DNA of 32,000 bases, from assembly GCA_020634015.1 (NCBI GenBank), contig JACKCN010000001.1:434779-466778 (forward strand). The letters are read 5' to 3'. The translations under genes and the position numbers were made by a program. The first letter of the stretch is position 1. The number at the start of each line of letters is the position of its first letter. Below, one piece after another: positions 1-32,000 of this stretch. The notes beneath the pieces were generated by a model that worked only from the letters and a program-made list of their open reading frames with translations, was not told the origin of the DNA and searched no databases. Source of the stretch: Candidatus Delongbacteria bacterium. GTDB lineage: Bacteria > CAIWAD01.

Positions 1-550
1 TGAGCGCCGCGATGGCCAGCAGGCGCAGATCGGTGCCACCGATGACCACCAGGGCGCCGGCCACCAGGCAGAGGGGCGAGAGAATGCGCATGGCCATGGT
101 GCTGCACAGGTTCACCAGACGCTGGCTGTCGCTTTCGGTACGCGAGACCAGGCTGCCCACGGGATGCTGCTCGAGCCAGCCCAGCCCCAGGCTGAGGAAG
201 TGGGTGAAGAGCACGCGCTTGATGCGGTTGATCACCAGCACGCCCGTGCGCCCCATCAGGATGGTGGCCGCCGCGGAAACCAATCCGCCCGCCACCATCA
301 GGCCCAGATAGAGCGAGGCGTGACGCAGCAGCGAGGACACGTCACCGGAGGGGAAATCCTTGTCCACGATCAGCCTGAAGATCATTGGCTGCAGCACGAC
401 CAGGCAGACTCCCACCAAGGTCAGCAGCAGCGCGCCCAGGAAAGCCCAGCGATGGGGTCGCAGATAGGGCCAGACCCGACGGAAGAGCGACAGGGTGGGC
501 AAGCGGGGCGGAGCTTCGTGCTCCTCGAATCCGGAATCATCGTCCCACAT
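1..550 (-). CDS. ABC transporter, fused permease/ATPase (type-I exporter, MsbA/ABCB-like), N-terminal membrane domain only; the 3' part lies beyond the left edge
   Basis: Absent from the ORF track because it runs off the window. Manual reverse translation from the ATG (complement of 548-550), with GGAG 6 nt upstream (complement of 557-560), gives MWDDDSGFEEHEAPPRLPTLSLFRRVWPYLRPHRWAFLGALLLTLVGVCLVVLQPMIFRLIVDKDFPSG...GVLVINRIKRVLFTHFLSLGLGWLEQHPVGSLVSRTESDSQRL. This is the typical N-terminus and first TM helices of an ABC exporter membrane domain. Confidence 0.75.
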   Translation of the reverse strand, partial: MWDDDSGFEEHEAPPRLPTLSLFRRVWPYLRPHRWAFLGALLLTLVGVCLVVLQPMIFRLIVDKDFPSGDVSSLLRHASLYLGLMVAGGLVSAAATILMGRTGVLVINRIKRVLFTHFLSLGLGWLEQHPVGSLVSRTESDSQRLVNLCSTMAMRILSPLCLVAGALVVIGGTDLRLLAIAAL

Positions 551-780
551 GGGAGACTCCTGAGACTATGGATCACCCGGAACGGGGTGTCATGAACGAT
601 GGCTGTATTGGAATGAGTGAAAACGCGACGCGGTTGACGCGTTCGCGGAAGCCAGGAACGGGGCTGTGACGCCTGTTCTAGCGGTTATTGAGGGGAGTGC
701 GAATCAGCATAGTGGCGCCAACAATAAAACTCGTTCGCCAGAGAAGCAAGCACTCATGGGTGAAATCTTCATCCAGCACG

Positions 781-1695
781 TCAACCGAACAACCAGACAC
801 GCAGGGCGCTCAGGCGGGCGCGATCCAGTTCGGCCCCCAGCAGGCCACCCAGAATCAGCAGGCCACCCAGGGCTTCCCGCGTGCTGAGATGTTCTCCGGC
901 CAGCATCCAGGCGAAGAGCACCGCGAACACGGGTTCCATGGTGTAGATCACGGCCGCCTTCTCCGGGGCGATCTCGCGCTGGAAGCGAATCTGGAGGGCC
1001 AGGGCGAGCACGGTGGCCAGCAGACCGCAGATCAGCAGCGCCAGCACCAGGTCCAGGGTCCAGTCCAGCTGCAGCGGGCCGCGGAAGGGCAGGCAGGCGG
1101 TGGCGAGCACGGCCACGGTCAGCACCTGCCAGAAGGTCAGGGTCCAGGTGTGTCCGGCCGTGGGAGTACGATCCATCAGCAGGATCTGCACCGCGAACAC
1201 GAACGCACAGCCGATGGTCAGGGCGTCGCCCAGAGCGGTGCCCGAGCCTGCTCCCTCGAGAATGCCGGGATTCATGACCCAGAGACCCGCCAGGGCCAGA
1301 GCCACCGAAAGTATCACGCCTCCCCGGGGTCTGCGGCGCTCCAGCACGGCCAGGATCATGGGCACGAACAGTACCGCCAGCGAGGTGAAGAAGCCGGACC
1401 GACTGGCACTGGTGTGCACCAGACCCAAGGTCTGCAGCAGGTAGCCCAGGAACAGCACAGTGCCCAGCAGCACCCCGCGTCCAAGCTGCAGCAGGCTGCC
1501 CAGCCGGACCCGCCGATGGAAGAACAGCAGCGTCAGCGGAGCGGCCAGTCCAAAGCGCAGGGCGACGAACAGCACCGGATCCACACTCGCGAGAGCCTTG
1601 TGGATCAGGGTGAAGGTCGCCCCCCAGATCAGGGTGGCCAGCAGCAGCCAGCGGGTGGCGGTCAAGGCGCTTCTCCGGTTGGAAAGGGACCACAT
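781..1695 (-). CDS. EamA/DMT-superfamily transporter (10-TM drug/metabolite exporter type)
   Basis: ORF 781..1764 (-). It is highly hydrophobic with two EamA-like halves (LIWGATFTLIHKAL...FVALRFGLA; ...AAVIYTMEPVFAVLFAWMLAGEHLS). The start is uncertain: ATG at 1695 is chosen (MWSLSNRR..., short cytosolic lead before TM1). Alternatives are ATG 1737 and TTG 1764. No clear SD precedes any of them. Confidence 0.8.
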   Translation of the reverse strand: MWSLSNRRSALTATRWLLLATLIWGATFTLIHKALASVDPVLFVALRFGLAAPLTLLFFHRRVRLGSLLQLGRGVLLGTVLFLGYLLQTLGLVHTSASRSGFFTSLAVLFVPMILAVLERRRPRGGVILSVALALAGLWVMNPGILEGAGSGTALGDALTIGCAFVFAVQILLMDRTPTAGHTWTLTFWQVLTVAVLATACLPFRGPLQLDWTLDLVLALLICGLLATVLALALQIRFQREIAPEKAAVIYTMEPVFAVLFAWMLAGEHLSTREALGGLLILGGLLGAELDRARLSALRVWLFG

Positions 1696-1875
1696 CACGA
1701 CGCGCCAAGCTAACGAAAGGGGTCTCAGGTTGGACATGCCCGGCTCGAGAACCCACCCGCCCAACCGGGAACGATGTTATGTGTCGCTGCTGGTGTTCAA
1801 TGCTTGCACGGCGCGTCCATGGGTCCAATCTTCGGGTGCTCGCCAGACTCGCATCCACAGAATCCGGAGATTGAC

Positions 1876-2400
1876 ATGTCACTGATGAAACGCCTTGTGC
1901 AGGGGTTGGGAGTGCTGATCCTGGTGGTGGTGGTCGTGGGTCTGTTCCTGCCCCGCGACTACGAGGTCTCGCGTTCGATCGTGATCCAGGCCAGCCGCGA
2001 GGCCGTGCACGCCCGGGTGGGCGAGCTGCGGGCCTGGCCGAACTGGTCGCCCTGGCTGGAGAACGATCCCACCATCGTCACCACCCTGGGCGAGAAGACC
2101 ACTGGCGTGGGCGCCAGCCAGAGCTGGACCAGTAAGGAGGGGCCGGGCGAGCTGACCTTCACCGAGTGCTCGCTCGAGCAGGGCATCGCCTACGACATGG
2201 TCTTCGACAACCGGCACAGGTCAAAGGGCGTGATGAGCTACGAGGATGATCCCGGCGGAGTGCGTGTCACCTGGGGCATGACGGGCCGGATGGAGCTGCC
2301 CGTGATCGGCGGGTATTTCTGCCTGTTGATGGACACGATGGTCGGCCCGATGTTCGACACGGGATTGAGCAAGCTGAAGACCGTGGTCGAAGCCAACTGA
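1876..2400 (+). CDS. SRPBCC (START/polyketide-cyclase-like) family protein with N-terminal membrane anchor
   Basis: ORF 1774..2400 trimmed to ATG 1876, which has GGAG at 1866-1869. MSLMKRLVQGLGVLILVVVVVGLFLPRDYEVSRSIVIQASREAVHARVGELRAWPNWSPW is the characteristic anchor plus W-x-x-WSPW opening of this family. Confidence 0.8.
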   Translation: MSLMKRLVQGLGVLILVVVVVGLFLPRDYEVSRSIVIQASREAVHARVGELRAWPNWSPWLENDPTIVTTLGEKTTGVGASQSWTSKEGPGELTFTECSLEQGIAYDMVFDNRHRSKGVMSYEDDPGGVRVTWGMTGRMELPVIGGYFCLLMDTMVGPMFDTGLSKLKTVVEAN

Positions 2401-2415
2401 TCCTGGCCAGCCGGA

Positions 2416-2439
2416 CCGCTGCGCTCAGTTGCGCAGCGG
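2416..2439. terminator. GC-rich hairpin between convergent SRPBCC and fadN genes (candidate bidirectional terminator)
   Basis: CCGCTGCGC (2416-2424), 6-nt loop, GCGCAGCGG (2431-2439). The right arm and loop overlap the fadN stop codon. Only weak T-rich tails are present (CTTGCCGGTCTTC on +). Confidence 0.35.
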
Positions 2440-4770
2440 CTTGCCGGTCTTCAGCATGTGACGCAGGCGGTCCTGGGTTGCTCTGGTGAGCGCCAGCCGG
2501 GCGAATTCCTCGCGCTCGAGGCGCAGGATGCACTCCTCGTCCACCGGATGGCTCGTGTCCGCCTGCTCGCCCCCACTGAGAATCCGGGCCAGGCTGGCGG
2601 CGATGTCCGCGTCGTGTTCCGTGATCTTTCCCGACGCGCGGAATCCCTGCACGGCCAGCTCCATGGCCACTCGCCCACCGGGGCCGGGCAGGCGCAGGTC
2701 CTGGCGCGCGACGGGCGCGATGTAATCGGTGGCCAGCTCGAGTACTTTCTGACGGGCTCGCTCAAGCAGCGCCGCGCGATCCAGCACGATCTCCGTGTGC
2801 GCCGGAAGCAGACCGAAGAAGATCGCTTCGGCAGCCGATCCGCTGACCTTGGCGAAGGCGATCGTTTCAAAGGCCTGCTGCACGGGCGGGAAAGGCCCCG
2901 GGCGGCGGGGAGCCAACCGGTCGATCCAGTGTTCCAGCACCCGCAGGCAGCCTCCCCCGGCAGGAATCACGCCCACGCCCGCTTCCACCAGCCCCGCATA
3001 GAGTTCGGCGTGTGCCACCACCGCATCACTGCCGGCAGTCAGCTCCACTCCTCCGCCCAGGCAGAGCCCGAAGGGCGCGGCCACCACCGGGAAGGGAGCG
3101 TGACGCAGAGCAAGAATCACCCGCTGGAACTGTTCGCAGACGCCTTCGATGGCCTCCCGGTCACCGGACTCGGCCAGACGCAGGATCAGTTGCAGATTGG
3201 CCCCGGCGCAGAAGTTGGCTCCACCATGGCCGATCACCAGACCGCGATAGCCCTTGTCGGGCACGGCGCGCAGGGCCACAGCCAGGGTCTCGATCACGCT
3301 CTCGTCAATCGGGTTCAGCTGGGGCTGAAGCACGCTGTGGAATTCCAGCCCGGCCACTCCTTCCCCCAGATCCAGCAGGCTGGCCGACCAGCCCCGATGC
3401 AGCACGGGATGGATCCGGCGACAGGTTTCCAGATCCAGCTCGCCGGGAATGCTCTCCACGGCGCGCCACTCGCAGGTGGCGGGCTCCAGGATTTCGCGCG
3501 TCCCGCCGTTCCAGCGGTGGAAGGTCTCGGCTCCGCTGGCCAGGAATCTGTCCAGCCAGGGCGCCAGTCGTGCGCCTTCCCGTTTCAGGCGCTGCAGGCT
3601 GCGGCGCACACCGATCGAGTCCCAGAGACGGAAGGGCCCCATCTCCCAGCCAAACCCCCAGCAGAGTGCGCGATCCAGGCTTTCCAGCTTGCCGCCGGCA
3701 ATCTCTTCCACTTGCCAGGCCGCGTAGAGCAGCGTCTCGCCCAGCAGGGCCCGCAGAAAACGGCCCGCCCGGTCCTCTTCCCAGTAGAGGGCTTCCACGC
3801 GACGGCCCAGGTCCTTCCAGCGCCGCCAGAGCTTCAGGCTCTCGAAGCGCGGCTTGAGCAGTGGCCCATACTCGCGCGTGACAAGGTCCAGTTGCTCCAG
3901 GCCCGCGGCGCTCTTGCGATAGAATCCGGCGCCGCTTTTCTGGCCCAATGCCCCTTTCTCCACCAGCTGAATCAGCAACTCGGAGGGTTGGAACACGGCC
4001 CGCCAGGGATCGGTGGCACAGGCCTCATATGTCCCCTGGGTAACGTGCAGCAGCGTATCCAGCCCCACCACATCCGCCGTGCGGAAGGACGCACTCTTGG
4101 GACGTCCCAGCAGCGGGCCGGTGAGCGCGTCCACTTCCTCGACGCTCAGTCCGTGTTCCAGGGCCAGCTGCAGAGTGCGCTGGAGCCCGAAGACCCCAAT
4201 GCGGTTGGCAATGAAATTGGGGGTCAGCCGCGCTTCGACCACCCCCTTGCCCAGGGTCTCACGCGCGAACCGGGCGAAAGTACCCAGCAATTCCGGATCC
4301 GTCTCAGGCAGGGCGACCAGTTCCAGCAGGCGCAGGTAGCGCGGTGGGTTGAAGAAATGGGTCACCAGAAAGCGGCGGCGCTGTGCCGGACTGAGCACGG
4401 CGGCGATCTCGGCGGCGGGCAGTCCGCTGGTGTTGGTGCTGATCAGCGCGCCATCGGACAGATGGGGAGCCACGCTGGTGAAGAGCTGGCGTTTCCAGTC
4501 GAGCACTTCGGGAATCGCCTCGCAGACCCAGTCCACATCGGCCAGCCGGGCCGCGTCCTCGTCAATGCCCAGCGCCGTGATGCGTCGGGCGCTCCCGGGC
4601 GAATAGAAGGCTGCGGGGCGGATGCTGGTGGCACGCTGCAGACCCTGACTGGCCAGTTCCAGATCACGATCGAAGAGCAGGACCTCGAGCCCGGCGTTGG
4701 CGCAGTGGGCGGCGATCTGGCTGCCCATCACACCCGCTCCAAGCACGGCCACACGGCGGATCTCAGTCAT
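2425..4770 (-). CDS. fadN: Bifunctional 3-hydroxyacyl-CoA dehydrogenase / enoyl-CoA hydratase (FadN-type domain order: dehydrogenase N-terminal, crotonase C-terminal)
   Basis: 781 aa. N-terminal Rossmann motif VAVLGAGVMGSQIAAHCANAG. The 3HCDH C-terminal region follows, then a crotonase-fold region (GANFCAGANLQ...GLCLGGGVEL). The ATG overlaps the thiolase stop by 8 nt (4763-4770). Confidence 0.9.
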   Translation of the reverse strand: MTEIRRVAVLGAGVMGSQIAAHCANAGLEVLLFDRDLELASQGLQRATSIRPAAFYSPGSARRITALGIDEDAARLADVDWVCEAIPEVLDWKRQLFTSVAPHLSDGALISTNTSGLPAAEIAAVLSPAQRRRFLVTHFFNPPRYLRLLELVALPETDPELLGTFARFARETLGKGVVEARLTPNFIANRIGVFGLQRTLQLALEHGLSVEEVDALTGPLLGRPKSASFRTADVVGLDTLLHVTQGTYEACATDPWRAVFQPSELLIQLVEKGALGQKSGAGFYRKSAAGLEQLDLVTREYGPLLKPRFESLKLWRRWKDLGRRVEALYWEEDRAGRFLRALLGETLLYAAWQVEEIAGGKLESLDRALCWGFGWEMGPFRLWDSIGVRRSLQRLKREGARLAPWLDRFLASGAETFHRWNGGTREILEPATCEWRAVESIPGELDLETCRRIHPVLHRGWSASLLDLGEGVAGLEFHSVLQPQLNPIDESVIETLAVALRAVPDKGYRGLVIGHGGANFCAGANLQLILRLAESGDREAIEGVCEQFQRVILALRHAPFPVVAAPFGLCLGGGVELTAGSDAVVAHAELYAGLVEAGVGVIPAGGGCLRVLEHWIDRLAPRRPGPFPPVQQAFETIAFAKVSGSAAEAIFFGLLPAHTEIVLDRAALLERARQKVLELATDYIAPVARQDLRLPGPGGRVAMELAVQGFRASGKITEHDADIAASLARILSGGEQADTSHPVDEECILRLEREEFARLALTRATQDRLRHMLKTGKPLRN

Positions 4771-5902
4771 GGTCGGGCCTCCGCACGATGGTGGCGATGC
4801 CCTGTCCGCCCCCGATGCAGAGGGTGGCCAGGCCCGTGCGCAGCTTGCGGTGTTCCATCACGCTCAGCAGGGTGCAGAGGATGCGGGCCCCACTGGCGCC
4901 CAGCGGATGCCCCAGGGCCAGCGCACCGCCGTGCAGGTTGACCTTCTCGGCGGGCCAGCCGCCATGGCGGATCACATACAGCGACTGAGCCGCGAAGGCT
5001 TCGTTGAGTTCGATGGCATCGATCGCGTCCCAGTCCAGCCCGGCTGCGGCCATGGCTTTGGCACTGGCGGGAATCGGGCCGGACCCCATCCGGGTGGGAT
5101 CCACACCAGCAATTCCCCGGGAAACGACTTCGGCGCGCACGGTCAGGCCGTGTTCGGCGGCGAACTCAGTGGAGCATACCAGCAGCGCGGCCGCACCCTT
5201 GGATACCGGCGAACTGGTGGCCGCCGTGATGCTGCCAGCGGCCAGGAAAGCCGGTGCCAGCGAGCGCATCTTCTCCAGATCCGGCGTGCGTGGCCCTTCG
5301 TCGTGTGCCATCATGCCATCGGGAGTCTGAACCGGCAGGATCTCGCGGTCCAGCAGACCGGCCTCGCGGGCCGCCAGCGCACGCCTGTGCGACTCGGCGG
5401 AAAAGGCTTCCTGGTCTTCCCGCGTGATGCCCAGGTCGCGCGCCAGATTCTCGGCGGTCTCGCCCATGTTCATGTAATAGCCGGCACGAGCCAGTTCGGG
5501 GTGGAAGTCCGGATTGTAACCGCCCATCGGCACCGCGAACATGTCCTCCATGCCCGCGGCGATGGCACACTGGATATCCCCGCATTCGATGGCCTGTGAT
5601 ACGGCATGCAGCGCGTCCATGGACGAGCCGCAGAAGCGGTTGATCACTCGGGCCGGAGTCGAATCGGGCAAACCGGCCAGCAGAGCCACTCCGCGCGCGG
5701 CCAGCATGCCCTGGATTCCCTCGGGAAAGGCACAGCCCAGCACCACATCATCCACGGCCTGGCCGGCCATGCCGCGGTTGCGTGCCAGCAGCCCGCGCAG
5801 CAGGTCGGCGGTCAGCTGGTCCACACGCACCCGGCTGAGAGCGCCATTCTTGAGGCCGATGGGGGTACGCGCCGCATCCACGATGACCGCACGGGTTGCC
5901 AT
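4763..5902 (-). CDS. fadA: Acetyl-CoA C-acyltransferase (3-ketoacyl-CoA thiolase)
   Basis: 379 aa, thiolase hallmarks: INRFCGSSMDA (nucleophilic Cys), NLHGGALALGHPLGASGARIL, LATLCIGGGQG. Strong RBS GAAGGAG lies 7 nt before the ATG at 5902. Confidence 0.9.
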   Translation of the reverse strand: MATRAVIVDAARTPIGLKNGALSRVRVDQLTADLLRGLLARNRGMAGQAVDDVVLGCAFPEGIQGMLAARGVALLAGLPDSTPARVINRFCGSSMDALHAVSQAIECGDIQCAIAAGMEDMFAVPMGGYNPDFHPELARAGYYMNMGETAENLARDLGITREDQEAFSAESHRRALAAREAGLLDREILPVQTPDGMMAHDEGPRTPDLEKMRSLAPAFLAAGSITAATSSPVSKGAAALLVCSTEFAAEHGLTVRAEVVSRGIAGVDPTRMGSGPIPASAKAMAAAGLDWDAIDAIELNEAFAAQSLYVIRHGGWPAEKVNLHGGALALGHPLGASGARILCTLLSVMEHRKLRTGLATLCIGGGQGIATIVRRPDHD

Positions 5903-5967
5903 GTTCTAGCTCCTTCCAGTTGTCCGGGCCGGGCAGCCCGATGCTCGTGATCCGCCGGATTCCGGCC

Positions 5968-7713
5968 TCAGCGTCCTTCGGGCCAGCCGCCGTGCTGCGC
6001 CAGGCTGTGTGCCAGGGCACGCGACAGTGCATAGGGATTCAGCTGTGCATCCCGGTGGACATCCAAGGCGGTCAGTGCCTCGTCGGCAATGGCACCCGCA
6101 TCGCCAAGGCCAGCGCGCAGACGGGCGGCGCAATGCCGGGCCTCGGCCAGGCTTTCGCAGGCCAGCAGTCCCAGGGCGTGCATCACACAGTGCGGGTCCT
6201 TGAATTCCCGGTGCCAGTGGCGTACTCGCAGGCAGGCGCTGTCGAGCGCGAAGACCGTGGTCGCAAGGTCCGCCAGATCCTCGCCGGCCAGCTGGCGCAG
6301 GGCCAGATCCTGGCCCCAGGCCGTGATCGCCGCATCCAGCAGGGTGCAGAAGGCGCGCCTCACCCTGTGCAGCACGTCCAGGGCGGGGGCCAGTCCGGGG
6401 GGATCCCCGGGCAGTGCCGGGGTCTCGCGGTCGCCATTGCGCAGAGTCAATTGCCCTTCCAGAGCGGCGCGCAGCAGGTTGCCCACGATCACCTGGCGAT
6501 TGATCTCGTTGGTGCCTTCGAAAATGCGGTCGACGCGGTTGTCGCGGAAAATGCCGGCCAGTCCATACTCTTCAATGAAACCGTATCCGCCCAGACTCTG
6601 CAGGCCGGCGTCGGAAATGCGGAACAGCGATTCGCTGCCGTGGATCTTGACCATCGAGCTTTCCAGGGCCAGACTTTCGAGCACGACGGCCGCCTCGCGC
6701 CCATGCAGGCGTGCGTCCCCAGTGCCCATGCCATCGGCCAGCAGCCCCAGCACGCGCCAGGCCATGCTCTCCAGGGCCAGCAGGCGACTGCCCATGGCGG
6801 CCAGTTTGCCCTGCAGGGCTTCGAAGTTGGCGATGGCCGTGCCGAACTGGCGCCGCTCGCCCGTGTAACGCACGGTGTCGCGAATGCAGACCCGGCTCAG
6901 GCCCAGATCCATCAACCCGAGCTTGAGACGGCCCAGGTCCAGAGTCACCAGCGCGATGGCCGTGCCCTCGCCCACCTGACCGATCAGGTGATCCAGTGGC
7001 ACGCGCACCTCTTCCAGGATCAATGGAGCGGTGCTGCTGCCCTTGAGCCCCATCTTGTGCTCCTCCAGCCCGATCGAGAGCCCGGGAGTGTCACGGGGCA
7101 CGAAGAATGCGCTGAAACCCTGGCCCTCGGAGGACCGGGCCTGGGCGAACACGATGAAGTAGTCGGCGAATCCGGCATTGGTGATGTATTGCTTGCGCCC
7201 CGTGATGACCCAGTGCTCCCCATCGACGACTGCACGGGAGCTGGCGGCCAGGGCATCGCTGCCGCTGCCGGGCTCGGTGAGGGCGTAGGCACCCTTGAGC
7301 TCGCCGCTGGCCACGCCGGGCAACCAGCGCGCCTTCTGTTCCTCGGTGCCGTACAGCAGGATCGGCAGCAGACCAATGCCCGTGACCGCGCCCAGACTGA
7401 CCATCAAACTGGCGCTGCGGCACTCGGCCAGGTACTCGGAGGAAGCCACGGCCGTGATCCAGCCCAGCTCGAGGCCACCGTGCGCTTCAGGAATGTCCAC
7501 GGCGCAGAGGCCCAGTTCGGCACACTGGTCCAGCAGCTGGCGGGTCAGCGCCAGGTCGAAATTTTCCAGGTCGGCGCGCCGGGGTGCCAGCTGTTCGCTG
7601 GCGAACTGGCACAGGGTCTGGCGGAATTCGCGCTGCGAGTCATCGAGGGCTTCCGGAGCCAGCGGCGCAGGGCCCGATCCGGTGGCGGTGAGGTGAGAAA
7701 AACGCGTGGGCAT
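5968..7713 (-). CDS. fadE: Acyl-CoA dehydrogenase, long form with C-terminal extension
   Basis: 581 aa. GAYALTEPGSGSDA motif, QYITNAGFADYFIVFA, RIFEGTNEINR near the catalytic region, plus a roughly 150-aa C-terminal helical extension. First gene of the fadE-fadA-fadN operon. Confidence 0.9.
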   Translation of the reverse strand: MPTRFSHLTATGSGPAPLAPEALDDSQREFRQTLCQFASEQLAPRRADLENFDLALTRQLLDQCAELGLCAVDIPEAHGGLELGWITAVASSEYLAECRSASLMVSLGAVTGIGLLPILLYGTEEQKARWLPGVASGELKGAYALTEPGSGSDALAASSRAVVDGEHWVITGRKQYITNAGFADYFIVFAQARSSEGQGFSAFFVPRDTPGLSIGLEEHKMGLKGSSTAPLILEEVRVPLDHLIGQVGEGTAIALVTLDLGRLKLGLMDLGLSRVCIRDTVRYTGERRQFGTAIANFEALQGKLAAMGSRLLALESMAWRVLGLLADGMGTGDARLHGREAAVVLESLALESSMVKIHGSESLFRISDAGLQSLGGYGFIEEYGLAGIFRDNRVDRIFEGTNEINRQVIVGNLLRAALEGQLTLRNGDRETPALPGDPPGLAPALDVLHRVRRAFCTLLDAAITAWGQDLALRQLAGEDLADLATTVFALDSACLRVRHWHREFKDPHCVMHALGLLACESLAEARHCAARLRAGLGDAGAIADEALTALDVHRDAQLNPYALSRALAHSLAQHGGWPEGR

Positions 7714-7963
7714 GGGGCGATCCTGGCTTGAGGTCCAGTGTTCCGATGCGCGTCGTGGGAGCCGTCATCCGCATCGAAGGGGTACGTTTCAAGGTATCGG
7801 CCACTTTCTGGCCATCCTGAGACTGAGTTCCGTATCCCTTGACCCAAGATCTTCGGTTTCCCGCACGACATATGGTAAAATGACGCCCGGTTGCAGCCGG
7901 TACCCCACAGGCAACCACCTGACATCATCATCCCTGCGTCTCTACAACCAATTCCGGTTTTCC

Positions 7964-7976
7964 GTTCCGCCGGAAC
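7964..7976. promoter_or_regulatory. Perfect 13-bp palindrome GTTCCG-C-CGGAAC in the fadE/tetR divergent region (candidate operator)
   Basis: Read directly: GTTCCG 7964-7969, C 7970, CGGAAC 7971-7976. An extra TTCCGG lies at 7952-7957. The palindrome sits 54 nt upstream of the TetR ATG in a 316-bp divergent intergenic region. Confidence 0.3.
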
Positions 7977-8029
7977 TCATGGTGCATTCTTGGCGCTCCT
8001 GACGATTCAAGCCCAACCCAGAGGTGAGC

Positions 8030-8632
8030 ATGCCAAAAGCCTGTCAGAAGGAACTTGTGCTCGAGACAGCCCGGACACTGATCCTGGCGGATGGCTACGA
8101 TGCGGTCACTGTCCGCCAGATCGCACGCCAGGCCGAGCTGACCACCGGAGCGATCTACTCCAACTACCGCAACAAGGCCGAGATTCTGGGAATTCTGGTG
8201 ACCGAGTCCTGGGAACTCCTGCGAGGCGAGATCCAGAGCAAGGTGCTGAAGGAGCCCGATCTGAAGCGCCGCCTGCGCCTGTTCTTCAACAGCTACCGCG
8301 ACTACAGCCGCAGCCACCCCGAGCATTTCACTCTGCTGCTGTATATGGCCTCGCACCCCGAAGTCTTCGCCGAACTGTCCGAGGAGGTCCAGCGGGACAT
8401 CATCGCCCGACGGGCTGAACTGGTGAACCGGATGATCGAGTTGGTGGATGCCATGAAAGCCCAGGGCTGTCTGAAGGACGTGGACTCGACCACCTACGTG
8501 ATCGCCCTGATCTCCACGGCCAATGGCCTGCTGCAGTCGCGCTCGCGCTCGTTGTACAGCCAGTACGGTGTGGACATGGATCGCGTCGACGACCTGATCA
8601 TGGGCCGTCTGATCGATTCGGTCTGCAACTGA
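8030..8632 (+). CDS. TetR/AcrR-family transcriptional regulator, likely acyl-CoA-responsive regulator of the divergent fad operon
   Basis: N-terminal TetR HTH: TARTLILADGYDAVTVRQIARQAELTTGAIYSNYRNKAEIL. ATG 8030 is preceded by GAGG (8021-8024); a GTG at 8024 is also possible. Its position divergent to fadE-fadA-fadN matches TetR-type FadR regulators of Bacillus and Thermus. Confidence 0.85.
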   Translation: MPKACQKELVLETARTLILADGYDAVTVRQIARQAELTTGAIYSNYRNKAEILGILVTESWELLRGEIQSKVLKEPDLKRRLRLFFNSYRDYSRSHPEHFTLLLYMASHPEVFAELSEEVQRDIIARRAELVNRMIELVDAMKAQGCLKDVDSTTYVIALISTANGLLQSRSRSLYSQYGVDMDRVDDLIMGRLIDSVCN

Positions 8633-8635
8633 GAA

Positions 8636-9412
8636 TCAGGCCGGGCGGGGCGGCAGCTGGCTGAGAAACTGTGCCAGCAGCGAGTAGTATGCCAGAGGCT
8701 GGCTTCGGTGGCACAGGTGTCGGCAGTCGGGCAGGATCCGGCAACTCGCGCCCGGAATGGCCGCGGCCAGGCGATGGGCGTGTGCCTGATCCACGAACGC
8801 ATCCTGGTCGCCCTGGACCACCAGGCTGGGGCAGGTGATCGCGCCCAGTTCCTTCAGAATGGACCAGTCGCGCCAGACCGGATCCCGAAATCCCTCGAAC
8901 CACTTTTCCATGCTTTCGGCGAAGACGGGCCGTGCCGCGCCCGGAGGATATTTCACCAACAGCTTGCGGGCCCGACGCTCCAGCTCTTCCTCCATTGAAG
9001 ACTGAAAGAATCCGTGCGCCCCCTCCACCACCAGACCCAGCACGGACTGTGGCCGCCGCGCCGTGTGCAGCAGGGCGATGGTACCGCCGTCACTGGTGCC
9101 CACGATGGGCAGTGCGGCCTGCAGTCCCAGCCGCTCACGCAGAGCCTGCAGCAGGCGCTCTTCCTGGTCGAAGAAATCCCGGGGAAAGTGGTCACGGGGC
9201 TGGCTCAGGCCATATCCGGGGCGCTCGTAGCGCCAGAGGCGGTGGCTGCGGGCCAGTTGGCGACAGCCTTCGTCCCATTCGCCGGCGTTCCAGCCTCCTC
9301 CACCACTGTGCAGCAGCAGGAGAGGCGGACCGGAGCCCAGCGCCTCCACGTGAAGTCGCCATCCCTGCACCTCCAGGAACACACTCAGGCGTGTGCCGGA
9401 ACGTTCAGGCAC
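8636..9412 (-). CDS. Alpha/beta-fold hydrolase
   Basis: 258 aa. The oxyanion region is PPLLLLHSGGGG, the nucleophile elbow is GTSDGG (G-x-S-x-G), and the C-terminal D/H region is QGDQDAFV...DCRHLCH. The GTG start at 9412 overlaps the upstream MauE-like stop by 8 nt. Confidence 0.8.
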   Translation of the reverse strand: MPERSGTRLSVFLEVQGWRLHVEALGSGPPLLLLHSGGGGWNAGEWDEGCRQLARSHRLWRYERPGYGLSQPRDHFPRDFFDQEERLLQALRERLGLQAALPIVGTSDGGTIALLHTARRPQSVLGLVVEGAHGFFQSSMEEELERRARKLLVKYPPGAARPVFAESMEKWFEGFRDPVWRDWSILKELGAITCPSLVVQGDQDAFVDQAHAHRLAAAIPGASCRILPDCRHLCHRSQPLAYYSLLAQFLSQLPPRPA

Positions 9413-9836
9413 GGTCGTATTTCAGCAGGATGCCGCAGAACGACAACAGAATCAGGTTGCGGATCACGGACTTGAGCCCCACATCCCCGGCCAGGGCTGC
9501 TCCCAGCTTGCCGAAACAGCCACAGTCGACCACGATGCCCTGGGACATCACCCAGAAGAAACTGAGGGTGAAGAAACCCAGCATCAATGTGATCCACCAG
9601 AGCCCCGCGCGTCGCGCGATGCCGCTGAGCAGGGCCAGGGCCGCCAGGGCCTCCAGCCAGGGCATCACGATCGCGGGCAGATTGCTGAAGGCGCGTGGCA
9701 CCAGCTTGAAGTTGCGGATCACGGTGGCGAAATCGTGAGGTTCGCTGATCTTGCCCCAGGCTGCCAGCAGAAACAGTCCGGCCAGCACAATGCGGCAGGT
9801 CCACAGCGTGGCCGGGTGGGCCAGGATGTGTTTCAT
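9405..9836 (-). CDS. MauE/DoxX-family integral membrane protein
   Basis: 143 aa with 4 predicted TM segments and the family-typical CGCFG motif (VVDCGCFGKLG). The ATG overlaps the rhodanese stop (ATGA, 9833-9836). Confidence 0.75.
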   Translation of the reverse strand: MKHILAHPATLWTCRIVLAGLFLLAAWGKISEPHDFATVIRNFKLVPRAFSNLPAIVMPWLEALAALALLSGIARRAGLWWITLMLGFFTLSFFWVMSQGIVVDCGCFGKLGAALAGDVGLKSVIRNLILLSFCGILLKYDRA

Positions 9837-10321
9837 CTTTCAGACTCCACGGGCATGCTGAGCTGGTTCCACTCCTCGAAACCGCCGGTGTAGATGCGCA
9901 CCTTCTGATAACCGCGCTCGATCATCAGGTCGGCCAGCTCGTGCGACAATTCGCAATCCCCGCCATCGCAGTAGAGCACCAGCAGCATGCCTTTGGGCAT
10001 GGTGAAGGGAATTTCTTCGTTGCGATAGGCATCGGTGGGCAGATTGATCGCACCCGGAATGTGTCCCTGGGAAAACTTGTCCTGGTCGCGGGCATCCACG
10101 AAGACAGCCAGTTCCTTGCTGAAGAGCGCATCCACTTCGGCGAAGGTCACCGTGGCCAGTTGGGGAGTCTGCGCCGCCACCAGAGTATCCGCGCCGGCGG
10201 CTCCGGTCTCGATCAGATCCTTGGCGATCAGCGAGAGCCCCTGGGGACGCAGGGCATTGAACGTGGTACCCAGCACGAGCGCCAGCAGGGCCATCAGCAC
10301 GAAACTTGTCAGGGTCTTCAT
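9833..10321 (-). CDS. Rhodanese-domain protein (sulfurtransferase-like), signal peptide or N-terminal anchor
   Basis: 162 aa. Hydrophobic N-terminus MKTLTSFVLMALLALVLG. Rhodanese core FVDARDQDKFSQGHIPGAINLP...LVLYCDGGDCELS (active-site Cys loop)...GGFEEW. AGGA RBS lies 7 nt upstream. Confidence 0.85.
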   Translation of the reverse strand: MKTLTSFVLMALLALVLGTTFNALRPQGLSLIAKDLIETGAAGADTLVAAQTPQLATVTFAEVDALFSKELAVFVDARDQDKFSQGHIPGAINLPTDAYRNEEIPFTMPKGMLLVLYCDGGDCELSHELADLMIERGYQKVRIYTGGFEEWNQLSMPVESER

Positions 10322-10453
10322 CGGGTTTCCTTTCTGGGTGTCGGGCTCGTGTCAGGTCCACGGATCACGGGGCGATTCACAGGATACGCCTGCGTGTCGG
10401 CCTTCAGGTCCGGGCCCAGGGCCCGGGCTTTGCCGGTCATTCCCGGCGGTTCT

Positions 10454-11032
10454 TCAGGCCAGCAGGCTGGCCACTCGCTCGCGCAATGCGGGAAGCACCT
10501 CCGCTTCGAACCAGGCGTTGCGTCGCAGCCAGAGTCCGTTCCGGGGGCTGGGGTGCGGCAGGGGCAAGGCCCGGGGCCAATGGCTGCGCCAGTCCTTCAC
10601 GGTTTCCGTCAGCGTCCTCCCAGACGATCCCAGATGCCAGGCTTGCGCGAAGGTCCCCAGCACCAAGGTGAGCTCCACCTGCGTCAGCACCTGCAGAAGT
10701 TGAGCGCGCCAGGTGGCCGCACACTCCGGGCGAGGCGCAAGATCTCCGCTGCTTCCGCTTCCCGGATAGCAGAATCCCATGGGCAGAATCGCGAAGCGCC
10801 GCCGGTCCAGAAAGACTTCCCGCGAGACGCCCAGCCATTCGCGCAGACGCTTGCCGCTGGCATCATCGAAAGGAATGCCCGTCTCGTGGACCTTTCGACC
10901 CGGGGCCTGGCCCGCGATCAGGATGCGCGCCTTTGGATGCACCTGCAGTACCGGGCGCACTCCATGTGGCAGGGCCGATTCGCACAGGGTACAGGCTCGC
11001 ACTCGGTCCAGCAGGGTCTCGAAGCCCGCCAT
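10454..11032 (-). CDS. Uracil-DNA glycosylase superfamily protein (family 4/5/6-like)
   Basis: 192 aa. Motif A-like ILIAGQAPG, then FDDASGKRLREWL, and the C-terminal HPSPRN motif (motif B, H-P-S-P). Confidence 0.8.
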   Translation of the reverse strand: MAGFETLLDRVRACTLCESALPHGVRPVLQVHPKARILIAGQAPGRKVHETGIPFDDASGKRLREWLGVSREVFLDRRRFAILPMGFCYPGSGSSGDLAPRPECAATWRAQLLQVLTQVELTLVLGTFAQAWHLGSSGRTLTETVKDWRSHWPRALPLPHPSPRNGLWLRRNAWFEAEVLPALRERVASLLA

Positions 11033-11090
11033 GCCTGTTCCTTACCTCCACTGTGACTCGGTCCAGTGCAGGCCCGGGGTCGGATGGGGC

Positions 11091-11612
11091 CTACAGACAG
11101 CGGATCACGAAGGCCGGACCCTGCTGGCCGCCCGGCATCCGTCCGGCCAGATGGCGCGTATCCAGAGTGAATCCGCTGCTGCTCTGGAACAGCATGTCCA
11201 GCAGGGGCACCAGCATCTCGGAAGCCATCCGGTTGCCCGCCTGGGGCACGGCCACCCGTGCTCGTCGTGCGATGAAGTAGAGCGGGGCGCGCAGCGGTGG
11301 CAGATACATCACGAAGGGCAACTCGCCCCGATCGGGACGGGCCAGGCTGAGAAAACGAGCCGGTTGCCCCGAGACCACGCTGCGCGCAGCCTCCAGCCGT
11401 TTCCAACTGGTCCAGATGCCCAGCTTGAGTCCGCCAAACAGCACCAACCACACCAGCGCCGCTTCGATGTGCCAGCGGCTCAGCAGCCAGAGCGCCAGCA
11501 GGGCCAGCGACAGGGTCAGCAACTGCATCAGGCGTGGCCCCCCGGGAAACAACACGCTGACAAGGGACAGCGAACAGAGGACGACCAGCAGGAAACCCAG
11601 CGCGATGCCCAT
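11091..11612 (-). CDS. Hypothetical membrane protein (3 N-terminal TM helices plus roughly 90-aa soluble tail)
   Basis: ORF 11091..11738 trimmed to ATG 11612, which has AGGAG 7 nt upstream. MGIALGFLLVVLCSLSLVSVLF... No family is recognised by eye. The layout resembles bacterial PH-domain (DUF304-like) proteins, but this is not demonstrated. Confidence 0.55.
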   Translation of the reverse strand: MGIALGFLLVVLCSLSLVSVLFPGGPRLMQLLTLSLALLALWLLSRWHIEAALVWLVLFGGLKLGIWTSWKRLEAARSVVSGQPARFLSLARPDRGELPFVMYLPPLRAPLYFIARRARVAVPQAGNRMASEMLVPLLDMLFQSSSGFTLDTRHLAGRMPGGQQGPAFVIRCL

Positions 11613-11882
11613 TCTGACACTCCTGTTGGCGACGCGACCTGTTGCAAACACCCGGGTCGTCTGCGGGTTCCCGGAAATCCTGGTACAGCAGCTTCGGGCC
11701 GGGGCGAGCAAAATGCACAACCGGTGGCAGGCGGGCAATGCCTGCTACCTGCCCGCGGCTGCGCCGCAGCATGCCGGATGGAAATTGTGAGGACAGAGTT
11801 GTCTCTGGCAACTCCGCCTCCGGTTGGCTATCGTGACAGCCGGTTCCCAACCGCTTTGCACAGCACAGACAACCTGTCCGTC

Positions 11883-11899
11883 GTTCCGGAATCCGGAGT
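11883..11899. promoter_or_regulatory. Near-palindromic 17-mer GTTCCGGAATCCGGAGT upstream of the M4 protease gene (candidate operator)
   Basis: Its end lies 30 nt upstream of the protease ATG. It is 14/17 identical to GTTCCGGAATTCGGAAC at 23661-23677, upstream of the hybrid kinase. It contains the 8-bp palindrome TTCCGGAA. Confidence 0.25.
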
Positions 11900-11928
11900 G
11901 GCGGCTTCATCCTGTTCAGGAGACCCCG

Positions 11929-14877
11929 ATGTCTTGTTCTCATCCGTCCTTCCGTCGTGCCCTGCAGCTGGGCAGTTGCCTGTTGGCTCTGGGGTTGGTG
12001 CCACTGGGCAGTGCCCTTCCCGGGACTGCCGTGCGCAGCGCGGATGGGGCCCATCTGGCGGCCCTGATCGGCAGCCCCGGTGCTCCTCTCTGGCCGGCCT
12101 CGGGCAGTGCGGTCGCCACGGCACGGGCTTTCGTGCAGACCTGGGGAGATGCACTGGAACTGCAATCCCAGGGTATTGACCTGCAGCTCAAGCGCCAGGG
12201 CAAGGATCCCGCAGGAGCCGAGCATCTGGCCTATGACCTGTTCTACAAGAATCGTCTGCTCTTCGGGCAGGGAGTGGTGCTGCACTTCGACAGCAAGGGC
12301 GCGCTGGTCTCGCTCAACGGCCGTGTGCCCCGTCTGCCGGGCAAGGTGGACGCGGGTCAGCCGATTGACGTGCAGCAGGTCGCCGACCGTCTGATGGACG
12401 TGACCCGTGACTGGAACCCGCGGATCGGCAAGGCCGAACTGGTCTGGGTCAACCTGGCCTGGCTGGGCCTGCCCGACTCGGGCCTGCGTCTGGCCTGGCA
12501 CATCGAGGGCGCCGATTTCGAGCGCGCCGTCGAGCAGGCGATCCTGGTGGATGCGCTCTCGGGCGAACTGATGAATTCCTGGAGCCTGATCCACACGGTG
12601 CAGGACCGGCGGATCTACAATGGCAATGGCGGCTCGGCGCTGCCCGGCACCCTCGCACGCAGCGAGGGGCAGGCGGCCACCGGCAATTTCGACATCGACG
12701 CGGCCTACGACTACTACGGTGACACATACGGATACTTCTGGCGTGGTCACGGGCGCGACAGCATCGATGGGCTGGGCCTGCCGATGGTGGCCACCACCCA
12801 TTCCACCTCGCCGCCCTGCCCCAACGCCTACTGGAGCGATGGCCTGCAGCAGATGGTGTTCTGCAACGGCACCGTCACCGACGACGTGGTGGCCCACGAA
12901 CTGACCCACGGTGTCACCAGCAACACCGCCGGGCTGATCTACCAGAACCAGTCGGGCCAGCTCAACGAAAGCTTCTCCGACGTGTTCGGCGAGCTGGTGG
13001 ACCTGTACAATGGCGACGCCAGCGTGGCCGGTGCCCCCGGTGGAGTCGCCTGGCCGGCACACGGCACGGGCCCCGGGCTGGATACACCCAACAACGCCCG
13101 CAGCAGTTGCAGCACCAGTCACACGGACGGTGTGCGCTGGCTGATCGGCGAAGATGCCGCGGCCTTCGGGGGTGAGATCCGCGACATGTGGGATCCCACC
13201 TGCCTGGGCGACCCGGATTACGCCAACAGCCCGCTGCAGACCTGCCCTTCCGGTGACTCGGGCGGTGTGCACTCGGGCAGCGGCATTCCCAATCACGCCT
13301 TCGCGATTCTGGTGGACGGCAAGGACTACAACGGCTATTCGGTCAGTGGCATCGGCACGATCAAGGCCGGGGCGATCTGGTACCAGACCCTGGCCTGGTA
13401 CCTGGTGCCCTCCTCCGATTTCGAGGACGCCTATCTGGCCTTCAATCTGGCTGGCAGCTCGCTGCTGGGAGTGAACCTGGCCGATCCGCGCACGGGCCTG
13501 GCCTCCGGCCACATTGTGGACAGTTCGGACCTTGTCCAGCTTGACCGTGCCCTGCGCGCGGTGGAAATGAACACCGAAGGCGCCTGCGGCGGTGGCAGTT
13601 CGGTGCTGAGTTCCGATGAAATCAGCGCCTGCCCCGCGGGTGACACATTCTTCAGCGAGGACTTCGAGGCGGGTCTGGGCAGCTGGACCGTGTCACACAG
13701 CGCCATGCCCACTCCCTACGACTGGGTCGGCGCCGGCAACCTGCCCGTAGGGCGCGCGGGCAACGCCGCCTGGTGCGAAGACCGCAACGTGGGTGATTGT
13801 GCGGGACAGGACGAGACGGGCAGCCATACCCTGACCAGTCCATGGATCCAGTGTGGCACGTTGGCTGGTCGCCCGCTGCTCTCCTTCCGGCACTTCGTGA
13901 ACACCGAGGGTGGCTACGATGGCTGCATCGTGCAGGTGCAGACTGCCGCTGGTACCACGACACTGGGCTTCGATGCCTGGCTCTTCAATCCGCCCAACGC
14001 TCCCCTGAATGCTGGCAATCCCTTCAGCGGCATCCCGGGTTTCACGGGCAACACCTCGAGCTGGGGGCACTCACTGGCGGACCTCGGACCCGTATTGGCC
14101 GGGGCCGACAGCCTGCGTCTGGTCTTCAGCCTGGGCAAGGACGGCTGCACGGGCAGCACGGGCTGGTATGTGGATGATGTGCGCCTGATCGATTGTGGCG
14201 ACTGTGACCAGGACGGCAATGACGACCAGTCGCAGTTCCTGGTCTCGGGCACCCACTTCATGCCCATGCCCTCGACCCTCTTCGGCGAGAGCTGGAGTCC
14301 GGGTGATCTGCCGCCGGCCGATGACACCGTCACTCTGTGTGTCAGCGCGCGCGGCGACCTGAGTTCCCCGACCGAATCGGTCACGGTGGACCTGAACGGC
14401 ACCGTGCTGGGCACCCTCTTCGCCAGCGGCGCCTCCGACTGCCCCGGCAGCCCCTCCCGCCGGGAACTGGACCTGAGTCCCGCGGTGTTCAACGCGGCCC
14501 TCGGCGCCGGTGCGGACGTGTTCGGTTTCCATTCCTCGTCCGATGTCAACACCACGCTCTGTGGGCCGAGCAATCACATGGTGGTGACCCTGAAGTACCG
14601 GCACGGCAGCGCGGGTGATCTGGACAACGACTGGATCCCCGATGGCTGCCAGTCCCTGCTGCCGGCACCTGCCGCCGAACTGAGCTACAGCGGCAATTCG
14701 CTGACGCTCAGCTGGAACCCGGTACCCGGCGCCAGTTCCTACCGTGTGCTGGTGACCGTGGATGGAGTGGTTGAAGATCTGGGCACCACCGCCGCCACCA
14801 GCATGGATCTGAGTTCGCGTCTGGCCGTCGGGCCATCCAATCAGGTGGAAACCGTGCGCGTGATCGCACTGGACTGA
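11929..14877 (+). CDS. Secreted M4 (thermolysin/vibriolysin-like) zinc metalloprotease with propeptide and long C-terminal extension (jelly-roll/MAM-like region, DxDxDG loops, FN3-like end module)
   Basis: ORF 11824..14877 trimmed to ATG 11929 (AGGAG 6 nt upstream). Signal peptide MSCSHPSFRRALQLGSCLLALGLVPLGSA. M4 catalytic motifs are VVAHELTHGV (HExxH), GQLNESFSDVFG (third zinc ligand Glu) and GGVHSGSGIPNHAF. C-terminal end: LTLSWNPVPGASSYRVLV. Confidence 0.9.
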   Translation: MSCSHPSFRRALQLGSCLLALGLVPLGSALPGTAVRSADGAHLAALIGSPGAPLWPASGSAVATARAFVQTWGDALELQSQGIDLQLKRQGKDPAGAEHLAYDLFYKNRLLFGQGVVLHFDSKGALVSLNGRVPRLPGKVDAGQPIDVQQVADRLMDVTRDWNPRIGKAELVWVNLAWLGLPDSGLRLAWHIEGADFERAVEQAILVDALSGELMNSWSLIHTVQDRRIYNGNGGSALPGTLARSEGQAATGNFDIDAAYDYYGDTYGYFWRGHGRDSIDGLGLPMVATTHSTSPPCPNAYWSDGLQQMVFCNGTVTDDVVAHELTHGVTSNTAGLIYQNQSGQLNESFSDVFGELVDLYNGDASVAGAPGGVAWPAHGTGPGLDTPNNARSSCSTSHTDGVRWLIGEDAAAFGGEIRDMWDPTCLGDPDYANSPLQTCPSGDSGGVHSGSGIPNHAFAILVDGKDYNGYSVSGIGTIKAGAIWYQTLAWYLVPSSDFEDAYLAFNLAGSSLLGVNLADPRTGLASGHIVDSSDLVQLDRALRAVEMNTEGACGGGSSVLSSDEISACPAGDTFFSEDFEAGLGSWTVSHSAMPTPYDWVGAGNLPVGRAGNAAWCEDRNVGDCAGQDETGSHTLTSPWIQCGTLAGRPLLSFRHFVNTEGGYDGCIVQVQTAAGTTTLGFDAWLFNPPNAPLNAGNPFSGIPGFTGNTSSWGHSLADLGPVLAGADSLRLVFSLGKDGCTGSTGWYVDDVRLIDCGDCDQDGNDDQSQFLVSGTHFMPMPSTLFGESWSPGDLPPADDTVTLCVSARGDLSSPTESVTVDLNGTVLGTLFASGASDCPGSPSRRELDLSPAVFNAALGAGADVFGFHSSSDVNTTLCGPSNHMVVTLKYRHGSAGDLDNDWIPDGCQSLLPAPAAELSYSGNSLTLSWNPVPGASSYRVLVTVDGVVEDLGTTAATSMDLSSRLAVGPSNQVETVRVIALD

Positions 14878-14900
14878 GCTCCGGATCTTGTCCACAAGAC

Positions 14901-14935
14901 ATCGGGCCGGACGTCCATGGGACGTCCGGCCCGAT
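14901..14935. terminator. Bidirectional intrinsic terminator between the convergent protease and PLD genes
   Basis: Perfect 15-bp stem ATCGGGCCGGACGTC (14901-14915) / GACGTCCGGCCCGAT (14921-14935) with a 5-nt loop CATGG. TCTCT follows on the + strand, and a T-containing tail (GTCTTGTGG) follows on the - strand. Confidence 0.7.
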
Positions 14936-14985
14936 TCTCTCCCGGGGGAGCTGGAGGCACGATTCGTGTGTCTCGTGCGCCAGGC

Positions 14986-17403
14986 TCAGGGACCGACCAC
15001 GACCACCCGGTAGAGCGCCAGCGAAGGGGCGGCCGGCAGCAGTTCCGCATGACCGGTGCCCGTGACGGTGGCGACCAGGGTGGCCGGCGACAGGGGCTGA
15101 GCCGGATCGCTCAGGCGATGAACCTGATAGGCCAGTGCCTGGGGAACGGCCGACCAGCTCAGGCTGAGAAAGCTGCCAGAATGAGTGATCTGCAGGTCCG
15201 TGACCGACTGCAGGGGCGGAATCAGGTCGGCCAGGCTGCGCGGCTCAAGTTTGGGCAGGTCGAAACTCCAGTGCATGGTGCCGATGATCGCGCCAAAGGA
15301 TTCGCCGACCGAAGGGGTATGGGCGAAGTTGAGATCATCCACCACCAGGCTGGCGCCACTGTCCATCACTTCCCACTCACCGAAGCCCAGGTCGGTCTGA
15401 CTGACGGTGACCGACGGGACCCGCACCAGCACACTTTCCCAGTCCTCGAGCGCGGCCGTGGCACAATCGATCTCGACCGGTTCGGGAAGAGCTGCCGTGC
15501 CGATCACACCGAAGGCGCTCACGGAGGTGATTTCCGTGAGCCCGAAGTACTCGCTGACCGTGCCCGTCACGCTCACACGATCGCCGATCTGGGCACTCTG
15601 CCCCGGAGCGTAGACATGCACGCCATTCCAGGCTCCGGCAGCATCCTGAACCACCCAGGCATTGCCCGCCAGGGCCGCCGCCACCACCGTGCCCTCGATC
15701 ATCACGCTTTGCCCCGCCAAGGGCGAATCCCCCGAGGGATCCGTGGTGTACTGGATCTCATGGATCGCGGTGGGCACGACCTGCACCGATCCATAACGGG
15801 CCACGAATTCCTGATAGTACTGGTTGGCCAGATTGGCGTCGTGCAGCACCAGCAGGTTCTCGTCGTTGACCGTGTTGGCCGCCGTGCTGTAATTCGTGCT
15901 GCCCATGATCACCACCGGATCGCTGTCGGGATGATTGGCATCGATCAGGATGTACTTGTGATGCAGCAGGCCGCCCAGATTGTCAAGGATCACGGGGGCG
16001 GGCGGGCTCCAGGGACTGCTGCCCGTGCCGGTCATGTTGTTGTATTGTGAGTACACGTCGATCTGGTCGGCATCAAAGACTCCCTCGACCAGCACGCCGG
16101 CCTGATGCCGGGCGCGCATCGCGTCGGCCACGTCGATCCGGGTGAAGGAAAAGGCGCAGAACTGGATCTCATGGTCGGCGCTGGCCAGCAGGCTGGCGAT
16201 GTTGCTCATGACCGCATCGCTGGGCGAGAAGAAACTCTGCACCGCAATGCTGTCCACCTGGGCGCTGTGCGAGGTGTTGTTGGTCTTGCGTGAGCCAAAC
16301 CGGCTGAGGCTGGCATTGGGTGTGTCGCCGCTGGACCCCCACATCTCGTCGAATTCCGCGGTGTAGATCGCGGCCAGCGCATCGGACTGGATCACCATCA
16401 GATTGTTGGCGTCGTTGTTCAGACCACCGGCATTGTAATTCCAGGAACCGGAGCTGAGCACGGCCTGGCCCGCCGGAGCGCCGGCCCGGGCGTCCGCGAT
16501 CAGAATCTTGTTGTGCATCAGGCCCGTGCCGTCATTGAGACCGAATTCGTCGTCGATCACCGGAATGCCCGCGCTCTCCAGCGAGCTCAACACACTGCCG
16601 CTGTGATAGTCCGCCTCGGTGATCACGCGCACGACCACTCCCCGTGAATGAGCGGCCAGGATCGCGTTGCCGATCTGGCTGTCGGTCAGCGAATAGAGAC
16701 ACACGTCCAGCGAGTGCTGGCTCCCGTTGATCAGCGCAAGAGCCGGGGTGTAGAAGTTGGCGTTGCCGTTCGCGGGCTGCCAGCTGGCCACGGCGGTATT
16801 GACCGTGCGATTGAAGTACACGCTCACGGCCCCGGTCGTGGGCGGCTGTGTGCCTCCGTCGGATTGAGGAGTGGGCGCCTGCACCACGAAATCCGCGGGA
16901 CAGTCGTCGCTGTCGCTGCCGCTGGGCTGGCGGGCCATCGAGGAACCCGAAGGCGTGGATCCAAAGGACACCACGCCGGGAAAGGAGCCCCCCTCCCAGG
17001 CCACCGCATCGACGATGCCAGTGTATGGGCCCGTGCTCAGGATCAGCTCGTCGCCCGTATTGCCCAGGGCGAAAGCGGCCACCAGATCGGGAGCGAATCC
17101 GAAGACCGTGGTGAAGGTGGCGGCGTCCTTGGCGATGACCAGTCGCTGGCCCGCCCCGAGCACGGTCCCGGCGGGCAACTGGCCGTAATACTCGCCACCG
17201 CCGGATGTTTCCTCATCGCCGAAGTACCAGCCGGACAGATCGACCGCGGCCGCCGTGGGATTGTAGAGTTCGACGAATTCATCCAGGTCGCCGCTGACTT
17301 CGCCATCGTAGAACACTTCATCGATGACAACGTGGGACGCGATCTGGGCCGGGGCCAGACCGGCCAGGCACAGCAGCAGAGCAAGGGAAAAGGACGCGCG
17401 CAT
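14986..17403 (-). CDS. Secreted lamin-tail-domain (LTD) protein with two HKD phospholipase-D-family motifs, an ExeM/NucH-like OB module and a C-terminal FN3-like module; putative extracellular nuclease
   Basis: ORF 14986..17499 trimmed to ATG 17403. Signal peptide MRASFSLALLLCLAGLAPAQI. LTD signature VVIDEVFYDG...DEFVELYNPTAAAVDLSGWYFGD. HKD 1 is GLMHNKILIAD and HKD 2 is GLLHHKYILID. OB-like module: IHEIQYTTDPSGDSPLAGQSVMIEGTVV...IGDRVSVTGTVSEYFGLTEI. End module: FLSLSWSAVPQALAYQVHRL. Confidence 0.85.
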   Translation of the reverse strand: MRASFSLALLLCLAGLAPAQIASHVVIDEVFYDGEVSGDLDEFVELYNPTAAAVDLSGWYFGDEETSGGGEYYGQLPAGTVLGAGQRLVIAKDAATFTTVFGFAPDLVAAFALGNTGDELILSTGPYTGIVDAVAWEGGSFPGVVSFGSTPSGSSMARQPSGSDSDDCPADFVVQAPTPQSDGGTQPPTTGAVSVYFNRTVNTAVASWQPANGNANFYTPALALINGSQHSLDVCLYSLTDSQIGNAILAAHSRGVVVRVITEADYHSGSVLSSLESAGIPVIDDEFGLNDGTGLMHNKILIADARAGAPAGQAVLSSGSWNYNAGGLNNDANNLMVIQSDALAAIYTAEFDEMWGSSGDTPNASLSRFGSRKTNNTSHSAQVDSIAVQSFFSPSDAVMSNIASLLASADHEIQFCAFSFTRIDVADAMRARHQAGVLVEGVFDADQIDVYSQYNNMTGTGSSPWSPPAPVILDNLGGLLHHKYILIDANHPDSDPVVIMGSTNYSTAANTVNDENLLVLHDANLANQYYQEFVARYGSVQVVPTAIHEIQYTTDPSGDSPLAGQSVMIEGTVVAAALAGNAWVVQDAAGAWNGVHVYAPGQSAQIGDRVSVTGTVSEYFGLTEITSVSAFGVIGTAALPEPVEIDCATAALEDWESVLVRVPSVTVSQTDLGFGEWEVMDSGASLVVDDLNFAHTPSVGESFGAIIGTMHWSFDLPKLEPRSLADLIPPLQSVTDLQITHSGSFLSLSWSAVPQALAYQVHRLSDPAQPLSPATLVATVTGTGHAELLPAAPSLALYRVVVVGP

Positions 17404-17608
17404 GATGTCGGTTCCTGGAGTTCGGTCCACTCTCCCGGTGCGGCAGGAGGCGGAGACGGGTGCTGGAAATCGGGTCGTTGGGTGCGTGGAAGGAGCCAAT
17501 CGGCGGGCTCGCAGTCAATCTTTTTGTCCTCAGGAGGAATTTCCCGCCCCGGGCGTCCGGCGTCCGGGGGCCCGATTCGCTACATTCCGGCCGTTCAAGG
17601 AAGCGGCC

Positions 17609-18424
17609 ATGTGCACCATTTTTCTCGCCACGGATCCACACCCCGACTGGAGCCTGCTGCTGCTGGGCAACCGGGACGAGTTCCATGCCCGGCCCAGCCA
17701 GGACTGCGGCTGGTGGCCCGACACACCCGGACTGCTGGCCGGACGGGATCTGCAGCGGGGAGGCATCTGGCTGGGTGTGACCCGTCGCGGCCGATGGTGC
17801 GCCACGACCAATGTGCGCCGTCCGAGCGCACACGAACCGCCCGCGAACGCCCCCAGTCGCGGCAAACTGGGCCTGGAGTTTCTGGCACGCTCCCAGCGTC
17901 TGCACGACTGGCTGGATCGCCTGGCCGAGAGTGCGGGCTCATTTCCCGGATACAATCTTCTGTTGGGCGAAGGGGCTTCGGGGTACTGGGTCAGCAACCG
18001 GTTGCCGCTGGTGTCCGCGGCCGGGCAGTCGATCTGCCGCCGCCTGGACCCGGGCATCCATGGTCTGAGCAATGGCACCCTCAATGAAGACTGGCCCAAG
18101 GTGCGCGAGGGTCGCCTGCGCCTGAAGCAGCTGTTGCTGCAACAGGCCAGACCCGAAGAAGATGCCCTGCTGGACCTGCTGCTTGACCAGCGCACCTGGC
18201 CCGACGCTCAATTGCCCGACACGGGAGTGGGCCCGGAACTGGAGCGCCGCCTCTCGGCCCTGTTCATCCGGGGCCGCGAGTACGGCACGCGCGCCAGCAC
18301 CTTGCTGATCCGCGAACACAGCGGCCGCTGGATCCTGCGCGAACGCCGCTGGGCTCCCGAAGGGGTTCCCGCGGGCGACAGTCGCTTCGAATTCATGGAA
18401 GAAAGCCAGGAAACGCGCACGTGA
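17609..18424 (+). CDS. NRDE-family protein (TANGO2 homologue, Ntn-hydrolase-like N-terminal Cys)
   Basis: ORF 17324..18424 trimmed to ATG 17609 (AAGGA about 7 nt upstream). MCTIFLATDPHPDWSLLLLGNRDEFHARPS contains the Met-Cys start and the eponymous NRDE motif. Confidence 0.8.
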   Translation: MCTIFLATDPHPDWSLLLLGNRDEFHARPSQDCGWWPDTPGLLAGRDLQRGGIWLGVTRRGRWCATTNVRRPSAHEPPANAPSRGKLGLEFLARSQRLHDWLDRLAESAGSFPGYNLLLGEGASGYWVSNRLPLVSAAGQSICRRLDPGIHGLSNGTLNEDWPKVREGRLRLKQLLLQQARPEEDALLDLLLDQRTWPDAQLPDTGVGPELERRLSALFIRGREYGTRASTLLIREHSGRWILRERRWAPEGVPAGDSRFEFMEESQETRT

Positions 18425-20346
18425 AGTCTGCCACACAGTTCAAGGGACCGGCCGCCGCGCGTGTCACGATTCCCTCCGGCTCCGGTATGGGTCGCCGTCG
18501 TGCGCTGGTCCTGGTGGGCATTCATCTGGCGATTGGCGCACACATCCTGCACTGGAAACTGACGGGAAGCACCCTCAGCCCCCTGGAACCCTCCGAGGCG
18601 ATCGCCTTCTCGCGGGACGGGCTGATCAATGCGGGCACTCTGCTCCTGCTGCTGGCGATTCTGGTCACCGCGCTCTTCGGGCGCTTCTTCTGCGGCTGGA
18701 GCTGCCATCTGCTGGCCATCCAGGACGGCTCGCGCTGGCTGCTGGCGCGCCTGGGGCTTCAGCCCCGCCCGCTTGAATCACGCGTGCTGCGCTGGGTGCC
18801 CATGCTGGCCTTCGTCTACATGTTCCTCTGGCCGCTGCTGGCGCGCCTGCTGCAGACACGCGAGGTTTCCGGCCGTCTGGAGCTGATGACACCCACCTTC
18901 TGGGCCACCTTTCCCGGCTGGACCCTGGGCATTCTGACCTTCGTGCTCTGCGGGGCCCTGATCGTCTGGTTTCTGGGCGCCAAGGGTTTCTGCACCTACG
19001 CCTGCCCTTATGGCGCCGCCTTCACCGTGGTGGACAAGGTCTCGCCCCTGCGGATCCGGGTCAATTCCTCCTGCGCGGGCTGTGCGCTGTGCACGAGCGT
19101 CTGCACCTCGGGTGTCAACGTGAGCCGCGAGGTGCACACTCACGGCATGGTGGTCAGCAGCGGTTGCATGAAGACGCTGGACTGCGTGGCGGCCTGCCCC
19201 AACAAGGCCCTGCGCCTGGGCTGGGGACTGCCCGCCCTGGGTCGCGCGGCGGCACGCACGCGTGATCGGCGCACACGCGGTCTGATCTGGATCGAAGAAG
19301 GAATGCTGTTGCTGCTGGCGCTGGCCTCCTTCCTGGCCCTGCGCGGTCTCTACGGCAAGGTCTCGTTTCTGCTGGCTCTGGGAGTCGCGGTGATGGTGGC
19401 CTTCCTGGGGCTCAGCGTCTACCGGCTGTTCCGGGAACACCAGTTCCGCGTGCAATCCTGGGAGCTGCGCCGGGACGGAGAGCTCACCGGAGGGGGCAGA
19501 GTCTTTCTGGGAATGGCGGCGATCGTCATGCTCTTCGTGGCGCATTCTGGATGGATCCAGTGGGAAAGCTGGCGTGCGATCAGCGCTCTCGATCGGGCCA
19601 GCCTGCTGGAAGGTGAGGCCGGTGACACACAACTGGAGATCGCCAGCCAGCATGCCCGACTGGCCGTGTCGTACGGAGTGGCGCCGGACCACCGTATGCA
19701 GATCCTGCTGGCCCGCGTCGCCCAGCGCAGGCAGGATCCCGGCGCTGCCGAAATGCATTACCGGCTGGCCCTGAGGGCCGAACCGCGCAGCCATGCGCTG
19801 CAGGTGGAGCTGGGGGAATTTCTGGTGGCCCACGGGCAGGTCAAGGAAGGCTGGACACTGGTCGAAGAAGGCCTGAAGGGCGCCCCGGGACTGGAACGCG
19901 CGCGCCAGAGCCTGGGCCTGCACTGGCTGGAGACGGGGCGCAGCACCGAAGCGGCCAGACTCTTTGCCGAGGGCGAAAGAATGGACCCGGGTGATCCCGC
20001 CTGGCCCGCGCATCACGGCAATGCCCTGCTGCTCAGCGGCGATCCGGAGCGGGCCGAACTGGCCTGGCAACGGGCGCTGGACCTCCAGCCAGGATACCGG
20101 CCCGCCCTGCGCCGACTGGCTGAATTGCGCTGCCAGCAGGGTCGTTTTCCCGAAGGCCTGTCCATGATCGACGAGCTGCTCGCGGACTCCCCCAAGGACG
20201 CGGAGCTGCAGCTGCTGGCCGCCCGAGCCGCCTGGGCCGGAGGCCAGCGCGAGCGCGCGCGCCTGCACCTGGACCTGGCCCAGCGTTTCGGCGCCAACGC
20301 GGCGGGTGTCAACGAACTCCAGGGCCTGTTGACCCAGGACCCCTGA
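18421..20346 (+). CDS. Membrane polyferredoxin (NapH/FixG/YccM-like, 4Fe-4S) fused to a C-terminal TPR domain
   Basis: 641 aa. FCGWSCHL and FCTYACPYG motifs in TM regions. Two ferredoxin-type Cys clusters, CAGCALCTSVC and CMKTLDCVAACP. More TM helices follow, then about 270 aa of TPR-like repeats (AEMHYRLALRAEPRS..., AELAWQRALDLQPGY...). The GTG start at 18421 overlaps the NRDE stop (GTGA). An alternative start is ATG 18487. Confidence 0.8.
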   Translation: MKSATQFKGPAAARVTIPSGSGMGRRRALVLVGIHLAIGAHILHWKLTGSTLSPLEPSEAIAFSRDGLINAGTLLLLLAILVTALFGRFFCGWSCHLLAIQDGSRWLLARLGLQPRPLESRVLRWVPMLAFVYMFLWPLLARLLQTREVSGRLELMTPTFWATFPGWTLGILTFVLCGALIVWFLGAKGFCTYACPYGAAFTVVDKVSPLRIRVNSSCAGCALCTSVCTSGVNVSREVHTHGMVVSSGCMKTLDCVAACPNKALRLGWGLPALGRAAARTRDRRTRGLIWIEEGMLLLLALASFLALRGLYGKVSFLLALGVAVMVAFLGLSVYRLFREHQFRVQSWELRRDGELTGGGRVFLGMAAIVMLFVAHSGWIQWESWRAISALDRASLLEGEAGDTQLEIASQHARLAVSYGVAPDHRMQILLARVAQRRQDPGAAEMHYRLALRAEPRSHALQVELGEFLVAHGQVKEGWTLVEEGLKGAPGLERARQSLGLHWLETGRSTEAARLFAEGERMDPGDPAWPAHHGNALLLSGDPERAELAWQRALDLQPGYRPALRRLAELRCQQGRFPEGLSMIDELLADSPKDAELQLLAARAAWAGGQRERARLHLDLAQRFGANAAGVNELQGLLTQDP

Positions 20347-20414
20347 GCCTGCCGCATCGATGATTTGTATACGCGAGTCGAAGGTCACCCCCCAGCTGCA
20401 GAAATGAATTCCGA

Positions 20415-21806
20415 ATGCCGCTCGCTTCCCGTTCCGATTCCGTGCCGGAAGGTCTCCGTTCCTGGCAGCCCCCGACCCGTTCGCAGATCCTGAAGCTGGC
20501 CCTGCCGGCGGCGGGCAGTTTCATCCTCAGCAACTTCTACAACATCAACGACCTCTATTTCGCGGGCCGGATCAGCCAGGACGCCAACAACGCCATCGGT
20601 CTCTGCATGATGGTGCTGATCTTCAATGCGGCGTTCATCGTGCTGGCTTCGCGCGGGGCACTGTCGCTGGTGGCGCGCCTGACCGGGGCACGTGATACGG
20701 AAGCCGCTGGCCGCGCGGCCGCCCAGGGCATCCTGCTCAGTTTCTGCATCACGATTCCGGTGGCCGTGCTGGGCTGGCTGATCGCTCCCCACCTGCTGGC
20801 CTGGATGGGTGGACGCGACGAGGTACTGCTGCTGGCCACCCGCTACCTGCGCATGATCTATCTGGGGTTCCCGGTGCTGGCCTTTCAGCCCATGATCGAC
20901 TCGATCTTTCTGGCCCGCGGCAACTCGCGCACGGTCTTCCAGAACCAGTTGATGGCCACGGGTCTGAACACGGCTCTCAACACGGTGGTTGTCTTCGCCC
21001 TGCACGGAGGCCTGGCAGGAATCGCCGCGGCCAGCATTCTCTCGCGTGCCATTGCCGGTGCCCGTGGGTTCTGGTTGTTGACCCGGGGCCGCAATCCGTT
21101 GCCCTTGCCGCCCATGCTCAGCTGGCGCCCACGCATGTCCACCCTGCTGGAAATGATCCGGGTCGGCATTCCGGCAAGTCTCTCGGTGGCCTTCTATTCG
21201 GGCATCTTCATGGTGCTCAATCGCCTGCTCTCGCGCTTTGGGCAGGAGGCCTTCGGAGTGCTGGGCATCGGCATCCGCGGGATCGAGTCGATCGGGTTCA
21301 TGGTGTTGATGGGATTCGGGGTGGCGGCCTCGGCGCTCAGTGGCCAGGCCATTGGCGCGGGACGAGCCGACAGTGCGCGTCTCACGGGTTGGCGGGTCAC
21401 CAGCGCCGCACTGCCGATCGCTTTGTTCTTCAGTCTGGTCTGGTGGTTCCTGCCCCTGCCCCTGATCGGTCTGTACACCCAGGATCCGCGTGTCACGGAA
21501 TTGACCGTGGTCTACCTGCGCATGGCGGCCATCGCCAATCTGTTCCAGCTGATCGAGAACATTCCCGGCGACTGTCTGAGCGGTGCCGGTGTGCCCCGCA
21601 GGCAGTTCATGGTCTCGGTTCCCGGCAACCTGCTGCGCATCCCGCTGGCCTGGGGTCTGGTGGAGTATACAAGCCTGGGCATCAATGCCGTCTGGTTGGC
21701 GATCCTGATTTCCGCGGTTCTCAAGGGACTGGCCATGCTGGCCGTCTTCCGTTTCGCGGACTGGCCCGAGGAAGCGGCACGCAAGCTGCATCGCGCGCTG
21801 GATTGA
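20415..21806 (+). CDS. MATE-family efflux transporter
   Basis: 463 aa with 12 hydrophobic segments. The N-terminus [30 protein letters not shown] is typical of the MATE (NorM/DinF) family. Confidence 0.9.
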
Positions 21807-21910
21807 TTGCCTTGGGTGACGGTCGACAGGACCGTTGCATCGAGCAGTGTGTTGACGGTCGGTACGACGGTTGTGTCAACCCACACCTTGACCGTCGTGT
21901 CGACCGTCAG

Positions 21911-22198
21911 CTCGTCCACTAGCTCGACCACCATCTCGTCCACCATCTCGTCCACCATCTCGTCCACCACCTCGTCCGCCATCTCGTCCGCCATCTCGTC
22001 CACCATCTCGTCCACCATCTCGTCCACCATCTCGTCCACCACCTCGTCCACCACCTCGTCCACCATCTCGTCCACCATCTCGTCCGCCACCTCGTCCACC
22101 ATCTCGTCCGCCATCTCGTCCACCATCTCGTCCACCATCTCGTCCACCATCTCGTCCGCCATCTCGTCCACCATCTCGTCCGCCATCTCGTCAGACAC
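21911..22198. repeat. Tandem array, 24 units of 12 bp, consensus CTCGTCCRCCAY (minus strand RTGGYGGACGAG)
   Basis: Parsed unit by unit. The 21 core units (21935-22186) differ only at unit position 8 (A/G) and position 12 (T/C): 12 CACCAT, 5 CGCCAT, 3 CACCAC, 1 CGCCAC. Degenerate units lie at 21911-21934 and 22187-22198. No stop codon occurs in any of the six frames. Confidence 0.95.
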
Positions 22199-22232
22199 CA
22201 TGGTGGTCGAAGCGACCGTCACCCCTCCAATG

Positions 22233-22254
22233 AAAACAGCCCCCGAAAGGGCTG
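22233..22254 (-). terminator. Intrinsic terminator downstream of the hybrid kinase gene
   Basis: The minus strand reads CAGCCC-TTTCGG-GGGCTG-TTTT (stems 22249-22254 and 22237-22242, T-tract = complement of 22233-22236). It begins 30 nt after the kinase stop. The stem is short (6 bp). Confidence 0.45.
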
Positions 22255-22283
22255 GAAGCATGTGGAAGACTGGGTGCTTTCGA

Positions 22284-23594
22284 TCAGAGGCCCGGCGGCA
22301 GCGGCCCGGATATCCGTTCCGCGACCCGGTGGCTGAAGTCAATCAGCTTGAAAGGTTTCTGGATCACGGGCACACCCCAGATCCGCGCGATGGCATCCAC
22401 GTCCTCGTCCATCATGAAACCGGTCACCATCAGGGCACGCTGGTCACGATTGCGTTCCTTCAGACGTTTCAGGGTTTCCAGACCGCCAAGGCGGGGCATG
22501 ACCAGGTCCAGGATCACCAGATCAAACGCTTCCCGGGAGTCGGAAAGGCGTTCGAGGGCATCTTCTCCGTCACGCGCACAGACCACCGTGTAGCCCAGGC
22601 GCTCGAGGATCTCGGACGTCGTCTCACGAATGCCCGAATCATCCTCGGCCAGCAGGATCCTGCCCTGACCGGTCCGGACTCTGCTTGTCTGGGGCAGCAC
22701 CTGCTCGCCCGGAGCGGAATCCAGCAAAGGAAGCAGCACACGGACCTGTGTCCCGCTGCCGACCCGGCTGTCCAGCAACAGAAATCCCTGATGCTCAAGA
22801 ATGATCTCGCGTGCCCGTTCGAGACCCTTGCCCGCACGCCCGTGATGGGTGCTGTACCCTCCGGCGAGCACACGTTCCATCAGTTCGACAGGAATGCCGT
22901 AGCCCGTATCGGAGACACAAAGACTCAGGTAGGCCCGCCCGGGTTTTCCCGATCGGTTCGAGGAACCAGGATCGATCCCGGTTGTGACACCTCGACGCAG
23001 CATGGTCAGCTCGGTGGCGCTGAGTACACATTCCTGCAGATGAATGCCCAGAACTCCGCCATCGGGCATGGCTTCCATCGCATTGCGCAGCAGTTCCTGC
23101 AGTGCGCTGAGCAGTGTGGCGGGATTCAGCTGGAGCCAGCCCTCGACGTTCCTGGAATCCCAATGCAGGCGCAAATTGCGATGGCCTGAAACCTGGAGCG
23201 TGCTGCGCAGGATCAGCCAGAGCTGGTCGGGGCTGAGTGTTTCCCGCCCCAGCGCCGACGGCGAGAGCAGGGACAATACCTGACGGGAGGCCGAGCAGGC
23301 ATTCACGATTGATTCTTCGAGTGCGTCCAGAGCACGGCGCGCGGGTGCGGGAAGCCCGGCCTGTTCGGCGCTGGAAGCCGGAATGCCATCCAGCTTGCGT
23401 GCAAGCACCGACAATTCGCCGCTGATGCCCTTGAGCCAGTCAACCAAGGATTCCATGGCCGCGTGATCCAGCACGGCATGCTCCGATTTCGGATTCGGTT
23501 CTGAGTGGGGACCCACCTGGTAGAACGCGTCCACCTGCAGGGTGTGGCGGGATTGACGTACTTGGCGTGGCATCCGGTCTGGCTGAGAAATCAT
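22284..23594 (-). CDS. Cytoplasmic hybrid histidine kinase (divergent DHp + HATPase_c + C-terminal receiver domain), no TM or sensor domain
   Basis: 436 aa. N-box [13 protein letters not shown]1 SDTGYGIP, G2-like GRAGKGLE. Receiver domain: [13 protein letters not shown]...[15 protein letters not shown]...LMVTGF...VIQKPF. GGAG RBS lies 5 nt before the ATG at 23594. Confidence 0.85.
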
Positions 23595-23646
23595 CTGTGC
23601 TCCAAGAGCCGCGTTCAGCGGGGCGCGCGGAGTGTGCGATCAATGT

Positions 23647-23677
23647 CGGAACCAAACCTTGTTCCGGAATTCGGAAC
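23647..23677. promoter_or_regulatory. Three alternating CGGAAC / GTTCCG / CGGAAC half-sites upstream of the hybrid kinase (candidate operator)
   Basis: CGGAAC 23647-23652, GTTCCG 23661-23666, CGGAAC 23672-23677. These form perfect inverted repeats with 8-nt and 5-nt spacers. The site lies 53-83 nt upstream of the kinase ATG. Confidence 0.3.
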
Positions 23678-23735
23678 AATAGACACAGGGAGTATCGGCA
23701 AGGGAGTTGCTCAGATCCACCATGCCCGGTCAACG

Positions 23736-23758
23736 AAAAACGGGGCCCGAAGGCCCCG
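23736..23758 (-). terminator. Intrinsic terminator of fbaB
   Basis: The minus strand reads CGGGGCC-TTCG-GGCCCCG followed by TTTTT (complement of 23736-23740). It begins 24 nt downstream of the fbaB stop. Confidence 0.7.
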
Positions 23759-23781
23759 CATCTCGTTGACTGACAGCACGC

Positions 23782-24837
23782 TCAGGCGACGGTCACGCCC
23801 TGCTCGAGGTAGACGTCCTGCACGGCGTTGATGATTTCCACACCCTCGGCCAGCGGCTTCTGGAAGGCCTTGCGCCCCAGGATCAGGCCCATGCCACCAC
23901 CGCGCTTGTTGATCACGGCGGTGCGCACCGCATCGGCCAGGTCATTGGCACCGGAGGCGCCGCCGCTGTTGATCAGCCCACAGCGTCCCATGTAGCCGTT
24001 GGCAAGCTGCCAGCGGACAAGATCAACAGGGTGGTCGCTGCAGAGCGGGCCATAGGCCAGCTTGTCGGTCTTGGCGAACTTGATCGCGTTGAAGCCGCCG
24101 TTGTTTTCGGGCAGCTTCTGCTTGATGATGTCGGCTTCAATGGTCACGCCCAGGTGGTTGGCCTGGCCGGTGAGATCGGCGGCCACATGGTAGTCGACCC
24201 CGTCCTTGACGAATTCGGGATTGCGCAGGTAGCACCAGAGAATGGTGAACAGGCCCTGGGTATGGGCATAGGCGAAGGCCTGGCTGATCTCGATCAGCTG
24301 GCGGTTGCTCTCTTCGCTGCCGAAGTAGATCGTGGCGCCCACGCCGGCCGCACCCATTTCGACGGCCTGATCGACATCGGCGAACATGATCTGGTCAAAG
24401 GTGTTGGGATAGGTCATCAGCTCGTTGTGGTTGAGCTTGACCACGAAGGGAATCTTGTGGGCATACCTGCGGCTGACCATGCCCAGCACGCCCAGGGTCG
24501 AGGCCACCCCATTGCAGCCCGCCTCGATGGCCAGCTTGACGATGTTTTCCGGGTCGAAGTAATCGGGATTGCGCGAGAAGCTGGCGGCCGCGGTATGCTC
24601 GATGCCCTGATCCACCGGCAGGATCGAGAGAAACCCGGTGCCGGCCAGACGACCGGTATGGTGCAGGCGGCTCAGGCTGCCCAGCACGCGATTGCTGCGG
24701 TTGGAAGCCGCAAAGACGGTGTCCAGGTGGTTGGGGCCCGGCAGATGCAGGCGGTCCTTGGTGATGCCCGTGCAGGTGTGATCCAGCAACAGGCGAGCGT
24801 CTTTCTCACCCAGCAGGTTGACGATTCGGTCCAGCAT
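23782..24837 (-). CDS. fbaB: Class I fructose-bisphosphate aldolase (DhnA/FbaB type)
   Basis: 351 aa, collinear by eye with E. coli FbaB along its whole length: [114 protein letters not shown] lies 7 nt upstream. Confidence 0.92.
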
Positions 24838-25059
24838 GTCCTGGCCTCCAGAATTCCGATGGTTGGCGTTCGTATACGGGAAGTGGCGTGCAATCTACGA
24901 TTTCCCGGGGTCCGGTAGGAGACCGTATCCAGCCCTGACCCCGGATGGATCCCGACTCTTCTGCCGGGCCCACCTGGTCAAAAGAGTCGCTGATGCGAAA
25001 GAAGCGTTGGCAAGCCAGCCTTGATTCGGGATCTTCCTCGTTGAAACAAGAAAGCCCGC

Positions 25060-25090
25060 AGGAACCAGGACAGGGTGTCCCGGAGTTCCT
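25060..25090. other. Nested imperfect hairpin / inverted repeat in the fbaB-HTH intergenic region
   Basis: AGGAAC (25060-25065) pairs with GTTCCT (25085-25090). Inside it, GGACA (25068-25072) pairs with TGTCC (25076-25080) around a GGG loop. Confidence 0.3.
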
Positions 25091-25186
25091 GCCTGCCTGA
25101 CGGGAGACGCGCAGATCCCGACAGGCAACCGGTCGATTCCCCCTCACCGCCGGATCCAGGCTGCCGCATTGTCAGGAGGTCAGCAC

Positions 25187-25648
25187 GTGCTGAAACGGAA
25201 ACGCATCGATCCCCAGGCCCGGGTCACCCATTCGTCCATCGGGCGCACCATCCGACGTCTGATGGACCAGGCCAACGACGGGCGTGGTATCGGCATCATT
25301 CGCCTGGCACGACAGGCCGGCATCGGCGTTGGCAGCGTTCAGGCCATTCTCAACGACCCGGACCACAGCCCCAGCGTGCGGGTGCTGGACCGACTGGCCC
25401 GCTTCTTCGAACTGAAGGGAGTCTGGGTGCTGGTGCGCGGACTGGACCACGAAGAAGACGTGCTGCGCTGGTTCGCCAGCTGCAAGCTGCGCTTCACGCC
25501 CACCCAGGAAGACATTGCCCGGGTGATCGCGCTCTGCGACCGCTTTCAGGGCTTCGAACCGATGGCCGTGGCGCTCTCGGCCACCCGGGGCCATTCACGC
25601 CGCGAATGGAACGACTTCCTCGATCGCCTGGAGAGCCTGGAACTCTGA
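25187..25648 (+). CDS. Hypothetical protein with N-terminal XRE/Cro-like helix-turn-helix
   Basis: ORF 25169..25648 trimmed to GTG 25187 (AGGAGG at 25174-25179). HTH-like segment IIRLARQAGIGVGSVQAILNDPDHSPSVRVLDRLARFF. The C-terminal half is unrecognised. Confidence 0.55.
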   Translation: MLKRKRIDPQARVTHSSIGRTIRRLMDQANDGRGIGIIRLARQAGIGVGSVQAILNDPDHSPSVRVLDRLARFFELKGVWVLVRGLDHEEDVLRWFASCKLRFTPTQEDIARVIALCDRFQGFEPMAVALSATRGHSRREWNDFLDRLESLEL

Positions 25649-25738
25649 GCCCCGGCTGGCAATCGCCAACGGGCCCTCGTACCTTGGGCGGCTTGCCGGC
25701 GACCGGTCGGTGGTCAGATCCTTCAACCCGGAGTCCAG

Positions 25739-26803
25739 GTGCGCCGAATCGTGCGATTCTTTCTGATCCTGCTGGTGCTGGCGGTGCTGGCCCTCGCGGC
25801 CGCACTGTCCGTCTCCTGGCCCCTGCGCTGGCTGCCGGCGGGGCTGCCTCCGGGTGGCTGGAAGGATGGCACCTTGACCCTCTGGCCCGGTCCCACCCTG
25901 CGCTGGCCCGCGATCACACTTGCCATCTCACGGGACAGCCTGAGGCTGGAATCCCTGAGCCTGAAAGCGGATGGCCTCGGGTCGCTGCGCCGTTGGTGGT
26001 CCGCGGACGAGCCATTGCTGGCCGACCTGCGGGTGAGCCATGCGCAATGGAACCGCCTGCCCCTGGAAGGGCTCAGCGGACGCATGCGACTGGTTGCCGA
26101 CACCCTTGAAGTCCAGAACCTGCATTCACGACTGGCGGGACAGGCGCTGGACGGGCGCTGGCTGGTGCTGCGCAAGCCAGGTGCCCTGCCCGCATGGACC
26201 CTTGACCTGCAGTCGGAACGCCTGGTCCTGGACAGTCTCTGGGCCCTGCTCTATCCTGAACGCAGCTGGACTCTGGGTGGTCTGGCGGACGTGACCCTGC
26301 GGATCCGTCAGTCGCGCAGCGGCAGGACATCCCATTCCTTCGTGGCACACGCACGGGATGTGGAACTGGCCAGCTGGCCCGTGGCACTGGAATTGAAGAA
26401 GCAACTGGGACTCGAGTTCCTGGATCCGCTGATGGCCGACTCATTGAGCATGGAGCTGGTGGGTGATACGGTCAGCAGCCGCCTGAACCGGATGGAGCTG
26501 TGGACGAGTCTGGGCCTGATCACGGCCTCGGGCCCATTGGGCAATCCAGAGGATCCCACCCAGAAACTGGCGCTCGCGGTGGATCTGGCTCTCAATGAAT
26601 CCGGTCGCCGGCAGCTGTCGCTTCCGGGCGGACTCGATCAGGGGCTGGAATGGCTGGCCGACCCGGATGGCATCCTGCACATCAAGGGCACGGTCACGGG
26701 CAGCCTGGAGAAACCGGAACTTCGTGTGGACACCTCAGCCCTGAAGAAGAAGGTCGAAGAAGGTGTGCGCTCGCTGTTCAGGAAACTGCTGGGACGTCAC
26801 TGA
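25739..26803 (+). CDS. AsmA-like / DUF748-like envelope protein with N-terminal membrane anchor
   Basis: 354 aa. GTG start with GGAG 5 nt upstream. Anchor IVRFFLILLVLAVLALAAAL. The C-terminus ILHIKGTVTGSLEKPELRVD resembles the conserved AsmA-family C-terminal segment. The assignment is tentative. Confidence 0.5.
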   Translation: MRRIVRFFLILLVLAVLALAAALSVSWPLRWLPAGLPPGGWKDGTLTLWPGPTLRWPAITLAISRDSLRLESLSLKADGLGSLRRWWSADEPLLADLRVSHAQWNRLPLEGLSGRMRLVADTLEVQNLHSRLAGQALDGRWLVLRKPGALPAWTLDLQSERLVLDSLWALLYPERSWTLGGLADVTLRIRQSRSGRTSHSFVAHARDVELASWPVALELKKQLGLEFLDPLMADSLSMELVGDTVSSRLNRMELWTSLGLITASGPLGNPEDPTQKLALAVDLALNESGRRQLSLPGGLDQGLEWLADPDGILHIKGTVTGSLEKPELRVDTSALKKKVEEGVRSLFRKLLGRH

Positions 26804-27381
26804 TCCGGCATCCCGGGCCGTCTGGCCGGATCATCCGTGAAACGCACGCGCCATTCGTCCTCGAGCATGCTGAAGCAATCGTGATCCACATAGTGGTCGT
26901 AGAGCCACTCGTTCTCGCGGGAGACTCCTTCGGAGGTGAAGCCCAGGCGCACGGGAATCGCGCGGCTGCGGGCGTTTCCCGTGGCACACTGGATCATCAC
27001 CTTGTGCAGACCCAGTTCGCCGAACAGGTGATCGAGCATGGTCGCCACACAGGCGGTCACGATCCCCCGCCCTTCCAGACGCTGGTCCAGCCAATAGCCC
27101 ACACTGGTGCGGCCGTTGACACGGTCCACCTGATGGGTGCCGATCACGCCCCCCAATCGCCCGTCCACCCAGATTCCGAAATGCACTTCGAAGTACAGCA
27201 GGACGCGCTTGCGTACCGCGCGGATGAACTGCAGGCTGTCCTGCTCGCAGCGGGTGGCATCCAGCCAGGGCAGCCAGCGCCGGAGGTGGGTCCGGTTGTG
27301 ATCGGTTACCCGGAACAGTTCGGCCGCGTGTTCCTCTTCGAACTCGCGCAGCACGACGCCTGGGCGCACACGCAATTCCAT
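26797..27381 (-). CDS. GNAT-family N-acetyltransferase (RimJ/RimL-like)
   Basis: ORF 26797..27642 trimmed to ATG 27381 (AAGGA upstream). MELRVRPGVVLREFEEEHAAELFRV...SVGYWLDQRLEGRGIVTACVATMLDHLF...HKVMIQCATGNARSRAIPVRLGFTSEG is the acetyl-CoA-binding R-G-x-G region and the family-typical end. The upstream part of the ORF is read-through of the neighbouring gene's antisense. Confidence 0.85.
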   Translation of the reverse strand: MELRVRPGVVLREFEEEHAAELFRVTDHNRTHLRRWLPWLDATRCEQDSLQFIRAVRKRVLLYFEVHFGIWVDGRLGGVIGTHQVDRVNGRTSVGYWLDQRLEGRGIVTACVATMLDHLFGELGLHKVMIQCATGNARSRAIPVRLGFTSEGVSRENEWLYDHYVDHDCFSMLEDEWRVRFTDDPARRPGMPDQ

Positions 27382-27406
27382 ACGGTCCTTTCCGCTCGGG
27401 CCGGTC

Positions 27407-27880
27407 TCAGAGACTGCGCTTGACCCGGGCGGGCACTCCCGCCACGATCGTGTTGGCGGGCACATTCTTCGTGACCACACTGCCTGCGCCCACGATGGCG
27501 TTCTCGCCGATCTCGATGCCGCAGAGAATCGTGCTGCCCGTGCCGATCGAGGCTCCGCGACCGACGCGCGTGGGCACCACGCTCCAGTCCGCTTCGGTCT
27601 GAGGACTGCCATCCGGGTTGGCGGCGCGCGGGTACTTGTCATTGATGAAGTTCACGTTGTGCCCCACGAAGACACCGTCCTCGATCGTGACACCCTCGCA
27701 GATGAACGTATGACTCGAGATCTTGCAGCGGTCGCCAATGGTCACGCCCTTCTGGATTTCCACGAAGGCCCCGACCTTGCTGTCACGACCAATCCTGCAG
27801 CCGTAGAGATTGACGAACGCGAAGACGCGGCTGCCTTCGCCGATGCAGACATCCTCGGCAATGCGCTGATACATTTCCAT
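27407..27880 (-). CDS. Left-handed beta-helix (hexapeptide-repeat) sugar N-acetyltransferase, WbpD/WlbB-like
   Basis: ORF 27407..28168 trimmed to ATG 27880. It has repeated [LIV]-G-x4 hexapeptides throughout (IGEGSRV, IGRDSKV, IGDRCKI, IEDGVFV, IGTGSTI, IGENAIV, VGAGSVV). It lies adjacent to the oxidoreductase and aminotransferase partners. Confidence 0.85.
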   Translation of the reverse strand: MEMYQRIAEDVCIGEGSRVFAFVNLYGCRIGRDSKVGAFVEIQKGVTIGDRCKISSHTFICEGVTIEDGVFVGHNVNFINDKYPRAANPDGSPQTEADWSVVPTRVGRGASIGTGSTILCGIEIGENAIVGAGSVVTKNVPANTIVAGVPARVKRSL

Positions 27881-27984
27881 GATGGGATCCTGAAGTTGAG
27901 GTCTGTGCCCGGCCGGCCGGCCGGTGGGGAATGGAACACGGCGCGCCCGGACCAAAGCCCGGGCGCACGCGAAACAGGCAGGGT

Positions 27985-28989
27985 TCAGCGGGCGATCTCG
28001 ATGCGGGCGCCCTGGTTCTTGAGCGACCGATCGGCGGCTTCCAGCACGGCCACGACCGTGCGACCGGCGTGACCGTCGGTCAGTGGTGCACGGCCTTCGC
28101 GGATCGAGTCCACGAATTCGCGCATCATGCGGCTGAGGGCTTCGGTCTGGTCGATCTTGGGAGCGCACATGTCGCCGGTACGGTACTGGACCAGGGTTTC
28201 CCAGACCTGCTCCTTGCCGGTGACTTCCACGCCCTTGTCGTAGACCTTGACCTTCTCGCTGGGCTCCATGTCGTCGTAGACCACCATGTGGCGTGTGCCA
28301 CCCAGCAGGATCTGGCGCACCTTGACCGGCGAGATCCAGTTCACGTGGAAGTGCGCCATCACGCTGCCCGGGAAGTGCACGGTGAGGTAGGCGATGTCTT
28401 CGTAGTTGTTGAAGTGGCAGGAACCGGTGGCCGACACGGCAATCGGTGAGTCGCCAATGAACCAGTCCATGATCGAGATGTCATGGGGCGCCAGATCCCA
28501 GACCACGTTGGAGTCATGCTGGAACAGGCCCAGGTTGACGCGCACCGAGTCGAAATAGAGAATCTCGCCGATCTCGCCGCGGTCGATCAGTTCCTTGACC
28601 TTGCGCACCGCGCCATTGTAGATGAAGGTGTGGTCCACCATCAGTCGCAGGTTCTTCTTCTCGGCCAGGGCGATCAGCTCGTCACATTCCCGGGTCGAGG
28701 CGGCCATGGGCTTCTCCAGCAGGAGATGCTTGCCCGCACCCAGTACCTGCATGCCGATGGGATGGTGGGTGGAAATGGGGGTGGACACGGCCACGGCGGT
28801 CACGTCATCGCGCCCCAGCAGCTGATCGATGTGTTCCACCGTTTCCACCATCGGGAACTTCTGGCGGATCTTCTCAAGCTGGCCCGCATCACGATCACAG
28901 ACCACCACTCCCTCGATGCCGGGGGTGGACAGCAGGTTGCGGACCAGATTGGGTCCCCAATAACCAAGACCGATGACTCCTGCCTTCAT
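27985..28989 (-). CDS. Gfo/Idh/MocA-family NAD-dependent sugar-nucleotide oxidoreductase, WbpB/WlbA-like
   Basis: ORF 27985..29016 trimmed to ATG 28989 (GGAG 6 nt upstream). MKAGVIGLGYWGPNLVRNL Rossmann start and the LLLEKPMA (EKP) motif. Confidence 0.85.
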   Translation of the reverse strand: MKAGVIGLGYWGPNLVRNLLSTPGIEGVVVCDRDAGQLEKIRQKFPMVETVEHIDQLLGRDDVTAVAVSTPISTHHPIGMQVLGAGKHLLLEKPMAASTRECDELIALAEKKNLRLMVDHTFIYNGAVRKVKELIDRGEIGEILYFDSVRVNLGLFQHDSNVVWDLAPHDISIMDWFIGDSPIAVSATGSCHFNNYEDIAYLTVHFPGSVMAHFHVNWISPVKVRQILLGGTRHMVVYDDMEPSEKVKVYDKGVEVTGKEQVWETLVQYRTGDMCAPKIDQTEALSRMMREFVDSIREGRAPLTDGHAGRTVVAVLEAADRSLKNQGARIEIAR

Positions 28990-29012
28990 GGCTCTCTCCA
29001 GTTGCGCTGCCA

Positions 29013-30455
29013 TCATCCGCCTCCCCGCCCGAAGAGCATCACCGGAATGGTCCGGAAAATGATGCCCAGATCCAGCAGGATGCTTGGATTCTGGATGTAA
29101 TACAGGTCCAGGATCACCATGTCGTCAAAACCGACTTCGCTGCGGCCGTTCACCTGCCAGACGCCGGTGCAGCCGGGCACGACGCTCAGTCGCTTGCGGT
29201 GCCAGGGCTTGTAGTTGTCGTATTCGTAGGGAAGACAGGGGCGTGGCCCCACCAGGCTCATCTCGCCGCGCAGCACGTTCAGCAGCTGGGGCAGCTCGTC
29301 CAGGCTGGTCTTGCGCAGAAAGGCGCCCACGCGTGTCACGCGCGTGTTGTTGACGATCTTGGTCTGCCCGGGCTCGGCAACCTTGCCCGCGCGAATGAAG
29401 GCCTGCAGGTTCTGGACGCGCTGCGGGTCGGCATCGGAGCCCACCAGCATCGAGCGGAACTTGAAGAAGCGGAAATGCTGGCCGTTCTTGCCCACGCGGG
29501 TCTGGGTGTGAAAGATCGGCCCCTTGCTTTCCAGCCGTATCAGCGCTGCCAGGGTCAGAAACAGGGGCGAGAGCACGAGCATGCCCGCCAGACTGAACAG
29601 CACGTCCACCCCGCGCTTGAAGATGCGGTGCGGCAGCTGCTGCCCGTAACGCGTCACATCCACCACGGGGATGTTGGCGTACTTGTCGGTGAACAGACGC
29701 TCGGGAATCACCCGGTAGAGCGGTGAGGCGATCTTGATGAAGGCCGAGGTGTTCATGGCGATGTCCACCGCCCGGAACAGGGCGTTGTGATCGGCCCGGT
29801 CGAGGCAGAGCAGCACTTCGTTCACACGGTGCTCGCGCACCAGGGCGGGAATCGATTCGGTGCTGCCCAGCACGGCCAGCCCGTTCTGGACCATGAAGCC
29901 TTCGGGCAGCTCGTCGTCGGCAAAGCCCACCAGTTTCAGCCCGTAGGGATTGTGGCGTTCCAGGCGACTCACCAGTTCCCGCCCCGTCTCCCCCGTGCCC
30001 ACCACCAGCACACGCCGACTGTAGACCCGCATGTTGGTCAGCAGGATGAAGATGCTGCGGAACAGAATGACCCGCACGAAGAGGAACAGGGTCATGCTCA
30101 GCCCGGCGAAGTAGAGCAGCGCCAGGCGGCTGTCCACGATCACCGAGGACTTGGTGAAGAAGGAAAGGATGGCGATGCCGGCCAGCATCAGGAAGTAGGC
30201 CTTGCTCAGCCTCCAGGCATGCTCGCCCGCGCTGAGGAAGACATTGATCTTGTAGAGTTTCTGCTGGCGGAAGATCAGCACGGCCACGACGCCGTAGAGC
30301 ATGAAGAACAGCACTTCCGGGGCGACCCAGGGGGCGTGCTCGAAGAAGACGTCGATGCGGGAGGCCGTGCGCAGCTTGAGGGCGAAGATGAAGCTCAGGT
30401 TCAGAGTCAACCAGTCAATCAGCGCAAGCAGATACTTGTATTTCGGCGTCTTCAA
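29013..30455 (-). CDS. Polyprenyl-phosphate glycosyl-1-phosphate transferase (WbaP/EPS-type initiating sugar transferase, large form)
   Basis: N-terminal TM bundle, a central Rossmann-like region (RVLVVGTGETGRELV) and the C-terminal Bac_transf domain (KRGVDVLFSLAGMLVLSPLF...IFHTQTRVGKNGQHFRFFKFRSM...DELPQLLNVLRGEMSLVGPRP). The start is uncertain. TTG 30455 is chosen because GGAG lies 5 nt upstream. The longest ORF starts at TTG 30512 with no SD. Confidence 0.85.
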   Translation of the reverse strand: MKTPKYKYLLALIDWLTLNLSFIFALKLRTASRIDVFFEHAPWVAPEVLFFMLYGVVAVLIFRQQKLYKINVFLSAGEHAWRLSKAYFLMLAGIAILSFFTKSSVIVDSRLALLYFAGLSMTLFLFVRVILFRSIFILLTNMRVYSRRVLVVGTGETGRELVSRLERHNPYGLKLVGFADDELPEGFMVQNGLAVLGSTESIPALVREHRVNEVLLCLDRADHNALFRAVDIAMNTSAFIKIASPLYRVIPERLFTDKYANIPVVDVTRYGQQLPHRIFKRGVDVLFSLAGMLVLSPLFLTLAALIRLESKGPIFHTQTRVGKNGQHFRFFKFRSMLVGSDADPQRVQNLQAFIRAGKVAEPGQTKIVNNTRVTRVGAFLRKTSLDELPQLLNVLRGEMSLVGPRPCLPYEYDNYKPWHRKRLSVVPGCTGVWQVNGRSEVGFDDMVILDLYYIQNPSILLDLGIIFRTIPVMLFGRGGG

Positions 30456-30815
30456 ACGAACTCCCGCGAATGCTGGCCGGAACGTCCAGGACGGGTGGGG
30501 GTGCCGTCGCAAAGCATGCTGATTCAGGTCGGGCGTGCCCGGATGATGATGGATTCACCGCGGCTCCGGTGGAGGGAGCCGGAAAGCACATCATCGGCAG
30601 AAAGGCCCGGCGAATTTGACGACAAGCGGGGAAAGCAGGAAAAATCCAGCAGGGCTGGCAGAAGCTGCGACAATCTGGCACCTTGTGCGCGACCCTGAAT
30701 CGCTGTGGAACCGCGTCCGTGCCACGAACCGCCTCGGGTAACGCCTGCAGCAAAACAGCCCTCCAGGGAATGAAGAGCCGTCATTCCATCACCATTTGCT
30801 GCTCAGGAGACCCAG

Positions 30816-31922
30816 ATGAACGTCCCCTTTGTCGATCTGAAGGCCCAATATAGATCAATCAAAACGGAAATTGACCAGGCCATCCAGACGATCCTGGACA
30901 ATACGGAGTTCGTCAACGGCCCCACGGTCGCCCGCTTCGAACAGGCCTTCGCGGCCGCACACAATGCCCGCCACGCGGTGGCCTGCGGCAATGGCACCCA
31001 GGCCCTGCACCTGATCCTCTGGTCGCTTGGCATCGGCCCCGGCGATGAGGTCATCCTGCCCACTCACACCTTCTTCGCCACCGCCGAGGCCGTGCATCTC
31101 TGTGGTGCCACCTGCGTGTTCGCCGAAGTGGAAGAGAGCACCTTCACCCTCGACCCCGCCCGCCTCGAGGCTTTGGTCACCCCGCGCACCAAGGCCGTGA
31201 TGGCCGTGCACCTCTACGGCCAGCCCGCCGATCTGCCCGCCTTGAAGACCTTCTGCGACGCGCACAGGCTCAAGCTGATCGAGGATTCCGCCCAGTCCCA
31301 CTGCGCCGAGATCAACGGCCAGCGCATCGGCACCTTCGGCGTGGCCGCCGGTTTCAGTTTCTACCCGGGCAAGAATCTGGGCGCCTACGGTGAGGGCGGT
31401 GCCATGCTCACCAACGATGACGAGCTGGCGAAGACGGCCCGGATGATCCGCGACCATGGCATGTCGCGCAAGTACGTGCACGAGGTCTGGGGGCACAACT
31501 ACCGCATGGAAGGCTTCCAGGGTGCCGTGCTGGGCGTGAAGATGAATCACATCGAAGCCTGGACCGACGCCCGCCGCCGCAACGCGCGGCTCTACGACGA
31601 AGGCCTGCGCGGCATCGGTCCGGTGCTGGCACCCGTCGAACGGGTCAACGCTCGCCACGTCTACCACCTGTACGTGGTGCGCGTGCCGCAGCGCGCCGAA
31701 CTGATGGAATTCCTCTCGTCGCGCGGCATCGCCAGCGGATTGCATTACCCGGTACCCCTGCACCTGCAGCCCGCCACCGCCAACCTGGGTTACAAGAAGG
31801 GCGACTTCCCGCTGAGCGAGCGGATCTGCGACGAGATCCTCAGCCTGCCCATGTATCCGGAACTGAGCCCGGAACAGATCGAGCTGGTCTGCAGCACAAT
31901 TGGCGAGTTCTACTCAAACTGA
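30816..31922 (+). CDS. DegT/DnrJ/EryC1/StrS-family PLP-dependent sugar aminotransferase, WbpE/WlbC-like
   Basis: 368 aa. MNVPFVDLKAQY opening, AVACGNGTQALHL, DSAQSH, and the PLP-lysine motif SFYPGKNLGAYGEGG. AGGAG RBS lies 7 nt upstream. Confidence 0.9.
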   Translation: MNVPFVDLKAQYRSIKTEIDQAIQTILDNTEFVNGPTVARFEQAFAAAHNARHAVACGNGTQALHLILWSLGIGPGDEVILPTHTFFATAEAVHLCGATCVFAEVEESTFTLDPARLEALVTPRTKAVMAVHLYGQPADLPALKTFCDAHRLKLIEDSAQSHCAEINGQRIGTFGVAAGFSFYPGKNLGAYGEGGAMLTNDDELAKTARMIRDHGMSRKYVHEVWGHNYRMEGFQGAVLGVKMNHIEAWTDARRRNARLYDEGLRGIGPVLAPVERVNARHVYHLYVVRVPQRAELMEFLSSRGIASGLHYPVPLHLQPATANLGYKKGDFPLSERICDEILSLPMYPELSPEQIELVCSTIGEFYSN

Positions 31923-32000
31923 GCACCCTGAGCCACACTCCGGCAGGCCCCTCCGAGGCACCTGCCGATACGCTGAGTACCCCGCCCGGAAGACTGCCGT

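What the first reader, a model, noticed from the sequence alone, without database searches (positions are those of the whole stretch)
14986..17403. Unusual extracellular-nuclease architecture: LTD + two HKD (phospholipase D) motifs + ExeM/NucH-type OB module + FN3-like end
Known LTD-bearing extracellular nucleases of the ExeM/NucH type combine the lamin-tail domain and an OB-like module of the I-x-x-IQ...GD-x-V-x-V-x-G-x-V-x-E-(F/Y)-x-G-L-T-(E/Q) pattern with an endonuclease/exonuclease/phosphatase catalytic domain.

Here the same accessory modules are visible:
- LTD: DEFVELYNPTAAAVDLSGWYF
- OB-like: IHEIQYTT...GDRVSVTGTVSEYFGLTEI

The catalytic part is instead a duplicated HxKxxxxD PLD-superfamily unit (HNKILIAD, HHKYILID), as in Nuc-type nucleases. 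The OB module also sits C-terminal to the catalytic domains.

This suggests domain replacement within a secreted DNA-degrading enzyme. I do not recall this combination being described.
Basis: partly seen in the sequence, partly recalled or inferred. Interest (0 to 1): 0.6.

Follow-up and report, generated by a model that had tools for sequence, protein, structure and literature searches.

The report
Secreted PLD-type nuclease, rearranged domains
This gene encodes an exported enzyme that joins DNA-binding-type modules to a two-lobed phospholipase-D-family cutting domain whose nearest studied relatives are nucleases; it is a rare domain-order variant of a large, biochemically untested family of probable extracellular DNA-degrading enzymes.

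Summary

By sequence the catalytic core is closest to the nuclease branch of the PLD superfamily: Zucchini, Nuc and NucT. Lipid enzymes score far lower.

The OB module matches the ExeM/NucH N-terminal region and the OB region of SpnA. Its model resembles HIN-200 dsDNA-binding domains.

The LTD/OB + PLD combination is not unique. It is a large unnamed family (1,079 clusters at E<=1e-30), mostly in FCB-group bacteria. This scan has already noted that wider family on other DNA. In 10 of 80 relatives' loci the gene follows a TonB receptor and a DUF5689 protein, as in the ddb DNA-utilisation loci.

Two things are unusual here:
- The OB module lies after the catalytic domain, as in only 7 of the top 150 representatives.
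- The tail is not a recognised T9SS sorting domain. It belongs to an unmodelled FN3-like family that ends 57 ORFs in this genome and has 42-113 copies per genome across its class.

Most likely it is a secreted, probably metal-independent, extracellular nuclease. No activity has been tested. I rate it a new variant of a known kind, of moderate interest.

The parts
14986..17403 (-). Whole gene, 805 codons plus stop (stop at 14986-14988)
   Evidence: ORF list and translation. The start at ATG 17403 agrees with the N-termini of relatives. AGGAA lies 8 nt upstream of the ATG.
17344..17403 (-). Sec-type signal peptide, residues 1-20 (basic n-region, hydrophobic core, A-P-A-Q end)
   Evidence: Read directly from the sequence. 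Relatives have equivalent N-termini. No signal-peptide predictor was available, so the cleavage site is inferred.
16996..17343 (-). Lamin-tail domain (LTD), residues 21-136
   Evidence: Pfam PF00932, E 1.7e-16, 61 bits against a cut-off of 34.3. Model confidence here is only moderate, pLDDT about 50-78.
16834..16995 (-). Ser/Gly/Pro/Thr-rich linker, residues 137-190, predicted disordered
   Evidence: pLDDT below 50 over residues 128-190.
16324..16833 (-). PLD lobe 1, residues 191-360, with HKD motif 1 (H297, K299, D304; window 16492-16515) and the G-S-x-N motif (S320, N322)
   Evidence: PLDc_2 at 223-355. H297, K299, D304, S320 and N322 are invariant in 48 aligned sequences. pLDDT is above 90. 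Motif coordinates verified.
15784..16272 (-). PLD lobe 2, residues 378-540, with HKD motif 2 (H481, K483, D488; window 15940-15963), G501-S502-x-N504 and N513/E515/N516
   Evidence: Second PLDc_2 stretch. The residues listed are invariant in 48 sequences. Matches Nuc 1byr and NucT 6ehi. Motif coordinates verified.
15238..15768 (-). Tandem-OB nucleic-acid-binding-type module, residues 546-722, of the ExeM/NucH / DUF5689 superfamily
   Evidence: - NF033681 model positions 30-116.
- Profile A4 hits the OB region of SpnA (9sf8) at 7e-8 and RPA2 at 0.002.
- 22 of 35 aligned homologues match DUF5689.
- The model has pLDDT 87.6 and pTM 0.82.
- Foldseek's best hits are HIN-200 dsDNA-binding domains: p202, IFI16, p204 and AIM2.
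14989..15237 (-). FN3-like C-terminal domain, residues 723-805; candidate lineage-specific sorting or anchoring domain
   Evidence: - No Pfam or NCBIfam model matches it. It is not PF18962 and not TIGR04131.
- The iterated HMM finds it in 85 ORFs of this genome, 57 of them within 10 residues of the stop.
- 42-113 copies per genome in 11 of 11 same-family or same-class genomes, 0-3 in 9 genomes outside the class.
- The profile hits the Fn3-like protein 3mpc.

Best explanation
The gene encodes an exported, modular phosphodiesterase of the PLD (HKD) superfamily that most likely degrades extracellular DNA, and possibly RNA too.

**Proposed mechanism**
1. The Sec signal peptide takes the protein across the inner membrane.
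2. The C-terminal FN3-like domain, shared with dozens of other secreted hydrolases in this lineage, probably directs export or surface retention. It may act through the type IX secretion system the genome encodes.
3. Outside the cell, the tandem-OB module, and perhaps the LTD, hold the nucleic acid.
4. The two HKD lobes of one chain form a single active site, as the Nuc homodimer does.
5. One histidine attacks the phosphodiester to form a phospho-histidine intermediate and the other acts as general acid/base, without a metal ion.
6. The products would feed phosphorus, nitrogen and carbon scavenging, or remodel the eDNA matrix.

**Shown here:** domain identities, intact and invariant catalytic motifs, sequence proximity to PLD-family nucleases, an OB fold of a DNA-binding type, and the genomic context of relatives.

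**Inferred:** the substrate, metal independence, the export route and the physiological role.
For: - **Catalytic motifs.** Both HxKxxxxD...GSxN motifs are present, and they are invariant across 48 family members.
- **Nearest relatives by sequence.** The family profile ranks PDB entries as Zucchini/MitoPLD 1e-25, Nuc 1.3e-17, NucT 9e-14, then Serratia PLD 7e0m 1.7e-8, PLD3 exonuclease 2.4e-7, a poxvirus nicking-joining enzyme 5.7e-7 and PssA 0.015. The single sequence gives the same order.
- **NCBIfam.** Only DNA-related PLD models appear: NucT, DrmC and DpdK. No cardiolipin or phosphatidylserine synthase model appears at E<=1.
- **Fold.** The two-lobed core has pLDDT above 90. It matches two-HKD single-chain enzymes, including the PLD3/PLD4 5' exonucleases.
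- **OB module.** It matches ExeM/NucH and SpnA OB regions and is HIN-200-like. Published work supports DNA binding for this kind of module:
  - In ExeM the OB region is essential for nuclease activity and the LTD enhances it (PMC6085458).
  - The DUF5689 protein DdbD is the proposed DNA-binding partner of a TonB transporter (bioRxiv 10.1101/2025.03.18.642099).
  - A DUF5689 protein is needed for natural transformation in Riemerella (PMC8459023).
- **Context of relatives.** In 10 of 80 loci the order is TonB receptor, then DUF5689 protein, then OB-PLD gene. All lie on one strand, and the DUF5689 gene ends 11-81 nt before the PLD gene. A receptor lies within the flank in 23 of 80 loci.
- **Context in this genome.** The 1105-aa paralog follows an adenosine deaminase gene.
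- **Export.**
  - SprA (656.7 bits) and the PorU sortase (551.8 bits) are present, plus a PorV-like protein that scores below its cut-off.
  - Relatives carry a PF18962 tail where this protein has its FN3-like tail.
  - The tail family sits on S8 subtilases, the M4 protease and a CBM20 protein.
Against: - No enzyme of this LTD/OB-PLD family has been assayed, so the substrate is inferred.
- The best whole-chain structural match is a lipid-active bacterial PLD (7e0m, Serratia plymuthica, PMC8004604). Fold alone cannot separate nucleases from lipid enzymes.
- Zucchini's relative MitoPLD is named a cardiolipin hydrolase in the PDB.
- HIN-like Foldseek matches are modest, with TM 0.35-0.42 and E about 1e-4.
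- The window protein's own OB segment does not reach Pfam DUF5689 by itself.
- The window gene has no TonB receptor or DUF5689 neighbour, and the genome has no close DdbC/DdbD pair.
- The tail is not a recognised T9SS domain. About a third of its copies are internal, so it may be an ordinary FN3 domain.
Confidence: 0.68

Rival explanations
1. It is a secreted phospholipase D or phospholipid-modifying enzyme that acts on membrane lipids of prey, hosts or vesicles. The LTD and OB modules would serve as surface or membrane-targeting domains.
For: - The top whole-chain structural hit is the lipid-active Serratia PLD 7e0m.
- JGI's automatic name for relatives is 'phosphatidylserine/phosphatidylglycerophosphate/cardiolipin synthase-like enzyme'.
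- LTDs have been proposed to direct proteins to membranes (PMC6085458).
Against: - Sequence profiles put nucleases far ahead of lipid enzymes: 1e-25 to 9e-14 against 1.7e-8 and 0.015.
- No lipid-synthase NCBIfam model hits.
- The OB module belongs to a DNA-linked superfamily.
- Relatives sit in ddb-like DNA-uptake loci.
- The JGI name is a generic label, not a tested function.
Confidence: 0.1
2. It is a phosphodiesterase for another extracellular anionic polymer or for RNA only, for example teichoic-acid-like or phosphoglycan polymers. The OB/LTD modules would bind that polyanion.
For: - HKD enzymes cleave many kinds of phosphodiester.
- OB folds also bind oligosaccharides and RNA. AspRS and LysRS anticodon-binding domains are among the hits.
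- Zucchini, the best sequence match, acts on single-stranded RNA (established knowledge).
- One own-genome protein joins LTDs and a DUF5689-like module to a carbohydrate-binding module, CBM56.
Against: - The module's nearest characterised contexts are DNases (ExeM, SpnA) and DNA import (DdbD).
- Relatives lie beside DNA-uptake-type transporters.
Confidence: 0.15
3. It is a catalytically inactive surface DNA-binding protein or adhesin that merely keeps a PLD fold.
For: The same genome has LTD-OB proteins with no catalytic domain at all: 601 aa, and an 1181-aa LTDx2-CBM56-DUF5689 protein.
Against: - All HKD and GSxN residues of both lobes are intact here and invariant in 48 relatives. That pattern indicates selection on catalysis.
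Confidence: 0.03

Closest known systems
Nuc (IncN plasmid pKM101, PDB 1BYR), NucT (Helicobacter pylori, 6EHI) and Zucchini/PLD6 (4GGJ and others): the nuclease branch of the PLD superfamily
   Same: Each lobe is a PLDc_2 domain with HxKxxxxD and GSxN. These are the best PDB sequence matches, at 1e-25 to 9e-14 with the family profile. The expected chemistry is a metal-independent phospho-histidine mechanism (established knowledge for Nuc).
   Different: Those enzymes are small, 155-220 residues, with a single HKD that works as a homodimer, and they have no accessory domains. Here the two lobes are fused in one chain and flanked by LTD, tandem OB and an FN3-like tail. The scores (61.6 bits) are far below the NucT equivalog cut-off of 297.
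ExeM / NucH / Xds extracellular nucleases (NCBIfam NF033681) and Streptococcus pyogenes SpnA (PDB 9SF8)
   Same: A signal peptide, an LTD, a tandem-OB module of the same superfamily and a C-terminal sorting or anchoring element. The role is extracellular DNA degradation. OB is essential and LTD is stimulatory in ExeM (PMC6085458).
   Different: Their catalytic domain is a metal-dependent EEP fold placed after the OB module. Here it is a double HKD unit placed before the OB module, and no EEP domain is present. The genome has its own true ExeM/NucH, at 489.7 bits.
The unnamed about 750-1100-aa (LTD)-OB-FN3-PLDx2-T9SS-tail proteins of Bacteroidota, Ignavibacteriota, Eisenbacteria and others, often in ddb-like loci (ddbABCDEF of Bacteroides thetaiotaomicron, bioRxiv 10.1101/2025.03.18.642099)
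   Same: A homologous PLD core, 37-46% identical with invariant catalytic residues, and the same kinds of accessory module. A paralog of this type lies in the same genome.
   Different: - The OB module is C-terminal rather than N-terminal to the core.
- The OB subtype is closer to the ExeM kind: the own-genome LTD-OB proteins score 1e-18, against 3e-8 for the paralog's OB.
- The tail is FN3-like, not PF18962.
- There is no TonB receptor or DUF5689 neighbour.
- The nucleases characterised in the ddb paper are not stated to be PLD-type.
Mammalian PLD3 / PLD4 lysosomal 5' exonucleases
   Same: Single-chain two-HKD enzymes that act on nucleic acids. They are strong structural matches, E about 1e-16 and TM 0.6-0.67 on the target.
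   Different: Only 12-17% identity. They are membrane-anchored lysosomal glycoproteins without LTD or OB modules. Whether the window enzyme cuts internally or from an end is unknown.

Membership tests
PLD (HKD) superfamily | Two HxK(x)4D motifs, each with a downstream GSxN, in a two-lobed alpha/beta fold | tested here: met
   PLDc_2 twice, E 1.7e-39. Motifs at 297-304 and 481-488 are invariant in 48 sequences. The core has pLDDT above 90 and matches two-HKD structures.
Nuc/NucT/Zucchini-like nuclease branch | Sequence closer to PLD-family nucleases than to lipid-acting PLDs or synthases | tested here: met
   Profile against PDB: Zucchini 1e-25, Nuc 1.3e-17 and NucT 9e-14, compared with lipid PLD 7e0m at 1.7e-8 and PssA at 0.015.
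Nuc/NucT/Zucchini-like nuclease branch | Equivalog-level match to NucT models | tested here: not met
   61.6 bits against a cut-off of 297 for NF010492. The other NucT models score lower still.
Nuc/NucT/Zucchini-like nuclease branch | Demonstrated metal-independent nuclease activity | not testable with these tools
   Needs enzyme assays.
ExeM/NucH family extracellular endonuclease (NF033681) | Full-length model match including the EEP catalytic domain (cut-off 300 bits) | tested here: not met
   39.6 bits, covering model positions 30-116 only. There is no PF03372 hit. A different gene of the genome does meet the cut-off, at 489.7 bits.
ExeM/NucH family extracellular endonuclease (NF033681) | LTD plus OB accessory modules | tested here: met
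   LTD at E 1.7e-16. The OB segment hits ExeM/NucH proteins P0075, P0083 and P0084 at about 1e-8.
T9SS cargo | C-terminal sorting domain of type A (PF18962/TIGR04183) or type B (TIGR04131) | tested here: not met
   Pfam gives no hit on the tail. The gene is absent from the 139 PF18962 matches in the genome. TIGR04131 finds nothing, though it also rang in no control genome.
T9SS cargo | The genome encodes the T9SS machinery | tested here: met
   SprA 656.7 bits and PorU 551.8 bits, both over their cut-offs. A PorV-like protein scores 188.6 bits, below its cut-off. The GldM search was uninformative.
DUF5689 (PF18942) / DdbD-type DNA-binding module | Match to PF18942 | tested here: inconclusive
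   The window segment alone gives no hit at E<=0.01, but 22 of the 35 homologues aligned with it do. The fold is HIN-like, as the paper reports for DdbD.
ddb-like DNA-utilisation locus | Nuclease gene adjacent to a TonB-dependent receptor and a DUF5689 protein | tested here: not met
   The window neighbours are an M4 protease and a TANGO2 operon. The genome has no close DdbC/DdbD pair. The feature is met for relatives in 10 of 80 loci.

The most novel reading that the evidence does not exclude
Two untested ideas could both be true.

1. The LTD/OB-PLD proteins are the main metal-independent extracellular DNases of FCB-group bacteria.
2. The FN3-like C-terminal domain is a previously unrecognised class of secretion or surface-sorting signal. 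It would be an additional T9SS cargo tag, or the tag of another pathway, used by roughly 40-110 proteins per genome in an uncultured bacterial class.
Probability: 0.3. Interest if true: 0.6.

Novelty: new variant of a known kind. Interest (0 to 1): 0.42.

Why it matters
Extracellular DNA is a major pool of phosphorus, nitrogen and carbon in sediments and soils.

- **Enzyme type.** The extracellular nucleases studied so far are mostly metal-dependent (EEP, EndA, SNase types). A large, widespread family of secreted HKD-type enzymes would work without divalent cations. That matters in chelating or metal-poor settings and for EDTA-tolerant nuclease reagents.
- **Misannotation.** The family is currently mislabelled as 'cardiolipin synthase-like', so DNA-foraging capacity in FCB-group genomes is probably under-counted.
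- **Modularity.** This window shows that the LTD, OB and PLD modules are freely re-ordered.
- **The tail family.** The lineage carries a second, unmodelled C-terminal domain family on many secreted hydrolases. This is a concrete lead for how these uncultured bacteria sort their exoproteins.

Tried and rejected
- **Mixed alignment A2.** MAFFT placed the OB fragments onto the PLD columns. I discarded it and built separate alignments, A3 for full length plus PLD cores and A4 for OB modules.
- **GldM search, TIGR03517.** It found nothing, but it also rang in no control genome, so it says nothing.
- **TIGR04131 search.** Same limitation.
- **Synteny with L001, L003 and L004.** Only the gene itself is shared. 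The closer relative P0003 shares the TANGO2/polyferredoxin/MATE side.
- **Promoter and terminator scan.** No site found.
- **Literature searches.** LTD + PLD + nuclease, and T9SS + PLD nuclease, returned nothing. The marine-sediment eDNA paper mentions LTD but no PLD enzyme.
- **Organism name.** It is an uncultured T9SS-bearing lineage.
- **'Simple circular permutation of the 1100-aa form' considered and not adopted.** The window's OB is closer to the OB of non-catalytic LTD-OB proteins than to the paralog's OB. Independent module acquisition is at least as likely.
Full report
**1. Observation**

The ORF at 14986..17499 (-) is the longest frame in its region. Starting at the ATG at 17403 it gives an 805-residue protein, P0001. 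Its N-terminus aligns with relatives of the same length.

There are exactly two HxKxxxxD motifs, at residues 297-304 and 481-488.

Domain searches confirm each module:
- Pfam finds an LTD at 21-136 (E 1.7e-16) and PLDc_2 twice (E 1.7e-39).
- NCBIfam aligns residues 589-669 to positions 30-116 of the ExeM/NucH model (E 2.9e-10). It also gives weak NucT, DrmC and DpdK hits, and no lipid-synthase model.

**2. Catalytic core**

In an alignment of 48 family members, a set of residues never varies:
- H297, K299, D304, S320 and N322 in lobe 1.
- H481, K483, D488, G501, S502, N504, N513, E515 and N516 in lobe 2.

The AlphaFold2 model has mean pLDDT 79. The core at 191-540 is mostly above 90, the LTD is weak, and residues 128-190 are disordered.

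Foldseek matches the whole chain to single-chain two-HKD proteins. The Serratia plymuthica PLD 7e0m comes first. Then come the PLD3/PLD4 5' exonucleases and vaccinia F13, followed by PLD1/2 and PssA.

7e0m is a lipid-active enzyme (PMC8004604), so fold alone does not settle the substrate. Sequence does discriminate. With the single protein the PDB hits are Zucchini/MitoPLD (6e-15), Nuc (1e-4) and NucT. The family profile gives this ranking:

| PDB match | E-value |
|---|---|
| Zucchini/MitoPLD | 1e-25 |
| Nuc | 1.3e-17 |
| NucT | 9e-14 |
| Serratia PLD 7e0m | 1.7e-8 |
| PLD3 | 2.4e-7 |
| PssA | 0.015 |

The core therefore belongs with the nuclease branch, but it is not a NucT equivalog (61.6 bits against a cut-off of 297).

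**3. OB module**

Residues 546-722 align with 34 homologous segments (A4). Twenty-two of the 35 aligned segments match Pfam DUF5689, although the window segment alone does not.

The A4 profile hits the N-terminal OB region of PDB 9sf8/9sf9 at 7e-8 and RPA2 at 0.002. 9sf8 is Streptococcus pyogenes nuclease A (PMC13601614).

A separate model of the module is confident, with pLDDT 87.6 and pTM 0.82, and shows two beta-barrels. Its best Foldseek matches are HIN-200 dsDNA-binding domains (p202, IFI16, p204, MNDA, AIM2). Single OB folds follow. The scores are modest, E about 1e-4 and TM 0.35-0.42.

Published work links this kind of module to DNA:
- DdbD, a DUF5689 protein, was likened to p202 HIN and proposed as the DNA-binding partner of a TonB transporter (bioRxiv 10.1101/2025.03.18.642099).
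- A DUF5689 protein is needed for natural transformation in Riemerella (PMC8459023).
- In ExeM the OB region is essential for nuclease activity and the LTD is stimulatory (PMC6085458).

**4. How common the architecture is**

The word-indexed search found few full-length relatives: P0003 at 63%, P0004 at 58% and P0005 at 43%. It also found dozens of about 1100-aa proteins with LTD, PLDc_2, an FN3-like Pur_ac_phosph_N domain and a T9SS tail.

Domain mapping of 80 species genomes shows that the usual order is OB-(FN3)-PLDx2-tail. The window order occurs only in L001, L003 and L004.

The exhaustive search counts 1,079 representative clusters at E<=1e-30. The main classes among the best 150 are:

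| Domain order | Representatives |
|---|---|
| OB-PLD | 49 |
| PLD alone | 32 |
| LTD-OB-PLD | 9 |
| LTD-PLD | 7 |
| PLD followed by OB | 7 |

The seven with PLD before OB are two LTD-PLD-OB-CT, two PLD-OB and three OB-PLD-OB.

A PLD-core tree puts the window type into one clade with an LTD-PLD-T9SS-tail protein from KSB1 and a bare PLD from a Gemmatimonadota bin. Support is 97/92. The clade is nested among OB-first forms under midpoint rooting only.

Named members carry only generic labels: 'hypothetical', 'PLD-like domain-containing' or 'cardiolipin synthase-like'. I found no paper on the combination. Earlier notes of this scan describe the wider family on other DNA.

**5. Context**

In the window, the gene converges on an M4 protease and diverges from a TANGO2/polyferredoxin-TPR/MATE group. 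The P0003 locus shares the latter side.

In relatives, neighbours sampled in Bacteroidota loci are DUF5689(+DUF5017) proteins or CarboxypepD_reg+Plug TonB receptors. Counted over all 80 loci:
- A receptor lies within the flank in 23.
- The full row receptor, DUF5689 protein, OB-PLD gene occurs on one strand in 10. In these the DUF5689 gene ends 11-81 nt before the PLD gene.

This mirrors ddbC-ddbD plus nuclease. The window genome has no such pair.

The window genome does carry other related genes:
- A canonical 1105-aa paralog with a PF18962 tail, directly downstream of an adenosine deaminase.
- A true ExeM/NucH enzyme.
- Several LTD/OB proteins without a catalytic domain.

Among 20 relatives:
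- The canonical about 1100-aa form is found in all 8 same-family genomes.
- The window type is found in 2 of those 8 and in all 3 same-class genomes.

**6. The tail**

The last roughly 75-83 residues match no Pfam or NCBIfam model. An HMM iterated inside the genome finds the domain in 85 ORFs. In 57 of them it ends within 10 residues of the stop.

Carriers include S8 subtilases, the neighbouring M4 protease and a CBM20 protein. A crude signal-peptide heuristic is positive in 35 of 47 carriers, against 37% of control ORFs.

The genome has SprA, PorU and a PorV-like protein. It also has about 110-139 ordinary PF18962 tails, and this gene is not among them.

The FN3-like family has 42-113 copies per genome in all 11 same-family or same-class genomes sampled, and 0-3 in nine genomes outside the class. 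A sorting or anchoring role is a reasonable inference, at roughly even odds, but it is not shown.

**7. Verdict**

The protein is most likely a secreted HKD-type extracellular nuclease (confidence about 0.68). It has ExeM-like substrate-binding modules in an unusual order and a lineage-specific C-terminal domain.

It is a new variant of a known kind. The principle of a modular secreted nuclease is known. The PLD-based family is widespread but unstudied. The particular arrangement here is rare.

Noticed in passing
window 14989-15237 (-) and 14617-14874 (+); G000 genome-wide: An unmodelled FN3-like domain of about 75 residues ends 57 ORFs in this genome (85 ORFs carry it). It has 42-113 copies per genome in the 11 same-family or same-class genomes sampled and 0-3 in nine genomes outside the class. 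It sits beside about 110-139 ordinary T9SS PF18962 tails and is a candidate second sorting signal.
   Followed up: partly
G000:C13:112319-115633 (L093; L125:8320-11634): A canonical 1105-aa paralog (LTD-OB-FN3-PLDx2-Por_Secre_tail) lies 76 nt downstream of an adenosine deaminase gene on the same strand. This hints at a link with nucleoside catabolism.
   Followed up: partly
G000:C11:7280-9853 (L124): A genuine ExeM/NucH-family nuclease (489.7 bits, EEP domain at the C-terminus) lies in the same genome. No LTD was detected in it and it has no FN3-like tail. The organism therefore has both metal-dependent and HKD-type candidate exonucleases.
   Followed up: partly
G000:C1:991175-992977 (L094); G000:C10:85803-89345 (L096); G000:C12:233166-235391 (L095): Secreted proteins built only from LTD and/or OB (DUF5689-like) modules plus a sorting tail, one with a CBM56. 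They have no catalytic domain and may be surface DNA-binding proteins.
   Followed up: no
L030, L032-L035, L040, L042, L045, L080 (Bacteroidota loci): An operon-like row of TonB-dependent receptor (CarboxypepD_reg+Plug), DUF5689(+DUF5017) protein and OB-PLD gene. The DUF5689 gene ends 11-81 nt before the PLD gene. It looks like a ddbC/ddbD-type locus in which the nuclease is PLD-type.
   Followed up: partly
P0091, P0095, P0101, P0114, P0116, P0176 (representative proteins): Giant proteins of about 1150-1900 residues carry three to six copies of the ExeM-type OB module, some interleaved with LTDs, and no PLD core was detected in them.
   Followed up: no
L025 and L030 (genome contigs records): Records labelled Synechococcus sp. 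and Anaerolineaceae carry family members that branch among FCB-group sequences. L030 is nearly identical to a Bacteroidetes bin (L061). This is probably bin contamination or mislabelling rather than transfer.
   Followed up: no
window 17609-21806 (+) and L113:1642-5683: The TANGO2-like gene, the polyferredoxin-TPR fusion and the MATE pump keep the same order beside the PLD gene in a relative whose PLD protein is only 63% identical. This is stable chromosomal context rather than a mobile island.
   Followed up: no

Follow-up and report, generated by a model that had tools for sequence, protein, structure and literature searches.

We analyzed a 32,000-nt stretch of DNA from Candidatus Delongbacteria, referred to here as the window, in which a 12-bp tandem array occupies the spacer between two convergent genes. 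The left-hand gene, on the plus strand (20415-21806), encodes a MATE efflux protein (Pfam MatE, E = 4.6e-48; exact protein match MCB9472547.1), and its 3′ end faces the repeats. The right-hand gene, on the minus strand (22284-23594), encodes a hybrid protein with HATPase_c and receiver domains by Pfam (exact protein match MCB9472548.1) and will be called the kinase gene. The spacer that separates them is 477 bp long, and on its kinase side the minus strand carries an intrinsic terminator for the kinase gene (22237-22254) consisting of a stem followed by TTTTCATT. The source species has been labeled Calditrichota, Cloacimonadota or Candidatus Delongbacteria at NCBI. An original prediction made from the sequence of this locus had drawn attention to the open reading frames that run through the array. 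Its coordinates were correct, in that the MATE stop codon lies at 21804-21806, the minus-strand ORF ends at 21512, the plus-strand ORF extends to 23189 and the ATG at 22261 lies upstream of the kinase terminator hairpin (22254-22237).

TRF detected a single array at 21911-22192 with a period of 12, 23.5 copies, 92% matches, a score of 473 and the consensus CTCGTCCACCAT. Together with pattern matching, this result bore out the predicted count of 24 head-to-tail 12-mers at 21911-22198, which read CTCGTCCRCCAY on the plus strand and RTGGYGGACGAG on the minus strand. Exact matches to CTCGTCCRCCAY make up 21 consecutive units (21935-22186), and 25 sites match with one mismatch or fewer as compared to 1.03 expected; none of 100 shuffled sequences contained as many. 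The 21 units constitute a homogenized core that varies only at unit positions 8 (A/G) and 12 (T/C). Both this restriction and the predicted variant counts were reproduced by a unit census, which gave 12 CACCAT, 5 CGCCAT, 3 CACCAC and 1 CGCCAC, in addition to three edge variants. The order of these variants has no clear higher-order period in the window array; TRF reported a 36-bp period only at two sister copies, L014 and L049, which are described below. Beyond the array, in-register 12-mers at 21875, 21887, 21899 and 22211 share 7-8 of their 12 positions with the variant unit CTCGACCACCAT, to be read against a background mean of 3.2 that was taken with the main consensus and not with the variant unit. 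With head-to-tail units in the range of 10-100 bp repeated far above chance, the array is a minisatellite, or VNTR. It had also been described as stop-free in all six frames. This is true of the 21-unit core alone, but the 24-unit span contains TAG at 21920 on the plus strand as well as TAG at 21921 and TGA at 22193 on the minus strand. Random 12-mers of equal base composition yield arrays that are stop-free in every frame in 56% of cases, and the stop-free state of the array is unremarkable.

The array is the center of a composite element of about 410 bp (21814-22224). We took as its ends the two arms of an outer inverted repeat, the left arm being GGGTGACGGTCG (21814-21825), all 12 nt of which are complementary to the right arm CGACCGTCACCC (22213-22224). 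A small hairpin overlaps the left arm (21816-21838; ACGGTC-GACAG-GACCGT) and is homologous to hairpins at both ends of L014, and another small hairpin lies at the right end, where together with the right arm it occupies 22206-22224. Between the left-end hairpin and the array is a long hairpin (21851-21910) with arms at approximately 21853-21871 and 21891-21909. Degenerate array units, still in register, make up the 3′ arm of this inverted repeat, and an inverted copy of them makes up the 5′ arm. The predicted fold of 21800-21935 has a free energy of −67.8 kcal/mol (z = −4.95), and none of 200 shuffled sequences was as stable. On the other side of the array, an inverted partial unit of 11 nt, ATGGTGGTCGA (22200-22210), is 100% complementary to unit 2 at 21924-21934. 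The edge hairpins are built on TGACGGTCG and CGACCGTCA, and all four exact TGACGGTCG sites of the 32-kb window fall inside the element; the kinase terminator lies outside it. In both the MFE and the centroid folds predicted for the plus strand, the 12-nt arms form a closing stem and the array forms a large unpaired loop. Thus, the structured minisatellite that had been put forward as one possibility is a genuine 12-bp minisatellite bracketed by hairpins and a closing inverted repeat.

Rfam searches did not assign the element to a known RNA family. For the window they returned only sub-threshold matches to microRNA precursors, at 21-22 bits as compared to cut-offs of 69-168, and these weak matches merely reflect the hairpin at 21851-21910; the search of L014 found nothing. 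Two other identities were set aside on local grounds. An iteron or centromere array was rejected as no partition or replication genes are nearby, and inspection of the sequence led us to reject a sponge RNA for a CsrA-type protein since the GGA-containing units read GUGGAC or GCGGAC rather than ANGGA.

The unit occurs with homologous flanks at three loci. Besides the window these are L014, which was found through protein P0002, and a site called locus 2 here, which was found through protein P0203 as L049 and is identical in L050, L051 and L054. L014 is an 899-bp contig with 7-8 units, and on either side of its array is a 65-nt direct repeat that includes a palindrome, the hairpin CGGTCCTTTCGACCG. 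At locus 2, 12 units that are more degenerate lie within a 397-bp spacer between convergent genes for a SurA-like isomerase and an M23 peptidase. Homology of the flanks among the three loci extends for about 40-130 nt, beyond which there is an abrupt change to unrelated sequence, and nhmmer profiles of the flanks matched the window, L014 and L049 loci only (E = 1e-22 to 1e-33). All three loci have in common the 12-mer unit, the A/G and T/C variants, a terminal unit CGTC(A/T)GAC and hairpin modules of the form GACGGT(C/T)...(G/A)ACCGTC. Between these homologous flanks the copy number differs (24 in the window, 12 in L049 and 7-8 in L014), with every indel between copies being a multiple of 12. 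The element therefore has two features of a composite repeat, namely dispersed copies with homologous ends and unrelated outer flanks, and terminal modules that enclose a variable number of tandem units. Its outermost parts are less uniform. Clear terminal inverted repeats, perfect over 12 nt, are present in the window copy only; L014 has the 65-nt direct repeat instead, and the ends of L049 are more degenerate. Comparison of the loci also qualified the observation that the wobble positions of the unit never vary. Within the window array they do not, but positions 1, 7 and 10 do vary in the sister copies.

Two of the three loci belong to one genome. The M23 peptidase beside locus 2 is identical at 412 of 413 positions to MCB9472178.1, which is encoded on the same 1.05-Mb contig (1,047,445 bp) as MCB9472547-49 of the window, and the MAG GCA_020431785.1 carries both the window locus and locus 2. 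From these data we conclude that there are at least two copies per genome, with the window locus and locus 2 about 370 annotated proteins apart. The search for further copies of the 12-mer that had been proposed was therefore productive, yielding two other loci with homologous flanks of which one is on the contig of the window. A second proposal, that copy number and variant order be compared among strains, gave a mixed answer. At locus 2, strain L053 has the terminal units CTCGTCCACCAC CTCGTCCGCCAC CGTGTCTGACAC in place of CTCGTCTACTAC CGCGTCCACTAC CGCGTCTGACAC, next to about 130 nt of flank that is 100% identical, and the L053 contig breaks off within the array. This difference in terminal units next to an unchanged flank points to array turnover rather than point mutation. 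In contrast, locus 2 is identical in the other four assemblies, as are the partial array ends available for the window locus, and instability is thus seen only as one divergent allele and as breaks in assemblies.

The element was not found in relatives. A sister species whose MATE protein is 77% identical has kept the gene order, but its MATE-kinase spacer is 61 bp long and consists of a palindrome of 9-bp units with no array; this spacer is too diverged to be aligned as an empty site. In a relative with 65% identity the kinase gene is missing and a 393-bp spacer likewise lacks the array. Absence from both relatives indicates that the element is lineage-specific.

On balance, we favor the explanation that the array is the expanded tandem core of a small non-coding, interspersed composite repeat element that lies between convergent genes, occurs twice or more per genome and expands and homogenizes by slippage. 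Such an element would be assembled from edge hairpin modules (TGACGGTCG/CGACCGTCA, accompanied by degenerate 12-mers), a closing inverted repeat and a variable number of middle units. Both loci of known context, the window and locus 2, lie between convergent genes, and copies would persist between convergent 3′ gene ends, as at these two of the three loci, where insertions presumably do least harm. Replication slippage or unequal recombination would multiply and homogenize the middle units, with the edges left to decay. Middle expansion with edge decay would explain the near-perfect core, the degenerate ends and the variants that are common to the loci. The element probably has no dedicated cellular function, and any effect that it does have would most likely be to terminate transcription or to insulate the two convergent genes from each other. 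Several observations fit this explanation less well. Only three loci are known, which may be very few for a mobile element; the element boundaries show no target-site duplication and no transposase was seen among the genes of the window; and terminal inverted repeats are clear in a single copy. In addition, one reading frame has coding-like features, the period is divisible by 3 and the same 12-mer codes for acidic protein tails elsewhere (ScpB-like, L015), as discussed below.

The claim that no feature type explains the locus was too strong, as composite interspersed repeats of small size that contain an internal tandem module of variable length are a known class, into which the element fits. 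The closest counterpart in architecture is the pneumococcal and streptococcal BOX element. BOX elements are boxA-(boxB)n-boxC composites that are over-represented between convergent genes; longer BOX arrays are more variable, and boxB folds independently of the structure that closes the element (PMC3049150). Similarly, the terminal modules of the present element are predicted to pair and to enclose a variable number of tandem units, the array is predicted to fold apart from the closing stem, intergenic copies lie between convergent genes and longer arrays appear more variable. The differences are considerable. The unit is 12 bp rather than 45 bp, three copies are known as compared to more than 100, short hairpins of the GACGGTC type take the place of boxA and boxC sequences of 50-60 nt as terminal modules, and the host belongs to an uncultured lineage labeled Delongbacteria or Calditrichota. 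The likeness would be one of architecture, and a relationship in sequence to the BOX family is not to be expected. What is new would be a composite, BOX-like repeat family in a poorly known uncultured lineage.

The array also resembles the bacterial VNTR or minisatellite loci used in MLVA typing, with its head-to-tail units in the 10-100 bp range, a homogenized center, degenerate edges, an apparent allelic difference between strains and broken short-read assemblies. Unlike classical VNTRs, which are single loci, it is found at two or more genomic sites, each time accompanied by conserved hairpin modules in its flanks. In its short imperfect palindromes, extragenic position, association with 3′ gene ends and clustering in alternating orientation the element resembles REP/BIME and stem-loop repeat families, and the presence of the same hairpin in direct orientation at both ends of L014 recalls the ends of IS200/IS605-type elements. 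However, the palindrome of a REP or BIME is spread over many intergenic regions, whereas across about 55 kb of distinct sequence from the same species (about 100 kb of overlapping copies) the TGACGGTCG hairpin motif was found inside the element only. Exact TGACGGTCG occurred in other loci retrieved from the species only where these overlap the window element, and no RAYT or TnpA gene was seen. To our knowledge, REPs do not contain a minisatellite core. A genome-wide REP was therefore rejected, the hairpin motif being confined to the element in this sequence.

A possible but doubtful alternative, which is compatible with the element being a dispersed repeat, is that it serves as a functional transcription insulator. 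RNA made from the plus strand of the array would be a rut site at which Rho loads and stops MATE read-through transcription from proceeding antisense into the kinase gene, with the hairpins and closing stem presenting the C-rich tract. Rho prefers C-rich, G-poor, unstructured RNA of approximately 70-80 nt. The plus strand of the array is 51% C and 11% G, and its C-minus-G value over 78 nt (0.46) is the maximum of the window, the 99.9th percentile elsewhere being 0.26. Since the array is also predicted to form an unpaired loop closed by the 12-bp stem, the region downstream of MATE contains a C-rich, G-poor tract that meets or exceeds 70-80 nt and that is unstructured in the predicted fold. Moreover, the MATE gene has no hairpin and T run of its own, the sole such downstream site being on the kinase strand, and at both loci of known context it is the C-rich strand that has the same sense as the left-hand gene. 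Two loci are, however, too few for an orientation rule. At locus 2, the left-hand gene ends in a canonical intrinsic terminator before the element is reached, and in the sister species a 61-bp palindrome suffices. We consider it unlikely, and regard it as a model, that the element goes further and constitutes a mobile, orientation-specific insulator cassette, in which the stem and hairpins would present a C-rich tract of 150-300 nt that loads Rho between convergent genes and array length would tune efficiency. Such a cassette would be the Rho-dependent counterpart of terminator-like mobile repeats such as the pneumococcal SPRITE. If the C-rich array is indeed a Rho-loading insulator, then terminator function would be something that small mobile repeats can spread, in this case in a Rho-dependent form.

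It is also improbable that the array is a purely local product of slippage that belongs to no family, with the other two loci being old segmental duplicates or the result of chance convergence. The lack of a visible target-site duplication or transposase would agree with such an origin, and the 12-mer has expanded more than once. A scan for the DNA pattern found nine loci in 185,579 species-representative genomes, 27 in JGI metagenomes and two in viral contigs, all with unrelated flanks, and the same or a similar 12-mer is expanded in actinobacteria, in eukaryote-like contigs, in a giant-virus bin and in Serpentinimonas. The unrelated flanks indicate that the 12-mer expands independently in many lineages and that none of these loci belongs to the present family. 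Against a local origin, the window, L014 and L049 have homologous flanks to the left and right of the array, the terminal unit and the hairpin modules included, and this homology ends sharply at unrelated genes. Homology on two sides excludes convergence for these three loci, although duplication instead of transposition is possible as their origin. Thus, the 12-mer is a recurrent, slippage-prone sequence, whereas the composite repeat family itself is restricted to the samples of this species.

The original prediction had raised the possibility that the array encodes an (M/V)(V/A)DE repeat peptide. In this reading, the minus strand would encode a small, strongly acidic repeat protein starting from the ATG at 22201 or 22261, which we now regard as quite improbable. 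Codon usage gave this frame, referred to as the MVDE frame, the best score of the six, both in the array and in the flank on the MATE side. The log-likelihood ratio per codon was 1.13 for the array and 0.30 for the flank next to MATE as compared to 0.26-0.72 for real genes, so that usage in this one frame is coding-like, a weak form of support because no more than four different codons occur in the array. The 12-nt period is divisible by 3 and indels between copies preserve the frame, Prodigal-type callers chose the MVDE frame at L002 and L014, and real proteins with xxDE repeats exist, among them lipoprotein linkers and an ScpB tail that is encoded by the same 12-mer.

Other features of the ORF are not those of a gene. 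In the window it has no stop codon of its own and continues for 295 nt antisense into the MATE gene; at locus 2 it passes a terminator and enters the SurA-like gene, and at L014 it runs into unrelated DNA. The ORF tails are therefore unrelated at the three homologous loci, and neither start nor stop is conserved; GAG GTG stands at the position of the ATG in locus 2. There is no Shine-Dalgarno sequence at a working distance, GGAGG being more than 20 nt from the ATG at 22201 as compared to 5-8 nt in several neighboring genes. The accessions of the MATE, kinase and aldolase proteins are consecutive (MCB9472547, MCB9472548 and MCB9472549), which indicates that NCBI annotated no CDS on the array. 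At locus 2 (L049) the gene caller instead selected the opposite-strand frame, SSTI. Across the family, units vary at positions 1, 2, 3, 5, 7, 8, 9, 10, 11 and 12, with no excess at wobble positions.

Protein searches gave the same picture. None of the full-length ORF products occurs in a collection of 15 billion proteins. Besides copies of the element, searches with the MVDE-frame product against 5.8 billion proteins and 1.84 billion representatives returned unrelated low-complexity acidic repeats, and searches with the SSTI-frame product against 5.8 billion proteins returned unrelated low-complexity repeats. The only true relatives among the matches were P0002 and P0203, both of which are gene calls over other element copies; the 889 HMMER hits were unrelated repeats of low complexity, which were often linkers in lipoproteins with a signal peptide. 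Pfam matches to the ORF products were all below cut-off. Thus, the ORF was found to have neither a start with a ribosome binding site and a stop of its own, nor conservation among its paralogues, nor a homologous protein family, and an acidic repeat protein was rejected on the basis of the protein-space searches and Pfam. The real xxDE repeats provide an instructive comparison. The ScpB-like (ADEV)n C-terminal tails (L015/L017) and the lipoprotein linkers share the 12-bp unit, or nearly so, and the reading frame with the array, and the copy number of the ScpB-like tails is variable as well (8.5 as compared to 10.5). However, these repeats are inside a recognizable protein and are followed directly by a stop codon, neither of which is the case for the window ORF, and unlike the real xxDE proteins its product has no signal peptide or lipobox. 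Given the lack of a conserved start, stop or tail and of a usable Shine-Dalgarno sequence, the missing NCBI CDS and the inconsistent choice of frame by gene callers, coding into a repeat peptide is unlikely. We also rejected a C-terminal extension of either neighboring protein. The array shares the MATE frame only if the TGA stop codon is read through, and it is out of frame with the kinase, and the corresponding genes of relatives have no such tails. The element does draw spurious gene calls in differing frames, namely a 42-aa fragment and "proteins" of 177 and 169 aa, and its recognition prevents false annotation of acidic repeat proteins.

We consider it very improbable that the array acts on replication or transcription as non-B DNA, that is through a G-quadruplex on the minus strand, (ATGGTGGACGAG)n, or an i-motif on the plus strand, as had been suggested from its composition. 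Although GGTGG recurs every 12 nt and the two strands are strongly asymmetric, G-quadruplexes are expected at a G4Hunter score of about 1.2 or more or where there are four G-runs of at least 3, whereas the array has a mean score of 0.74 and a 25-nt maximum of 1.04, the latter being below the 99th percentile of the window (1.20) as well, and contains no run of 3 or more G residues. The array could form at most two-tetrad structures, with loops of 7 nt, and the predicted potential is therefore weak.

That the assembler expanded the array artificially is scarcely credible, for although a single assembly spans it and about 10 interior units have no independent support, other assemblies enter it from both directions, agree with its sequence and break off there, as a real array longer than the reads would cause them to do. 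Four short-read assemblies, made independently and from the same species (99.5-99.8% identical), stop at this site. Two of them end inside the array after 8 units (L001) and 5.3 units (L055), one ends inside it from the other side after 5.5 units (L002) and one stops outside it, 6 bp past the MATE stop codon (L048), and the sequence that they cover is identical to the window. These data indicate that a long array truly exists in several samples; a count of 24 units is that of the one spanning assembly, with the outer 8 and 5.5 units confirmed independently. The element thus breaks every short-read assembly of the species at this site, which explains the fragmentation of its MAGs, and it is a potential locus for strain typing.

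In the sister species, whose MATE protein is 77% identical to that encoded in the window, the spacer between the MATE and kinase genes is only 61 bp long and is palindromic over its full length (L044, 7441-7501; also L045, 3175-3236). This palindrome is composed of the 9-bp tandem units GTCGGACAA GTCGGACAT GTCGGACCC, followed by GTCCGACTT GTCCGAC, and thus the same convergent spacer holds a different short tandem-unit palindrome. The sister-species spacer palindrome probably terminates transcription in both directions.

Inspection of the 899-bp contig that carries another copy of the window's hairpin-flanked element (L014) revealed a 65-nt direct repeat, 74% identical between its two copies, on both sides of the element copy (174-238 and 366-430). 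Each repeat copy begins with the same hairpin, similarly oriented, an arrangement that could be likened to the ends of IS200/IS605-type single-strand transposons.

The 12-mer of the window's array is also found in a coding context. On two metagenome contigs, an ScpB-like protein has at its C-terminus an (ADEV)n tail encoded by GACGAGGTGGCG units (L015, 6914-7015; L017, 4513-4638), with a stop codon immediately 3′ of the array. Copy number differs between the two contigs (8.5 vs 10.5) and the flanks are identical; this array is a genuine coding VNTR of the same 12-mer.

A similar array, (CTCATCCGCCAC)n, occurs in Serpentinimonas barnesii H1 at the ends of two contigs, NZ_BAWN01000003.1 (L005, 1-60) and NZ_BAWN01000009.1 (L013, 5545-5632), where it evidently broke the draft assembly. 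The unit differs by one base from the window's CGCCAC variant, and the array flanks are unrelated to those of the window's element. The array looks to be located within a multisubunit cation/proton antiporter operon, and the upstream ORF appears to be extended through it as (SSAT)n.

Arrays of (GACGAGGTGGTG)n, 6.5-15.5 units in length, were identified on five low-GC (37-49%) eukaryote-like contigs, all Ga0307515 or Ga0307507 (L016, L025, L034, L037 and L040). The flanks of these five arrays are near-identical (…cagcagcaggagc… upstream and …agaagcagtaatcctatatatcac… downstream), which suggests that this organism has its own separate dispersed repeat or gene family. The giant-virus bin GVMAG-M-3300023184-13 (L029/L043, GC about 30%) contains 4.5 GACGAGGTGGTG units within a GGTGGT run, which probably read as Gly/Arg-rich (GGRG) rather than VVDE.

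Upstream of MATE, a TANGO2-family gene precedes, and overlaps by 4 bp, a gene for a 641-aa protein (window 17609-20346). The pair is also present in L044 and L046 and is kept at this position in all three species. The 641-aa protein contains 4Fe-4S cluster motifs, C-terminal TPR repeats and apparent membrane segments. An 805-aa protein with a lamin-tail domain and two PLD-like domains (14986-17403, minus strand), whose gene adjoins that of an M4 (thermolysin-type) peptidase of ~1000 aa (11824-14877), is kept in the 65% relative but is missing from the locus of the 77% relative. Different NCBI records label near-identical proteins of the window's species (window 20415-24837) as Calditrichota, Candidatus Cloacimonadota or Candidatus Delongbacteria, and hence the source is not placed consistently in the taxonomy.
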